A stretch of DNA of 64,000 nucleotides, from NCBI GenBank assembly GCA_903916675.1, contig CAIWXQ010000044.1, forward strand, positions 1,165 to 65,164, in the 5' to 3' direction. The translations under genes and the position numbers were made by a program. The stretch comes from an uncultured bacterium (GTDB taxonomy: Bacteria; Verrucomicrobiota; Kiritimatiellia; RFP12; CAIWXQ01). Below the pieces are notes generated by a model, which had not been told where the DNA came from, ran no database searches, and saw nothing but the letters and a program-made list of their open reading frames with translations. Within the stretch, counting starts at the first letter, position 1. Each line of letters opens with the position of its first letter. Below, piece by piece: positions 1-64,000 of this stretch.

Positions 1-363
1 GATACGCCCCAGATTAAAGACAGCCGAGGCCACCACCGCGCCGGAATTCCCGGCCGCCACCACGGCGTCCGCCTCGCTGCTTTTGAGCAACTCCATGCAG
101 CGGTTGATGGAGGCGTCCTTCTTGCGGCGCACGGCCACGGCGGGCGTCTCGTCCATGCCGACGTTTTCGGATGCATGCACGATCCGGATGCGGTCGCCCA
201 TGCGCGCGCCGTTACACCGGGCCAGTTCTTCGCGGATCGCCGATTCCACGCCGACCAGAATCACGGAGGCTACGCCCTTGAGCTTGCTGGCCGCTTCCAC
301 GCCACCGCGTACGATCTCGCGGGGCGCAAAGTCGCCACCCATGGCATCAAGGGCAATCCTCAT
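1..363 (-). CDS. plsX: Phosphate acyltransferase PlsX, N-terminal part (gene runs off the left edge)
   Basis: Minus-strand translation from ATG at 363-361 reads MRIALDAMGGDFAPREIVRGGVEAASKLKG...AAGNSGAVVASAVFNLGRI, a typical PlsX N-terminus. It lies directly downstream of rpmF, as in the common yceD-rpmF-plsX cluster. It is absent from the ORF track because there is no stop inside the window. Confidence 0.85.
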   Translation of the reverse strand, partial: MRIALDAMGGDFAPREIVRGGVEAASKLKGVASVILVGVESAIREELARCNGARMGDRIRIVHASENVGMDETPAVAVRRKKDASINRCMELLKSSEADAVVAAGNSGAVVASAVFNLGRI

Positions 364-465
364 GATCAGCACATCTCCGGAAAGGCCATCAACTGCGGTG
401 AAATGATCGGCCGGCGATTGCCGAACGGCCGCCTGTCATTGACACCGATTCCGACGTCGCGTCGA

Positions 466-648
466 TTATTCAACTGCCACAGTCACGACCTGCCGGCCAC
501 GGTACTGGCCGCAGGACGGACAGACCCGATGTGACTGCTGGGGTGCGCCGCAGCTGGGGCAGTTCTTCACCTGGGCAGGCTCGAACTTGTGGTGCGCCTT
601 GCGCTGGCGGATACGCATTTTCGACTTCTTACGTTTCGGGACAGCCAT
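466..648 (-). CDS. rpmF: 50S ribosomal protein L32
   Basis: 60-aa ORF MAVPKRKKSKMRIRQRKAHHK... with two CxxC pairs (CPSCG twice). ATG start at 648. Confidence 0.95.
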   Translation of the reverse strand: MAVPKRKKSKMRIRQRKAHHKFEPAQVKNCPSCGAPQQSHRVCPSCGQYRGRQVVTVAVE

Positions 649-671
649 GTTCGCTCACTCCGTATCCGGGT

Positions 672-1151
672 CTACCGCTTCGCAAGCAGGTCCAGTGCCG
701 CCCAGGAACCGCCTGGGGCGGGGCTGCAGGTACACGTCTCGCGGTTGCGATTCGCTCCGCAGCGGGCGCAAAGCCCTTTGCAATCCTCCCGGCAAACCGG
801 GTAACCGGGAAGGGCGAGTATGATAGCCTCACGCAACTCAGGGGTCAAGTCCACGAACTCCGCCCCCTCCTCTGCCGGATAATTGGCGAAAAAGGACGGT
901 TCGACGACTTCTAGAGATAAGGGCTCGGCGCAGCGCGAGCATTTGCAGGCAAAACGCTGCGACACCTGCCCCCGCGCCAACAGCTCGCTGCCGATGCGCT
1001 CGACATGGATCCGGTAGGCCACCCCGCCCTCGGGAATGCACGGCGAGCCCTCGCCCAGTTCCAGCAACCCGGGCGTGGTCTCACCGGCGAAGGATTCACC
1101 CTCCGGGTCGAGGCGGGCGATATCAACGATCAAATGCCCCGGCGTTTCCAC
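672..1151 (-). CDS. yceD: YceD/DUF177 family protein (ribosome-associated, upstream of rpmF)
   Basis: The ORF carries cysteine clusters CKCSRCAEP and CARCGANRNRETCTC typical of DUF177, and has the conserved position upstream of rpmF. Start set at GTG 1151, preceded by GGAGGAGCGA. The ORF-track start at 1289 would overlap coaD by 167 nt. Confidence 0.7.
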   Translation of the reverse strand: METPGHLIVDIARLDPEGESFAGETTPGLLELGEGSPCIPEGGVAYRIHVERIGSELLARGQVSQRFACKCSRCAEPLSLEVVEPSFFANYPAEEGAEFVDLTPELREAIILALPGYPVCREDCKGLCARCGANRNRETCTCSPAPGGSWAALDLLAKR

Positions 1152-1668
1152 TCGCTCCTCCTGTTCGGATGCGCTGCTCCGGATGCGCCTTGAAATACTG
1201 CTCGATGTGCCGCCATACCGGCGCCGGCACGAAGGAAACCACGTCCCCGCCATAGCGCGCAACCTCGCGGACCGTGCTGGCCGCGACATAGCTGTGCTCC
1301 TCCTGCGGCATCATGAACAGCGTCTCGATGTTCGGCGCCAGCTTGCGGTTGGTCAGGGCCATCTGGAATTCGTACTCGAAGTCCGAATACGCGCGCAGCC
1401 CGCGGATCACGAGCCGGATGTCGCGGCGCACGCAATAGTTCACCAACAGACCGTCGAGCGTCTCGACCTCCACGTTCGGCAGGTGGTTGACGCATTCCCG
1501 CACCATGGCCAGCCGCTCCTCGATGGAGAACATGCCGCCGGACTTGGCCGAGCGCGATGCCACGGCCACCACCACCCGGTCGAAAATCTCAGCTGACCGA
1601 GCGATCAGGTCGAGATGCCCGAATGTCAAAGGGTCGAAGGTTCCAGGGTAGACTGCGATGTTCTGCAT
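1123..1668 (-). CDS. coaD: Phosphopantetheine adenylyltransferase
   Basis: Internal ATG at 1668 gives MQNIAVYPGTFDPLTFGHLDLIARS..., the nucleotidyltransferase T/HxGH motif, followed by collinear PPAT sequence. The upstream Arg/Gly-rich part of the 359-aa ORF is judged non-coding. About 20 aa of C-terminal extension overlaps yceD. Confidence 0.9.
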   Translation of the reverse strand: MQNIAVYPGTFDPLTFGHLDLIARSAEIFDRVVVAVASRSAKSGGMFSIEERLAMVRECVNHLPNVEVETLDGLLVNYCVRRDIRLVIRGLRAYSDFEYEFQMALTNRKLAPNIETLFMMPQEEHSYVAASTVREVARYGGDVVSFVPAPVWRHIEQYFKAHPEQRIRTGGASGNAGAFDR

Positions 1669-2225
1669 GTTCCCTCCTCGCCGTTCAACCGGTACACCAC
1701 CAGGCGCGTCTGGCCATAGGCGCGGTCGCGCAGCAACTCCCATTCCGGCAGTTCCGCTGCCGGCAAATCCCCGGGCTGCTCGATCACCAGCACGCCACCG
1801 GGACGCATCAGCTTCCCGATCCGCAGCAGTTCCGCGATCCCGCCAAACCCGTGCGCCTGCGCCCAGTCGTAGGGCGGATCGGCAAACACCAGGTCGAACG
1901 GCCCGCCTTCCGCCCGCCGCAGCCATCGCAGACAATCGTCTACCACCACCCGGCCGGCTGCGCCCAAGGCCACGACATTGGCCTTCAGGACCTCCGCATG
2001 CCGCCGGTCGGATTCCACCCAAACCGCCTCGCATGCGCCGCGGCTGACCGCGTCGAGTCCCACGGCACCGGAGCCGGCAAACAGGTCCAAGACGCGCGCA
2101 CCGGGAATCTTTTCGGCCAGCATGGAAAAGAGCGCGCCGCGCACCCGGTCCTGCGTCGGCCGGACCTTGTCGCCGGACGGCACCTTGACCGGCCGCCCGC
2201 AAAACTCGCCGCCCGTAATGCGCAT
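1626..2225 (-). CDS. rsmD: 16S rRNA (guanine966-N2)-methyltransferase RsmD
   Basis: MRITGGEFCGRPVKVP N-terminus, SAM-binding LDLFAGSGAVGLDAVSRGA, and the DPPY motif (FADPPYDW). Located upstream of coaD, as is common. Confidence 0.85.
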   Translation of the reverse strand: MRITGGEFCGRPVKVPSGDKVRPTQDRVRGALFSMLAEKIPGARVLDLFAGSGAVGLDAVSRGACEAVWVESDRRHAEVLKANVVALGAAGRVVVDDCLRWLRRAEGGPFDLVFADPPYDWAQAHGFGGIAELLRIGKLMRPGGVLVIEQPGDLPAAELPEWELLRDRAYGQTRLVVYRLNGEEGTCRTSQSTLEPSTL

Positions 2226-2307
2226 CACGGGCAGTATACCCTCCCTACCCTGCGGCTGCAATGGCCCTGCGCCGTAAAGACAAGAAAGCAGCTCACGAAT
2301 GTTTTCT

Positions 2308-2420
2308 CGGGGTCGGGATCGCTATCGAAATCGGTATCGATAGCAACGATGTCGGCAGAAAGAATCTCAAATCAGGCAAAATTTGATGATTTTCGACCCC
2401 GATACCGATAGCGATCCCGA
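2308..2420. repeat. GATACCGAT/GATAGCGATCCC-type intergenic repeat, copy 1 (second copy at 42047-42114)
   Basis: TCGGGATCGCTATCG (2314-2328) is the exact reverse complement of CGATAGCGATCCCGA (2406-2420). CGGGGTCG (2308-2315) is complementary to CGACCCCG (2394-2401). The same word set recurs at 42047-42114. Confidence 0.7.
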
Positions 2421-2613
2421 TGAAAACATGGCCGTTGTATCCAAGTCATTTTTTCTACGGTTTTCGGGCCAGACAGTCGGCGGGAATCGCTGCGCCGGCC
2501 TTGCAATCGCAATCAAAGAACGGCATACTTGAAAGAATTGCGGTTACACACGCAAGTGCCCGACACAGCCGGGGGCAGTTTCCGGCTGTTGTGTTCTGCC
2601 GAGAAGTCCTCCT

Positions 2614-2874
2614 ATGATGTCCCGCATTCTGCTGGCCGCCCTGATCGCGTCTGCCGTCTGTGGCGTCGGCTTTGCCCAAGAAGTTTCTTCTGCCCAGCCT
2701 TCAGAGCCGGTCCTTGCGCCCGCCACGACGCCAGCGGCCGCGCCCGCCGCGCCGAAGAAGGCGCATGCCAAAAAGCACAAGCACGGTAAGAAGCACAGCC
2801 ACAAGCGCGTCAAGGCCACTGGCAAGAAGCATCATGCCCGCAACCACGCCCACAAGCACGCTGCCCAGGCGTAA
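2614..2874 (+). CDS. Small secreted protein with Pro/Ala linker and extremely His/Lys-rich tail
   Basis: 86-aa ORF with signal peptide MMSRILLAALIASAVCGVGFAQE, then a PAxxP-rich segment, then KKAHAKKHKHGKKHSHKRVKATGKKHHARNHAHKHAAQA. No family recognised. Confidence 0.55.
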   Translation: MMSRILLAALIASAVCGVGFAQEVSSAQPSEPVLAPATTPAAAPAAPKKAHAKKHKHGKKHSHKRVKATGKKHHARNHAHKHAAQA

Positions 2875-2888
2875 GGCAATGCGGCATT

Positions 2889-2928
2889 CGGAGCGCGGAA
2901 TGCGGAATATTTTCGCGCTCCGTTTCGA
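2889..2928. terminator. Hairpin between convergent genes (small secreted ORF and ettA), likely bidirectional terminator
   Basis: A 9-bp stem, CGGAGCGCG (2889-2897) with CGCGCTCCG (2914-2922). A T-rich run follows on the plus strand (TTTCGAAT). Confidence 0.5.
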
Positions 2929-2955
2929 ATCGATTCCGTCGCCGACAAGCCTGTC

Positions 2956-4629
<1,674 letters not shown>

Positions 4630-4691
4630 GCGGTGTCCTGTGTAATCAACGGGTGGAAGATGGAAAACGAGAGGCGCGCAGCCGCAAACCG

Positions 4692-6197
4692 TCAGCGCCC
4701 CGCGTGCCGGCCGTGCGAACTCTTCTTGTGCTGCTTGGCGTAGCGGGGAGGCTGCCGGCTGGCCGGCGAGCGGCTGTGTCCCGGCTCAGATACGCCCGGC
4801 AGTTCGGGACGGATCCGCTCCTGGAACTTCAGGCGCAGCGGCGCGCCCTCGAGGCCGAAGCGAGCCCGCAGGATGCGCTCCAGAAACGCCCCGTAGGCCT
4901 TGGTGAGGCGAAGGGGGTCATTCACGAAAATGCGGATCGTCACCGGCGCCACACCGACTTGCGTACCATAGTAGATCTTGAAGCGCTTGCCGCCGATCAT
5001 GGGCGCGGCCACGCGGTCCACGGCCTCCTCGATTGCACGGTTGAGCAGCCCGGTCGGCAGGCGCGCGCGCGTCTGCGCTGCCACGTGGTCGATGACCTCC
5101 ACGCTCTTGCGCACGTTGTAACCGGTCTTGGCGGAGAGAAACACCACCGGGCAGTGCGCCAGGAACGGCAGCATGGTCCGCAGCGCCAGCTCGGCCTTGG
5201 TCTGGGTAATCCCCTGCTCCTGCTGCAGATCCCACTTGTTCACCACCAGCACGCACCCCTTGGCGTGCTCCTGAATCAGCGCGGCGATATGCTTGTCCTG
5301 CACGGTGGGGCCGATCTCGGAGTCCATCACCAGCACCACCACGTCGGCTTCCTCCACGCTGTGCTCGGCGCGGAAGAGGCTGAAGCGTTCCACGGCATTG
5401 TCGATCTTGTGGACATGCCGCATGCCGGCGGTGTCGATCAGCTCGTAATGCCGAGCCTGATCGCCGCTGCCGATGCAGAACGGCACGCTGATGCTGTCGC
5501 GCGTGGTGCCCGGCACATCCGAGACGATCACGCGCTCGCTCTTGAGCAGGCGGTTGATGTAAGAGGACTTGCCGGCATTGGGGCGGCCGACCACGGCGAC
5601 CTTGAGCGGGCGTGCCTCGGTTTCGTTGATTACGGCCGGCAGGCGCGGCATCACCTCGTCCATCAGATCGCCGAACCCGCGGTTGTGAAGCGCGGCGACG
5701 GGGAAAAGCGGGAGATTCAGCGGCGCAAAGTCATGCAGCCCTTCCTCGTGGCAAGGCTCGTCGCACTTGTTCACAGCCACCACGCAGGGGACTCCGCTGC
5801 GGCGCACCATGGTGGCGACCGCCTCGTCCACCGGCGTGCGCCCGGCGATCACGTCCACCACGAGGATCACCATGGCCGCGTCCGCCAGCGCGGCCTCGAC
5901 CTGCGTGCGAATACCGGCCGTGATGGCGTCACGGGCATGATCGCCGTCCAGCAGGCTGACGCCGCCGGTGTCCACCAGTTCGAAACGTGCGCCGTCCCAC
6001 ATCACCTCGGCCATGAGGCGGTCGCGGGTGACGCCTGCCTCGTCGTGCACAATGGCGATGCGTTTGCCGGCAATGCGGTTGAACACTGCGGACTTGCCGA
6101 CGTTGGGGCGGCCGACAATGGCCACCACGCGGCGCTTTACCGTGGGCGCGTTCACTCCCTCAGAGAGGCTGTTTGGTTTGGAATCGGGCAGTTTCAT
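4692..6197 (-). CDS. der: Ribosome-biogenesis GTPase Der (EngA)
   Basis: Two tandem GTPase domains (GRPNVGKSAVFN and GRPNVGKSSYIN P-loops, DTGG/DTAG, NKCD/NKWD) plus a KH-like C-terminal domain. It has a basic C-terminal tail. Confidence 0.92.
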   Translation of the reverse strand: MKLPDSKPNSLSEGVNAPTVKRRVVAIVGRPNVGKSAVFNRIAGKRIAIVHDEAGVTRDRLMAEVMWDGARFELVDTGGVSLLDGDHARDAITAGIRTQVEAALADAAMVILVVDVIAGRTPVDEAVATMVRRSGVPCVVAVNKCDEPCHEEGLHDFAPLNLPLFPVAALHNRGFGDLMDEVMPRLPAVINETEARPLKVAVVGRPNAGKSSYINRLLKSERVIVSDVPGTTRDSISVPFCIGSGDQARHYELIDTAGMRHVHKIDNAVERFSLFRAEHSVEEADVVVLVMDSEIGPTVQDKHIAALIQEHAKGCVLVVNKWDLQQEQGITQTKAELALRTMLPFLAHCPVVFLSAKTGYNVRKSVEVIDHVAAQTRARLPTGLLNRAIEEAVDRVAAPMIGGKRFKIYYGTQVGVAPVTIRIFVNDPLRLTKAYGAFLERILRARFGLEGAPLRLKFQERIRPELPGVSEPGHSRSPASRQPPRYAKQHKKSSHGRHAGR

Positions 6198-6256
6198 TGT
6201 TTGAATGCAGGCAGTCTAACCGATTCTTGCGGGCGGGCAAAGCGGAACGTTGGGCA

Positions 6257-6353
6257 GGGACACGATCAGGACACAGAGAGCGCAGAGAGAAAAATGAGAA
6301 CACTGAGCAAATTTCTCTGTGCGCTCAGGAATTCTCTGTGATCTCTGTGTCCC
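6257..6353. repeat. Long imperfect hairpin built of CACAGAG/AGAGAGA words in the der-kdsD divergent spacer
   Basis: Left arm GGGACACGATCAGGACACAGAGAGCGCAGAGAGAAA. The reverse complement of the right arm reads GGGACACAGAGATCACAGAGAATTCCTGAGCGCACAGAGAAAT. Loop is about 18 nt. Confidence 0.65.
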
Positions 6354-6454
6354 ACACCGTGTATCGATACTTCCGCTTGACCCATGGGCGCGGTTGCGCC
6401 ATCGTAACGCCTGACGGGCCGGCAACAGCCGCGCCCGCGTTGGGAGCGTATCGC

Positions 6455-7432
6455 ATGAAGACCGATTTTGTCGCGCGGGCCCGGCAGGTAATGGACGTCG
6501 AGATCGAGGGGATGCAGACCGCCCGCGACGCCCTTGGCGACGGGTTTGCCAGGGCTGTCAATCTCCTGCTGCAGGTCCTCACCCGCAACGGCCGCATCGT
6601 GGTCACCGGCGTGGGCAAGAGCCTGCATATCGCCGAGAAGCTTTCTGCCACGCTGGCCAGCACCGGTTCCACCAGCGTGGTGCTCAACCCCATGCAGGCC
6701 ATGCACGGCGACCTTGGCATCCTTGGCGACGGCGACGCCCTGCTGGTCCTGAGCTTTTCGGGCGAATCCGACGAACTGCTGGCGCTTGTTCCCGTGGTCA
6801 AACGCCGCGGCATCCCGATACTCGCCCTGACGGGCGACGCCACGAGTTCCCTCGCCCGCCACAGCGACGTGGTCGTGCCGGTGAAGATCGGCCGCGAGGC
6901 CTGCCCCTTTAACATGGCACCCACCACCAGCACCACGGCCACCCTGGCCATCGGCGACGCGCTGGCCATGACGCTGCTCGACGCGCGCGGGTTCGACAAA
7001 GAGGACTACGCCCGCCTCCATCCGGCTGGCGCCATCGGCCGCGCCCTGCTCTGCCGCGTGAGCGACATTATGCGCACAGGCGAACGCATAGCAGCCGTGC
7101 CACTGGCTGCCACGGTGCAGGACGCCATCATGGCCATGACAGGAGCCAAGGCTGGCTCGGCCTGTATCGTGGACGACCAGGGGAAACTCGCCGGCATCTT
7201 CACCGACGGCGACCTGCGCCGCCTGCTGACCACGCGCCGCAATCTACTCGAATCTCCCGTGCGCGAAGTGATGACTGCCAAGCCGACGGCCGTGCAGCAG
7301 GAACAGCTTGCTGTAGAGGCCCTGCGCATCTTCGAGCAGCGCAAGATCGACGATCTCCCGGTCGTGGACGCCACTAGCCGCCTTGTCGGCTGCATCGACA
7401 TCCAGGACCTGCCGCGATTGAAGCTGCTGTAG
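6455..7432 (+). CDS. kdsD: Arabinose-5-phosphate isomerase (KdsD/KpsF family: SIS + 2 CBS domains)
   Basis: An internal ATG at 6455 gives MKTDFVARARQVMDVEIEG.... SIS motif VTGVGKSLHIAEKLSATLASTGS, and tandem CBS domains at the C-terminus. Confidence 0.88.
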   Translation: MKTDFVARARQVMDVEIEGMQTARDALGDGFARAVNLLLQVLTRNGRIVVTGVGKSLHIAEKLSATLASTGSTSVVLNPMQAMHGDLGILGDGDALLVLSFSGESDELLALVPVVKRRGIPILALTGDATSSLARHSDVVVPVKIGREACPFNMAPTTSTTATLAIGDALAMTLLDARGFDKEDYARLHPAGAIGRALLCRVSDIMRTGERIAAVPLAATVQDAIMAMTGAKAGSACIVDDQGKLAGIFTDGDLRRLLTTRRNLLESPVREVMTAKPTAVQQEQLAVEALRIFEQRKIDDLPVVDATSRLVGCIDIQDLPRLKLL

Positions 7433-7956
7433 ACGTCGAATGTGGTGCCGGCGTCCCGCCTGCCGGTTATTTCACCGCGAAGGCCGCGAAGAGCGCGAAG
7501 GTGGAGATTTTTTCGCGCAGAGGCGCCAAGGCGCGGAGCTTTCTGAATGCTGCGGGATGCGATATCGGCGTCGAGGCCAGGGTCGAGGCAGTACACATCC
7601 AGTTCTTCGTTTGTCCGCCGCTGATTTTCGCTGTTCGCGCGGATCGGTACTGGGAAATCCGCGTCCATCCGCAGCAACCGACACACGCTGGTGCTTGGCG
7701 CGTCTTGGGGCACTATCGCTACTGCAATGGCGTTGCCTCCTTCGATATTGATGCCGCGTGGTTCCGAGTCCTGTGATAAGCATGGCAGCCGGAATTCAAA
7801 AAATCGCGACACCCTAACCCCATGATTAAAAAGCTGTTGCATCAGGGATTGACCTTAACAGTGCGAAGTTTCATCTTTTCATCTGTAAATGGGCTCGGGA
7901 CCCTTTTGGTGGCAACCACCGGAAAGTCCGATGGGCGGCCCATATGACGTTGAACG

Positions 7957-8005
7957 GAACCGCTTCGCGGAGTGAGACTCCAACGCGAAGCGGTTCTTTC
8001 TTTTC
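7957..8005 (+). terminator. Strong stem-loop plus T-run 33 nt upstream of the integrase gene (terminator-like; possibly an IS-end structure)
   Basis: A 13-bp perfect stem, GAACCGCTTCGCG (7957-7969) with CGCGAAGCGGTTC (7984-7996), followed by TTTCTTTTC. Confidence 0.6.
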
Positions 8006-8037
8006 TGGAAGCGTAGAGTGATTCCCGAGGTCACTGC

Positions 8038-8931
8038 ATGGTGCAGCGACCGATCCAACGGGAGTCAGTCATGGGCGAACTGGGAAGGAAGTTCCGCCAG
8101 CACATGCTGCTGCGCGGCTTTGCCGAAGCGACGAAGGAGAGCTACGAGCACGCACTGGTCGATCTGGTGCGTGCGTACGACGGGAAGTCGCCGGACCTGT
8201 TGACCAACGAACAGATTCAGGCACACGTGGCGCGGTTGACGAGCGAACGCCATCTGGCGTGGACGACGATCAACGTATATGTCAGCGCATACAAGATCTT
8301 CTTTCACGATCTATTGCAGCGTCCGAATAGCGAGTTTTCGCTTCCACGGCGCGGGCGAGCCCGGATTCGTCCGCATGTCCTGGACCGTGCCAGCGTGCGG
8401 AAGATTCTCGACGCACACAAGAACCTGAAGCACCGCGCCTTTCTGGCGATGGTGTATGGTTCGGGGTTGCGCGTGAGCGAGGCCTGTCGGCTGCGCCCCT
8501 GTGACATCGAAAGCGCGCCGGATCGCATGATGGTGCGCGTCGAACAGGCCAAGGGACGGAAAGACCGGTACACCCTTCTGTCGAGCAGCGCGCTGGAGTT
8601 GTTGCGGGAGTACTGGCTCAAGTACCGTCTCACGGGCGGATGGGTGTTCCCTCGCAGGGGAACCTCGGAACCGTTCTCGGTCGCGGGGGCGCAACATGTG
8701 TACTGGAATGCCTGTGCCAAGGCTGGCATCAGCCGCGCCCGCGCTCACGGCATCCATACCCTGCGGCACTGCTTCGCCAGTCATCTCATGGAAGATGGCG
8801 TGGCTCTGCCGTTGATCCAGCGTCTGCTGGGGCAAAACGACCTGAGCACCACATCCGTCTACTGCCATGTCTCACGGGCCTTGCTGGAGAACGTGCGCAG
8901 CCCGGCGGACCGACTCGCAGACGCCAAGTAG
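8038..8931 (+). CDS. Tyrosine recombinase / phage-integrase family protein (IS91-associated)
   Basis: N-terminal SAM-like core-binding region. Catalytic-domain motifs GLRVSEACRL (Arg), HTLRHCFASHL (HxxR) and TTSVYCH (Tyr). Confidence 0.85.
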   Translation: MVQRPIQRESVMGELGRKFRQHMLLRGFAEATKESYEHALVDLVRAYDGKSPDLLTNEQIQAHVARLTSERHLAWTTINVYVSAYKIFFHDLLQRPNSEFSLPRRGRARIRPHVLDRASVRKILDAHKNLKHRAFLAMVYGSGLRVSEACRLRPCDIESAPDRMMVRVEQAKGRKDRYTLLSSSALELLREYWLKYRLTGGWVFPRRGTSEPFSVAGAQHVYWNACAKAGISRARAHGIHTLRHCFASHLMEDGVALPLIQRLLGQNDLSTTSVYCHVSRALLENVRSPADRLADAK

Positions 8932-10089
8932 ATGCCACCTCCGCCCCATCGGGTGGCGGAGGTGTTCCGGTCTGGCTGGAGAGCGTATTGCGGTTCACAT
9001 GCAGTGCCAACCCGCCTGGCGTTGGTCGCACGGCACGTCCTGACGTGCCGCACGGCCGCGCTGGGCGGCCACCTGCATCGCTGCGACACCTGCGGCGCGG
9101 AAGTGCCGCTGTACAACTCCTGTCGTGACCGGCACTGCCCCACCTGCCAGACCCTGCGCAAGCAGCGCTGGCTGGAACAACGCCGTGCGGAAGTGCTGCC
9201 CGTGCCGTACTTCCACGTCGTGTTCACGCTGCCGCATGCCCTGAACCCGTTGATCGCCGCCAACCGCACGCGGTTGCTCGGCGAACTGTTCGGTTCGGTC
9301 AACTGGGTCCTGCAACGCTTCGCCGCCGATCCGCAGTGGAAGTTGAGCGGCCAGATCGGGTTCATTGCCGTCCTGCACACCTGGACACAACGCCTGACCG
9401 CCCACTACCATCTCCACTGTCTGGTGGCCGGCGGCTCGTGGAATGATGCGGAGCACGTCTGGCGCAGTTCACATACCCGCTATCTCTTCGGCAAAGACGC
9501 GCTGGCAACGTGCTTCCGGGCGCGATTCATTCACCGCCTCGAAAGCCTGAGGCAACGCGGCAAGTTGCGGTTCGATGACGAACCCGCTGCATGGGATGCG
9601 CTGATCCGGCAACTCCGGCAGTCGCAGTGGGTCGTCTACCCCAAGGCCACGGCCAGGAACCCGGAGCAGGCGTTGGACTATCTCGGCCGCTACACCCACC
9701 GCGTGGCGATCTCCGATCACCGCATCCTGAATGTTCAGAACGGCGAGGTCACTTTCGCCTGGCGAGACCGTTCCGACGACAACCGCAGCAAGACACTGGC
9801 GATCCCCATTGTGGACTTCATCGGCCGTTTCCTGCTGCACGTCCTGCCGTGCGGCTTCCAGAAAGTCCGCGCCTATGGCTGGCTCGCTCCGCGCAACAAG
9901 CAAACGGCCCTGGCTGCCATCCGCGCCAGTCTCGGCGCATCGGCGCCGTCTACCACACCTGATCGCGAAACGCCGGTCGAGCGCATCTTGCGCCTGACCG
10001 GCGTCGACGTCACCGTGTGTCCGCACTGCAAACAAGGGCACCTCGACTACATCGCCCAACTGCCACCCGCACGTGCAGGCCCATCATGA
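8932..10089 (+). CDS. IS91-family (Y2, HUH rolling-circle) transposase
   Basis: Zn-binding N-terminus (HRCDTCGAE...CRDRHCPTC), HUH-like HTWTQRLTAHYHLHCLV, and the paired-tyrosine motif YLGRYTHRVAIS. No internal stops. Confidence 0.88.
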   Translation: MPPPPHRVAEVFRSGWRAYCGSHAVPTRLALVARHVLTCRTAALGGHLHRCDTCGAEVPLYNSCRDRHCPTCQTLRKQRWLEQRRAEVLPVPYFHVVFTLPHALNPLIAANRTRLLGELFGSVNWVLQRFAADPQWKLSGQIGFIAVLHTWTQRLTAHYHLHCLVAGGSWNDAEHVWRSSHTRYLFGKDALATCFRARFIHRLESLRQRGKLRFDDEPAAWDALIRQLRQSQWVVYPKATARNPEQALDYLGRYTHRVAISDHRILNVQNGEVTFAWRDRSDDNRSKTLAIPIVDFIGRFLLHVLPCGFQKVRAYGWLAPRNKQTALAAIRASLGASAPSTTPDRETPVERILRLTGVDVTVCPHCKQGHLDYIAQLPPARAGPS

Positions 10090-10274
10090 ACACGCCACCG
10101 ACCGGCCGCACCCATTCAAACCCCATAGCCACTTCCGACGCGGCTCCGTCCAACGGCATTTTATCCCCCCGTGCAGCCGCCACAGGTTCCACCTCTTCCC
10201 CGGCTAGGCGCAGCGTGCTATGCTACTCCGCACGAGGGATAAAACGCTATTCGTTCGGTGAAAAGAAAATCGAA

Positions 10275-10697
10275 ATGAGAAATGCCACCATAGTCATATG
10301 TCTCTTGGCAGGATCAATATGCCTAGCTGACGACCCCATTTCCAACCTGACACAGAAGCTAAATGCGGAGGTAGGAGGACTGTGGGTGAATGGCATCCAA
10401 CCCAGTTTTGCCGTGCCATCCAATGCGACTCCAACTCAAGTGATTATGGCTGCTGCTCAGGCGTGGCGCATAAACAGCAAGACAAATGACGTATTTCGAA
10501 TACTGGAAATACGGACGGTGACTTTGCCAAGCGGTTTTCAAGCACACTGGATGGCAGCGTTAATCGAATGCTCCTCCGGTCGGAAGATTCTGTTGTTCTG
10601 CCCTGAAGGCAACGATCACTGGTGGACCCGATTCTACGAAGCAAACGAAAACACACCGAACCAAGCGATGCACCAGCGGTCAGATGAAGGCAAGTAG
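10275..10697 (+). CDS. Hypothetical small secreted protein (lower-G+C islet)
   Basis: An internal ATG at 10275 gives MRNATIVICLLAGSICLADD, a signal peptide. 140 aa, no recognised motif. Its composition differs visibly from the flanks. Confidence 0.5.
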   Translation: MRNATIVICLLAGSICLADDPISNLTQKLNAEVGGLWVNGIQPSFAVPSNATPTQVIMAAAQAWRINSKTNDVFRILEIRTVTLPSGFQAHWMAALIECSSGRKILLFCPEGNDHWWTRFYEANENTPNQAMHQRSDEGK

Positions 10698-10750
10698 GTG
10701 CCCTTGGATGTGTGGCTGCTGGTGATCGCTGACGTTCGACTCAACAAAAG

Positions 10751-12349
10751 ATGAAAAAAACAATAGGCGCGGTACTCCTTGGCATGGCGGCCGTCTTTCA
10801 CGCGGCTGGCAGCGACTCGCCTCGGCCCGGCGACGTGGTATTCGAAACGCATTTCGATACCCCGACAGAGCAGAACGCGTGGGCACAGGCTGACTTTTCT
10901 AAATGGGACAAGGGATATCAGGGAACAACCGCACTTTGCATATCCGTGTCTTCCGATCAATCCGCGGGCAGTCACATGATTCGCCTGCCGCTTGATTTGA
11001 CCCGCTACCGCGGCTGCCAACTCCTGTTCGAATGCATGGCCAAAGCTGACAACGTAAGCAAGCCTCCGGCACCCTATCTCGGCGTCAAGTTCATGCTGCA
11101 CTACCAGTCGAAGGAGTCGGGTCCCTTCTGGCAGAACGAGAACGATGTGTTTGGCACATTCGACTGGCGCAAACTCCAGTTCGGCAAGCGGATTGCCCCC
11201 GATGCCAGCGATGGCGAGATTGACCTCGGCCTACAGGACAGCGTCGGTACGGTCTGGTTTGACGCCGTCAGGATCACGGTCGTCAAAGGGCCGCTGCCGA
11301 GCCGCCCCAAGCCGCAAACAAACCCGCCGCCGCCCTTCCGGGGCCACGACCTACCCCGCCTTCGCGGCGTGATGTCGCCGAACGTGTTTCGTGACGATGA
11401 CATGCGGGTGCTCGGCACGGAATGGCACGCCAATGTCGTACGCTGGCAAATTACGCGCAACTGGAGCCGCCCCGGCACAGACCGTGATCTGGCTGAATAT
11501 GACCGCTGGCTGGATGGCCGACTCGACGAGTTGGACAAGGCGTTGGAGTCCTGTCGTCGGTACGGAATCAAGGTGGTCGTGGATCTGCACTCGCCGCCGG
11601 GAGGGCGTTACCCGAACAACGACCTTGCCATCTTCAACGAAGTCAAGTACCAGGACCATTATGTGGCGTTGTGGGAGAAGATCGCACGACGCTATACAAG
11701 CGAACCGGCCATCTGGGGGTACGATCTGATCAATGAACCAGTACAGAATACGCCGCCACCACCGGGCGGGGTCGATTATCTCGGCGTGCAGGTACGCGCC
11801 GCAAAGGCCATCCGCGCGATTGACCCAAAGATGCCCCTATTCATCGAGGCTGCCGAGTGGGATTCAGCTGAAGGATATCGCGAACTCGAACCTGTTGATA
11901 TACCGAACGTGGTTTATCAGGTCCACATGTACGTTCCCGGCGGTTTCACCCATCAGGGGGTTCACGGCAAGTGGACCCCCATGGCGTATCCGGGCAAGAT
12001 CGGCAACACCGTGTGGGACAAGGAGCAGCTTCGCAAGGCACTCCAGCCGGTGCGCGAATTTCAACTCGCGTACCATGTGCACATTTATGTCGGGGAATTC
12101 AGCGCGACCCGCTGGGCGCCGGGTGCGGCCAACTACCTGCGTGACTGCATCGAGCTGTTCGAGGAATACGGATGGGATTGGACCTACCATGCTTATCGCG
12201 AGTGGGATGGCTGGAGCGTCGAGCACGGAAGCAATCCGCAGGACCACAAGCAGAGCCAGAAACCGACCGACCGCATGAAGCTCTTGTTGGACTGGTTTGG
12301 GAAAAACGTTCAGCCGGGGCGCGGGACGGCAACAGGAACGAGTCAATAG
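10751..12349 (+). CDS. Secreted glycoside hydrolase family 5 (cellulase-like) with N-terminal beta-sandwich/CBM-like module
   Basis: Signal peptide MKKTIGAVLLGMAAVFHA. Clan GH-A catalytic motifs DLINEP (acid/base) and YVGEFS (nucleophile) at the expected spacing. A Pro-rich linker lies between the modules. Confidence 0.8.
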   Translation: MKKTIGAVLLGMAAVFHAAGSDSPRPGDVVFETHFDTPTEQNAWAQADFSKWDKGYQGTTALCISVSSDQSAGSHMIRLPLDLTRYRGCQLLFECMAKADNVSKPPAPYLGVKFMLHYQSKESGPFWQNENDVFGTFDWRKLQFGKRIAPDASDGEIDLGLQDSVGTVWFDAVRITVVKGPLPSRPKPQTNPPPPFRGHDLPRLRGVMSPNVFRDDDMRVLGTEWHANVVRWQITRNWSRPGTDRDLAEYDRWLDGRLDELDKALESCRRYGIKVVVDLHSPPGGRYPNNDLAIFNEVKYQDHYVALWEKIARRYTSEPAIWGYDLINEPVQNTPPPPGGVDYLGVQVRAAKAIRAIDPKMPLFIEAAEWDSAEGYRELEPVDIPNVVYQVHMYVPGGFTHQGVHGKWTPMAYPGKIGNTVWDKEQLRKALQPVREFQLAYHVHIYVGEFSATRWAPGAANYLRDCIELFEEYGWDWTYHAYREWDGWSVEHGSNPQDHKQSQKPTDRMKLLLDWFGKNVQPGRGTATGTSQ

Positions 12350-12427
12350 TTCAGGCGAATCAACGCCTCGAACGCCACAGCGCTACGTTCCGCACAATAA
12401 CAAACCATACTGAAGGAGGTAGCCACC

Positions 12428-12799
12428 ATGATCGCGCAGAAACTGCAGGAAATCATGAGGAAAGATGGAGTTGTTGCCATTGCCACACTGGGACCTGATG
12501 GCCCCCACATGGTCAATACATGGAACAGCTACCTCAGGATCTCGCAAGATGAACGGCTGTTCATCCCCGCCGGATATATGCACATAACGGAGGCCAACAT
12601 TGCCCACAATCCGGATGTTTTGATTACATTGGGGAGCAGCAAAGTGGCGGGACTGCATGGGATGGGTGCCGGGTTCTTGATCAAGGGGAAGGCGAGGTTC
12701 GTGACAATTGGCCCTGATTTTGATTTCATGAAAGAGAAGTTCAGCTGGCTACGTGCGACCCTGGCGGTCACAATCGAAACTGCCACTCAAACCTGGTGA
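12428..12799 (+). CDS. Pyridoxamine 5'-phosphate oxidase-like FMN-binding split-barrel family protein
   Basis: 123-aa ORF with GGAGG 7 nt upstream of the ATG. The sequence pattern (VAIATLGPDGPHMVNTW..., ...KGKARF) resembles small PNPOx-like proteins. Family call is by eye only. Confidence 0.55.
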   Translation: MIAQKLQEIMRKDGVVAIATLGPDGPHMVNTWNSYLRISQDERLFIPAGYMHITEANIAHNPDVLITLGSSKVAGLHGMGAGFLIKGKARFVTIGPDFDFMKEKFSWLRATLAVTIETATQTW

Positions 12800-12917
12800 G
12801 GCGCAATTGGTATTGCCGAACCATGGCCTGCTGCCTTTCCGCCACGCACGGCTCAAGCAGAGACCTGCCGCTCTCCGGAGTGAATTGCCAAAATCCAGGA
12901 TATGTCCGGCATCTCCC

Positions 12918-15900
12918 CTACACCACAAAGCCCTTCTCCCGCAGCGTGTGATCGAGGGCCAGGGTGAGTTCGCCGATGATGGAGGTGCCCTTCTCTGGGT
13001 GCTCGATCCAGATCTGCAGGTCCAGGGTAACCTGCGTGGCAGTAGCGCCGCGCACTTCCAGCGTGGGCGCGGGCACCTTGAGGACCAGCGGGTGACGGCC
13101 GGCCTCCGCCTTCGCCATCTCGGACACAGCTGTCAGGTCCGCCTTTCGCACGACGATCAGCGGGACGTGCAGGCGAATGCGGCGCGTGGGGATGGTCCAG
13201 TTGACGATGTTGGATGTGATAAAGGAGCCGTTCGGCACCAGCACGGAAATTTCGTCGTCCGTCTGCAGCGTCGTGTTGCGCATGCCGATCTCCCGCACTG
13301 TGCCGCGGATGGGCGGAGAGCCGACTTCGATGTAGTCGCCGACGCGGATCGAGCGGCTGAAGTGGATCAGGAGGCTGCTGACCAAGTTGTTGATTACATT
13401 CTGTAGCCCAAAGCCGATGCCGATCGTGATGGCACCGGCCAGCAAGGCCAGGTTCTGCAGCGAGGATCCGGCCACGTTCAGGGCGACCAGAAAGCCGAGG
13501 GCGATCACGAGGTGGCCAAAGACGTTGGCAAACGTGTGTCGCGTAGCTTCGTCCATCGGCGTGCGCGACAGCACGCGCTGGTGCATCACGCCCTTGGCGT
13601 GGCGCGCCACCCAGAACGACACCACGAAGATCAGCAGACCGCGCACCAGACTCCCCACCGTCATGCTCGCTCCCAGGTGCGCATGCCAGACGCCCGCAAC
13701 CGTATGCAGCGCCCGCCCTGTGGCCTGCACCATCTCCGGAAGCGGCGGCGGCGCATTGCTCGCCAGCACGGCGCGGTTCAGCAGCAGCCACCAGATGCAG
13801 ACCACGCCGATGGCCGACACCAGCAGCACGAGCACCTGCGCGATACGGACCAGCGCCCAGACCACATTGGAAGTCGCCACCGCATGCCGCATGGTGCGGC
13901 CCAGTAGTGCAGCAAGGGCCATCGGCACCACCAGCGAGACAACCGTGCCTTCCGCCGTGTGCAGCACGGAACGACCGAGGCTGTCGAGCCGGGCCAGATA
14001 CGTCAGGACCACCAGCGCAGCCACCACCACGCAAACGAGGGTTGTCACGTTTCCCGACACCCGCAACACCGCGTTCTTGGAGTGCCCGTTCAGGAAGCGT
14101 CCCATGAGCGCCGGGTGCATCGCCAGGCAGAACACCGCAAGGCATACGCCGAACAGCCACCCGCGCTCCAGCACCGCCCGGATGTCGCCGCTGTTGGCCA
14201 TGCCGACGGCGACCTGGTCAAACGGCCAGAGCAGGGCTGTCCAGAGCAGAATCGCGTCTGCGGCGCGCAGCAGCGCGCCACCCATGGTGGCGAAGGACGG
14301 CATCTCGTGCTTTGGCGTGCAGACCAGCAGAAGGTTGCGGACCAGAACCCAGATTGTGATCGCGGGCAGGAACCAGCCGAGCCACGTCAGGGGCAGTCCG
14401 CCGTTCTGACCCGCCCTCCCCGCCAGCATGGCGGCGACTACCAGGGGAGGCAGATAGGCTGTCAACTCCCGCGCCAACCGGCGCAGGCGGTCATTCCCCT
14501 TGATGGCGCGTGACGCCAACCAGCCCGCCACGCCAATTGCCAGGATCAGGACCGCGCCCAGCAGGATGCGATGCGCGCCCGGAACTCCCGGCACGCCGGG
14601 CACCCCGCGACGCCAGCAAACCCAGGTAAAGCTAGCGTTTTCGGCAACGGACCAGACCATGGCCAGCGTCTCACGAAAGGTGACGGCATTCAGGCGCGGA
14701 TCGTGCTGCAGCCACAACTGGCGGCCAGCCAGTTGTTCCAGCGTTTCGATCGCTGCATGCGTGTTCGCCAGCCAGCGCGCGGAAATCGCCTTGCGCGTGC
14801 GCAACAGCTCGCGCTGAGCGATCCGCGCCACGAGTTCGCCGCCCACCTCGCGCCGCTGCTCCCGCCACGCGCGCGGTAGGGAAGAGTCATCCGGGATGCG
14901 ATGGTCGGCCAGATCGCTCAACAGATCGGCGACCAGCGCGATGGCGGGCGGGTGGCTGGGATCATACGAGGCCAGCAGCGCGGTCCAAGTCGCGGCAAAT
15001 TCTGGCACGCGCGCCGGGTCGAGCCCCAGTTCGTGCCGGGCAGCCTCGATCTGGGCGTCGAGTTTCTGCAGTTGCAGCTCCAGCGTATTGGCATACTGCT
15101 CCGAGGTGACGAGCGTGGCGCGCAGCTGCTCCTCTTCCTGGGTGAGATCCGTCAGGCTGCGGTCTTCCGCCAGGCCGCGGGCCCGGTCGCCCAGTTCATG
15201 CGCAAATGCCACACCGGCCCGCTGGAGGGCGACGAGTTCCTTCCAGCAGTCGGTCTCCGCCTCCCACCGATTCTTGCGCGCCTGAGCCTGGGCGTAGACG
15301 GCGCGGGCCTTCTCCTCCTCGGCGGCGGCGCGGGCCTCGCCAATGGCGTGCTGCGCCTCGTCGGTCTCGGTTACGGCGGCGGCAAGGTTGGCGGCGGCGC
15401 GCTGCTGCGTGCGGGTCAGCGCCGTGCGAAGCTGCATCAGTTGGCCGTCGCAATGCTCTGCTGTGGCCTGCAACTCGGCCGCGCGCTGCACATCCGCCTT
15501 GCGTTCCAACGCCTCGGCAAAGCGGCAGCTGATCAGGTAGTCCGAACGGGCAAACGCCAGATTGCGCCGGGCGCGCAGGTCAAGGACACGGTTCTGCCGG
15601 AAGATCTCTTCCTGCTGGCTGATCAGGCGGCGCAGCTGCGCACATTCGTTGGTGCGCGCCGTCTGCAGCTCGGCCACATCGCAGGGCTCCAGTGCCGCCA
15701 GCCGCCGGCGCAGCATGTCCCGTCTGGCAAGGGCGGCCTCACGCCGGGCGGCGAACTTCCGGATCTGTGTGAGCTGCGTCTCCATCTCCTTCTCGGCGGC
15801 CTCAACGCGCTTGACGCGATCCGCGATCTCGGCTGCCCCGGCCAGCATGACCTTCAAATCCATGCGCTGGACCAGCTCCAGCGTGGCCACGCGCTTTTGC

Positions 15901-16307
15901 CAGAGATCGCGCTCGCGGTCGGATTCCTCGACCTGATGCTGCAGCAGTGACAGCGCCCCCTCGTCCGCGTCCAGCGCCGCCTGACGGGCTGACAGCCTGG
16001 CGCGGATCACCTGCAGAGCGGCAGTATCGTCCTTGGCCAGCACAACCAGCAGCTGTTCCTGCAGGGCGGCGATTTCTTTCCGGTCCGCAGCCGTTGCGCT
16101 CTCGAGTCCGGCACTCTGGCTTTTTGCGTCGGCCTTGACCTGATCCGCCGCTGTGGTTGTGGCGCGCAACTGGGTGACGGCCAGCAGGTGTTCGGCCGCC
16201 TGAATGGCGTCGGGCGATGCAATTGCCACGCCGTGGGGCACGCTGGCCAGCAGCAACGCGCCGGTGACGATTGCCAGCCAACGGCCAGGAGAAAATATCG
16301 TATTCAT
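12918..16307 (-). CDS. Mechanosensitive channel, MscK/KefA-like (large coiled-coil periplasmic domain + multi-TM + MscS core)
   Basis: The C-terminus carries an MscS core (GFGLQNVINNLVSSLLIHFSRSIRVGDYIEVG...GTVREIGMRNTTLQTDD...VLVPNGSFITSNIVNWT). Many hydrophobic segments lie in the middle. The N-terminal region of about 480 aa is Ala/Glu/Arg/Leu-rich and follows a signal peptide (start set at MNTIFSPGRW). Confidence 0.85.
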   Translation of the reverse strand: MNTIFSPGRWLAIVTGALLLASVPHGVAIASPDAIQAAEHLLAVTQLRATTTAADQVKADAKSQSAGLESATAADRKEIAALQEQLLVVLAKDDTAALQVIRARLSARQAALDADEGALSLLQHQVEESDRERDLWQKRVATLELVQRMDLKVMLAGAAEIADRVKRVEAAEKEMETQLTQIRKFAARREAALARRDMLRRRLAALEPCDVAELQTARTNECAQLRRLISQQEEIFRQNRVLDLRARRNLAFARSDYLISCRFAEALERKADVQRAAELQATAEHCDGQLMQLRTALTRTQQRAAANLAAAVTETDEAQHAIGEARAAAEEEKARAVYAQAQARKNRWEAETDCWKELVALQRAGVAFAHELGDRARGLAEDRSLTDLTQEEEQLRATLVTSEQYANTLELQLQKLDAQIEAARHELGLDPARVPEFAATWTALLASYDPSHPPAIALVADLLSDLADHRIPDDSSLPRAWREQRREVGGELVARIAQRELLRTRKAISARWLANTHAAIETLEQLAGRQLWLQHDPRLNAVTFRETLAMVWSVAENASFTWVCWRRGVPGVPGVPGAHRILLGAVLILAIGVAGWLASRAIKGNDRLRRLARELTAYLPPLVVAAMLAGRAGQNGGLPLTWLGWFLPAITIWVLVRNLLLVCTPKHEMPSFATMGGALLRAADAILLWTALLWPFDQVAVGMANSGDIRAVLERGWLFGVCLAVFCLAMHPALMGRFLNGHSKNAVLRVSGNVTTLVCVVVAALVVLTYLARLDSLGRSVLHTAEGTVVSLVVPMALAALLGRTMRHAVATSNVVWALVRIAQVLVLLVSAIGVVCIWWLLLNRAVLASNAPPPLPEMVQATGRALHTVAGVWHAHLGASMTVGSLVRGLLIFVVSFWVARHAKGVMHQRVLSRTPMDEATRHTFANVFGHLVIALGFLVALNVAGSSLQNLALLAGAITIGIGFGLQNVINNLVSSLLIHFSRSIRVGDYIEVGSPPIRGTVREIGMRNTTLQTDDEISVLVPNGSFITSNIVNWTIPTRRIRLHVPLIVVRKADLTAVSEMAKAEAGRHPLVLKVPAPTLEVRGATATQVTLDLQIWIEHPEKGTSIIGELTLALDHTLREKGFVV

Positions 16308-16385
16308 AAACACCTCCCTGTGCGCGCCACACCGCGTTACACGCATGCGGCAGAGGCACGGAATAGCGCAAAAATAACACAGGTG

Positions 16386-17168
16386 TCAGACCTTCACAAC
16401 CATTCCATCGCATGCAACGCGGATGCCGGGCGGCAGCTCGCTCTCCAGTCGGGCATGCTCCAAGTCGTGGCAGAGATGAATCAGGTAGGAGCGTCCCGCG
16501 CCAATGGCCTGCAGGAGTGCCAGGCTTTCGGCCACGCACAGATGACTTGGGTGCGAACGGTAGCGCAGGGTGTCGAGCACCATGACCTGCACACCGCGCA
16601 CGGCGGCAAGGGTTGCCTCCGGCATGCGGTGGCAGTCCGGGAAATATCCCACGCGCCAGCCACGCCAACTTAGCAGAAATCCGACGGTGTGCTCGGTGCC
16701 ATGCTCCACGGGCAGCGCGGCAATTTCGACATCGCCTACGCGAAAGGGTCCTTCCACCAGGCGGAAGTCCACCTGCGGCCGGTAGAGCCCGGGCTGCACC
16801 GGTCGGCCGATGTAGGAGAAGACGCGGCGCAATTCGGCCAAAGTTTCCGACATGGCATACACGGGGATCACGGCGGACTGGAGAGTGTTGAAACGGCGAA
16901 TGTCGTCCAACCCGAGTATGTGATCCGCATGCGCATGGGTGTAGAGGACGGCATCCACCTGCCGCAAACCGCAGGCCAGCGCCTGCTCGCGAAAGTCTGG
17001 CGAGGTGTCGATCACGAAACGTGTCTCGCCGGCTTCGACGTACACACTCGACCGACGCCGGCGGTTGCGCGGATCCGTGGACGTGCAGACTGCGCAGTCG
17101 CAGCCGATCATCGGGACCCCCAGCGAGGTGCCCGTGCCAAGGAACGTAAATTGGAAAACATCATTCAT
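16386..17168 (-). CDS. MBL-fold metallo-hydrolase (PhnP-like)
   Basis: FTFLGTGTSLGVP N-terminus, a CxxC insert, the HAHADH metal motif, and C-terminal His/Asp ligands. Confidence 0.75.
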   Translation of the reverse strand: MNDVFQFTFLGTGTSLGVPMIGCDCAVCTSTDPRNRRRRSSVYVEAGETRFVIDTSPDFREQALACGLRQVDAVLYTHAHADHILGLDDIRRFNTLQSAVIPVYAMSETLAELRRVFSYIGRPVQPGLYRPQVDFRLVEGPFRVGDVEIAALPVEHGTEHTVGFLLSWRGWRVGYFPDCHRMPEATLAAVRGVQVMVLDTLRYRSHPSHLCVAESLALLQAIGAGRSYLIHLCHDLEHARLESELPPGIRVACDGMVVKV

Positions 17169-17229
17169 GCCAAAAATCCGTTCGGTCCCGTGGCTGTTGA
17201 TTGTGGCCACCTGTCGCACACGGCCAGGC

Positions 17230-18336
17230 TCAGCAGATCAGCATGCAATCTCCATAGGAAAAGAATCGGTAGCGCTGGGCAACCGCCTCGCGGTATGCGG
17301 CGAGCACACGCTCGCGGCCGGCAAAGGCGGCGACCATGGCCAGCAGGGTTGAGCATGGCAGATGAAAATTGGTCAGCAGCACATCCACGGCGCGGAACGC
17401 GAACGGTGGGCGGATGAAAATCTCCGTGCGCCCACTTGTGGCCACGATCCGGCCATCGTGGGCCGCGGCTACGGTTTCCAGCGTGCGGACCGAGGTACTG
17501 CCGACGGCAACTACGCGGCCTCCACGCGACCGGCAGGCGGCCATTGCGGCTGCGGTTGGCTCAGGAACGGAGTAGCGCTCGGACTCCATGCGGTGTTCGT
17601 CCAGTTCCTCGGTCTGAACCGGCTGGAAGGTGCCGGGACCGACATGGAGGGTCACAAAGGCGTGTGCGATACCCTGCGTAGCAAGGGTGACGAGAAGTTC
17701 CGGTGTGAAATGCAGGCCAGCCGTGGGCGCGGCCACAGCGCCGCGTTCGCGGGCGTAGACGGTCTGATAGCGTTCGCGGTCCAGCGCGCCGCGGGCATCG
17801 TCGTTCGCACGCCGGACGTAAGGCGGCACAGGCATGCGGCCGTGTGCCTCCAGAACGACGGTCAGCGGGCGATTCGCACACAGCCGGACCGTCACTCGTC
17901 CCCCGCCCTGCGCGTCCAAAATCTCGGCCGACACATGGCCCTCGGCCAGCATTGCCCGCTGGTCAGGGCGCGGGCGGCGACCGCTACCGCAGAGGCAAAG
18001 CCAGGTCTCGGAGAAAATGCCCCCGTCCGCCTTGTCCAACGGGGATGACGTGTCCGGCACCCCCACCCGCTCCAGCAGCAGCAGTTCAACCGCGCCACCG
18101 GTGTCGGACCAAGCGCCCAGAAGCCGCGCCGGAAAGACACGGGTGTCGTTGAGAACGAGCAGATCGCCGGCGCACAGATACTGCGGAAGATCGGCGACGG
18201 TGCGATGTTCCCACGAGCCGCTGGCGCGGTCCAGCACCAGCATGCGCGCCGCAGTTCGCACGGCTGGCGGCTCCTGCGCGATCAGATCCGGCGGGAGTTC
18301 GTAGTCAAAATCAGAGGTGCGCATGGGAAAAGTCAT
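17230..18336 (-). CDS. queA: S-adenosylmethionine:tRNA ribosyltransferase-isomerase QueA
   Basis: The N-terminus (MTFP)MRTSDFDYELPPDLIAQEP is typical of QueA. The alternative ATG at 18324 is equally plausible. Confidence 0.9.
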   Translation of the reverse strand: MTFPMRTSDFDYELPPDLIAQEPPAVRTAARMLVLDRASGSWEHRTVADLPQYLCAGDLLVLNDTRVFPARLLGAWSDTGGAVELLLLERVGVPDTSSPLDKADGGIFSETWLCLCGSGRRPRPDQRAMLAEGHVSAEILDAQGGGRVTVRLCANRPLTVVLEAHGRMPVPPYVRRANDDARGALDRERYQTVYARERGAVAAPTAGLHFTPELLVTLATQGIAHAFVTLHVGPGTFQPVQTEELDEHRMESERYSVPEPTAAAMAACRSRGGRVVAVGSTSVRTLETVAAAHDGRIVATSGRTEIFIRPPFAFRAVDVLLTNFHLPCSTLLAMVAAFAGRERVLAAYREAVAQRYRFFSYGDCMLIC

Positions 18337-18360
18337 TGGTCAGCGGTCATTGGGGAGAAA

Positions 18361-18449
18361 ACCGTGGAATATCGAATACTGAATCATGAAGAAATTAGAC
18401 ACGGGATTGACTTCCTGATTCTGCGGTTCACTATTCGATATTCCGCGGT
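18361..18449. repeat. GAA-phased heptad hairpin element (family copy; terminator-like after trxB)
   Basis: Left arm ACCGTGGAATATCGAATACTGAATCATGAAG. The reverse complement of the right arm is ACCGCGGAATATCGAATAGTGAACCGCAGAATCAGGAAG. On the minus-strand transcript the hairpin is followed by TTTTCT. Confidence 0.75.
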
Positions 18450-18472
18450 TTCCCATGCCCTGTCGCCATGGT

Positions 18473-19393
18473 TCAGTTCCGTTCCGAAAGAAACCGCAGG
18501 GCCTCCAGGGCGGCCATGCAGCCGGTACCGGCCGCGGTGACAGCCTGGCGGTAGGTGCGGTCCTGCACGTCGCCAGCGGCGAAAACGCCGGGGATGTTGG
18601 TGCGCGTGCGGTCCGCGACGATGTAGCCGTCCCCGTCCAGAGTGAGCTGGCCGCGAAACGGTGCCGTGTTGGGCGTGTGGCCGATGGCAACGAACAGGGC
18701 GTCCACAGAAACCACGGTCAACGCGCCGGTGACCGAGTTCTTCAGGCGCACGCCGGTGACGGTCTTCTGCGACACGTCCAGAACCTCCGCCACCACAGAG
18801 TTCCATGCCACCGCGATCTTCTCATTTTTCAGCAGGCGGTCAGCCATGATCGGGGAGGCGCGGAACTTGTCGCGCCGGTGGATGATCGTTACGTGCGAGG
18901 CCAGGCGCGCGAGGTAGAGCGCGTCCTCCATGGCGGTGTCGCCGCCGCCGACCACGGCCACGCGCTTGCCCCGGTAGAAGGCGCCGTCGCAGGTGGCGCA
19001 CCCGGAGACGCCGTGCCCCTTGAGCTGCTCCTCCGACGGCAGGCCGAGGTAGCGCGCGCTGGCGCCGGTGGCGATAATCACGACGCGCGCCTCCAGGGTC
19101 CCCTGCGCGGCGAGCTGCAGGCGCTTGGGGTCAACGGCCAGGTCGCAGCCGACCAGTTCGTCCATCTGCAACCGCACGCCCATGCGCTCCGCCTGCTGGC
19201 GCATGGCCATCATCAGGTCGAACCCGCCGATCGGGCCGGCAAAACCGGGAAAGTTCTCGATGTCCGTGGTCTGCGTGAGCTGACCACCGGGCTGCGGCCC
19301 CTCGATCAGGAGCGGATTCAGATTGGCGCGCGCCGAATAGATGGCGGCCGTGAGGCCGGCCGGGCCGCTGCCGATGATGACGACGTTCTCCAC
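18473..19393 (-). CDS. trxB: Thioredoxin-disulfide reductase
   Basis: GSGPAG FAD motif, redox-active CATCDG, and GGGDTAMEDA NADPH motif. GTG start. Confidence 0.93.
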   Translation of the reverse strand: MENVVIIGSGPAGLTAAIYSARANLNPLLIEGPQPGGQLTQTTDIENFPGFAGPIGGFDLMMAMRQQAERMGVRLQMDELVGCDLAVDPKRLQLAAQGTLEARVVIIATGASARYLGLPSEEQLKGHGVSGCATCDGAFYRGKRVAVVGGGDTAMEDALYLARLASHVTIIHRRDKFRASPIMADRLLKNEKIAVAWNSVVAEVLDVSQKTVTGVRLKNSVTGALTVVSVDALFVAIGHTPNTAPFRGQLTLDGDGYIVADRTRTNIPGVFAAGDVQDRTYRQAVTAAGTGCMAALEALRFLSERN

Positions 19394-19424
19394 GTGAGGT
19401 CCTTCCCATGTGCCGGGGCGGTGG

Positions 19425-19488
19425 GGATGCGGGAATCAGGATGCGGGATTCGAGATGCAGGATGCGGGATGCAGGGTTCAAGGTTCAG
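19425..19488. repeat. Short tandem low-complexity array based on GATGCGGGA/GATGCAG words
   Basis: GATGCGGGAATCAG GATGCGGGATTCGA GATGCAG GATGCGG GATGCAGGGTTCAAGGTTCAG, lying in the trxB/DUF4091 spacer. Confidence 0.6.
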
Positions 19489-19588
19489 CATGCATCATAA
19501 CAGGGTCGGCCGCCCCTGGGAAACCCCGGAATCGGGGCTGAACATCAGCAATCACCAGCGGCCTAAACCTTGGAGCGATCCTGTGCCT

Positions 19589-21461
19589 TCAGTACCGCTT
19601 CCCGCCAAGATAGCCGGGCGCCCCGGTTGGATTAGGAAACTCGTTCCACGGGGAGACCTTGGCGCGAATCGCAGACTCGCCCAGGCTGTCCAGTATTATT
19701 CCCAGCCGGATCCGGGCCGCATCCCACTTGGCGCCGTCCAACTCGTAGTTGTTGAACCGGTCTCCTCCGCTCTGCTGACCGTCGGCCGATTTCGCGCCGG
19801 CGCCCGCCGGACCCAGCAGATTCCGCGCCTCCGCCTCCGCAGCATCATTGCGCCCCATCTTCTCCAACAGGTAGAGGTACTCGAAGTCGCCTGCACCCTG
19901 ACGGCAGTTCTTCAGACGCACCGTGGCAATGGCGCCATCAATGCCGACATCCTTGCCCGGATAGAACAGGACGCCATCGCCATTGATGCGCAGCGCGTTC
20001 TTTGCGGGATACAACTTGCCGTTCTTCATCACCTTCTTGGATTCGTCAAAGGTAAGCGGATCATTCCAGAGGTCGGTCAGATATTTTGAAGTGTCCTTGT
20101 CCTTGTAAAGCGCCTTAGTCGCGTCCTGACTCAACGCGCTGTACTTGTCCACCCAGTACATGCCGCGCCAAAAGTACCATAGGCGCGAGCCGGTGATGAA
20201 ACCCGCCCACGCATGCGTTCGGCAGGCAGCGGCGGGTGCGTCCACATACGGACCGCCAGCCATTCCGCCATTGTACGTCCAGATGATTTTCCCCTTCTTC
20301 ACCGCCTCCGGGATCAGGCTGACGGGCGTGGGGCCGCAGAAAATATCGATGTCGTTCTCGAGTGTGCCCAACTCCGGCGTGGCCGCGGCGTACTGCTTGG
20401 TCACCATGCGCATCAGTTTGCCGCCGCTGCCCTCCTTGACCTCCGCGCCGATCCGGCGGACCGCGTCGTAGGCATCCTTGCCGTGCGGCTCATCCTTGGT
20501 GTAGACAAACGCGCGGTTGTACCAGTTCTCCTGCTGGGTCAATCCTAGGAAGCGTTTGTAGGCGCAGGGCCGGATATCCACCACTTCCTGCCCGATGCCG
20601 GCGCCAAACGGCCCTTTGAAGGCCGTCCCGGTGAGATAGTCGTAAAAGCGCCGCGTCGGCAGCTTGATGTAGTCCACATCGATCGAGAAATCTTCCTGCA
20701 ACGCCACGCGATGGTTATGGGCCATCTGGAAGAACGAGTCCCAGATGGCCATCATGTTCTTGATTTCCGGATGGTTCCTACCCCATCCCTAGGTGATCTC
20801 CTCAGGCGACATACTGACCCAGTAGGGGAAGTGATTCACGGAGGGGAGCGTGAAGTTCCAGACCGTCAGCCTCACGTTCAGCGTCTCGTTGCCCGCCTTG
20901 ATTGCCGCCGTGTACACCCCCGGCGGCGTCTGCTCCGGGACAAAGATATCCACCCACACAACCTCATTCGACCCGGCCTTGACATCGAATGGCGCGCCGA
21001 ATTTCTTCGCGTGGAGCGGCACGAGTTGATCCGGGAACTCGCGCGGCCAGTTGTTTTTTTTCGTAGGTATCGGCAAGTTGCTGGACATCAGCAGGTATTT
21101 GCTTGGCGCTATACTGGGTGAGGACCTTGCAGAGCATGTAATGCTCGCGGAAAAGTTCAACCCCGTCCAGCGTCTTACCGCCCGGCCCCTGGAGTGTGAA
21201 CGGTGCAACATTCACGTCTTTCATCGGCCCCGGGAAGACGATCTGGAATGCCACAAACTCGTTGCACGCCGCAAAAAGATTCACCTGTTTCTGGCCGGCA
21301 TCCCAGATCGCACTCGTGGCAGGGGCCTTCTCCGGCCGCGCCACTTTCTGCGATGGCCCGGCGACCCAGATTTGCGCATGAACGCCTGCCGGCCAGGCAG
21401 CGAGAAATCCAGCCACAACCAGTCCTGCAACTTCGGAAACGACACGCTTGATGCCATGCAT
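19589..21461 (-). pseudogene. DUF4091-like secreted glycan-hydrolase-type gene disrupted by one frameshift and one in-frame TAG
   Basis: Three ORF-track pieces (20964-21596, 20789-21211, 19589-20755) read as one protein: signal peptide MHGIKRVV..., then LFAACNEFVAFQIVF, LTVWNFTLPS, and the C-terminal DUF4091-like part. The frame switches inside an A8 run (plus-strand T8 at 21054-21061). A TAG at 20789-20791 is in frame with the downstream piece. Confidence 0.75.
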
Positions 21462-21590
21462 AATATTTTCCTCGTAATTGCTGTATTCGGTTGAAACGAT
21501 GCGTGGTGGCGCGGTTATGTCTATCACGCGTCCGGTCAGTCCCAACTGAATGATCTGCTCCATGGGAAGCATCCAGATGAGCTGGCCATT

Positions 21591-21720
21591 CGTCATTGGT
21601 CATTAGGGAAAAACGGATGAAAGTCCAAGCACGAGGTTGAGGCTGAACTTTCACGATTCGACATTCGCCGCTCGACGTCAGCCCCTGCCGTCCAGTGACC
21701 AATGACCACTAGCCAATGAC
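21591..21720. repeat. Inverted CATTGGTCA-type arms flanking a roughly 85-nt spacer
   Basis: CGTCATTGGTCATTAGGG (21591-21608) against CCAGTGACCAATGACCACTAGCCAATGAC (21692-21720). A related word, TCATTGGTCAGCGGTCATTGGGG, occurs at 18333-18355. Confidence 0.55.
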
Positions 21721-21726
21721 TATTAA

Positions 21727-23439
21727 CTACGTGTAGCGTAGCACCTCGGTGGAGGTGGTATAGCCGTCGAGGATGTTGCGGATGCCGTCCTCGCGCATGG
21801 TGCGCATGCCGAGCTCGCGGGCTTTGGCCTTGATGAAGAGCGTGGGCTTGCGCTCATTGATCAGCTCACGGATCGGCTCGCTGATGCGCAGGTACTCGAA
21901 GAGCCCCTTGCGCCCCTTGTAGCCGGTGTTATTGCACATCGAGCAGCCACGGCCGTAATAGAAAGGCTTGCCGTTGATCTGATCGCGGGTGAGCTCCAGG
22001 CGCACGAGGGTCTCGTCGTCCGGTTCGAGCGGTTCCTTGCAGTTGGCGCAGACGGTGCGGATCAGGCGCTGGCCGAGCACAGCCTCGAGGGTAGAGGAGA
22101 TCAGGTAGGGCTGCACGTCCATGTCGACCAGGCGGGTGACGGCGCCGGCGGAATCGTTGGTATGCAGTGTGCTGAAGACCAGGTGGCCGGTGAGCGAAGC
22201 CTGGATGGCGATCTGGGCTGTCTCCAAGTCGCGGATCTCGCCGATCATCATCACGTCCGGGTCCTGGCGCAGGAAGGCGCGCAGCACCTTGGGGAACGTG
22301 TTGCCGGTCAGCGGATTGATCGGCACCTGAATGATACCGTCGATGTCGTATTCCACCGGCTCCTCGGCGGTCAGCAGCTTCTGGTCGATCGTGTTGATGC
22401 GGCGCAGGGCGGAATAGAGCGTGGTGGTCTTGCCAGAGCCGGTCGGGCCGGTGACGATGAAGATGCCGTTGGGCTTTTCGACGTCCATTGTGATCTGCTC
22501 GAACATTTCCTCCGGAAACCCGAGGTTCTCGAGGTCGAGCGAGACCACAGAGCGGTCGAGCACGCGCAATACGACACTCTCGCCGAACTGCGTCGGAAGG
22601 CATGAAACACGCAAGTCGATGTGCCGGCGGGCGACGACGATCGCGATGCGCCCGTCCTGCGGCACGCGGCGTTCGGCGATGTTGAGGCCGGCCATGACCT
22701 TGATGCGTGAGATGATCGGCAGGGCCATGCGCCGACTGGGCGGCTTCATTTCGTACAGCGCGCCGTCGACACGGTACCGGATGCGAAAGTCCTTCTCATA
22801 CGGCTCGAAATGGATATCCGAGGCGCGGTTGGTCACAGCCTCGTACAGCACGAGGCTCACATACTTGACCACCGGCGCCGCCTTGGCCTGCGCTTCGATG
22901 GCCTTTTCGTCGAGCGCTTCCTCGGCGGTGAGCGTGGCATCCTGTTCGAGGTCGCCCTCGAGGTCGCTAAGCATGTCGGCGACGGTCTCGCTTTCGTCGC
23001 CGTAGTATTGGCTGACCCGCGCCGTCAGGTCGCCCTCCTTGGCCATGACGAACGAAATGTCGCGCGTCAGGACGAACATCAGTTCGTCGACCACGTGCGG
23101 TTCCACCAGCGTCGAGGTGGCCAGTGTGATGGCGCCCGGCGTGCAGGAGACGGGCATCATGTTGTATGTGCGCGCCACGCTAGCCGGCAGGATGCGCAGC
23201 ACCTCCTGCGGGATCTCGAGGTCCGGAAGATTGACGACCTCGCACCCCTGATAGGCGGCCATCATGGACAGCAGTTCGTCCTCCGTAGCGAAGCCCATGT
23301 CCACGATCAGCGTGTGCAGGGGTTTGCCGCTGCGGACGTGCTCCTCCTGGATGTCCTGCGCCTGCTGTGCGTCCATGATGCCGTTGCTGATTGCCAAGTC
23401 CAGCACCGGATCGAACTGCTGCACGGTATCTGCGCTCAT
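21727..23439 (-). CDS. GspE/PilB-family secretion ATPase (type IV pilus / type II secretion assembly ATPase), paralog 2
   Basis: 570 aa with an N-terminal T2SSE_N-like domain, Walker [11 protein letters not shown], Asp/His boxes, and a tetracysteine motif (CANC...CSMC). Confidence 0.88.
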   Translation of the reverse strand: MSADTVQQFDPVLDLAISNGIMDAQQAQDIQEEHVRSGKPLHTLIVDMGFATEDELLSMMAAYQGCEVVNLPDLEIPQEVLRILPASVARTYNMMPVSCTPGAITLATSTLVEPHVVDELMFVLTRDISFVMAKEGDLTARVSQYYGDESETVADMLSDLEGDLEQDATLTAEEALDEKAIEAQAKAAPVVKYVSLVLYEAVTNRASDIHFEPYEKDFRIRYRVDGALYEMKPPSRRMALPIISRIKVMAGLNIAERRVPQDGRIAIVVARRHIDLRVSCLPTQFGESVVLRVLDRSVVSLDLENLGFPEEMFEQITMDVEKPNGIFIVTGPTGSGKTTTLYSALRRINTIDQKLLTAEEPVEYDIDGIIQVPINPLTGNTFPKVLRAFLRQDPDVMMIGEIRDLETAQIAIQASLTGHLVFSTLHTNDSAGAVTRLVDMDVQPYLISSTLEAVLGQRLIRTVCANCKEPLEPDDETLVRLELTRDQINGKPFYYGRGCSMCNNTGYKGRKGLFEYLRISEPIRELINERKPTLFIKAKARELGMRTMREDGIRNILDGYTTSTEVLRYT

Positions 23440-23443
23440 GACG

Positions 23444-24541
23444 TCACTTTCCCCGCGCCCGCAGGACTTCCTGCAACTGCTGCACGATCGTGTCCGGATC
23501 CTGCGACTTGGTGATCAAATCCTCGTAGTGGATCAGTCCCTTGAGGTACAAATCGAGCAGGTGGGCGTCCAGCGTGATCATGCCGTTTTTGGTGCCGGTC
23601 TGGATGTCGGAGGTGATCTGGAAGGACTTGTTGTCGCGGATGCGCGCGCGAATGGACGGCGTGGAGATCATCACCTCGAATGCCGCAATGCGCCCCGGCT
23701 TGTCTGCGCGCACCAGCAGCAGCTGCGAGATCACCGCCACCAGCCCCACGGAGAGCTGCGTGCGGACCTGCTCCTGCTGCGTGGTTGGGAAGGCATCCAC
23801 GATGCGGTCCACTGTGGCAGCCGCGCCCGTGGTGTGCAGGGTGGCAAAGACGAGGTGGCCGGTTTCTGCGGCGGTAATGGCCGCCTGCATGGTCTCAAGG
23901 TCGCGCATTTCGCCGACCAGAATCACGTCCGGGTCCTGACGCAGCGCGCGTCGAATGGCCTCGGCGAAACTCGGCACGTCCACGCCGATTTCGCGCTGCG
24001 TGACGATCGACTTGCGGTGCGTATGGTAGTACTCAATCGGGTCCTCGACCGTAATGATGTGGCAGTCGCGGTCGGTGTTGATGATGTCGATCATGCTGGC
24101 CAGCGTGGTGGATTTGCCGGAGCCGGTGGGCCCGGTCACCAGGATCAGCCCGCGCGGGCGGTAGAGCAGCTCCTTCACCTGCGGCGGCAGACCGATCTGA
24201 TCGAGCGTCAGCAGCTTGGTGGGAATCTGGCGCAGCACAACGCCGATGTTACCGCGCTCGCGGAAGACGCTCACGCGGAACCGTGCGGCTTTTTTGAATG
24301 CGAAGCCGAAGTCCGTGCCGCCGTGCTCCTGCACCATCTGCTGGTGCCGGGCGTTGGTGATGGCTTTCATCAGGCGCTCGGTGTCCTCAGGCGTCAGCGG
24401 CGGAAGGTCCAGCGGCGTCAGCGCTCCGTGGATGCGGAGCATGGGCGGGATACCCACGCGGATGTGCAGGTCGGACGCTCCTTCGTCGACCGTCAGCTGC
24501 AGCAGTTCGTCCATTTCGGCGTTGTGGGCGGAGGCGTTCAT
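23444..24541 (-). CDS. pilT: Type IV pilus retraction ATPase PilT
   Basis: 365 aa. The N-terminus ...[18 protein letters not shown], Walker [11 protein letters not shown] and [10 protein letters not shown] are typical of PilT. The start overlaps the upstream stop by 1 nt (TGATG). Confidence 0.9.
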
Positions 24542-26253
24542 CAGTCGGCATCTCCCATGGTGGCGCGCAGGACCTCGTCGAGCGTCGTCATGCCGGAAAC
24601 CACCTTCAGCAGGCCGTCCTCGCGCAACGTACGCATACCCATCTCGCGAGCCCGGATGCGGAGCTGCGTAGCGGGCAGGTGCTCAAAAATCATGCGCTGG
24701 ATGGTGTCGTCGATCAGGAACATTTCGAAAATACCCTTGCGCCCTTTGTAGCCGGTCAGGCTGCAGTTGGGGCATCCGCGCCCCTTGACCAAGGGGGAGT
24801 TGGCCAGTTCCTTGGCAGCCGGGCCGAGTATCTTCTTCTCGCGGTCGGTGGGCGTATAGGGCTCCTTGCAGTTGGGGCAGATCACGCGCACCAAACGCTG
24901 CGCCATGCAGGCGCGCACAGCGGAGGCAACCAGGAACGGCTTGACTCCGATGTCGAGCAGACGCGTGATGGCGCTGGGCGCATCGTTGGTGTGCAGGGTG
25001 CTGAAGACCAAGTGACCGGTCAGCGCTGCCTCCATGGCGATGTCGGCGGTTTCTTCGTCGCGGATTTCGCCGATCATCACAATATTCGGCGCCTGGCGCA
25101 GGATCGAGCGCAGCGCGGCGGAGAAATCCAGATTCACATCGCGGTTGACCTGGACCTGGTTGATACCGCTCATCTGATATTCCACCGGATCCTCGACCGT
25201 AATGATCTTGCGGTCCGGCTGGTTGATCTGCCCCAGGCAGGCGTACAGCGTCGTCGTCTTGCCAGAGCCGGTCGGGCCGGTCACCAGCAGCACGCCGTCC
25301 GGCAGCGAAATCAAGCGCTCGAACCGCTGCTGATCGTCGAACAGGAACCCAAGCTGCGGCAGGCCCAGCGCCAGATTCTGCTTGTCGAGAATACGCATGA
25401 CGATGCTCTCGCCATGGTTCGTCGGGACGGAGGAGACGCGCAAGTCGAGGTCACGCCCTGTGACGGTAATCTGGATGCGCCCGTCCTGCGGCACGCGCTT
25501 CTCGGAAATCTTCATGCCGGACATGATCTTCACACGCTGCAGAATCGCGGCCTGCAGGCGCTTGGGTGGGTTTTCCATCTCCTGAAGCACGCCGTCCACG
25601 CGGTAGCGCACGCGAAACCGGCGCTCCATGGGCTCCAGATGGATGTCGGATGCGCGCCGCCTGAAGGCGTCCATGATAATAACGCTCACCAGCCTGATGA
25701 CCGGCGCATCGGCCTCGGTGACGTCGGAACTGCCGGCCAACTGGTTGCTGAGGCCGTCGTCGCTGCTCTTGACGTCGACCTCGCCATCGCCCATGGAGTC
25801 GACCAACGATTCCAGGTCCTCGCGCGGATAGAGCTTGTCGAGGGCGTCGGCGATCTCCTGCTTGCGCGCCACCACCGCGTCGACGTTGCACTTCAGCACA
25901 TAGCGCAGGCTGTCGATGGTGTCATAGTTCATCGGGTCGCTGATCGCGACCGTCACGACGTTGCCGTTCTTGGCCAGCGGCACCGCGCCGTATTTGCGGG
26001 CCTTGTCGGCGGACAGCACGTCCTTCATCTCGGGCGCGATAGCGGCCGGGTCGATGTGCACCAGTTCCATGCCGAACTGCGCCGCGACCAGCGCCAGGAC
26101 GTCCTCTTCCTTGACCACCTTAAGCTGGATCAGGACGTCCACCACCGTCTCGCCAGCCTGCTTGACGGACATGGCGGCCTTGTCCACCTGCTCGGGCTGG
26201 ACCAGGCCGTGCTCCTGCAGGATCTGCAGCACATAATCGTCGTTCAGCGTCAC
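24541..26253 (-). CDS. GspE/PilB-family secretion ATPase, paralog 1
   Basis: Start set at GTG 26253, preceded by GGGGAGAA. This gives 570 aa, the same length as paralog 2. It has a T2SSE_N-like N-terminus, Walker [11 protein letters not shown] and tetracysteine CPNC...CPNC. The ORF-track start at 26307 is a TTG overlapping the gatB stop. Confidence 0.88.
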
Positions 26254-26303
26254 GCGGCTTCTCCCCGATTCCCTTGCCAGGAATCCGCTTCGCGTCCGAC
26301 AAA

Positions 26304-27737
26304 TCAACCCTTGCGTGCGGCGAGTTTCTCCGCCACCAGCTTCGAGGCCAGTTGCGGATCCGCCTTTCCCCGGCTCAACTTCATCACCTGCCCTACCAGC
26401 GCCTGCGCGGCGGCCTGCTTGCCGCCCAGAAAATCCTGCACTATCCGCGGGTTGGCCTCCAGTGTCTGGTCCACCAGCCTGCTGATCTCGTCCGCGTCAC
26501 CCATCTGCCCCAGCCCGCGCGCCGTCACCAGTAAGGCGGGGTTTCCGCCTGTCTCGAACAGCTCCGGCAACAGCCCCTTGGCAGTCGGCAGGTTGATCGT
26601 CCGCCGGTCCACCAGCGCAATCAGGTCTGCCAGCGTCTCCGGCGTCAGCGCGCACTGCGCCAGCGTGCAGTTGCGCTCACCTAGCAACCGCAGCACGTCG
26701 GTCATGATCCAGTTGGAGACCGCCTTGCCGTTGCCGCAGCGTGTCGCCGCTGTCTCGAAGAAATCCGCCACGGCCCGATCCGCTGTCAACACACCCGCAT
26801 CATACACGGGAATGCCGTAGGATTGCACCAGTCTTGTGCGTCGGTCTGCCGGACGCTCCGGTAGACCCGCCCGCCAAGCCTCGATCTGCGCACGGTCCAG
26901 CACCACCGGCAGGAGGTCGGGCTCGGGGAAATAGCGGTAGTCGTGGGCGTCCTCCTTGCTGCGCATGGGGAACGTCTCGCCACTGTCTGGCTCCCACCGG
27001 CGGGTCTGCTGCACCACCCGACCGCCGCCGGCCAGCAGGGCGCTTTGCCGGTCGATCTCGTACAACAGCGCCGCATGTACACCCTTGAAGGTGTTCATGT
27101 TCTTGATCTCGACCTTGGTGCCGAGTTTCTCCTGCCCTGCGGGGCGCACGCTGACGTTCACATCGCAGCGCAGGTTCCCCTCTTCCAGATTGCAGTCGCT
27201 CACGCCGGCATAGAGCAGCGTTTGCTTAAGCGCCAGCAGGAAGGCCATAGCCTCGTCCGCCGAGGCGAGGTCCGGCTCGGTCACAATCTCCATCAGCGGT
27301 ACGCCCGCGCGGTTGAAATCCACGCCGCTGCACGCCGCATGGTGCGTACTCTTGCCCACGTCCTCCTCGAGATGGATGCGCGTAAGGCGGATCGTCCTAG
27401 CCGCCCCGTTGACCACGATTGCCACGCCGCCGCCCAGACAAAGCGGCTTGTCGTACTGGGTGATCTGATAGTTCTTGGGCATGTCCGGATAAAAGTAGCT
27501 CTTGCGGTCGAACTTGCTGAACGTGCCGATCTCGCAACCCAGCATCAGCCCGGAGACCACTGTCTGATGGATCGCCTCCGCATTCATCACCGGCATGGCA
27601 CCCGGATACCCCAGGCAGACCGGGCAAACCTGCGTGTTGGGCGACGCGCCATACGCCGTGCTGCAGCCGCAGAACATCTTGGTCCGCGTGCGAAGCTGCA
27701 CGTGCACTTCGAGGCCGATGGAAGGAACGTAGTTCAT
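26304..27737 (-). CDS. gatB: Asp-tRNA(Asn)/Glu-tRNA(Gln) amidotransferase subunit B
   Basis: MNYVPSIGLEVHVQLRTRTKMFCGC N-terminus and a GatB/YqeY C-terminal domain. Confidence 0.95.
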   Translation of the reverse strand: MNYVPSIGLEVHVQLRTRTKMFCGCSTAYGASPNTQVCPVCLGYPGAMPVMNAEAIHQTVVSGLMLGCEIGTFSKFDRKSYFYPDMPKNYQITQYDKPLCLGGGVAIVVNGAARTIRLTRIHLEEDVGKSTHHAACSGVDFNRAGVPLMEIVTEPDLASADEAMAFLLALKQTLLYAGVSDCNLEEGNLRCDVNVSVRPAGQEKLGTKVEIKNMNTFKGVHAALLYEIDRQSALLAGGGRVVQQTRRWEPDSGETFPMRSKEDAHDYRYFPEPDLLPVVLDRAQIEAWRAGLPERPADRRTRLVQSYGIPVYDAGVLTADRAVADFFETAATRCGNGKAVSNWIMTDVLRLLGERNCTLAQCALTPETLADLIALVDRRTINLPTAKGLLPELFETGGNPALLVTARGLGQMGDADEISRLVDQTLEANPRIVQDFLGGKQAAAQALVGQVMKLSRGKADPQLASKLVAEKLAARKG

Positions 27738-27797
27738 GAGAGCAAGCGTTCGTTGCGATGCAGGACGTTCTTCGTCGCAGCGGCATCGGATTGAGAT

Positions 27798-27893
27798 CGT
27801 AGAATATCGAATATCGAAGGTCGAAGGTCGAAGGAAATATCAGACCGTGTCTTTCCTTCCTGATTCAGCGGTTCGACATTCGATATTCTGCGG
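27798..27893. repeat. GAA-phased heptad hairpin element (family copy) inside the gatA-gatB spacer
   Basis: Plus-strand left arm CGTAGAATATCGAATATCGAAGGTCGAAGGTCGAAGGAAA. The reverse complement of the right arm is CCGCAGAATATCGAATGTCGAACCGCTGAATCAGGAAGGAAA. Confidence 0.8.
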
Positions 27894-27900
27894 TTTGAAA

Positions 27901-29346
27901 TCACGGCACAGCTCCTCCGCTTCGCTCAAACGCCGCACCCACGCGAATGATCTTCTCCTCGCCAAAGGCCGGCCCCAGCACCTGCAGCCCCACCGGCAGT
28001 CCGACCCGGGTCCGGCCGCACGGCACCGATAGGCCGCAGATGCCGGCCAGGTTCGCGGTGACCGTGAAGATATCGCCCAGATACATGTGCAGCGGATCGT
28101 CCATGGTCTCGCCCAGCCGGTAGGCCGGCGCTGGCGTCACGGGCGTCAGCAGCGCGTCGCACTGCGTGAAGGCCGCATCGAAGTCGCGGCGGATCAGCGT
28201 GCGCACCTTCTGCGCCCGCAGGTAGTAGGCGTCGTAGTACCCGCTGCTCAGCACGTAGGTGCCGAGAATGATACGCCGTTGCACCTCGCTGCCAAACCCT
28301 TCCGCGCGGGTCTTCTTGTACATTTCGATCGGCGAATCGCCAGCCGCGGCACGAAACCCGTAGCGCACACCGTCGAACCGTGCCAGATTGGCCGAGGCCT
28401 CGGCTGCAGCCAGGATGTAGTAGGTTGCCACGGCGTATTTCGTGTGCGGAAGAGAGACTTCCACAATCTCGGCGCCCAGTTCTTGGCAACGCGCGATTGC
28501 GGCTTTCACGGCTGCTGCAACCTCCGGATTCATCCCGTCGACAAAATACTCGCGCGGCATGCCGAGGCGCATCCCGCGCAGGTCACCCTGTAGCGCCGCA
28601 GCAAAATCCGGCACGGACTTGTCGAGTGTCGTCGCATCCATCGCGTCGCGGCCAGCCATGACGCCCAGCAGCAATGCGGCGTCGGACACCGTGCGCGCCA
28701 GCGGACCGATCTGATCGAGCGACGACGCATACGACACCAGTCCATAGCGCGAGACGCGGCCGTACGACGGCTTCAGCCCCACGCAGCCGCAGAACGAAGC
28801 GGGCTGGCGCACAGACCCGCCCGTGTCGCTCCCCAGCGCCGCCAACGCCAGCCCACCGGCCACGGCCGCAGCCGAGCCGCCGCTCGAACCGCCTGCCACG
28901 TGGTCCGGCGCCGCAGGGTTGCGCGTCGGGCCATAGGCCGAATTCTCGGTGGTGGAGCCCATCGCAAACTCGTCCATATTTGTGCGGCCGACGAAAATCG
29001 CGCCGGCGGCGCGCAGCCGCGCAATAGCCGTGGCATCGTACAACGAGGTGTACCCCTTGAGAATCTTCGAGCCGCAGGTGCACGGCTGGCCAGCCACGTT
29101 CAGGACATCCTTGATGGCCAGCGGCACGCCGAGCAGCGCGCCGGCCTGGCCGGCCTGGCGTGCCGCATCCGCCGCCCCGGCCTGGTGCAGCGCATCGGCC
29201 GCATCCAGCCAGATGTAGGCGTTCAGCGCGGCGTGCTTCGCCGTAGCCGCCAGCACCGCGCGTGTCAACTCCACGGAGGAGAACGCGCCAGCGCGGATAC
29301 CGTCCACCGCCTGCCGAACCGTCAATTTATTGATTTCAGGAACCAT
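27901..29346 (-). CDS. gatA: Glutamyl-tRNA(Gln) amidotransferase subunit A
   Basis: Amidase signature region GGSSGGSAAAVA and overall collinearity with GatA. Confidence 0.95.
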   Translation of the reverse strand: MVPEINKLTVRQAVDGIRAGAFSSVELTRAVLAATAKHAALNAYIWLDAADALHQAGAADAARQAGQAGALLGVPLAIKDVLNVAGQPCTCGSKILKGYTSLYDATAIARLRAAGAIFVGRTNMDEFAMGSTTENSAYGPTRNPAAPDHVAGGSSGGSAAAVAGGLALAALGSDTGGSVRQPASFCGCVGLKPSYGRVSRYGLVSYASSLDQIGPLARTVSDAALLLGVMAGRDAMDATTLDKSVPDFAAALQGDLRGMRLGMPREYFVDGMNPEVAAAVKAAIARCQELGAEIVEVSLPHTKYAVATYYILAAAEASANLARFDGVRYGFRAAAGDSPIEMYKKTRAEGFGSEVQRRIILGTYVLSSGYYDAYYLRAQKVRTLIRRDFDAAFTQCDALLTPVTPAPAYRLGETMDDPLHMYLGDIFTVTANLAGICGLSVPCGRTRVGLPVGLQVLGPAFGEEKIIRVGAAFERSGGAVP

Positions 29347-29359
29347 ATGCTTCTTTCGT

Positions 29360-29452
29360 GAGGATTCAGGATCCAGGATTCAGAATGAGGGGCCGAAAAG
29401 TATCGTAGCCTTCCCCCATTCGGAATACTGAATTCTGAATTCTGAATTCTTC
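29360..29452. repeat. Heptad hairpin element (GAATTCA/GGATTCA words) inside the gatC-gatA spacer
   Basis: Left arm GAGGATTCAGGATCCAGGATTCAGAATGAGGGG. The reverse complement of the right arm is GAAGAATTCAGAATTCAGAATTCAGTATTCCGAATGGGGG. Confidence 0.7.
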
Positions 29453-29457
29453 CCCGC

Positions 29458-29751
29458 TCACTCCACAATCCTCGGCACCTTGAATTCGTCGTCCAGCCGA
29501 GTCGGCGCATTGGCCAGAACCGGATCATGCGGCAGGCTGGGGCGTTCGACATCTTCGCGGTAGACATTGTAGACCGGCTGTCCGTGCGAGGTCGGCTCGA
29601 TTCCGTCCAGGTTCAACTCACCGATCTGGCGGACATACTCCACAATGGTGGCGATCTGACGCTGGAACTGTGCGCAGGCGGCGGCATTCAGTTCCAAGCG
29701 CGCCAAATTGGCCACGTAGGCCACGTCGATCGTTTGGTTTGCCGATGCCAT
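29458..29751 (-). CDS. gatC: Asp/Glu-tRNA amidotransferase subunit C
   Basis: 97 aa. ...VAYVANLARLELNAAACAQFQRQIATIVEYVRQIGELNLDGIEPTSH is typical of GatC. Confidence 0.92.
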   Translation of the reverse strand: MASANQTIDVAYVANLARLELNAAACAQFQRQIATIVEYVRQIGELNLDGIEPTSHGQPVYNVYREDVERPSLPHDPVLANAPTRLDDEFKVPRIVE

Positions 29752-29754
29752 ACG

Positions 29755-30828
29755 CTATTGCCTCCGGTAAAACGGCATGGGCGCCACGCGCGCCTCGATT
29801 TTTTTTGCGCCGAGGTCGATCATCAACGCCGTGCCCGGCACTGCCAGGTCCGGCCGCACGTAGGCGCAGCCGATGGCATGCCCCAGCGTGGGCGCGAACG
29901 AACCGCTGGTCACCTGCCCCACCAGCGCGCCCGTGGCATCCAACACGCGGTTGCCGTTGCGGGCCGACTGCCGGCCCGCGATTTTGAAACCGACCAGCCG
30001 GCTTTTCTCGCCTGCGGTCTCGCGGGCCGCCAGGGCGGCGCGGCCAATAAACGCCTCGTTCTTGGCGGCATAGCGCAGCATTCCGGCCTCGGCAGGCGAG
30101 ACCCCGGCGCTGAGTTCGTGACCGTAGAGCGGCAGGCCGGCTTCCAGGCGCAGCGTGTCGCGCGCGCCAAGCCCGGCGGGCTTCACGCCCCATGTCAGCA
30201 GGCGTTCCCAGAAGGCCAGAATACCGGAGACCGGAGCATAGATCTCGTAGCCGTGCTCGCCGGTATAGCCGGTTCGGCTGACAATCCCTGTGGCGCCAGC
30301 CACCGGAAAGGTGAGGAAGGAGAAATACTTCATCATCGACAGATTCATTCCGAGCAGTTGCTCGACGGACTGCTGGCTGTTGGGACCCTGCACGTCGATC
30401 TTCCCCTGGATGCCGCGCAAGTCTTGCATCGTGACGCCTTTGGGCGGAAGGTGCGCCTGGAACCAGGCGAGGTCTCCAGGGGCGGTGCCGGCGTTCACCA
30501 CGGCCATCCAGCGATCGCTGACGAAGCGGTAGACGATCAGGTCATCCAGCACGCCGCCGTCGTCGCGCAAGAGGAATCCGTAGCGGCAGCGGCCAGCGGC
30601 CAGCGAGCGCAGATTCTGCGTAACCAGACGTGAGAGGTAGTCGAGCGCGCCTGGACCTTCGACACAAAAGGCATCCATGTGGCTGGTATCGAACATCGCC
30701 ACGTCCTGCCGGGTGCGATGGTGCTCGGCCAAGATGCCGTCGTACTGCACCGGCATATCCCATCCGCCGAAGTCCACCATGCGGGCTCCCAGGCAGATGT
30801 GGCTGTCGTGCAAAATTGTCCGCTGCAT
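29755..30828 (-). CDS. gcvT: Glycine cleavage system aminomethyltransferase (T protein)
   Basis: An internal ATG at 30828 gives MQRTILHDSHICLGARMVDFGGWDMPVQYDGILAEHHRTRQDVAMFDTSHM, a canonical GcvT N-terminus. Confidence 0.92.
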   Translation of the reverse strand: MQRTILHDSHICLGARMVDFGGWDMPVQYDGILAEHHRTRQDVAMFDTSHMDAFCVEGPGALDYLSRLVTQNLRSLAAGRCRYGFLLRDDGGVLDDLIVYRFVSDRWMAVVNAGTAPGDLAWFQAHLPPKGVTMQDLRGIQGKIDVQGPNSQQSVEQLLGMNLSMMKYFSFLTFPVAGATGIVSRTGYTGEHGYEIYAPVSGILAFWERLLTWGVKPAGLGARDTLRLEAGLPLYGHELSAGVSPAEAGMLRYAAKNEAFIGRAALAARETAGEKSRLVGFKIAGRQSARNGNRVLDATGALVGQVTSGSFAPTLGHAIGCAYVRPDLAVPGTALMIDLGAKKIEARVAPMPFYRRQ

Positions 30829-31143
30829 CGCAAAGGCTCCGTACACAAGAATGAGAAAAATAGCACATATCGACGTGCCGGGGCAATGAAGAGAAGGGTG
30901 CACAGCAGAGGTGAAGTTGAGGTAAAGGCGTCCCACTTGAAGCACGACATGTGCGTTCAAGTCCGGGCAGACACTGCCAAGCATTCGCAACCTGCTGGCG
31001 GACAACGCGCTGCTAAAATTCTTGGTGTATTTCGAGCGGGAGAGTTACACTCGACAATGGTTGCGACGGGTACGCCAGACAGAGGTAGTTTCGGCAACCC
31101 TATCAGCGTCTGATATGAAAAATTTGCAAAGAGACAGAAGACC

Positions 31144-31626
31144 ATGCCGATCGAGATCAAGATTCTGAGCGGTGGTGACGAAACCATGCTCCACCATGTG
31201 GCTGCAGGAGTTTTTGACCACGCCATAGACCAGCGCCGAAGCGTTGAGTTCTTGCATGATCCTCGTCATCACCTTGCGGTGGCCATTGACGCCGGAATTG
31301 TCGTAGGGTTCGCCTCAGCAGTCCATTATGTTCACCCGGACAAGAATCCTGAACTTTGGATTAACGAGATCGGAGTGGCACCGACTCATCGAAAACAAGG
31401 TGTGGCTGCGAAATTGCTTCAGGTATTATTCAAGGTCGGCCAGGATGCCGGTTGCGCGGAGGCCTGGGTTCTTACTGACCGATCAAACTCTGCCGCGATG
31501 CGACTTTACGCATCCCAAGGAGGAATCCCGAAGAATCAGGTACTGTTTGCGTTTTATTTTCGAGAGAATGCGATCAGGAAAGATGCTGACCAACCGGTGG
31601 CGGCCACAGCCAGCCGTGGACAGTAG
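31144..31626 (+). CDS. GNAT-family N-acetyltransferase
   Basis: Acetyl-CoA motif A region INEIGVAPTHRKQGVAAKLLQVL, followed by ...LTDRSNSAAMRLYASQGG. The layout loosely resembles small AAC(3)-I-like GNATs, by eye only. Confidence 0.8.
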   Translation: MPIEIKILSGGDETMLHHVAAGVFDHAIDQRRSVEFLHDPRHHLAVAIDAGIVVGFASAVHYVHPDKNPELWINEIGVAPTHRKQGVAAKLLQVLFKVGQDAGCAEAWVLTDRSNSAAMRLYASQGGIPKNQVLFAFYFRENAIRKDADQPVAATASRGQ

Positions 31627-31804
31627 AATCCTTGGGCCATACGTGGCTACGTGGAGCCGCGCGGCCAGCCTTGGCACGAGAGCAAATCCCATGACTAAAG
31701 AGGCGAAACTGAATTCAAAGAAATGGACCTTGGAAGAAGTTTATCAGGGCACGAGATTTGACCAATAAATTCCATCCCCGCCGTACTCTCTGGACAAGAA
31801 CAAC

Positions 31805-32449
31805 ATGATTCGATGTAAGGCCCTCTTTCAAGAACGTGTTCTGCCCGGTGCAGGCGAGATGATACCGGACGACGCCTTCTCAATGCCTAAATGGGTCTTC
31901 ATGGAATACCTGGTCAAATTTCAGAATACACTTCTTCACGGATCGCCCCAACGGATCGCCCAGTTTGAACCCCGGTCATCGCAGGACAATATTGTAAACG
32001 GCCATTTGCCACGGGTATATGCCGCATCAAGCGGAATCATGGCGACCTTCTATGCCATTATTGACAGACCCTTTCTGGCGAAGCATGGCGTGGGAGCCAT
32101 CAACGTTTTTTACGCCCCCTACCATGATGTTTCCGAAAAAACCTGTGATGGATTTCAGTTTGCGGTTGACTACAGATGCCTGCCGAAGAGGCCGTATCAA
32201 AAAGGCTTCGTGCATGTGCTTTCACGGAAAACCTTACGCTCGGATTATATGGGAATACAATGGTGTTCAGAAGTGGCAGTGGGACCGCAAGCGGTGATCG
32301 AGATGCGCCCGGAGGATTTTCCCCTTTTGCCTGCGATCCGCGGCATCGACTGGGAGGTGCTGGCGCGAAACCATGCTGATGCCATGGACGGGTTCCCGTG
32401 GGTTGATGACAAGTCACTGTACCCATCCATTGCGAAACGGACGATTTGA
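31805..32449 (+). CDS. Hypothetical protein; possible PARP-like (H-Y-E type) ADP-ribosyltransferase fold
   Basis: 214-aa ORF with an ATG start in the lower-G+C islet. LLHGSP (H45), VYAAS (Y72), FYA (Y83) and CSEVAV (E156) have spacing similar to PARP/tankyrase catalytic cores. The functional call is speculative. Confidence 0.5.
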   Translation: MIRCKALFQERVLPGAGEMIPDDAFSMPKWVFMEYLVKFQNTLLHGSPQRIAQFEPRSSQDNIVNGHLPRVYAASSGIMATFYAIIDRPFLAKHGVGAINVFYAPYHDVSEKTCDGFQFAVDYRCLPKRPYQKGFVHVLSRKTLRSDYMGIQWCSEVAVGPQAVIEMRPEDFPLLPAIRGIDWEVLARNHADAMDGFPWVDDKSLYPSIAKRTI

Positions 32450-32526
32450 CCAACTAACATCCAGCTCGTGGATCACGTGCTCCGCACGGAATCCACCGCC
32501 AGCGAGCGTGTTGGGCTGTTTGGATA

Positions 32527-32949
32527 ATGACAACAAAGGCACATTTAGTCGTCGCAAGCATGCTCGTTGCCCTGCTGGCAGCAATATATGCCGTAGTTCA
32601 AAACGGACTGCCATGGACTCTTGTGCGTCGCTTGCCAAACAGGGCACAAATGTTTCTGATCGCCCATGTCGGCGTTCACTTTGACATTCGATGGCAAGAA
32701 GGGCGCATGGATTTTCTTGCGCGTGGCTTTCCGCCGCATCCCACCAGGCCCCCGAACCATATGTGGTCCGGGGGTGTGAATCCGATTTTTGTCCAGGCGG
32801 ACTTCTACGATACAAATGGCGTTTGTATCGCCTCGATCCGGAACGGATGCGGGACGATGCCCTTATGTTGGGAAACCGGCATGCGACTCTTCGCCGTAAC
32901 AAACGGCGTACCTATCCTGCCCAATGACTCAAAACCAGCAAGCAAATAG
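32527..32949 (+). CDS. Hypothetical membrane-anchored protein
   Basis: 140-aa ORF with an N-terminal hydrophobic helix (LVVASMLVALLAAIYAVV). No recognised motif. Confidence 0.45.
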   Translation: MTTKAHLVVASMLVALLAAIYAVVQNGLPWTLVRRLPNRAQMFLIAHVGVHFDIRWQEGRMDFLARGFPPHPTRPPNHMWSGGVNPIFVQADFYDTNGVCIASIRNGCGTMPLCWETGMRLFAVTNGVPILPNDSKPASK

Positions 32950-33040
32950 CCCCCACTACCGAGTGGAAAAGGAGAACCAACGCCGCCTCAATCCTGCTGT
33001 TCGATGCCGGACTTGGCCGCTGTCGATTGGCTCCAGGCGG

Positions 33041-35134
33041 TTATTTCTTTGCCGGCATGAATGAAATCTCGCGCAGCGGCGCGTTGTAGTCGCGCAGCAG
33101 TTCCAGGCGCAGAACATGCGCACCTGCGTCGAGCCGCATTGGCACGCTGGAGGTCGTCCAGCAATCCCAGGCTGCGGGCGCGTTGGTTGTCAATGCAACC
33201 AGCCCGGATCGATCTTCGCCATCCTGCCGCAGTCGGACATCCCCGCCCCGGCCATGAAATCCGCCCAACACGATGGCGGCGTCGTACACGCCACTGGTGG
33301 CCACGTCCACCGTGTATTCAAGCCAGGCGCCAGCCGGCTGGCGGCCATCCAAAAAGGCGGGTGAGGCCCCGGGATGCACCGACGCGTGCAGTTCGAACCC
33401 CTGCTCGCCACGGAAGCTGGCAAACGGCACGCCCCAGGCATGGTAGGTGACACCTTCGACCCCCTCATCGAAATGCGACATCGGCACCACGCCCGGAATA
33501 CGCCGGGGCACCCCGCCAAACGGCCACCGGCCGGGCACATGGAAGCGCACCACGCCGGACGTGATGGCGTGTCCAGCCGGATCGGCTGCCGTCACGCAGC
33601 AGAAATAGTCGGCATCAGCCCGCAATTCGGAAAAACGAAGACTCTGGCGGCGATACCATCCCTGCCCGCGAACCAGACAATTGGTCATGGCGTCGGGTGA
33701 AGCTCCCCACGCCACCTGCGCCTGTACGACCTTGGGTTCATCATCCGCCGCTACTACGATCTGACACTCGACCCCGCGGACGACGTCACTGACGATACGC
33801 GGGAACCCTTCCGCAAACCGGGGCCAGGTGGTGTCCCGGCAGAATAACCGCCCGGGGCGCAACGGCGCGTAGAGCGGATCGCCTACGCTAATGCCCACCC
33901 AGTTGATCGACGGCATGGCGGCGCCGGCAGCCTCCGCAAAGGTGTAGCCATTCAGGATGTAGTACAGCAGGATGTGCGGCCGGGGGTGACCGTTCACATA
34001 AGGCTCGGCAATGACACCTGCCACACACGAAACGCCGCGGGCCAGTGCGTTGGCGCCGAAGATCCGGACCGGCCGGCGGAACTGTACGTCGTACAAGGAA
34101 TCGCTGTTGAGATCGCATGCCACCGCGCCGGGCAGCCACTCCCACACATCGCGGTAGGCGTTCAGGTTGTACCAGCCACCGTAGAACATCGCCTGCGGTG
34201 CGTTTGTGGCCAAGGCGCCGTCGCCAAAAACAGCGTTGGCGGCACCAATGCTGACGCTGGTGTTCTCCCATCGCAGCGGGAACCCGGCCTTCACGATGTG
34301 GCGCGCGGTGTAGGCGATGTTGGCATCCGCGGACGCGTAGGAATCACAACGTCCTTCAAGAATGTCAGAATCCTTCGCTTGGGCCTCCTCTGTATAAGCC
34401 TTCGCACCCTTGAGGGTACGCGAATCCACATAGCCAAAGCCGTGAAAGTATCCCTCCTCCGGATGCAAAAACCGCTCGGCGTACAGTGCCTGGTCCACCA
34501 GATCCATCGCGCGCCAGACGCCGCCAGGGCCATCCAGGCGCGAGACCAAGTACATTTCGTTAAACCCGCAGGTAAAACGTGCATGCCGAAAGGGCCGCCC
34601 CTCCCCCCGCACGCCGGGGGCTGGATCGAGGTAGGGGTTGTCGACAACAGGTGGATTGGTTGGATTGCCTTGCAGCAGCATGGCGGGAGATAACATCGCA
34701 TTGTCGATGCAGCGCTCGCCGTCGTTGTACCCAAGCGGCAATCGGTAGCAGAAGAGCAGGACATCGATCCGGTCCGGGCCGAGTTCGCGCAGGCGCGCCA
34801 GCACAGGGCGCACGATCTCGTTCAGAAAGTTGGTGTATTGAGCTTTGGTGTAGCGAAAATCGGTCGAACAGTCCAAGCCAAGCAGGTTGCCGGCAGGAAC
34901 ACCGCGCCGTGCGGCATAGTAGCGGGCGACCTGGAGCGAATCCGGCGTGCCGTCTTTGTCGTCGTCGCGCATGTCGCTGGCGTTGTACAGCACCAGGATA
35001 CGCTCAGGGGAAAGGCCGGCCTGCGCACGACCCCACGCGCCTGTCATGAACAGATAAAGCAAGCCGAGCGCCGGGAGAAACCATGCCCGGCGGACATGAA
35101 CCGAATGCGTGGCACTACTCTTCACTCTCATCAT
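33041..35134 (-). CDS. Secreted TIGR03790-like protein with C-terminal carbohydrate-binding (CBM6/35-like) module
   Basis: Signal peptide after MMRVKSS.... The N-terminal ILVLYNASD...SLQVARYYAARRGVPAGNLLGL pattern recalls TIGR03790. The C-terminal roughly 130 aa (WLEYTVDVATSGVYDA...LRLELL) looks like a CBM6-type beta-sandwich. Confidence 0.6.
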   Translation of the reverse strand: MMRVKSSATHSVHVRRAWFLPALGLLYLFMTGAWGRAQAGLSPERILVLYNASDMRDDDKDGTPDSLQVARYYAARRGVPAGNLLGLDCSTDFRYTKAQYTNFLNEIVRPVLARLRELGPDRIDVLLFCYRLPLGYNDGERCIDNAMLSPAMLLQGNPTNPPVVDNPYLDPAPGVRGEGRPFRHARFTCGFNEMYLVSRLDGPGGVWRAMDLVDQALYAERFLHPEEGYFHGFGYVDSRTLKGAKAYTEEAQAKDSDILEGRCDSYASADANIAYTARHIVKAGFPLRWENTSVSIGAANAVFGDGALATNAPQAMFYGGWYNLNAYRDVWEWLPGAVACDLNSDSLYDVQFRRPVRIFGANALARGVSCVAGVIAEPYVNGHPRPHILLYYILNGYTFAEAAGAAMPSINWVGISVGDPLYAPLRPGRLFCRDTTWPRFAEGFPRIVSDVVRGVECQIVVAADDEPKVVQAQVAWGASPDAMTNCLVRGQGWYRRQSLRFSELRADADYFCCVTAADPAGHAITSGVVRFHVPGRWPFGGVPRRIPGVVPMSHFDEGVEGVTYHAWGVPFASFRGEQGFELHASVHPGASPAFLDGRQPAGAWLEYTVDVATSGVYDAAIVLGGFHGRGGDVRLRQDGEDRSGLVALTTNAPAAWDCWTTSSVPMRLDAGAHVLRLELLRDYNAPLREISFMPAKK

Positions 35135-36140
35135 CCTCGGTTTTTTTCCACAACCCCGGCGCGAGCAGAATGACCAGGATAATCGCCGCGACAATCCCCC
35201 ACCACTCCGAAGCGCAGGCTGCACAGCGTTCCTGGAGCACTGGCACGGCGGCCAAGGCCGCCGGGAAGAAGCGGTCCAGCAGCCATCCCATGCCCACAGC
35301 CGTGAGAGCGATCGCCAGTAGGTAAAGGCCGGTGCCGGCCTTGCCGATCTGGCTCCAGATGGCCGTCAGCATGGCGGGATTTGTAGCTGGCCCGGCGATC
35401 AGGAACGTCATGGCCGCGCCAGGCGACATCCCCATGTGAATGAACGAGGCCGCCAGCGGAATCGAGGCCGTGGAGCAGACGTACAGCGGGATTCCTGCCA
35501 GCAGGGCCAGCCCATACCCCCGCCAGCCGGAGGCTGCCTCTCCCTGCAAGATGTTCGGCGGCAGGAGCGCAGTCAGCACCCCGGAAATCAGCATGCCCGC
35601 CAGCAGCGGTCGCGCCATGTCGCGTGGCAGAGTCACCAGACCATGCCGTAACGCATGCCGCCAGACGGGCAGATGCGCATGCCCACATGCGCACGCCGCA
35701 CCTTCGTCCATCGGCGCCTCGGTCTCGTGCGGATAGGCCAGCATGACCAGCCCGCCAGCCAGCACCCCCGAGACAAGCGCCGCTGCCACGCGGAAGAGGC
35801 TAACCGCAGGCCCCAGAACGGCCCAAGTGGCAATGATGCTATCCACCCCTGTCTGCGGCGTCGAGGCAAGAAAACTCACCACCGCACCGCGCCCGGCACC
35901 CTGGCGGCGTAACGACAGGGCCAACGGCAACACGCCGCATGAACAGAGCGGCAGTGGAATGCCCACCAGCGCGGCCTTAACCACCTGCCACCCGCCGCGG
36001 CCCCCCATGTGCCGCCGCACCCAGTCAGCCGACAGCAGCACCGAGACTGCGCCGGCCACGAGAAACCCAATCAGCAGGTATGGCGCCAAAAACACCAGCA
36101 CCTGCCACGTAGCGATCAGAACCTGCAGAACGGCGTGCAT
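35115..36140 (-). CDS. Predicted permease (UPF0718/ArsP_1-type; Cys/His-containing, possible metal transporter)
   Basis: Polytopic, with the conserved IPLPLCSCGVLPLALSLRRQGA segment. Also ACACGHAH and CAACASEWW motifs. The start is uncertain (ATG 36140 chosen). Confidence 0.7.
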   Translation of the reverse strand: MHAVLQVLIATWQVLVFLAPYLLIGFLVAGAVSVLLSADWVRRHMGGRGGWQVVKAALVGIPLPLCSCGVLPLALSLRRQGAGRGAVVSFLASTPQTGVDSIIATWAVLGPAVSLFRVAAALVSGVLAGGLVMLAYPHETEAPMDEGAACACGHAHLPVWRHALRHGLVTLPRDMARPLLAGMLISGVLTALLPPNILQGEAASGWRGYGLALLAGIPLYVCSTASIPLAASFIHMGMSPGAAMTFLIAGPATNPAMLTAIWSQIGKAGTGLYLLAIALTAVGMGWLLDRFFPAALAAVPVLQERCAACASEWWGIVAAIILVILLAPGLWKKTEDDESEE

Positions 36141-36223
36141 AAAGAAAGTATAGGGGACCCGCGCTTTGCCGTCCATGATGGCGAAAGACGCCATGCATGC
36201 GCACAGGGGCACTATCCGCGCCG

Positions 36224-37996
36224 TCAGCGAATAATCAAGATCGTTCCCAACTGCAGGTTCTGGATGGTTACGTCGATGTACCCCACGCCGGCATTGACGA
36301 GCGCACGCCGACCATCCACGCCTGTCACTGCCACCATTCGAAACGCCGTGCCGGTGTAGTCGCCGCCACCGGAGATTACACGGAATGTCTTGCCGTCTAC
36401 ATTCGCCTGCGCCTGCACGTCGAGCCGCAACGTGGCGTTGGAAAGCCCCGACAGGTTCCCGTTCTGAAGCACCAGCTGGTCGGCCATGCAGTCGGAATTG
36501 CGATCGGACGGCGTCAGGTCGAATGCCAGTGTGGCGCCAGTGCCGAGTTGCAGATCGGCCGCGATCGTCAGCGTGCCGGCAGCCGCGTCACCCGGGTCGA
36601 TCGTTCCGCCCTGCACCACCACGGCCGCGTTGGAGATCGTCCCTGCGCCGCCCAGCGTGGCATTGCTCGCCACCAGCCATTGGGCACCCGCGCCGGACGA
36701 ACAACATTGGGAAAGCCCACGGATCAGCAGCGTCCCCTCCTCTACGCGGTTGGTCCGCAGGGCATGCGTCAGGTTGGCGATGGCCATGGTGCCGGGACCG
36801 CGCTTGACCAAGTGGGAGCCGGCACCGCCCGCGCCAAGGTGCCCTGTCATCTCCAGCGCCGCCACGTCGCCTGTGTGTCCGCTGATCTGGAACACGACAC
36901 CCGTGACATTGTCGGCCCGCACCAGTGCCGCATCCGCCGCCACCACCACGCAGGAGTCCAAGCCGTCCACCAGGTTGGTCGCACCGTCGTAGAAGCGGAT
37001 GGCCGTGGGGCCGGAGCCGTCGATCCGTGCGCTGCCCCGCAAGTCGAGCATCCGGCCATTGCGTACGTACAGCGAGCTGCCGCCCAGACGCACCAGGCCA
37101 TTGCTGATCGTCAGATGCAGCGGGTCGTCCGAGTTCCGGCACCAGTCCTGTACGCCGTTGAAATCCAGCAAGCCGTCGGCGTTAACCATGATGTACAGGT
37201 TGTTGTCGAGCAGTTGCGCAGTCTGCTGCGACGGGCCGATCAACCGAATCACCGCGGATGTTGGCCCCCCCTCCCCATTGCCGACTGTCAGCGAGTAGGA
37301 AGCCTTCACTTCGACCGGATCAGCCTGCCAGCCGGAACCATCGCTTGCCAGCACATAGCGGTCGGTACACGTTCCCATCTCGATTGTGCCGTCTTCCACG
37401 CAATATTCGGGGCCGACTGTACAGGAATTCTGCAGGTAGCGCTGGCCGGCGTCCGATTCGTAGACGCGCAGCGTGCCGCCGCCCTTCTTCACCACCTGAC
37501 GGTGCTGTCCGCCGAGAATCCACGGCACCTGCAGCGTCAGGCCGGACGCCACGCTGATCGTCTGCGTAGATGCCGCGGATGGCGTAACCAGCGCGCCGTG
37601 GATGACCACATTGTTGCTGCCCTGCACGGAAAGGCTCGCGCTGCAGCCTGCGAATTGCAGGCTGCGCCAGGCCGCCTGTCCAAACGCGTTGCTGGCGCCG
37701 CCGAGCTGAAAGCCACCGGCCGTGGCGGAAAACACCAGACTGCCGAATTGAAATGCGTCCAGCAGATCCTGCACGGGCCCCAACCGCAGGGTGCCGTCGA
37801 AAACCAGCGTGGTCGTGTAATCGCTGTGCGGCGGACCGGCGGGCGTCCAGTTGGCCGGCAAACTCCAATTGTCATTCGTGCCGCGCCCTGTCCAAGTCCA
37901 GATGGCGGCAGACGCCGGGTGGGCAAACGTGCCTGTCATCAAAAGCAACAACAATCCCGCCCGAAGGCGCAGAGGTTGCACGGGTAAATGTCCCAT
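36224..37996 (-). CDS. Autotransporter-associated beta-strand repeat (PATR) surface protein
   Basis: Signal peptide MGHLPVQPLRLRAGLLLLLMTGTFAHPASA, then AIWTWTGRGTNDNWSLPANW. Repeated Gly/Thr/Leu-rich beta-strand units follow (GGGTLRV, GTLLIRG, ATLGGAGTI). Confidence 0.75.
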   Translation of the reverse strand: MGHLPVQPLRLRAGLLLLLMTGTFAHPASAAIWTWTGRGTNDNWSLPANWTPAGPPHSDYTTTLVFDGTLRLGPVQDLLDAFQFGSLVFSATAGGFQLGGASNAFGQAAWRSLQFAGCSASLSVQGSNNVVIHGALVTPSAASTQTISVASGLTLQVPWILGGQHRQVVKKGGGTLRVYESDAGQRYLQNSCTVGPEYCVEDGTIEMGTCTDRYVLASDGSGWQADPVEVKASYSLTVGNGEGGPTSAVIRLIGPSQQTAQLLDNNLYIMVNADGLLDFNGVQDWCRNSDDPLHLTISNGLVRLGGSSLYVRNGRMLDLRGSARIDGSGPTAIRFYDGATNLVDGLDSCVVVAADAALVRADNVTGVVFQISGHTGDVAALEMTGHLGAGGAGSHLVKRGPGTMAIANLTHALRTNRVEEGTLLIRGLSQCCSSGAGAQWLVASNATLGGAGTISNAAVVVQGGTIDPGDAAAGTLTIAADLQLGTGATLAFDLTPSDRNSDCMADQLVLQNGNLSGLSNATLRLDVQAQANVDGKTFRVISGGGDYTGTAFRMVAVTGVDGRRALVNAGVGYIDVTIQNLQLGTILIIR

Positions 37997-38048
37997 GACA
38001 CCGACTCCGCTAAATCCGGTCCGCCACGTTACTGACCAGCCGGTTCCC

Positions 38049-39878
38049 CTATTTTTCGGAGGGATGGTCAAAACGCTGTATCTCGCACGGCATGCGCCGT
38101 GCGCAAAGTCCCTGCAGAAACCGGAATCCGTAGACGATGTGCGTCGCGATAACGCCGAGCCATGTTACCAGCCACAGCAGCAGCCGGTAATGGATAGTCG
38201 CCAGCAGTGTGACAGCCAAGTACACCGCCACGCACGCCAGGTACCAGGCCCGCACCAACGGCCAGATCGCGGCCATGGCCGCACCCAGCACCAGGCCCAT
38301 CACAAACAGCGTGGGCACCATGTAGCTAAGACGTAGGGAGGTAGACGGGAAGCGCCGCACAAAGTAACCCCGGTGCAGCGCATAGCGGCCAATCTGCCTG
38401 AGGTGCGGCAGGAACAGCGACCGGCGGTGATGCTCCACTGCCACCCATGGATCATAGACGATTCGCTTACCGAGGCGATGAACCACGTCTGCGCAAAGAA
38501 TGGTGTCCTCTCCCGGCCAGAAATCAGTGCGGAATCCGCCGAGCTGCCGCAGCAGGTCCGTGCGGATCATCAGGTTGCAGCTCGGCAAATCGTCGCTTGT
38601 GCGGATGCGGTCCGCCAGATACCGGTAGCGGTAGCTCCCGGAGACCAGACGATTGGCGTAGACCCGCCCGCCGGCCATGGCCATCCAGGGATCGTTGGCC
38701 GGTGTAATGCCGGGCCCACCCACACCGCCGACGTCGTCGCGCGAGAAATACTTCACGGCGTGCTCCAGCCAGTCGCGCACCGGGCGAGCATCATCATCCA
38801 GGAACGCCACGATCGTACCGCGTGCCGCCGCAATCCCGAGATTGCGCTTCGCCGCGGGACGCAGATGCCCGGTAGGAATCACCCGAACATCCGCTGGCCA
38901 CGGATACGATGGTGCCGCCTCGTCCGGCAGAACGATGGCCTCGAAGTTGTGGTAGGTTTGCGCCGCCAGCCCTGCCAGACACTCCGTCAGGTATGCCGAA
39001 GGTGCCGGACAGGCGATGATCACGGAAACCAGCGGCGGCGGCGACGGCAGGGGAAGCGGCTCCACGCTCTGATAATACCGCAGCACTCGTAGACGGTAGA
39101 AAATTGCCAGCGTGTCTATCATCACCTTGCGCACGTTGGACAGCGTCAGCGAGCCGGTCTTGTTGCCGAACTGCATCCGGATCGGCGCCTCGGCCACGCG
39201 ATAGCCGTGTTCATGGGCAACCGCCAGAAGTTCCACGTCAAAGGCAAAATGCTTGACCAGCATCCGGTCAAATGACCATTGCAGCGCTTCTCGGCGAAAG
39301 AGCTTCATCCCCGTCTGCGTATCCGTAACCGGCAGGCCGACCAGTAATGAGACCAACCCGTAGTAGACAGCGCTGGCCACACGCCGAGAGAAAGGGTAAT
39401 CGATCTCCGAATCGCGATGCCGCTTGGACCCGATCACAATGTCCGCCTGCTGCAGCTGCATTACGTCAAAGAAGCATGGCAGCACGGCTGGATTGAGGTC
39501 GAGGTCACCGTCGAGCAGCAGCACGTGCGTTCCGCGGCTGTGCTGCAGCCCGGCCCGCAGCGCCCCGCCCTTGCCGCTGTTGAGGGCCAGCAGCACCGGA
39601 CGCACCACATCGGGGTGCTCGTCAGCAACCTGCCGAAGTTCGGCATCCGTACCGTCGTCGCTGCCGTCATCCACCGGTACGACCTCGAAGCGTATCCTCT
39701 TCCCCAACAGTCGGCAAACCGTCTCGACGTTGGCGCCGGCACGACCCGCCAACCGGTAGCAGGGCATGACCACGCTCAGCAAGCCGTCCGGCCCTAGACA
39801 CTCCTGCGCGGATTTCCAGTCGTCCGGCTGCTGTGCTTTGTTGTACATCCCCATGAAAACAGACCGTTTCGTTTCCAT
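38049..39878 (-). CDS. Dual-domain family-2 glycosyltransferase with C-terminal transmembrane region
   Basis: Two GT2 modules: VVMPCYR...DDGSDDGT...LDGDLD, and VIIACPAP...FLDDDARP. Three to four hydrophobic helices lie at the C-terminus. Start set at METKRS (39878) to avoid overlap with the divergent LysM gene. Confidence 0.8.
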   Translation of the reverse strand: METKRSVFMGMYNKAQQPDDWKSAQECLGPDGLLSVVMPCYRLAGRAGANVETVCRLLGKRIRFEVVPVDDGSDDGTDAELRQVADEHPDVVRPVLLALNSGKGGALRAGLQHSRGTHVLLLDGDLDLNPAVLPCFFDVMQLQQADIVIGSKRHRDSEIDYPFSRRVASAVYYGLVSLLVGLPVTDTQTGMKLFRREALQWSFDRMLVKHFAFDVELLAVAHEHGYRVAEAPIRMQFGNKTGSLTLSNVRKVMIDTLAIFYRLRVLRYYQSVEPLPLPSPPPLVSVIIACPAPSAYLTECLAGLAAQTYHNFEAIVLPDEAAPSYPWPADVRVIPTGHLRPAAKRNLGIAAARGTIVAFLDDDARPVRDWLEHAVKYFSRDDVGGVGGPGITPANDPWMAMAGGRVYANRLVSGSYRYRYLADRIRTSDDLPSCNLMIRTDLLRQLGGFRTDFWPGEDTILCADVVHRLGKRIVYDPWVAVEHHRRSLFLPHLRQIGRYALHRGYFVRRFPSTSLRLSYMVPTLFVMGLVLGAAMAAIWPLVRAWYLACVAVYLAVTLLATIHYRLLLWLVTWLGVIATHIVYGFRFLQGLCARRMPCEIQRFDHPSEK

Positions 39879-39996
39879 CACTATGCCGTCTTGCAGTTTG
39901 ACAGACAAGGTTTTTTGGGCAAGAGTATGAAATCGAACGCCATATGATGAAGAGCTCCCCGCAGCATGCACCTGCACAACGACGGAAGCACACGAA

Positions 39997-40986
39997 ATGT
40001 CACTGCGCCTGATCACACGTGCCGCTCTCGTTCTTCTCCTTGCCTCTGGCTGCCAGCGTGTCGTCACCGTGGCGGAACAGGACGCTCGGGAGCGTGAAAA
40101 CACGCTGATCCACCGCGCGCTGGAGCGCGAGCAAGCCGGCGACCTCGACAGCGCCATTCAGACCTATGAAGAGGTCCTGCAGGAGACGCCCAAACTCGTC
40201 TCCGCGCATTTCCATCTCGCGCTCCTGCTACAGGATTATCGCAAGGACTACATGGGCGCCATTTATCACTACTGTCAGTACGAGCGCTTGCGCCCCGATA
40301 CTGAGAAGAAAGCGTTGCTGCGCGACCGCACCCGCGTCTGCCAGCAACTCCTCGCCGCCCAACTCCTCAGCACCGCTGACGTGGCCATCAGCCGCAAGCA
40401 GATCGAGCTCGTGGGCGAAATCGACAAGTTGAACAAGCATCTCTCCTTGGTCGAGGGTGAAAAATCCGCGTTACAAGAGCAGAAGTCCGATCTCGAACGC
40501 CAGGTGATCGAGCAGAAATCAGAATCAGAACGCCTGCGCCGCCTGCTCGATCGCATGATGCCATCATCTTCCGTCTCCACCCCAGCCCCCGAGGAATCGC
40601 GACCTCGCTCCATCCTTCCGCGGCTCACCCCAGCCGCCAACGCGCCTATTGTGACCACCACCATGGGCCCACTTCGGCGGTTAACCGTAACGGAAACATC
40701 GTCCAAGCCGGCAGTTGCCAAACCGTCCGTTGCCGACACCGCGCCGCCGCCACTACTTAAACCCGATGCGAGCGAACCCGATCCCGGTGCCGCCACGTCT
40801 GTCCCCGCACCACCCGTCACCGCCGACACCCGCACTTACGTTGTACAGCCTGGCGACAGCGTCTACCGTATCGCGGAGCGAGTCTACGGCGATGCGGAAC
40901 AGTGGAAAAAAATCCGCGACGCCAACAAGGACCGCCTCGGCCCCGGTAATCAGGTCCGCGCCGGCCAGGTGTTGGTGATACCGTAG
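39997..40986 (+). CDS. Lipoprotein with TPR-like region, coiled coil and C-terminal LysM domain
   Basis: Lipobox LLASGC. Heptad-rich KLNKHLSLVEGEKSALQEQKSDLERQVIEQKSESERLRRLL. C-terminal LysM YVVQPGDSVYRIAERVYGDAEQWKKIRDANKD...AGQVLVIP. Confidence 0.8.
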   Translation: MSLRLITRAALVLLLASGCQRVVTVAEQDARERENTLIHRALEREQAGDLDSAIQTYEEVLQETPKLVSAHFHLALLLQDYRKDYMGAIYHYCQYERLRPDTEKKALLRDRTRVCQQLLAAQLLSTADVAISRKQIELVGEIDKLNKHLSLVEGEKSALQEQKSDLERQVIEQKSESERLRRLLDRMMPSSSVSTPAPEESRPRSILPRLTPAANAPIVTTTMGPLRRLTVTETSSKPAVAKPSVADTAPPPLLKPDASEPDPGAATSVPAPPVTADTRTYVVQPGDSVYRIAERVYGDAEQWKKIRDANKDRLGPGNQVRAGQVLVIP

Positions 40987-41118
40987 GGAGAAGAGTTTAG
41001 GAGTCAGAACAACCCCGGAGTAGAAAAGCAGGGCGACGGCCACGCTCGGGAAGGCCGGTGGCCTAAGTATTTTGTCCAGATCGGCATACGGTCGCAAAAA
41101 CAAACTGGAGAATACTCC

Positions 41119-41700
41119 ATGACGTTCATGTGCCTTTCGTCTCATTTGAACCTTGCCGTAATCGGGCCGCTGGTGACGCCCGTATTCCAGATTCTTGCGC
41201 CGATCATCCTGCTCAGCACCTTTACCCTGATCGTCGCGATTCCGCGCTGGTTCCTGGGTTTTTCGTACTGGCTCTGGTGCCGGAATGCACCGGCGGCGCT
41301 GCGCGGTCGGACGATCCCAGGTGTGAAATCGCGCGTGTTTCAAGGCGTCGCGCAGCGGCAGTTCGATGACGAATACGCATTCGTTGTTCCGGACCGCGCT
41401 GACCTTCCGGCGCGGATTGCCGATTTCTTCCGGCAACGCGGCGCAACCGCGGAGCCGGGCGGCGAGCCCCTGAGCTTTGCGAGGGGGCATCGCATCTGCT
41501 CGATGCTGCTGCCGCATCTGATCCCCTGGCGAGAAAAGGATTTTGCGCAGCACATCACCGTGCGAACCTCCCGCACCCGGGCAGGTCAGGCGGAAATCCG
41601 TCTTTGTTATTGCGTGCAGGTGCTTTGCATGCTGCGCCTGCCGCCCGCCGGGCTACAGGATGAAGCCGCTGCGCTGTGCCATACGTTGCCCGCCTCGTAA
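41119..41700 (+). CDS. Hypothetical membrane protein
   Basis: 193-aa ORF with GGAG 8 nt upstream of the ATG and two N-terminal hydrophobic segments. Third-position G+C looks coding-like. No family recognised. Confidence 0.5.
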   Translation: MTFMCLSSHLNLAVIGPLVTPVFQILAPIILLSTFTLIVAIPRWFLGFSYWLWCRNAPAALRGRTIPGVKSRVFQGVAQRQFDDEYAFVVPDRADLPARIADFFRQRGATAEPGGEPLSFARGHRICSMLLPHLIPWREKDFAQHITVRTSRTRAGQAEIRLCYCVQVLCMLRLPPAGLQDEAAALCHTLPAS

Positions 41701-41704
41701 TCCC

Positions 41705-42031
41705 ATGCCCGGTTTTCTCCACAAACGCGCTCGTCGCATCTTCGGCCGCAGCACGGCGGAGTTCCTCCGTGGGCCACCACACCCCGTAGCCTGGCGACTG
41801 GAGGTGCGCGAAGATACCAACGACCGCGGGATGTTCCTCCCGGACACCACCTGCCGCGGCCGTTCCGGACACTCCATCCGTCTGGCCAGCTACATCTCCG
41901 CCGGCGGCATGCGCGACCTGCGCCCCGGCCGCCACGCGGAATCCGACGCACGCCGGCGGCAACTGCTGGCGCATTTCGCGCTGGCGCTGCTGATTTTCTG
42001 GCTGGTTTTTCTCTTCGTGCCATGCCGCTGA
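41705..42031 (+). CDS. Hypothetical small protein with C-terminal hydrophobic helix
   Basis: ATG lies 4 nt after the previous stop. 108 aa ending LLAHFALALLIFWLVFLFVPCR. Weak support. Confidence 0.35.
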   Translation: MPGFLHKRARRIFGRSTAEFLRGPPHPVAWRLEVREDTNDRGMFLPDTTCRGRSGHSIRLASYISAGGMRDLRPGRHAESDARRRQLLAHFALALLIFWLVFLFVPCR

Positions 42032-42046
42032 AATCTTTCAGGGTCT

Positions 42047-42114
42047 GGGTCGCTACCGGGATCGGTATCGATTGTATACTCGACCCCAATACCGACGTCG
42101 CTACCGATGCGATG
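42047..42114. repeat. GATACCGAT/GCTACCG-type intergenic repeat, copy 2 (compact version of 2308-2420)
   Basis: GGGTCGCTACCGGGATCGGTATCGAT TGTATAC TCGACCCCAATACCGACGTCGCTACCGATG. Compare GGGGTCGGGATCGCTATCGAAATCGGTATCGAT...TCGACCCCGATACCGATAGCGATCCCGATG at copy 1. Confidence 0.7.
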
Positions 42115-42139
42115 AACCGCTGACTGTCGAACGCCCAAC

Positions 42140-42769
42140 ATGCACGTCCCCCACTCCAGCACGGTGATCTTGGCCAACGGCGCCTTTCCCTCCCACCCGG
42201 CGCCGCTGGCGGCGCTGCACGCGGCGGAGCGCATCGTCTGTTGCGACGGTGCCGCGGAAAAGCTGGTCGCCGCCGGCTTCGTTCCCGCCGCCATCGTGGG
42301 CGACCTTGACAGCCTCCCCGTCGGCCTGCGCAAGCGCTTCGGTGATTACTTGCACCCGGATGCCGGCCAGAACGACAACGATCTCGCCAAGGCGTTCCGC
42401 TACTGCCTGCAAGAAGGGTGGCGCGAACTAATCATCCTCGGCGCCACCGGCTTGCGCGAGGACCACACCCTTGGTAACCTCGGCTGGCTGGCGGATTTTG
42501 CGTCACAGGCCGAGGTGTCGTTGCTCACGGACACCGGCATATTCTCGGCTATTGTCCGCTTGACCCGCTTTGACAGCCAGCCGGGACAGCAGGTCTCGTT
42601 TTTCACGTTCGATGGCCAGACTTTCCTAAACGCCGGAGGCCTGCGCTACCCGGTCGTAAATCTGCGTCCCACGCGCTGGTGGCAGGCCACGCTGAACGAG
42701 GCGTCCGGCGATTCCTTTGAAGTCGCTCCCGCCGGTGGGCCGGCGCTGGTCTTCCGGACATATGCCTGA
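42140..42769 (+). CDS. Thiamine diphosphokinase (thiamine pyrophosphokinase)
   Basis: 209 aa with CCDGAAEKL, IVGDLDS and NDLAKA motifs and LILGATGLREDHTLGN. It has a C-terminal thiamine-binding beta domain. Confidence 0.8.
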   Translation: MHVPHSSTVILANGAFPSHPAPLAALHAAERIVCCDGAAEKLVAAGFVPAAIVGDLDSLPVGLRKRFGDYLHPDAGQNDNDLAKAFRYCLQEGWRELIILGATGLREDHTLGNLGWLADFASQAEVSLLTDTGIFSAIVRLTRFDSQPGQQVSFFTFDGQTFLNAGGLRYPVVNLRPTRWWQATLNEASGDSFEVAPAGGPALVFRTYA

Positions 42770-42837
42770 CCGAGAATGAGGGTGGTGCAGGCGTCCTGCC
42801 TGCCCAATCGCGTCAGACCGTCGCAAATCAGGCGTGG

Positions 42838-43938
42838 CTACCTGCCGTCGCGTGCGGTTGACTTGTTGAGCCATTCATCTGTGAAGGTGATTTTGCGGCG
42901 AACTATGGCGGCATCGTTCCAGCGCTCCCATCCGCCTTCTGGCGAAAAGGTATAGTACACATAGAACTCTTTCCCGGTTCGGCGTGGATCATCAAGGAAT
43001 CCTATGATTGAAGGATAAAAAGCTTCGCCATTCTCAGCTGCGAGTTTCCTGCGATCACTCCAATGGATGCCGTCCTCCGAGCAGGTTAGGAATAAATCCA
43101 CACATTGAGGAGAAGTATTGGCAGCTATGATCATGACAAACTTGTCAAGAGCCGCGTTGTAGCTGATGTCCATCCATCGCGTGCCGGGATTCCCTCTTTC
43201 CAGGGGGCTGGATTTTCCGCCTACGGCAGGCTCCGAAAATGCACCATTGTAGTACTTTGTCCATTTTGCACTCTTGCCACCAATACCAGCCTGGATGACC
43301 TCTGCGATGCTCGCTCTTGCTAAGGACAGGTTGCTTTGCCGCGAATTTTCATCCGTCATGGCATCTCGAGCATAGACGTAAAAATATTCATCCTTGATTA
43401 TGTAAGCTGATCCGCAGACCTCTACGGCACTTTCGGCCTGCGCGTTAGGAATATTGGCTAAGAAAATGGGCCCCAAGTCTTTGAACTTCAGGCCTTGTTC
43501 ATCGGTCTGGATTGAGAGACCCAGCACGCTGTAGAAGTTCTTATACGTGCCACGATGGAACTCCGCATGGTAGAAGAGGAAGATGCGATTCGACTTTGGA
43601 TCACGGAAGAGTGGCCCTCCCGCAAGGTACTGGAATTCCTTATTATCTGTGGCGATGGAAACGCGATCTACCCTTTGCAACGGATTTCCCCTGTTGCCGG
43701 TGACTCGGACCGGCTCGCGGCCGTTGGCACCATACATTCGCACATCGTCGCCACTTGTCAGCACTCCACAGTTGCCATCCATGAACCACTTCAGTCCCAG
43801 GGCGTCTCTCTGTTCCTTAGTTGCGATGACTACCCTCTCACCCACGATGCAGGCGGGAGGTTCGGCAGAAAATACAGCCGCATTGCTTACGACCACTGCG
43901 GCCGTCGCAAGAAGAAGGTTCTGCATAGCAATTCCCAT
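42838..43938 (-). CDS. Secreted hypothetical protein with an Asp-box (BNR-like) motif, possible beta-propeller glycosidase-like fold
   Basis: Signal peptide MGIAMQNLLLATAAVVVSNAAVFSA. An SxDxGxxW match (CSEDGIHW). Lower G+C than the flanks. The ORF-track start at 43959 is GTG. Confidence 0.55.
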   Translation of the reverse strand: MGIAMQNLLLATAAVVVSNAAVFSAEPPACIVGERVVIATKEQRDALGLKWFMDGNCGVLTSGDDVRMYGANGREPVRVTGNRGNPLQRVDRVSIATDNKEFQYLAGGPLFRDPKSNRIFLFYHAEFHRGTYKNFYSVLGLSIQTDEQGLKFKDLGPIFLANIPNAQAESAVEVCGSAYIIKDEYFYVYARDAMTDENSRQSNLSLARASIAEVIQAGIGGKSAKWTKYYNGAFSEPAVGGKSSPLERGNPGTRWMDISYNAALDKFVMIIAANTSPQCVDLFLTCSEDGIHWSDRRKLAAENGEAFYPSIIGFLDDPRRTGKEFYVYYTFSPEGGWERWNDAAIVRRKITFTDEWLNKSTARDGR

Positions 43939-43976
43939 GAGAATTACTTCTTCGCGCACAATGCCATTTCACAAAA

Positions 43977-44828
43977 TCACGGCTCGGCCCGGGGATCCAA
44001 TTGCCGCGGATGCCGGCTGGGCGTGCCGAAGTAGAAGGCCTCGTTTTTCGCGAGCTTCATCGGCATCCGGTTGTGGATCCATCCCCCTTCGGAAAGACCG
44101 TCCGGGAAATCGTGGACCAGCATGCCGGCGCGGTTGACCGGTAGTTGTTGGGCAATAGTGGCGTCAGGTCGCGCCACAAAGCTCCCCCAATTCGAGTACC
44201 GCTGCGACGAGTTATTCGCCACGGCCCACATGAGGTTGTCTGCGCAACGGGTGGGAACCTGACGGACGTTCAGCACATCCAGGCAGCTGGGCCCCTTGTG
44301 CCGCGCGTTGAAAAAGGAGTGCAGCACCAGCCGGGCGCCCCGCTCACGGTACGCCGCGTAGAGCTGCGGATAGCAGATGTCATAACAGATGGCAAACCCG
44401 ACCTGCACGCCCCGGATCGGCAGCGTCACCAACCGGTTTCCCGCAGAAAAGACGCGCTGATCTTCCACCGTACACATGCATTTGTCGTACCGGTCGGCAA
44501 TTCTGCCGGCCGGATCGATGATGTACAGGCAGTTGGTCGGCCTGGTTATTTTGTCAAGAAAATGCGCAGAGCCCAGAATCAGCCAAAGCCGCAGGTCCCT
44601 GGCCAGTTCCCGCAGCCGTTGCGTTTCGCAGCGCAGGGCGTCCCAGTCATACCGGCGAAAGGAGAAAAATTCGGAACCCGCATAGCCGGAAAGCGCGGCT
44701 TCCGACGTGTGCAGGAGATGCGCCTGCGCCTGCTTCGCCCGACGCAGATAGCGCCGGATGGCTTCCGCGTTTTTCGCAATGTCACCGGACACGGGAAACT
44801 GACAGGACGCTACGCGAAGCTTGTGCAT
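43977..44828 (-). CDS. Carbon-nitrogen hydrolase (nitrilase superfamily)
   Basis: MHKLRVASCQF N-terminus. Glu (TSEAAL), Lys (RYDKCM) and Cys (FAICYDICYP) catalytic-triad contexts. Confidence 0.8.
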   Translation of the reverse strand: MHKLRVASCQFPVSGDIAKNAEAIRRYLRRAKQAQAHLLHTSEAALSGYAGSEFFSFRRYDWDALRCETQRLRELARDLRLWLILGSAHFLDKITRPTNCLYIIDPAGRIADRYDKCMCTVEDQRVFSAGNRLVTLPIRGVQVGFAICYDICYPQLYAAYRERGARLVLHSFFNARHKGPSCLDVLNVRQVPTRCADNLMWAVANNSSQRYSNWGSFVARPDATIAQQLPVNRAGMLVHDFPDGLSEGGWIHNRMPMKLAKNEAFYFGTPSRHPRQLDPRAEP

Positions 44829-44937
44829 GCAGACCTCCGAACATGGCGAATCAAACGACATCGGCCCACGGGGAGAGCCATCTTGATTTCTGATTCCAGA
44901 ACAAAGTCTGAAATCTGCACCCCTTCGAAATCGCTCG

Positions 44938-45594
44938 CTAGTTCGGCGCCAGCAGCTTGATCTCGAACTTCTCCAGATTGTCCAGGACCAGGTCCGCGGG
45001 TGCGATGTTCTGGCGTGGTGCATCGCGGCGCGCGAGCGCCACGCAGGTCATGCCGGCCGCCTTGGCGGCGCGCACACCGGCGGCGGAATCCTCAAACACC
45101 ACGCAGGTGGACGGATCCACCTGCAGCCGCTGCGCCGCCAGCCGGAAGCAGGCGGGATCCGGCTTGCCCGGCTGGTAGTCCTCGGCGCCAAGAAAAAAAC
45201 GGATGAATGGGGCCGCGCCTAGAATCGCCACGTTGTCGGCAATGTCTTGGCGAGGCGAACCAGAGACGATCGCCACGGGGTAGTCCGCGGCCAGGCGTAC
45301 CAGCAGTTCGATTGACCCCACGATGCGCACATCGGTCTCCGCGCGCAGGCGGCGGTGGGAGGAGCGCAGCTCCGCGGCAACGCGCTCGATGCCCGCTGCC
45401 ACGGCATGCGGGAAGCGCCGGCTCATCTCGGTGTAGACGTCGTTCCAGGATCGACCGTACACCAGCGCCACAGCTTCCTCCTGCGTGCAGGGAATGCCGT
45501 GTCGTTGCAGATACTCGCGAATGGCGCGAATCCAGAGGATTTCGGTATCCACCAGCGTACCGTCGAGGTCGAAGAAAAAGGCTTGGATCGTCAT
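44938..45594 (-). CDS. HAD-superfamily hydrolase (beta-phosphoglucomutase-like subfamily IA)
   Basis: Motif I FFFDLDGTLVDTE. Later SGS, K and FEDSAAG (motif IV) elements. Confidence 0.8.
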   Translation of the reverse strand: MTIQAFFFDLDGTLVDTEILWIRAIREYLQRHGIPCTQEEAVALVYGRSWNDVYTEMSRRFPHAVAAGIERVAAELRSSHRRLRAETDVRIVGSIELLVRLAADYPVAIVSGSPRQDIADNVAILGAAPFIRFFLGAEDYQPGKPDPACFRLAAQRLQVDPSTCVVFEDSAAGVRAAKAAGMTCVALARRDAPRQNIAPADLVLDNLEKFEIKLLAPN

Positions 45595-45610
45595 GGCACC
45601 TGGAAACGCG

Positions 45611-46120
45611 TCAGGCCTCTGCCCCGGCTGCGGACTGGCCGCAGCATTTCTTGTATTTCCTGCCGCTGCCGCAAGCGCAGGGATCGTTGCGCCCAACCTT
45701 CGGCGCCTCGCGGCGCTCCGGCGGTGGAGTCACCATTTTGCCGTCGATAAAACGCCACTCGCCCTCCACGCGGCCAAAGGTGGCAATTTCATGGTGCTCG
45801 AAGTCCGCCTTTTCGATTCGGTAGCGCGCAACGAATTCGATCATCGCCTCGCTGTCCTGCGGGCTGCCGCCTTCCGACTGCCGGATCTCGAACGCCTGCC
45901 AGTCGGCGGACTGCGCCCACTTGCGACTGCTCTCGGCATCGAATTCCCGGCGCACGCGCGGCCCGGAGGTCTTGTACAGGTAATCTATCTCCGCCAGCGT
46001 GTAGGCCGTGTAGCGAGAGCGCATCAGCGCTTCGGCGGTGGAGGCGCGGGCGTGGCCCAACAGCAGCGGCTCGCAGCACTGCTCATAGGAACGTCCGCTG
46101 CAACAGGGGCAATCGCTCAT
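45611..46120 (-). CDS. ychJ: YchJ-family protein (UPF0225, SEC-C motifs)
   Basis: [17 protein letters not shown]-terminal and [15 protein letters not shown]-terminal SEC-C-type metal-binding motifs flank an NTF2-like core. Confidence 0.8.
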
Positions 46121-46259
46121 ACGCGGAGACTCCTCGAAAAGAATGGCACTATAGATCATTCCGCACGGGCCGCCAAGAGCGTTCGCGCGGAAATCGCTTG
46201 GAATGCCAGCCCTTTTGGGATTATAGTAACGGCTTTCCAAACCGACAGAAGGAGCAAGT

Positions 46260-47360
46260 ATGGCCAAGATCAATTTTGGCGGCACGGTCGAGACGGTCGT
46301 CACCCGCAAGGAGTTCTCCCTCAAGAGGGCGCAGAGAGCCCTGAAGAAGGAAGTCGTGGCCATTATCGGCTACGGCGTGCAGGGGCCGGCCCAGGCGCTG
46401 AACATGAAGGACAACGGGATCAAGGTCATCATCGGCCAGTCCAAGGCGTTCCCGAAGGACTGGGCGCGCGCCGTCAAGGATGGCTGGGTCCCGGGCAAGA
46501 CGCTGTTCGAGATCGAGGAGGCCGTGGAGCGCGGCACGATCATCCAGATGCTGGTGGCCGACGCAGCCATGAAGGTGGTCTGGAAAATCGTCAAGCCCCG
46601 CCTCACCGCCGGCAAGGCGCTTTACTTCTCGCACGGCTTCGGCTACGTCTACAACCAGCTCACGGGTGTGAAGCCACCGGCCGACGTGGATGTGATCCTG
46701 GTCGCCCCCAAGGGCTCCGGCACCTCCGTGCGCCGCAACTTCCTTTCCGGTGTCGGCATCAACTCCAGCTTCGCCGTGGCGCAGAACGCCACCGGCTGCG
46801 CCTTGGAGCGCGTGCTGGCTGTCGGCATCGGCATCGGTTCGGGCTACCTCTTCCCGACCACGTTCGAGCATGAGGTCACCAGCGACCTTGTGGGCGAGCG
46901 CGGCGTGCTCATGGGCGCGCTGGCCGGCATCATGGAGGCCCAGTACGATGTGCTGCGCGCCAACGGCCACTCACCGAGCGAGGCCTTCAACGAGACCGTC
47001 GAAGAGCTGACCCAGAGCCTGATCCGCCTCGTGGACGAGAACGGCATGGACTGGATGTACTGCAACTGCTCCGCCACCGCTCAGCGCGGCGCGCTGGACT
47101 GGAAGCCGAAGTTCAAAAAGGCCACGCTGCCGGTTTTCAAGGCCCTCTACCAGGCCGTGAAGAGCCAGAAGGAAGCCCGCCGCGTGATGAAGTCCTGCGG
47201 CCGGCCGGACTACAAGAAGCAGCTCGACAAGGAACTGGCCCAGATCCACGAATCCGAAATGTGGCGCGCTGGCACCGCGGTGCGCACGCTTCGTCCGCAC
47301 GAAAAGGCCCGCATGAATGCCGCAACTGCGACCGGCGTCAAGGGGCGCAAGGGCAACTAG
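46260..47360 (+). CDS. ilvC: Ketol-acid reductoisomerase
   Basis: AGGAG upstream of the ATG. Rossmann motif [19 protein letters not shown], with collinear class I KARI sequence and a C-terminal extension. Confidence 0.92.
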
Positions 47361-47363
47361 AAG

Positions 47364-47458
47364 CCGAACCGCAGAATATCGAACACCGAACCGCAGAATC
47401 ATGAAGGATTGAGGAGCGGATGCCGTTAGCCTCACCTCACGATTCTGCGGTTTTGTTT
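47364..47458 (+). repeat. GAA-phased heptad hairpin element (family copy; terminator-like after ilvC)
   Basis: GAACCGCAGAAT occurs twice (47366-47377, 47388-47399). The arm ACCGCAGAATATCGAACACCGAACCGCAGAATCATGAAGG pairs partly with CCTCACCTCACGATTCTGCGGTT, followed by TTTTGTTTCC. Confidence 0.75.
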
Positions 47459-47503
47459 CCATCAGTCAGGGCGGGACCGCCGGAATCGACGCAAGAACAC
47501 ATC

Positions 47504-47905
47504 ATGATCCTCGGATTGGCACATGTCTGCTTCACCGTTTCCAGCTTGGATCGCGCCATAGAATTTTACAGCGGCAAGCTGGGATTTAAGATCGCCTTCG
47601 AGTTCCGGCACGACACCGGTGTGCGCTTCGGCGTCTACCTGAAGGCCGGGGCACGCTCGTTCATCGAGATCTTTGAGGGCCATCTCGCCCCGTGCGCCGA
47701 GAAACAGAGTTACGGGCACATCTGCCTGGAAGTGGATGACATTGGCGCCACCGTGGCCGACCTGCGCGCCAAGGGGATCGACTGCACCGACCCCAAGGTC
47801 GGCAAGGATCAGTCCTGGCAGGTATGGCTTGCCGATCCGGACGGCAACCGCATCGAGCTCCATTGCTACACGCCGGCAAGCTGGCAGTCGCCGTATCTGG
47901 AGTAG
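47504..47905 (+). CDS. VOC-family protein (glyoxalase I / dioxygenase fold)
   Basis: An internal ATG gives MILGLAHVCFTVSSLDRAIEFYSGKLGF...YGHICLEVDD...DPDGNRIEL, with typical paired beta-alpha-beta-beta-beta modules. Confidence 0.8.
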   Translation: MILGLAHVCFTVSSLDRAIEFYSGKLGFKIAFEFRHDTGVRFGVYLKAGARSFIEIFEGHLAPCAEKQSYGHICLEVDDIGATVADLRAKGIDCTDPKVGKDQSWQVWLADPDGNRIELHCYTPASWQSPYLE

Positions 47906-47931
47906 CAAGGACGCGCCGGCGCCCAACCCGC

Positions 47932-50900
47932 TTACGCCACAGAAATTTCCACCCGGTTTTTGCCGGCATTCATTTCTGCGGCGAACGCGGCCCCTTCGAT
48001 CCGCATGCCGCCTTCGCGATAGGGGTTGTTTTCGCGCCGGTCGAGCGGCAGGTCCTTCCCGTTTACGCACACCCGCCGCACGCCAAACCCGCGCGAGCCC
48101 ACCTGGTATTGAAACTCGATCCGTCGCCCGTCGCGTTCAACTTCCACCACCAGCCCGTCCAGCGTGCGCGGCAGCACGGGGTCGATCACCACATCGCCGA
48201 AGGAATCGCGCAATCCCAGCATCCCGCAGACCACGCGGTGGATGTAGAGCCCCGGGCCGCTGGAGTAGATGCGCCATCCTCCCGCGACCTCCACCTTGCC
48301 GCGGCGCAGATCGTCAAACCGCGCCGCCGCCTCGTAGCGATCCGCAAATGCGCCATCCGAGCTGGAGAAAAACGCATTGGCCTGACGCGCCACCGCATTC
48401 CGCACGCGTTCATGCAACTGCACCGGCGTCACCCGCCCCAGCATCTCCCACAGCTCCTCCGCGAGCCCCAATCTGGCTAGCGCCTCGACGTAGCGTAGAT
48501 GGGCATGCGTGTACATCAGGCCGATCTCGCGCCCGAAGTTCGCCGCCGTTTCCGCCCGCTGGAACCAGCGTGTCACACCACCGCGATACGGCACCGGATC
48601 GCTCATCAGCCGCACACCATCTTGGAAAAGCAGATGCTCGTGGATTAGCGACATGTGCCGTCGGGCCTGCTCCGGCGTCAGCAAACCTGCCAGCATGGCG
48701 CGTGTCATGGGGAGCAGCCGGTAGCGGATGCCGGTCTGGGAGTCGCGCGGGTGTAGCAGCGGCTGCGGCTGCTTTCCGCCAAATACAAGAAATCCCGCCA
48801 GTACACCGTCCGGCAGCAGCAACCGCTGGAAGTCAACCCTCATCGCCGCCAGCAGCGGAGCCAGCCGTTCAGCCGCCTCCCGTCGATCCGCGCGTCGGCA
48901 GATTTCGTTCAATTGCGCAAAGACCTGAAAGGCCAGTGCCACGGTCCAGGAGCTGACCATGTTAGCGCGCAGGGCTGGATCAGCCGGCTGCAAGGTATCG
49001 TCCCAATCCCCCTCGCCGTAGGTCACCAGTGCCGTGCCCGGGATACGCCGGGACTCCCACACGTCCATCGCGCGTAGCGCATGCACCAGCAGGCTTTCGC
49101 GCCGGGCGCTGGCGCCAAAGGTCGCAACATCCGTGTAGACAACCGGCTCGTCCAGCACGGCAAAATCGCCGGTGGCTTCCACGTAGTCGCACAGCGCCTT
49201 GACCGGCCAGAACGGCACGTCGCCGTGCGCCTGCACACTCTGGATATCCTGGAACGGCGGGAGCATGAACCATTGCGGCCAGCATCCGGTCCCTTCGTAC
49301 TGCTGTGCAAAAAGCTGCAACAGCAGGCGCCGCACCGGAGCGAACTGCCGTGTGGCGATCAGCCACTCCAGCGGCCCCTGCGAGACGTCGCGCACACCCC
49401 ACGCCGCGCCGCCGTACTGCTCCAGTCCGCGCGGCGCCGTGACGTGCGTCCAGGCGTTGTGTGCAAACCATGGCAAGATCTCGTCCACGTGCGCCGCAGC
49501 AGGATGCCGCAGCCGCGGCAGACCCGCACAGCAGCCACGGCTGCCCTGCCCTCCGGCTCCCGGACGCAAACGGGCGACCGCCTCGATCACCACCGCAAAC
49601 TCCCGCACCGGCCGGCTGCGAAGGACGGCAAATGGTGCCTGGTGTGTCACGCCGTCTGCGAACAGCAGTTCGTCGCCGCCGCAGGCTGCCACGTCAGCCG
49701 GAACAGTGGCTTGTATGGCAAACTGCAATTCGGGCAGCTTCCGGCCCAGAAAAGTGTCCGGATCGGGCGCGCAGACAAGCCGCGCAGCGGCTGAATCCAG
49801 TGCCAGCTCAATGCCCTGATCCATTTCTCGTTCGCCCATAACCAGCAGGTGCGACAACAGGAATGCACACGGCGCGCCGTCCGTCACCCGCAACGTCAGC
49901 GTCGCGCGGGGAGCGTCTGGATCCATGCGGCTGATTGCCTCGATGCACGTCTCCCCCAAGCGATAGATCCAGCGCGCCTCATCCAAGCCAATCGAGAAAG
50001 CCGAGGGGATTCCCAGACGCCGCCACCCTCCCCTGTGTTGCACAAACACCCGCTGCCCGCTGGCTGTCATCGCATCCAGCGAGTTGCGCACCACACTCAA
50101 AGCCCGCGCCAGGTTCGTGTTGCCAAGATAGACCTGGGCATTGTAGATGCCTGCAGCGTAGACCGTGCTACCCAGCGTGTCGCCATCGAGCCAGAGCGAA
50201 CACCCGCTGCGCAGCAGATGTCCGTGCGGCCGTTCAGCAGCAGCTTCCTTGCGGCGCGTCACCACATGCCGCGCCGCGCCAAAAAAGAACGACAGCACCT
50301 GCCCCGCCCCGTCGCGCTCGACCTGCCGCCATTCGCCAGGGAACCACTCGCGCAATTCGGCTTCGGTACATTCGTCGCCGGCAATCGGCAACGCCTGAAA
50401 AATGGAACTCGGTCGCTTGGCAACCGGTGATTCACCTGAAACAGCCGATTGGCCGAAGGTTTGCACCTTGGCCAACAGTTCTTCGACCAGTTCCAGGTCG
50501 CCCTCTCCTGAAGCAACCGCATGATCCGGCTGGTATACCGCAAAAAATGTCGTCTTCCATTCTCCACCCGGCAACAGCGTGACCGGCGCGGTCTGCAGCG
50601 CCGCATAGGCAAACTCGTATTGCCGCCGGCCGGCAAGACGCTCCTGTTGCCAGGCGTCAGGGATCCCGGTCAGCCGGTGACCCAGTCCAAAAAATTGATA
50701 GCCATCGGTGGCGAAGAAGCGCGCACCGGTCAGACATCCATGGGCAATCCATGGATGCGCCTGGTGTGCCTGCGGCAGGTTCTGGCGCGAACACAGGATC
50801 GTCCCCCAGCGCGCATGCGCCAGGGGAGAATGGTCGATGTACTGCGAAATGAACGCCTCGTTGCCGCGCACACTTGCCTCGTCCGCCAGACCCAGGTCCT

Positions 50901-51306
50901 GCCCGTGCAGCAGGTCGAACACGCGTGCCTGCCCGGTAACATTGCGGATGCGCACCTGCCACTGCCAGAGCGGCAGATCCGGCTGCAGATCCAGGGTTAC
51001 GGCGTATTCCCAGCCAGCGCGTGCGCCGGACCACCTAACCCGCCAATCGTCCACGCGCTGAAAGGCAGCAGAAGCGTCCGCCAGGTCCACAATCACGAAT
51101 CCGTCTGGACCGCGTTCGCGCAGCACCAAACGCCGCAGTCCGCGTTCCACCGGTGTGGGAAGCACCTGGTTGATGAGCGTCGGACCATGCCGGATCGCAA
51201 AAAGTTCACCCTGCGGCAGCACCTGCAAGCACAGCCCGGCCGCATTGGCCAGTTCGATCAGGCCGTAGGCGGCTGCGGAAGGAATCTGGCGGACTGCCGG
51301 AGGCAT
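47932..51306 (-). CDS. Large GH94-like glycoside phosphorylase-type protein (about 1124 aa)
   Basis: (alpha/alpha)6-type catalytic region with YGEGDWDDTLQPA, matching the GDWND catalytic-Asp context of GH94 phosphorylases. Conserved ...GWRIYSSGPGLYI... and a C-terminal beta-sandwich. Start set at ATG 51306, 8 nt after the rnr stop. Confidence 0.65.
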   Translation of the reverse strand: MPPAVRQIPSAAAYGLIELANAAGLCLQVLPQGELFAIRHGPTLINQVLPTPVERGLRRLVLRERGPDGFVIVDLADASAAFQRVDDWRVRWSGARAGWEYAVTLDLQPDLPLWQWQVRIRNVTGQARVFDLLHGQDLGLADEASVRGNEAFISQYIDHSPLAHARWGTILCSRQNLPQAHQAHPWIAHGCLTGARFFATDGYQFFGLGHRLTGIPDAWQQERLAGRRQYEFAYAALQTAPVTLLPGGEWKTTFFAVYQPDHAVASGEGDLELVEELLAKVQTFGQSAVSGESPVAKRPSSIFQALPIAGDECTEAELREWFPGEWRQVERDGAGQVLSFFFGAARHVVTRRKEAAAERPHGHLLRSGCSLWLDGDTLGSTVYAAGIYNAQVYLGNTNLARALSVVRNSLDAMTASGQRVFVQHRGGWRRLGIPSAFSIGLDEARWIYRLGETCIEAISRMDPDAPRATLTLRVTDGAPCAFLLSHLLVMGEREMDQGIELALDSAAARLVCAPDPDTFLGRKLPELQFAIQATVPADVAACGGDELLFADGVTHQAPFAVLRSRPVREFAVVIEAVARLRPGAGGQGSRGCCAGLPRLRHPAAAHVDEILPWFAHNAWTHVTAPRGLEQYGGAAWGVRDVSQGPLEWLIATRQFAPVRRLLLQLFAQQYEGTGCWPQWFMLPPFQDIQSVQAHGDVPFWPVKALCDYVEATGDFAVLDEPVVYTDVATFGASARRESLLVHALRAMDVWESRRIPGTALVTYGEGDWDDTLQPADPALRANMVSSWTVALAFQVFAQLNEICRRADRREAAERLAPLLAAMRVDFQRLLLPDGVLAGFLVFGGKQPQPLLHPRDSQTGIRYRLLPMTRAMLAGLLTPEQARRHMSLIHEHLLFQDGVRLMSDPVPYRGGVTRWFQRAETAANFGREIGLMYTHAHLRYVEALARLGLAEELWEMLGRVTPVQLHERVRNAVARQANAFFSSSDGAFADRYEAAARFDDLRRGKVEVAGGWRIYSSGPGLYIHRVVCGMLGLRDSFGDVVIDPVLPRTLDGLVVEVERDGRRIEFQYQVGSRGFGVRRVCVNGKDLPLDRRENNPYREGGMRIEGAAFAAEMNAGKNRVEISVA

Positions 51307-51313
51307 GGGGTAC

Positions 51314-53620
51314 TCATCGGGAATTTTTCCGCCCCTGCGGGCGGCCACGGCCGGACTTGTCCTGACGCTGGGGACGGCCGCCGTGCTGGCGAACCTGGGA
51401 AGGCCGGCCGCCTGATTTCCGCGGCACCCGTGGCACTCCGGCGGAAGAGGGGCGCTCCGTGCGCGGCCCGTAGGAGTAGCGATCGGCCAGGCGGTTCGGC
51501 TGCTGCACAACACTCCCGCGCACCACAGAGAAATCGGCGCGGCGCTGGTTGAAATCCACGCGGGCCACCTGCACCTGAAGGCGGGCACCCACGCGGAAGG
51601 TCTCGTTCCCTACGCTGAGGGTGTCGGCCGCGCTGTTGTGCCGCACGAAGTCAGACGAAATCGCGGAGATGTGCACCAGCCCCGTGACCTGCACGCCTTG
51701 CACATCCACAAACATCCCGTAGTTGGCGACCTTGCTCACGACCGCGTCGTACACCAGGGGCTTGCGGTCGTCGAGCTGCTGCTGCAGGAAGCGAAACTTC
51801 TTGATCTCGATCAGGGCGCGCGACGCCTCGTCCGCCACCTGCTCGCGCTCGGTGCAGTGTGCCGCGGTGCGCTTGAGGTAGTCAGCTGCCAGCGTGGCCC
51901 CGCCTTTCCCCCCGGCTAACAGCCCGGCAAGCTGGCGGTGCAGTACAAGGTCCGGATAGCGCCGGATCGGTGAGGTAAAATGCGCGTAGTGCCGCTTGGC
52001 CAGGCCGAAATGACCGGAGGCCTCCGCCGAGTAGACTGCGCGCTTCATGCTCCGCAGGATCATGGTGTGGATATGCGCGGACAGCGGATGCTCGGCTGTC
52101 TGCACAAGAAACTGCGACATGCGCTGCGGATCGTTGAGATTGCCTGCCTTGACTCCGAGTGTGGCAAGCGTGGCGCGCAACTCCTCGAGTTTGTCTTCAT
52201 CCGGCGCCTCGTGCAGACGGGCGAGGATGCGGATGCCGCGGGATTCCAGCTCTGTCGCCACAGCCTCGTTGGCGGCAACCATACACTCCTCGATCAATTG
52301 GTGCGATTCGTCGTGCGGCACGGTGCGGATGCCGGTCATCCGGCCGTCCGGCCCGATCAGTACCTCGCACTCCGGCACCTCCAGATCGAGCGCCGCCTCG
52401 GCGAAGCGCTGCCGCCGCAACTGCCGCGCGAGCTCGCGCACCTGACCCAGCAGGGCTTTGGTCGGCTCCGGCACCGCGGTCAGCCCCTCGGGCGGGCGAT
52501 CCAGCATGATGGCCATGGCCTGCTCGTAGGTCAGGCGCTGGCGCGAGTGGATGATCGTGCGGGCGAAACGGCGCGTGATCATGCGTCCCTGCTCGTCGAA
52601 CGTCAGAAAAGCCGAAAAGGTCAGGCGGTCCACGTCCGGCCGCAGGCTGCATTCGCCGTTGGAGAGCTGCTCCGGCAGCATGGGGATCACCTTGTCCACC
52701 AGGTAGACGCTCGTGCCGCGCGTCAGAGCCTCCCGGTCGAGTGCGCCGCCGGGTCGCACAAAGTGGCTGACATCCGCAATGTGCACACCGAGCACGCGCC
52801 GTCCTTGCGCGTCACGCGTCAGCGAGATGGCATCGTCAAAATCCCGCGCCTTAATTGGATCGATCGTGACGATGTACATGTCGCGCAGATTTTCGCGCGC
52901 CCCGGGTTCCTCAGCCCGTGCGGCGACCTGCTCGGCTTCTTGCAGAACTTCCGGCGGGAATTCGGTGGAAAGATCGAATTGCCGCATGACCACCTCGGTG
53001 TCCAGCGAGGGCTGGTCCGCGGGGCCGATCACGTCCACGATCTCGCCTTCCGGCGCCACATGCCGGTTCTTCCAGCCGGTCAGGCGCAGCACCACGCGGT
53101 CGCCTTCTTTCGCGCCCCCGGCGTCCGGCACATAGAAATCGAGGCGATAGACCGGGTTCAGCGGCACCACGCAGAGGAACTTGCCGGTGGTGGAGAGCGT
53201 GCCGACAATGTCACGCGACGAGCGACTGATGATGCGGATCACCTTGCCACGCGGCTCCTGGGTGGGCGAGGCCGGATCGAGCCGCACCGTGACCGTGTCG
53301 TCCGGCAGCGCGGTGCCGAGGTCGTCGGAGCCAATCCAGACCGTGATACCGCCGGCGGGATCGAAGACCAGTCCGGCGCCGGAACGGATCATGCGCAGCC
53401 GGCCGGTGACCAGGTCGGCGGCCTTGCCGAGGCTGAAGCAGCCGGGGCGCAGTTCGACAATTCGTCCGTCCAGCACCATTTGGCGCAACACGCCCTGCAG
53501 CTTCTTGACCTGCTGGCCGTGAAACTCCAGCGCTGCGCAGATCTCCCGGGGTTGCCAGGTCTTTTCCGGCTCGCGGGCGAACAACACGTCAATCGAGGCG
53601 ATCTCTTTTTCAGTATTCAT
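51314..53620 (-). CDS. rnr: Ribonuclease R
   Basis: N-terminal winged-helix/cold-shock region, an RNB catalytic domain (DPIKARDFDDAIS..., ...HFGLAKRHYAHFTSPIRRYPDLVLHRQL), an S1 domain (MFVDVQGVQVTGLVHIS), and a basic Arg/Gly tail. Confidence 0.92.
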   Translation of the reverse strand: MNTEKEIASIDVLFAREPEKTWQPREICAALEFHGQQVKKLQGVLRQMVLDGRIVELRPGCFSLGKAADLVTGRLRMIRSGAGLVFDPAGGITVWIGSDDLGTALPDDTVTVRLDPASPTQEPRGKVIRIISRSSRDIVGTLSTTGKFLCVVPLNPVYRLDFYVPDAGGAKEGDRVVLRLTGWKNRHVAPEGEIVDVIGPADQPSLDTEVVMRQFDLSTEFPPEVLQEAEQVAARAEEPGARENLRDMYIVTIDPIKARDFDDAISLTRDAQGRRVLGVHIADVSHFVRPGGALDREALTRGTSVYLVDKVIPMLPEQLSNGECSLRPDVDRLTFSAFLTFDEQGRMITRRFARTIIHSRQRLTYEQAMAIMLDRPPEGLTAVPEPTKALLGQVRELARQLRRQRFAEAALDLEVPECEVLIGPDGRMTGIRTVPHDESHQLIEECMVAANEAVATELESRGIRILARLHEAPDEDKLEELRATLATLGVKAGNLNDPQRMSQFLVQTAEHPLSAHIHTMILRSMKRAVYSAEASGHFGLAKRHYAHFTSPIRRYPDLVLHRQLAGLLAGGKGGATLAADYLKRTAAHCTEREQVADEASRALIEIKKFRFLQQQLDDRKPLVYDAVVSKVANYGMFVDVQGVQVTGLVHISAISSDFVRHNSAADTLSVGNETFRVGARLQVQVARVDFNQRRADFSVVRGSVVQQPNRLADRYSYGPRTERPSSAGVPRVPRKSGGRPSQVRQHGGRPQRQDKSGRGRPQGRKNSR

Positions 53621-53634
53621 GGGAAACTTCAACA

Positions 53635-54012
53635 TCAGGATGGAGTGACCAGCGGCGACGTCCGGGATTCTGCGTTCTTCCATCCCCGGCACATGTTCGC
53701 AAGTCTGGCGGAGCGCCACAAGTATGGAAAAGCCCGGCATTGGCGGGGCTTGGCGTCCTGGATGCGACAGGTATTGTCCGGCAGGAGGAAAACGCAGGCG
53801 CCGTCCGGCTGTTCCGCCAGAGACAGCGCCCGGCGGTCCGTGGCCAGGCGCGTGTAATCTTCCGTGAAGCGCGGCACATCAAGTCCCAGCAACGCAGCCA
53901 GGGCCTCGATCTCGCCGTCAAACAGCACTACGTCGCCCGGCCCCCGGCAGCAGTTGCCGCAGCGCTGGCAGGAAAAACCGGGCGGCACCTCGCCAATCGG
54001 GTCGTTCCACAT
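53635..54012 (-). CDS. YkgJ-family cysteine-cluster protein (UPF0153)
   Basis: CQRCGNCC near the N-terminus and CVFL...C...C later, typical of the CxxCxxCC family. Confidence 0.75.
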   Translation of the reverse strand: MWNDPIGEVPPGFSCQRCGNCCRGPGDVVLFDGEIEALAALLGLDVPRFTEDYTRLATDRRALSLAEQPDGACVFLLPDNTCRIQDAKPRQCRAFPYLWRSARLANMCRGWKNAESRTSPLVTPS

Positions 54013-54016
54013 CGTG

Positions 54017-55264
54017 TCACGCCTTCAAAGCCGCCGGTTGCGATGCGCTCACGTCCCGGCCGTGAAGGGCAAACCAGACCGTGCCGATGACGCCGAAGCA
54101 AAAGGCAGTCAGGAGATTGACTTCCGGTGACACCCGCCACAGCAACGCGCCGCCAAAGGCGGCAAAGGCCACGATCACGTCGCGAACCAGGTAGTAGAGG
54201 CCGAACATGGCGGCTTTCTTCCCCTCCGGCGCAAGGTCCATGATCAGCGCCTTGCGGGTCGGCTCGCCGAACTCCTTGAGCCCGCGCAGCACGAAAACCG
54301 GCACCAGCGTCCAAATCGACTGCGAGTGGAGCAGCGCCAGCGGGAAGAGCGTAAAGAAAGCGAACGTGACCAGCACGAACGGCTTTTTGCCGAAGCGGTC
54401 GGCCATGTAGGCCACGGGAACATAGACGAGCACGGCGGTGATGTTCTCGACGGCCGACAGCCAGCCAAAGGTCAATTCCGAAACGTGATGGGCAATGGTG
54501 CGCGTCACCCAGACCACAACAAAGGCATCCGGAATGCGTTCGCAGAACCGGATCAGAATGTCCGACAGCAGCAGGTTGCGCAGGCTGCCCGGCATTTCCG
54601 CCCAGAGGCGCAGCGGGTTGGGCTCGGCATTCTTCGCCTGGCGGGAGTCGTCCTCGATCAGTACCTGCTGCACGACCGCCGCCACGAGCGCCAGCCCGAG
54701 CGCCGCAAGGAAGGCCGCGCGCACGCCGTTCCGGACCCCCCAGATGGTGATGCAGGTGCCGCCCAGCACCGGGCCCAGCATCTTAGGAACGCGTCGCACC
54801 AGCGCCAGCACGGAGACGCCCATGGCGCGCTTCTGCTTCGGCACCGCCTTGGCCACAAGGTCCATGGTGGCCGGCAGCGAGATCGCGGACCAGGAGATAA
54901 AGAACGCCGCGCCCAGGAGCACGGCCCACCAGGCAGGGATGAAAATCACGATCAGAAACCCCACCATCGAAAGCGCGTTAAAAATCAACAGCGCGCGCTT
55001 GGTTCCGAGGCGATCGCTCAGGTAGCCGCCCGGGAAGGAGTAGAGCGCAGAAAGGAGATCGTCCATGCCGGCCAGCAAGCCGATGGCCATGATCCCCATG
55101 GTGGCATTGTGCGTGAGCTCCTGCAGGTAGAGCGGCAGGAAACGCTCGGCCATGTGCTCGCCCATGCCGACCAAGATGACCATGGTCAGCATGCCGGTCA
55201 TGCTGCGGCGCAGGCCGAAGAATTCCTTCATGCGGCAGCGGAATGGAACTTGGGTGCTTGTCAT
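54017..55264 (-). CDS. MFS transporter
   Basis: About 12 hydrophobic segments and MFS motif A context GGYLSDRLGTKRAL. Start set at MTSTQVPF. Confidence 0.8.
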   Translation of the reverse strand: MTSTQVPFRCRMKEFFGLRRSMTGMLTMVILVGMGEHMAERFLPLYLQELTHNATMGIMAIGLLAGMDDLLSALYSFPGGYLSDRLGTKRALLIFNALSMVGFLIVIFIPAWWAVLLGAAFFISWSAISLPATMDLVAKAVPKQKRAMGVSVLALVRRVPKMLGPVLGGTCITIWGVRNGVRAAFLAALGLALVAAVVQQVLIEDDSRQAKNAEPNPLRLWAEMPGSLRNLLLSDILIRFCERIPDAFVVVWVTRTIAHHVSELTFGWLSAVENITAVLVYVPVAYMADRFGKKPFVLVTFAFFTLFPLALLHSQSIWTLVPVFVLRGLKEFGEPTRKALIMDLAPEGKKAAMFGLYYLVRDVIVAFAAFGGALLWRVSPEVNLLTAFCFGVIGTVWFALHGRDVSASQPAALKA

Positions 55265-55369
55265 ACGCGTTTCGATTGTCTTGTAGTTGATTTCCCAGGC
55301 GTCAGGTGCCACGCGCCAACGCCCACCGTTTGCGGCTTTGGTTGTTGCATGAAGAATGGCGCCTGTCCA

Positions 55370-56824
55370 TCAATCCACCACCACCAGTCCTTCGGCGCCG
55401 GTGCGGTTCGGCGGGAGTGGCATTTCGCCGCGCCCGATCATGTCCACCTTCTGCCAGCGGCCCGACTGCCAGCGCCACCAGAACCCCACGGCTAGGATCA
55501 GGACATAGACCGTCAGCCAGATCCATGCAGGTATGATGCCAGCCTGCCGATGGAAGATCAACCACTCTCCCGGAAGCCAGACCAGCCAGCCGAGGATCAG
55601 CATGTAGACCATCACGAAGCGGGTGTCGCCGGCCCCCTTGAGCGCTCCGGACAGAACGATGTTCACCGTATCGAACATCCCCCAGATGGCCATCATGAGC
55701 ATCATGGGCTTGCCGGCCCGCACCAGTTGCTCAACGGTGTAGCTGGCCTCCTGCGACTGGAACAGGCGATAGTAGCCCCCCGGAAACAGCAGAAAGCTCG
55801 CGCCGGCCGCAAACATGTACACCCATCCGATCATCAGGGCCGTCCATCCGGCGCGCGCCGCGCTGTCGCTGTCCCCCCGCCCCTGGTGCTGCCCCACGAC
55901 GATCGAAGCCGCAATGCTGATGGCGAGCAGCGGCATGAACGCCACGCTGTTGATGCTGAAGCCGATGTTGCTGGCGGCAAACGAAAGCGGTTCCAGCCGG
56001 CCGGTCATGAGGACAAACACCGTGAAGGAGCCGATGTCCACCAGCAGATGACCGCCCGCTGGCGCGCCATAGCGGACCATCCGCTTCATCAGCGGCCAGT
56101 CCAGCACCAGCGCGTTTCGCCAGCCCATGCGCCGCACCAGGGGGTCGCGCAGGAACAGGACGAACTGCGCGGCCGGCGGTACGCACCCGGCAATGGCCGT
56201 CGCGATCGCCGCGCCGACGATCCCTAGGCGCGGAAAACCCCAGTGCCCGAAGATAAGGGCATAATCCAGCACGACATTCAGCAGGCAGCCAGCCACGCAA
56301 CTGATCACGTTCGGCCGCATCCGTCCCTGCCCCGTGAAGAATCCGCCAATGGCCGTCCCCAGCGGCACGACCACGCCGGTGGCCATCAGGATCGTGAAGA
56401 AGGGGTATTCCTCGCGCAGCACGGCCGGCGCATGCCCGCTGATCCGCATCAGCCAGAGCCCCACCGGAATCAGTGCCGCGATCAGCGGCCAGGAGCACAG
56501 CGACAGCCAGATTCCCTGCGCCGTGGCCCGCACGCACCCTTCCGGCTGGCCAGCACCATGGTACTGCGCCACGAACGTGCCGGAATATCCTGCCAACGCG
56601 TGAAAAAAACAGATCATCGTGAACGAGAGAATCCCGGCCGGCAGCGCGGCCTGGATGGAGACGGCGCTGTAGTGCGCCAGGAACACGCGGTCCGTGAACT
56701 GCATGGCCGTGAAGGTCCCCATGCTCAGGATGAGCGGGTACGCCACGCGCAGCATCTCGTGGTAGCCGCCGGGACGCAGGGCCGGAACATTCAATTCGGA
56801 TGATGTGGCGGTGGAATGGGGCAT
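55370..56824 (-). CDS. MATE-family efflux transporter
   Basis: 12-TM pattern. The N-terminus ...EMLRVAYPLILSMGTFTAMQFTDRVFLAHYS is typical of MATE proteins. Start set at MPHSTAT. Confidence 0.78.
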   Translation of the reverse strand: MPHSTATSSELNVPALRPGGYHEMLRVAYPLILSMGTFTAMQFTDRVFLAHYSAVSIQAALPAGILSFTMICFFHALAGYSGTFVAQYHGAGQPEGCVRATAQGIWLSLCSWPLIAALIPVGLWLMRISGHAPAVLREEYPFFTILMATGVVVPLGTAIGGFFTGQGRMRPNVISCVAGCLLNVVLDYALIFGHWGFPRLGIVGAAIATAIAGCVPPAAQFVLFLRDPLVRRMGWRNALVLDWPLMKRMVRYGAPAGGHLLVDIGSFTVFVLMTGRLEPLSFAASNIGFSINSVAFMPLLAISIAASIVVGQHQGRGDSDSAARAGWTALMIGWVYMFAAGASFLLFPGGYYRLFQSQEASYTVEQLVRAGKPMMLMMAIWGMFDTVNIVLSGALKGAGDTRFVMVYMLILGWLVWLPGEWLIFHRQAGIIPAWIWLTVYVLILAVGFWWRWQSGRWQKVDMIGRGEMPLPPNRTGAEGLVVVD

Positions 56825-56968
56825 ATCACGCCTGTTTCGCGATGCCGTTACACGCCGCACCCGTGGTGCATCGCGTTGTTCGCCGAGCGTGCCGGCCGCT
56901 GTAGCGGGCGCATGTGCCACGCGCTGTCGGCGGCTGACACAGCCGCCGCTACAATTCCCCACCCTACC

Positions 56969-58258
56969 TTATTTTCCGTCGCGGATGCGCTGGGTAGTGC
57001 GCATGGCGCAGAATTCGGGGCCGCACATGGAGCAATGGTCGTCCGTGGCGCTGGTACTGCGGCAGGCGCGGGTCTTGCGCCAGCGCGCCTCGGCATGCGG
57101 ACCGTCGAGGGCCAGCGCGAACTGCTTCTTCCAGTCGAACGCCGCACGGGCGCGGGACATCTCGTCGTCGCGGGCGCGGGCGCCGGGCAGGCCGCGCGCC
57201 ACATCGCCGGCATGAGCCGCGATGCGGTAGGCAATCATACCCTGGTGCACCTCGTCCTCGTCCGGCAGGCCGAGGTGCTCAGCTGGCGTGACGTAGCAGA
57301 GGAGCGAGGCGCCATAGCAGGCCGCGGCCGTGGCGCCGATGCAGGAGGTGATGTGGTCGTATCCCGGCGCAATGTCCGTGACCACCGGCCCCAGCACATA
57401 GAAGGGCGCGCCGTCGCAAACCTGCTGTTCGCGCTCCATGTTCATGCGGATCTGGTCGAACGGCACGTGGCCAGGCCCCTCCACCATCACCTGCACGCCA
57501 GCCTTGCGGCAGCGCTGCACGAGTCCGCCCAGCACATCCAGCTCGCCGAACTGCGCAGCGTCACTGGCGTCAGCCAGGCAGCCCGGGCGCAAGCCGTCGC
57601 CGAGCGAGACAGTCACGTCGTGTTTCGCCAGGATCGCCAGCACCTCATCCCAGCGCTCAAAGAGGGGATTCTCGCGCCGGTTGGTCTGCATCCATTCCGC
57701 CATGATGGCGCCGCCGCGGCTGACGATCCCCATGATGCGCCGCATGGCCAGCGGCACGTGCTTGCGCAGCAGGCCGGCATGGAGCGTCATGAAGTCCACG
57801 CCCTGCTCCGCCTGTTCGCGGATCACGCCCAGCAGCAGGTCCGCGTCCATGTGCGGCACATCGCCCGCCATGCGCGAGATGGTCTCGTAAACCGGCACCG
57901 TGCCGAGCGGCACGGGCGAAGCGTCGAGCAGCCCCTGGCGGATCCGGGCGAGGTTCGGGCCGACGCTCAGGTCCATCACGAAATCCGCGCCGGCCGCGAG
58001 CGCCACCCGGAGCTTGCGCTGCTCTTCGCGGCGGGCGGAACGTTCCGTGGAGCGACCGATGTTGGCGTTGACCTTGGTGCGGAAGAGACGCCCCACGCCC
58101 ATCGGCCGCGCACTGGCGTGCGCCGGATTCCGCGGGATCACGGCGTGCCCGCGCGCCACGGCCTTCTGCACCTGCGCCGCGGCCACGCCCTCCGCCATGG
58201 CCACCTGCCGCATGGCTGAAGTGATCTTTCCTGCGCGCGCTGACTGCAACTGTGTCAC
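56969..58258 (-). CDS. thiC: Phosphomethylpyrimidine synthase ThiC (short bacterial form)
   Basis: Radical-SAM-related ThiC sequence throughout, with a C-terminal CSMCGPEFC cluster. Start set at GTG 58258 (VTQLQSARAGKITSAM), matching the usual ThiC N-terminus. The ORF-track start at 58273 is TTG. Confidence 0.92.
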   Translation of the reverse strand: MTQLQSARAGKITSAMRQVAMAEGVAAAQVQKAVARGHAVIPRNPAHASARPMGVGRLFRTKVNANIGRSTERSARREEQRKLRVALAAGADFVMDLSVGPNLARIRQGLLDASPVPLGTVPVYETISRMAGDVPHMDADLLLGVIREQAEQGVDFMTLHAGLLRKHVPLAMRRIMGIVSRGGAIMAEWMQTNRRENPLFERWDEVLAILAKHDVTVSLGDGLRPGCLADASDAAQFGELDVLGGLVQRCRKAGVQVMVEGPGHVPFDQIRMNMEREQQVCDGAPFYVLGPVVTDIAPGYDHITSCIGATAAACYGASLLCYVTPAEHLGLPDEDEVHQGMIAYRIAAHAGDVARGLPGARARDDEMSRARAAFDWKKQFALALDGPHAEARWRKTRACRSTSATDDHCSMCGPEFCAMRTTQRIRDGK

Positions 58259-58368
58259 GAAACGTTCCTTCAACTTGAAAATTCAGGCATGAAAACAAGA
58301 AACCGTGCTTCGGCTCCACGCAGGAATACTAGCACACGGCCGATGTACGGCGCGAACGGAATGCGCCC

Positions 58369-59031
58369 CTACGAAAGCCCGAGGGTGGAGAAGACCAGCC
58401 GCCGCACCACTGTAAAATCGCCCGCTACCTGCCAGGCCACATCCCGGACCTTCGCGATCACCGCCGAATCGTTTGTGAAGCTGATGACGCGCAAACCGGC
58501 GCCGTGGGCGGAGCGCGCGCCATTGGGGGTGTCTTCGATCGCTACGCTGCGCGACGGATCGGCCTGCAGCTGCCGCACCGCCTCACGATATACTGCGGGA
58601 TCGGGCTTGCCGGGTCCAACCGCCTCCGAACTCAACACCACGCGGAAAATACCCTTCAGACGTTGCGCGCGGATCACGGCCTGCATCAACGCCGGCGCCG
58701 AGGTGGAGACCAGTGCCAAAGGCACGTCCCGTCCGGCCAGTTCGCGCACCAGTTCCGTCGCGCCGGAGATCCTGCCGATCCCCTCTGCGATCCGTTGCAA
58801 CACCGTGTCGTTGATCCGCCGGCTGACCTCCGTCACATCCGCTTTCACGCGGGGATGGAGCCCCAGCACATACCGCATGCTTTCGTCGTTCCCCATCCCC
58901 AGAGTGTGCGCCCGCATTTCGGGCGTGAGCGCAATGCCCAGACCGGCCAGAATCTGCTCGATAACCTCCTGCCAGACAGGCTCTGAATCGATCAGGACTC
59001 CATCCATGTCGAAGAGAACAGCTGCATTCAT
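58369..59031 (-). CDS. HAD-superfamily phosphatase embedded in the thi cluster
   Basis: Motif I VLFDMDGVLIDSE, with later STS, K and IEDTPNG motifs. The ATG overlaps the thiD stop (ATGA at 59028-59031). Confidence 0.8.
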   Translation of the reverse strand: MNAAVLFDMDGVLIDSEPVWQEVIEQILAGLGIALTPEMRAHTLGMGNDESMRYVLGLHPRVKADVTEVSRRINDTVLQRIAEGIGRISGATELVRELAGRDVPLALVSTSAPALMQAVIRAQRLKGIFRVVLSSEAVGPGKPDPAVYREAVRQLQADPSRSVAIEDTPNGARSAHGAGLRVISFTNDSAVIAKVRDVAWQVAGDFTVVRRLVFSTLGLS

Positions 59032-59945
59032 ATCGGATCTCGCGGAAAAACACGTTGCGCCATTTGCCGGCACCGCTGACCAGCTTTACGTACGGTCGAA
59101 GGGTGGATGTAACTGCAGTTTTCCACCAGCACACACGCCGTCCCCCGCCGCTGCACCATCCCCAGCACTGCAGCGTGTGGCCCGACGCAGCCACCGGCTC
59201 GGATGGCGGCGTAGACAAAGGACTTCCCCTCCACAACGGCCTTCAGCAGTGGCTGGCCTGTGGCGATCGCGGCGGCAATGGCGGCGCTCAGTGTGCAGCC
59301 GGTGCCATGGGTGGAGAGCGGTTTTCGCACGACCGGCGTGGAGAGGCGCAGGAGGTTGCGGCTTATGCAGAGGAGATCGCAGGCCGGGTGTGCACGGTCG
59401 TGGCCGCCCTTGAGGAGCACCGCGCAGCAGTAGCGGCGAGCGAGTTCAACAGCCGCCGACTGCGCATCGCAATCCGTCGCCAGCGGTCGCCCGAGAAGAA
59501 CCTCCGCCTCCGGCAGGTTGGGCGTAATCAGCGTGGCAAGCGGCAGGAGACGCCGCTTCAGCGCCGCGACCGCAGCATCCTCTAGCAGCCGCGCGCCGCT
59601 GGTGGCGACCATCACAGGATCAACCACGAGAGGGATCCCCCGGTGGCACCGCAGCACACGCGCCGCAGTCTCGATCAGGCCAGCGTTCTGCAGCATGCCA
59701 GTCTTGACGGCGCCGACGGCATAGCCGGAGAAAATCGCCTCCAACTGCAGGCAAAGGAATTCCGGCAAGACCGGCAGCACGCCGGCAACACCATCCTGAT
59801 TTTGCGCGGTGAGCGCGGCAATTGCAGTACAGCCATGCACACCAAAGCCATGAAATGCCCGCAGATCGGCCTGCAGGCCGGCATTGCCGCCGCTGTCGCT
59901 GCCGGCAATGGTCAGCGCAACAGGGTATGTGCGTTTGGCAGGCAT
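59028..59945 (-). CDS. thiD: Hydroxymethylpyrimidine/phosphomethylpyrimidine kinase
   Basis: VALTIAGSDSGGNAGLQADLRAF N-terminus and a ribokinase-fold GTGCTLSAAIAA anion-hole motif. It has a C-terminal extension of about 40 aa. Confidence 0.9.
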   Translation of the reverse strand: MPAKRTYPVALTIAGSDSGGNAGLQADLRAFHGFGVHGCTAIAALTAQNQDGVAGVLPVLPEFLCLQLEAIFSGYAVGAVKTGMLQNAGLIETAARVLRCHRGIPLVVDPVMVATSGARLLEDAAVAALKRRLLPLATLITPNLPEAEVLLGRPLATDCDAQSAAVELARRYCCAVLLKGGHDRAHPACDLLCISRNLLRLSTPVVRKPLSTHGTGCTLSAAIAAAIATGQPLLKAVVEGKSFVYAAIRAGGCVGPHAAVLGMVQRRGTACVLVENCSYIHPSTVRKAGQRCRQMAQRVFPRDPI

Positions 59946-59980
59946 GGGGCCGATCGGTCCGTCCGGTCAGACAGGTCCGA

Positions 59981-60628
59981 TCAGGAAGGCTGTTGCGGCT
60001 CTGCCGGTGCGACCGCCGGCGCCGGCGGCGCAAGCGGTGCAACCGCAGGAGGCTGCGGGGCAACTACGCGGGGCTGCGGTGCGGCAGCAGGCGGTTTGGG
60101 GGCTGTCTGGCCGGGCTTGAGCGGACGCGGCGCCAGGAGACACCCCAGCAAACGGCCCAGCAGGCGCGGATGCTGCTCCACAATCGCAATCGGCTCCAAC
60201 TCCTTGATCACCCGCGTGACCACCTCCATGCCCAGTTCCTTGTGGGCGTTTTCGCGCCCGCGGTACTGAAGGGTGAGCTTGACCTTGTCGCCTTCGGCAA
60301 GGAATTCGCGAATGTGGCGCATCTTGGTCTGCAGGTCATGCTCGTCCACACTGGCATGGAACTTGACCTCCTTGATCTGCTGCCGGATCTGCGCCTTGCG
60401 GGCCTGCTTGCGCTTGATGCTCTCCTCGTAGCGGAACTTGCCGAAGTCCATGATTTTGCAGACTGGAGGGTCGGCATTGGGAGAGATCTCGACCAGGTCG
60501 AGGCCCTGCTGCTCGGCCAGCCGCTGCGCGTCACGGGTTGCCATGACGCCAAGCATGCCGCCGTCGGGCCCGAGGACCCGGATGGTCGGGACACGAATCT
60601 TGAAGTTGGTGCGAATGAAGGATGCGAT
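59981..60628 (-). CDS. infC: Translation initiation factor IF-3 (non-AUG start; Pro/Ala-rich C-terminal tail)
   Basis: The ORF-track ATG (60556) is internal. The same frame continues upstream as IASFIRTNFKIRVPTIRVLGPDGGMLGV, the conserved IF3 N-domain start, back to a TAA. ATC at 60628-60626 lies 6 nt after GGGGAGG. An alternative start is ATT at 60616. Confidence 0.85.
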   Translation of the reverse strand: MASFIRTNFKIRVPTIRVLGPDGGMLGVMATRDAQRLAEQQGLDLVEISPNADPPVCKIMDFGKFRYEESIKRKQARKAQIRQQIKEVKFHASVDEHDLQTKMRHIREFLAEGDKVKLTLQYRGRENAHKELGMEVVTRVIKELEPIAIVEQHPRLLGRLLGCLLAPRPLKPGQTAPKPPAAAPQPRVVAPQPPAVAPLAPPAPAVAPAEPQQPS

Positions 60629-60655
60629 GGCGAACCTCCCCTGTTGCGGCGCTTA

Positions 60656-62392
60656 TTACGCCTCATTTTCCTTGCGGACCAGTTCGAGGAAGGCGTCCCG
60701 GGGCATCACGCCCTGGTCGCCACCCTCGCGACGTCGCACGGCCACGGCGCCCGCGTCCGCTTCGCGGCCACCCACGACGAGCATGTAGGGCACCTTTTCC
60801 ATCTGCGCGCGACGGATCTTGGCGCCGATCTTCTCCGAGTCGATATCCACCGACACGCGCAGGTCGGCCCCGCGCAACTGGTCGGCCACGTCCTGCGCAT
60901 AGGCCAGCTGCTTCTCGCTGATCGGCAGCACGCGCACCTGCTCCGGCGCAAGCCAGAGCGGGAAGGCGCCGCCATAATGTTCGATCAGGATGCCGAAGAA
61001 CCGCTCAAGGCTGCCGAGCAGTGCGCGGTGCACCATGTAGGGCTGGTGCTCCTTGCCGTCCTCGCCGACGTACGAAAGCTGGAAGCGCTCGGGCAGGTTG
61101 AAGTCGAACTGAATCGTGGTGAGCTGCCACGGGCGCCCGAGGGCGTCCTTGATCTTGAGGTCGATTTTGGGGCCGTAGAACGCACCGCCGCCGGCATCCA
61201 CCTCGTACGGAATGTTCTCCGCCTTGAGGGCGGCCTCGAGCGAATGCGTGGCTTGCTCCCAGCGTGCGGGCTCGCCTACGGCTTTCGCGGGCTTGGTGGC
61301 AAGGTAGGCGGTGACTTCATTGAACCCGAAGCGCCGCAGGATCCCCAGCGCAAAGCCGACGGTGCGCCGGATCTCGCCTTCGATCTGCTCCGGGGAACAG
61401 AAGATATGGGCGTCGTCCTGCGTGAAACCACGCACGCGCAGCAGCCCATGTCGCACGCCCTCCTTTTCGAAGCGGTAGACCGTGCCCAGTTCGGCCCAGC
61501 GCAGCGGCAGGTCGCGGTAGGAATAGCGGCGACTCTTGTAAATCTGGATGTGGAACGGGCAGTTCATCGGCTTGAGATAGTACGGCTCTGCCGGTTTGGC
61601 GCCGTGCTCGCCCTCTTCCGCGATCTCCAGGGGGGGGAACATGCCATCCTTGTAGAAGCTGAGATGCCCGGAGGTCTGCCAGAGGTGCGCGCGGCCGATG
61701 TGCGGCGTGAAGAGCATCTCGTAGCCGGCACGGTAGTGCTCGCGCCGCCAGAAGTTCTCGATCGTCACGCGGACGCGCGCGCCCTTGGGGTGCCAGTGAA
61801 CCAATCCGGGGCCGACATCGTCATGGACGCTGAAGAGTTCGAGTTCGCGGCCGAGCTTGCGGTGGTCGCGCTTCTTCGCCTCCTCAATGCGCGCCAGCTC
61901 GGTCGCCAGCGCCGCCGGCGACTCGGCCACCATGCCGTAGAGGCGCTGCAGCATGGGGTTTTTCTCGTCGCCGCGGTAATACGAACCTGCCACGGACGTG
62001 AGCTTGAAGGCGGCAACCCCGCCGGTGGATGGCAGATGCGGGCCACGGCAGAGGTCAACGAAGTCGCCGCAGCGGTAGAAGGAGATGACGTCGCCCGCCG
62101 GGACATCCGCCAGACGCTCGAGCTTGTAGCGCTGCCCGGCGAGCAGTTTCTGCGCTTCCTCGCGGGAGGCTTCGATGCGTTCGAACGGCAGGTTGGCGAC
62201 GATGATGCGCGCCATTTCCGCCTCGATTTTCGGGAAGTCATCGGGCGTCAGGCGATGCGGGAGGTCAAAATCGTAATAGAAACCGTCCTCGGTTGAGGGG
62301 CCGATGTCCAGCTTCACATCCGGGAATAGGCGGCTGACTGCCGCGGCCATCACATGCGCCGCACTGTGGCGCATCGTTTCAAGGGACTGCAC
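60656..62392 (-). CDS. thrS: Threonine--tRNA ligase lacking the N-terminal TGS domain
   Basis: The sequence begins essentially at the editing-domain motif RHSAAHVMAAAV. Class II catalytic and anticodon-binding domains follow. Start chosen at GTG 62392, 10 nt after GGGAGG. Alternatives are ATG 62374 and ATG 62467. Confidence 0.9.
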   Translation of the reverse strand: MQSLETMRHSAAHVMAAAVSRLFPDVKLDIGPSTEDGFYYDFDLPHRLTPDDFPKIEAEMARIIVANLPFERIEASREEAQKLLAGQRYKLERLADVPAGDVISFYRCGDFVDLCRGPHLPSTGGVAAFKLTSVAGSYYRGDEKNPMLQRLYGMVAESPAALATELARIEEAKKRDHRKLGRELELFSVHDDVGPGLVHWHPKGARVRVTIENFWRREHYRAGYEMLFTPHIGRAHLWQTSGHLSFYKDGMFPPLEIAEEGEHGAKPAEPYYLKPMNCPFHIQIYKSRRYSYRDLPLRWAELGTVYRFEKEGVRHGLLRVRGFTQDDAHIFCSPEQIEGEIRRTVGFALGILRRFGFNEVTAYLATKPAKAVGEPARWEQATHSLEAALKAENIPYEVDAGGGAFYGPKIDLKIKDALGRPWQLTTIQFDFNLPERFQLSYVGEDGKEHQPYMVHRALLGSLERFFGILIEHYGGAFPLWLAPEQVRVLPISEKQLAYAQDVADQLRGADLRVSVDIDSEKIGAKIRRAQMEKVPYMLVVGGREADAGAVAVRRREGGDQGVMPRDAFLELVRKENEA

Positions 62393-62534
62393 TGTGGTTG
62401 AACCTCCCGGGCGGCCGGGGAGCGGACAAATGCCCGCCGGAACCAAGCCCGATGTAGCGTGTAGCATAGGGCACCTGTTGCGAAAATGTCAAGGAGAGGC
62501 CGAAAAGACAAGGGAAAGCGTCATCCGGCCCGCC

Positions 62535-63152
62535 TCAGGAAAGCGCTTCGAACGCACATTCGCCCACCGGGAGCCCCTGCCCGCGGAAGATCAACTCGAA
62601 GTCGGTCTGCTCGTCCGCGCCGCGGATCCTGTGGGGCACCTCGCGGAAACGCCGATCCACGGCGAGGGCCTTACGGATTTCGGCAAAATAATCGAGATGG
62701 TCGGTGGCCACCTGCACGGTGCCGCCGGGTTTGAGGCGCGACCAGAGGATGTCGAGAAACTCCGGGCTGAACAAACGGCGGCGATGGTGACGGCGTTTGG
62801 GCCAAGGGTCTGGAAAAAAGATATACACCGTGCGCAAGCAGTGTGGCGGCAGGAGGTTCTGAAGGCTGTAAAAAGCCTCCATGCGCAGGAGTTTTACATT
62901 GGTCAGACCGGCGCGTTGAATTTTGCTGTCGAGCTTGCGGATACGTAGGAGCATGCGGTCGAGACCAAGAAACTGTACATCCGGGTGTGCAGTAGCATGG
63001 GCCAGGAGGAAGCGCCCCTTGCCACAGCCACAATCCAGTTCCAAGGGCCGGGTCGGGTCAAATAGTGCGTCGATCGGCAGGAGGGCGTCGATGCGTTCCG
63101 GACGGATGACGCCCGTCGGCGCAGAAGTGGTGGGTAGTGGGAGAGAGGCCAT
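62535..63152 (-). CDS. trmB: tRNA (guanine46-N7)-methyltransferase
   Basis: LELDCGCGKGRFLL SAM motif, plus FFPDPWPKRRHHRRRL, which is diagnostic of TrmB. Confidence 0.9.
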   Translation of the reverse strand: MASLPLPTTSAPTGVIRPERIDALLPIDALFDPTRPLELDCGCGKGRFLLAHATAHPDVQFLGLDRMLLRIRKLDSKIQRAGLTNVKLLRMEAFYSLQNLLPPHCLRTVYIFFPDPWPKRRHHRRRLFSPEFLDILWSRLKPGGTVQVATDHLDYFAEIRKALAVDRRFREVPHRIRGADEQTDFELIFRGQGLPVGECAFEALS

Positions 63153-63167
63153 CGGACAGCACCGGTG

Positions 63168-63524
63168 TCAGCCGAACAAACGGGCCAGAAAGCCCTTGGG
63201 CTTGTCCATCGCCGTCTCGATGTGGTCAATGGCAAAGATGCGAAACTGTCGCACCTGGCCGTTCTTGGGAAATTTCTTGGCCGCCCGGTAGAGGCCTTCA
63301 CGGCCGCGCTCCATCAGGAAATTACGGGCCTTGTGATCGTCGCCCACACGCTTCTCGGCCAGCATAGCGATCAGCGAGGCGAATTGACGCTCCAAATCGT
63401 GCTTGGCTTCCCAGTCACCGAGCTTGCAGCCAGCGATGGCCTTCTCCAACGTTTCGGTCTGGGCATTGGCAGCAGCAAGGTTGGTGACTTCGTCCTGACT
63501 GAGCGTGACTTTCATTAGCGGCAT
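63168..63524 (-). CDS. Small protein resembling an isolated sigma-70 region 2 domain
   Basis: 118 aa. AKHDLERQFASLIAMLAEKR...NFLMERGREGLYRAAKKFPKNGQVRQFRIFAIDHIETAM aligns by eye with sigma-70 regions 2.1-2.3 (AKKEMVEANLRLVISIAKKY...[37 protein letters not shown]). No region 3/4 is present, and the gene ends 15 nt before trmB. Confidence 0.6.
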   Translation of the reverse strand: MPLMKVTLSQDEVTNLAAANAQTETLEKAIAGCKLGDWEAKHDLERQFASLIAMLAEKRVGDDHKARNFLMERGREGLYRAAKKFPKNGQVRQFRIFAIDHIETAMDKPKGFLARLFG

Positions 63525-63592
63525 CCCTATTAATATCTATTTACACCACCAGCCAACCCGGATCAAGTGTAAAGCTTGGTGGCTCCCGGACA

Positions 63593-63621
63593 TTGCGCCT
63601 GTCGAAATGATCTGTTATACT
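63593..63621 (+). promoter_or_regulatory. Putative sigma-70-type promoter for tRNA-Gly
   Basis: TTGCGC (63593-63598), a 17-nt spacer, then TATACT (63616-63621), about 20 nt upstream of the tRNA 5' end. Confidence 0.45.
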
Positions 63622-63640
63622 CATTGTTATTCGTTCTGCT

Positions 63641-63714
63641 GCGGGCGTAATTCAATGGCAGAATGTGAGCTTCCCAAGCTCAACACGGGGGTTCGATTCC
63701 CCTCGCCCGCTCCA
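63641..63714 (+). tRNA. tRNA-Gly (anticodon CCC), CCA encoded
   Basis: The cloverleaf folded by hand. Acceptor GCGGGCG/CGCCCGC, D stem ATTC/GAAT, anticodon stem TGAGC/GCTCA with loop TTCCCAA, T arm GGGGG-TTCGATT-CCCCT, discriminator T, then CCA. 74 nt. Confidence 0.92.
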
Positions 63715-63728
63715 CTTTGGGTTCGTGT

Positions 63729-63758
63729 AAGGCGCTGATTTACAGCGCCTTTTGCATT
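63729..63758 (+). terminator. Rho-independent terminator after tRNA-Gly
   Basis: A 9-bp stem, AAGGCGCTG (63729-63737) with CAGCGCCTT (63743-63751), loop ATTTA, followed by TTGCATTTC. Confidence 0.65.
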
Positions 63759-64000
63759 TCAGTAGTTTCGACCGAAATCTATTCGGGGGCCAATTGGGGT
63801 GCCGGAACCTGCCGGATTGTCCCTCCGAATGTTTCTACAAAACGACCTAGAGGAGGCTGGGCGGGTGGTGTGCAGGTGCAACGTCGGATGACACTGCCGC
63901 CGCTACACTGCGGAGGGGTACCATTTCCCATTGGCTGAAGCTAGCTGGACGTTGTGCAGCACCGTGCTAGTTGACGGGAAACGCCGTTTTCGTGCAGCCA

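Follow-up and report, generated by a model that had tools for sequence, protein, structure and literature searches.

A Heptad Hairpin Between gatA and gatB

The question raised by this locus is why a long hairpin stands between two genes of gatCAB, and whether it serves the operon or was brought there as a repeat. On the minus strand, which is the transcribed direction, a spacer of 163 nt separates the gatA stop codon (27901) from the gatB start codon (27737). In the window, which here means the whole 64-kb stretch of DNA that was analysed, gcvT and gatC come before the gatA/gatB pair and pilB-like ATPase genes come after it. The organism is Kiritimatiellia-like, its GatA and IlvC being 82% identical to proteins of a "Kiritimatiellia bacterium". 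The features of the locus are as follows:

27901..29346 (-): gatA (NCBIfam TIGR00132, E 1.7e-177)
27798..27896 (-): copy 1, full extent of the hairpin between gatA and gatB (sequence, RNA fold, nhmmer)
27852..27896 (-): conserved 45-nt family arm on the 5' side of copy 1, AAACCGCAGAATATCGAATGTCGAACCGCTGAATCAGGAAGGAAA (agrees with the 92-arm consensus)
27838..27851 (-): apical loop of copy 1, 14 nt (sequence and fold)
27798..27837 (-): degenerate complementary arm on the 3' side of copy 1, reading CGTAGAATATCGAATATCGAAGGTCGAAGGTCGAAGGAAA on the plus strand (sequence, TRF period 7)
27738..27797 (-): rest of the inserted spacer, from the hairpin to the gatB start, missing in relatives (alignment with L124, L125 and L126)
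26304..27737 (-): gatB (NCBIfam NF004012, E 8e-190)

Read by words, the 5' arm is AAACCGCA GAATATC GAATGTC GAACCGCT GAATCAG GAAGGAAA, and the reverse complement of the 3' arm is GAATATC GAATATC GAAGGTC GAAGGTC GAAGGAAA. TRF detected period-7 arrays in the 3' arm (27802-27834), which contains perfect short tandem runs of GAATATC (two units) and TCGAAGG (three units). The nhmmer arm matches covered 27855-27896 (E 1.5e-12) and 27795-27818. For the transcribed strand the computed RNA fold had an energy of -40.2 kcal/mol (z -4.1), and for the opposite strand one of -47.7 kcal/mol (z -5.3). A second, small hairpin was visible at about 27757-27790, in the remainder of the spacer. No T-run follows copy 1 and no promoter-like or terminator-like site was predicted in the gatA-gatB spacer; an intrinsic terminator was rejected for this copy on these two grounds, as the original prediction had also concluded from the missing U-run.

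Other Copies in the Window

Two more copies and one fragment of the same family were located in the window:

18359..18451 (-): copy 2, in the spacer between trxB (18473-19393) and queA (17230-18336) (sequence, fold, nhmmer)
47366..47458 (+): copy 3, downstream of ilvC (sequence, fold, nhmmer)
21650..21677 (-): family fragment (GGCGAATGTCGAATCGTGAA), enclosed by the loop of a different heptad hairpin, 21582-21720

The arms of copy 2 correspond to 18411-18451 (5') and 18359-18391 (3'), with a fold of -44.6 kcal/mol (z -6.2). In copy 3 (-39.5 kcal/mol, z -5.0) the 5' arm extends from 47366 to 47407, and pairing is limited to the inner unit AACCGCAGAATC, facing 47438-47452 (GATTCTGCGGTT). The resulting 13-bp stem is followed by TTTTGTTT, and copy 3 looks like a terminator. 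A related hairpin past ilvC in L137/L138, an 88% relative, ends with GCGGTTTTTATGTTT. Some copies plausibly act as terminators, whereas copy 2 and most members of the family resemble copy 1 in having no T-run.

The core GAATATCGAANNNNGAACCGC, with 17 specified bases, was found three times exactly and eight times with up to three mismatches in the window, for 0.11 occurrences expected by chance. Self-similarity at lag 7 was confined to intergenic DNA (34 windows; 0 in coding sequence; 0 for lags 3-12). The RNA folds of the three window copies ranged from -40 to -48 kcal/mol on both strands, with z values of -4.1 to -7.1 against dinucleotide shuffles, and all three copies lie in the sense orientation, a few to about 20 nt past a stop codon. 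The original prediction of a dispersed family of stable hairpins, with three copies, their coordinates, their heptad phasing and the position in the gatA-gatB spacer, agreed with these folds and with the sequence.

The Family Arm and Its Distribution

The 45-nt family arm, GAACCGCA GAATATC GAAyAnn GAACCGCA GAATCAT GAAGt, is a 22-nt unit present twice and made of words of 7 or 8 nt, each starting with GAA. The consensus of 92 distinct arms was nnGAACCGCA GAATATC GAAyAnn GAACCGCA GAATCAT GAAGt. GAA is invariant at the start of the words and the later positions vary. The core terminal repeat of about 18-19 bp is GAACCGCAGAATATCGAA ... TTCGATATTCTGCGGTTC, and the 5' arm often has it doubled with a 22-nt period. 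The 59 hairpin copies had a median length of 108 nt. Solo arms, nested copies and variable loops are all present, a picture also known from MITE families undergoing decay.

The pattern GAATATCGAANNNNGAACCGCNGAATC (22 specified bases) was run against bacterial and archaeal genomes, with each species represented once. In these species-representative genomes 20 loci were found, in MAGs from at least five phylum-level lineages, where by our own calculation about 0.07 matches would be expected by chance in 596 Gb, both strands included. According to the record titles, the lineages were Verrucomicrobiota (six loci in one MAG), Planctomycetia (four loci in one MAG), Kiritimatiellales, several Desulfobacterota, Gammaproteobacteria/Pseudomonadota and one unclassified bacterium. 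The same pattern was present in 100 stretches of metagenomes. Contrary to the original assumption, the family is not genome-specific: the same order of different words is shared by the three window loci and by over 100 loci in other organisms. About 92% of the non-redundant copies lay outside called ORFs.

The arm was about 85-100% alike in genomes of 41-74% GC belonging to several phyla, and its own GC content was 0.45 +/- 0.03 for a host GC of 0.41-0.74. Such a near-constant 45-nt arm is unusual among MITE/REP-type elements. Subfamilies can be told apart by their variable tetramer, outer flank and loop, and they follow the host GC class, which indicates amplification inside lineages after spread between them.

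A literature search with the arm sequences returned unrelated primer matches only, and BLAST against plasmid and phage collections gave no family match. The full pattern had no match in viral contigs. An 18-mer had seven, mostly solo arrays just upstream of start codons; a role in 5' UTRs, considered on the basis of these matches, was dropped as no such bias existed among the solo arms of the larger set. The excess of copies at contig ends, taken as a proxy for high copy number, was not significant (12 observed for 8.7 +/- 2.7 expected).

Filled and Empty Sites in Relatives

In relatives with GatA identities of 87% (L124), 86% (L125/L128) and 83% (L126/L129), gatA and gatB overlap by 4 nt (ATGA), and the whole 163-nt spacer of the window is therefore extra sequence. 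Another relative (L127, 85% GatA identity) possesses a different, GC-rich insertion of 266 nt at this junction (2833-2948), which seems permissive for insertions. In L124 the gatA/gatB junction is empty and a near-symmetric copy of the GAACCGCA family is located in the gatC-gatA spacer. This latter spacer measures 111 nt in the window, 60 nt in L125 and 3 nt in L126; in the window it is occupied by another heptad hairpin (29361-29450), whose arm, in the transcribed direction, has the words GAATTCA GAATTCA GAATTCA GTATTCC GAATGGG ... and is matched by a complementary arm.

The length of the ilvC-VOC spacer also varied, with 143 nt in the window, 143 nt at 94% IlvC identity, 121 nt at 89% and 2 nt at 86% (L139/L140). 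The spacers around trxB measured 195 and 136 nt in the window and 89 and 3 nt in L129. Filled and empty sites were thus found at gatA/gatB (empty in L124, L125 and L126) and at ilvC/VOC (empty in L139 and L140). Each of these comparisons is between species, not between near-isogenic strains. This presence or absence of spacers among relatives implies that the elements are gained and lost as species diverge and that they land in very tight junctions.

At gatA/gatB, the hairpin is a lineage-specific insertion and does not look like a dedicated signal of the gat operon. Among the roles proposed from the sequence of the window, that of a miniature repeat fits best. A dedicated processing or stability site of gatCAB is unlikely, as the closest relatives are without the spacer and one of them has the element at gatC-gatA.

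Two observations fit less easily with an insert that is selfish and decaying and nothing more. Between L036 and L098 the arm was 86% identical over 57 nt at an orthologous spacer, whereas the flanking proteins were just 74% and 49% identical, which hints at a constraint or at homogenisation. In many Desulfobacterota copies an asymmetric layout is conserved, the GAACCGCA of the 5' arm being left unpaired. Continuing turnover or gene conversion, or selection on the arm sequence, could be the source of both.

Orientation, Conservation of the Arms and RNA Families

The orientation of the copies was deduced from gene calls made with a heuristic combining ORF length and third-position GC. Between co-directional genes, 15 non-redundant copies were in sense and 15 in antisense orientation, and the figures were 43 and 44 when copies with just one known flank were counted. 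Separating hairpin copies from solo arms left the random orientation unchanged. A fixed orientation relative to transcription, proposed from the three copies of the window where it is seen in 3/3, does not extend to the family, and random orientation was one of the outcomes named as refuting an RNA-directed element. The arms form an inverted repeat, so that a GAA-phased 5' arm is found on either strand; the sole real asymmetry is which of the arms holds the conserved 38-45-nt version.

In an alignment of 22 sequences taken across the subfamilies, 18 consensus pairs were present, most of them invariant, with a covariation term of -0.07 kcal/mol. Both arms are conserved as sequence, as in terminal inverted repeats, rather than through compensatory change. 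The variable tetramer had its exact complement in the arm of the same copy in 25 of 113 copies, for 10.7 +/- 2.6 when arms were permuted; this better match within copies fits with subfamilies having their own repeats. The complement strand folded more stably in 44 of 59 copies. This difference was put down to the choice of strand and to AT-to-GC mutation pressure, and was discarded as functional evidence.

No Rfam family matched the whole window, three loci searched at gathering score or four loci searched at E values up to 5, the output consisting of a tRNA and chance matches to miRNA models. The element thus belongs to no RNA class described in Rfam, as the original prediction had suspected. 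With no Rfam match, a random orientation and unrelated neighbouring genes, it does not behave as a riboswitch or other cis-regulatory RNA.

Search for a Mobilising Partner

About 120 loci, representing approximately 0.7 Mb, were searched by nhmmer for inverted arm pairs separated by kilobase distances, and none was found. An all-against-all blastp of 2369 neighbouring ORFs from the loci revealed no recurrent transposase; the recurring neighbour families were ABC ATPases and MotA/ExbB only, both ubiquitous. No RAYT-like gene was seen near the copies in about 120 loci examined. The flanks of at least 30 complete copies showed no target-site duplication, although a 2-nt duplication would be possible given the fuzzy boundaries, which are blurred because more heptads often adjoin the element. 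Copies were also found inside the loops of other heptad hairpins, in the window (21582-21720) and in L085, L093 and L118.

The family resembles MITEs in size, in its terminal inverted repeats (GAACCGCAGAATATCGAA / TTCGATATTCTGCGGTTC, with near-invariant pairs), in its dispersal and in the existence of filled and empty sites; no target-site duplication was present in the DNA examined, nor any cognate IS sharing its ends. A REP/REPIN identity was rejected since the single arm is not a palindrome: the arm consensus is almost free of T and has no internal complement. Integron attC sites, Spo0A boxes (TGNCGAA), ECF-sigma promoters, CsrA GGA motifs and Rho YC phasing were judged coincidental or not applicable.

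Comparison with Known Repeat Systems

REP units are themselves palindromes mobilised by RAYT, and REP-type elements can protect upstream mRNA. The GAA family shares with REP, BIME and REPIN sequences the extragenic palindromic arrangement, the short spacers, the presence inside operons and the long hairpins formed by two inverted units. The GAA arm differs from the REP unit in being almost T-free and not self-complementary, and by the lack of a RAYT-like gene near the copies examined. SPRITE and other terminator-like repeats find a parallel in copy 3 and in the L137/L138 hairpin, both with a terminal T-run that could stop transcription; copies 1 and 2 and most members have no T-run.

The MITEs Correia, ERIC, RUP and Chunjie are short, non-coding and intergenic, with terminal inverted repeats and truncated or solo copies, and MITEs can sit within operons without destroying them, being co-transcribed as hairpins (PMC10969869). 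Each of these four has been described within one genus or family, whereas the GAA family spans phyla. The GAA family further differs from them (from Chunjie by its description) in the absence of a target-site duplication and of a parent IS among the loci searched, and in arms made of phased heptads.

The closest heptameric system is that of the heterogeneous GGGAATC repeats of Xanthomonas, with about 185 repeats per genome, of which 70-75 convergent inverted pairs are capable of forming stem-loops (Rehm et al. 2015, PMC4692102). As in the GAA family, these repeats are intergenic, with heterogeneous 7-nt units, conserved positions and convergent stem-loop pairs, and they differ in length and sequence from one related species to another (PMC4692102). 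The period 7 detected by TRF, the intergenic lag-7 signal and the invariant GAA place the GAA family with such heptameric inverted repeats, and GGGAATC read in another register is GAATCGG, also a GAAT word. The Xanthomonas units are rich in G and have been investigated, within a single genus, for their ability to form G-quadruplexes (PMC4692102). The GAA family is devoid of G-runs and has a 45-nt arm with a fixed order of different words across phyla.

Intergenic heptamer arrays common to distant lineages are also known for TAACTGA and for the cyanobacterial STRR heptamers (PMC4679880). TAACTGA direct repeats occur in Beggiatoaceae, Cyanobacteria and Bacteroidetes, and a horizontal spread by a mechanism not known was suspected (PMC4679880). 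These are direct repeats of one word, mostly located just 5' of start codons (PMC4679880), whereas the GAA family has several words in a conserved order, mostly as inverted pairs and with no 5' UTR bias.

Origin and Possible Role of the Hairpin

We propose that the gatA-gatB hairpin is probably a non-autonomous MITE- or REP-like palindromic repeat that was inserted in gatCAB and is co-transcribed as a hairpin with a passive role, REP-like side effects being possible. In this model, lineage-specific subfamilies would have been amplified, by transposition in trans, in the genomes of several phyla, which implies that the family spread between lineages at some point. In the Kiritimatiellia-like genome, copies would have landed at the tight junctions gatA/gatB, ilvC/VOC and trxB/queA. 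The ancestral overlapping gatA-gatB junction would have been split by the insertion, and a hairpin of about -40 kcal/mol would now be part of the gatCAB mRNA. At this locus the operon may simply tolerate the element as cargo, and any side effect would be no more than REP-like; a barrier to 3' exonucleases, the loss of translational coupling between gatA and gatB, and partial termination are candidates. Where a T-run happens by chance to lie 3' of the element, as past ilvC, it might double as an intrinsic terminator.

It is unlikely that the hairpin is instead a host-beneficial cis-acting RNA kept by selection, setting the relative expression of gatA and gatB, and of other neighbours, as a REP-like site of mRNA stabilisation or processing or as a U-tract-poor attenuator or terminator. 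The very stable folds on the transcribed strand speak for such an RNA, as do the sense position of all three window copies close behind a stop codon, the intrinsic-terminator-like ends GCGGTTTT(T/G)... of copy 3 and of the L137/L138 ilvC hairpin, and the arm retained between L036 and L098 in spite of saturated flanks. These points have to be set against the random orientation across the family, the lack of a consistent gene association, the paired positions without covariation, the gatA-gatB spacer devoid of predicted promoter-like or terminator-like sites, and the closest relatives, which manage with overlapping genes. The phased GAA words, with their 7-nt period and 22-nt super-period, could also be an array read, one word per subunit, by a conserved nucleic-acid-binding protein whose specificity, and not mobility, would conserve the sequence across phyla. 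The invariant GAA followed by variable positions, the conservation of the arm over a host GC of 0.41-0.74, the conserved asymmetry with GAACCGCA left unpaired, and the abundance of GAAYnnn heptad hairpins made of other words in the window genome and its relatives are consistent with this idea. So is the analogy with cold-shock domains, of which one is bound per heptamer, and with the TAACTGA repeats, for which a regulator was proposed (PMC4679880). We nevertheless find such an array quite improbable: no candidate protein or co-occurring gene emerged among the loci, presence or absence differs between close relatives, and the same order of different words between loci points to common descent and not to convergent selection.

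The latter observation also counts against an origin by replication slippage in place, in which heptamer repeats would have arisen and then been duplicated in inverted orientation without any mobility. Heptamers are an over-represented class of long SSRs in many bacteria, for which polymerase slippage was proposed (PMC4679880, PMC4692102, citing Mrazek 2007), and the perfect tandem runs of GAATATC and TCGAAGG in the 3' arm of copy 1 are of this type. Slippage can remodel arms and cannot independently create a 45-nt order of non-identical words shared by three window loci and over 100 loci elsewhere; there is hardly any chance that it explains the element, and as the origin of the family it is essentially excluded.

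Under the preferred explanation of an inserted MITE/REP-like repeat, the family accounts for the odd long spacers in the tightly coupled operons of Kiritimatiellia-like MAGs and is a possible marker of recent insertion. It also offers a searchable handle on the cause of the excess of heptamer repeats in the intergenic DNA of bacteria, and on the way in which they spread. Its cross-phylum conservation is the part deserving follow-up. One rather doubtful extension is that the GAA arm is the recognition site of a widespread protein encoded elsewhere, for example a recombinase or transposase leaving no target duplication, or a heptad reader. If this were true, the GAAYnnn hairpins of PVC bacteria, Desulfobacterota and Xanthomonas would possibly form one undescribed cross-phylum system, and for any such binding or mobilising protein the family would supply the bait sequence.

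Other Repeats and Genes

Several other repeats were observed close to members of the family. The 130-nt hairpin at 21582-21720 of the window, which encloses the family fragment 21650-21677, has TCATTGG/CCAATGA heptad arms, a word which we take to be the same as the cyanobacterial STRR2 TTGGTCA. Next to copy 2, CAATGAC heptads at 18330-18357 cover the start of queA. About ten heptads (GGGATGC, GGGAATC, GGGTTCA ...) form a direct array without inverted partner upstream of trxB, at 19424-19499, and GGGTTCA (= GAACCCT) heptads flank family copies in L085, L093, L118 and L135. A separate hairpin and array type with a 6-nt period (TCGnnA / GATnnC) is common to the window genome (2313-2420 and 42038-42072), a Verrucomicrobiota MAG and a Kiritimatiellia-like relative, with examples at 2130-2160 in L019 and 396-744 in L129. 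An intergenic inverted repeat, GGACACAGAGAGCGCAGAGA / TCTCTGTGATCTCTGTGTCC, 90% complementary, lies between divergent genes at 6269-6352 of the window.

Outside the window, solo arrays directly precede start codons in L132, L133 and L136. In L131 (6898-6960 and 9012-9075), the N-termini of two neighbouring paralogous ORFs resemble signal peptides. Each ORF starts in or just after GAACCGCAGAATATCGAATATCGAACCGCAG, and the array would be translated as ..EEPQNIEYRTAV.. if the first ATG is used. In the Verrucomicrobiota-type loci L004, L016, L019, L055 and L117, the module GGACGGATTsGGCTCACGCGAAGGCGCAAAGmCGCGAAGAGG is found approximately 40-60 nt beyond solo arms. Different copies (L056, 4468-4600; L106, 2286-2415; L122, about 1330-1380) have in common a GC-rich loop module, CCCCTCCkCGGAGGGGTGGCCGmAGGCCGGGGTGGGT, which suggests a modular or nested composition. 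Divergent arms, consisting of a TTC arm, 14-50 nt and a GAA arm, occur in L018 (3073-3190), L019 (2275-2395) and L135 (1650-1730), and could be the abutting ends of two elements or a junction form.

Two regions of the window, 31144-32449 and 42838-45023, show a low third-position GC against a GC3-rich background and encode a GNAT acetyltransferase, 214-aa and 373-aa ORFs and a CN-hydrolase-like ORF. These genes are possibly acquired DNA; no transposase was seen at the two regions. The sole Rfam match of the window was a tRNA gene at 63641-63711.
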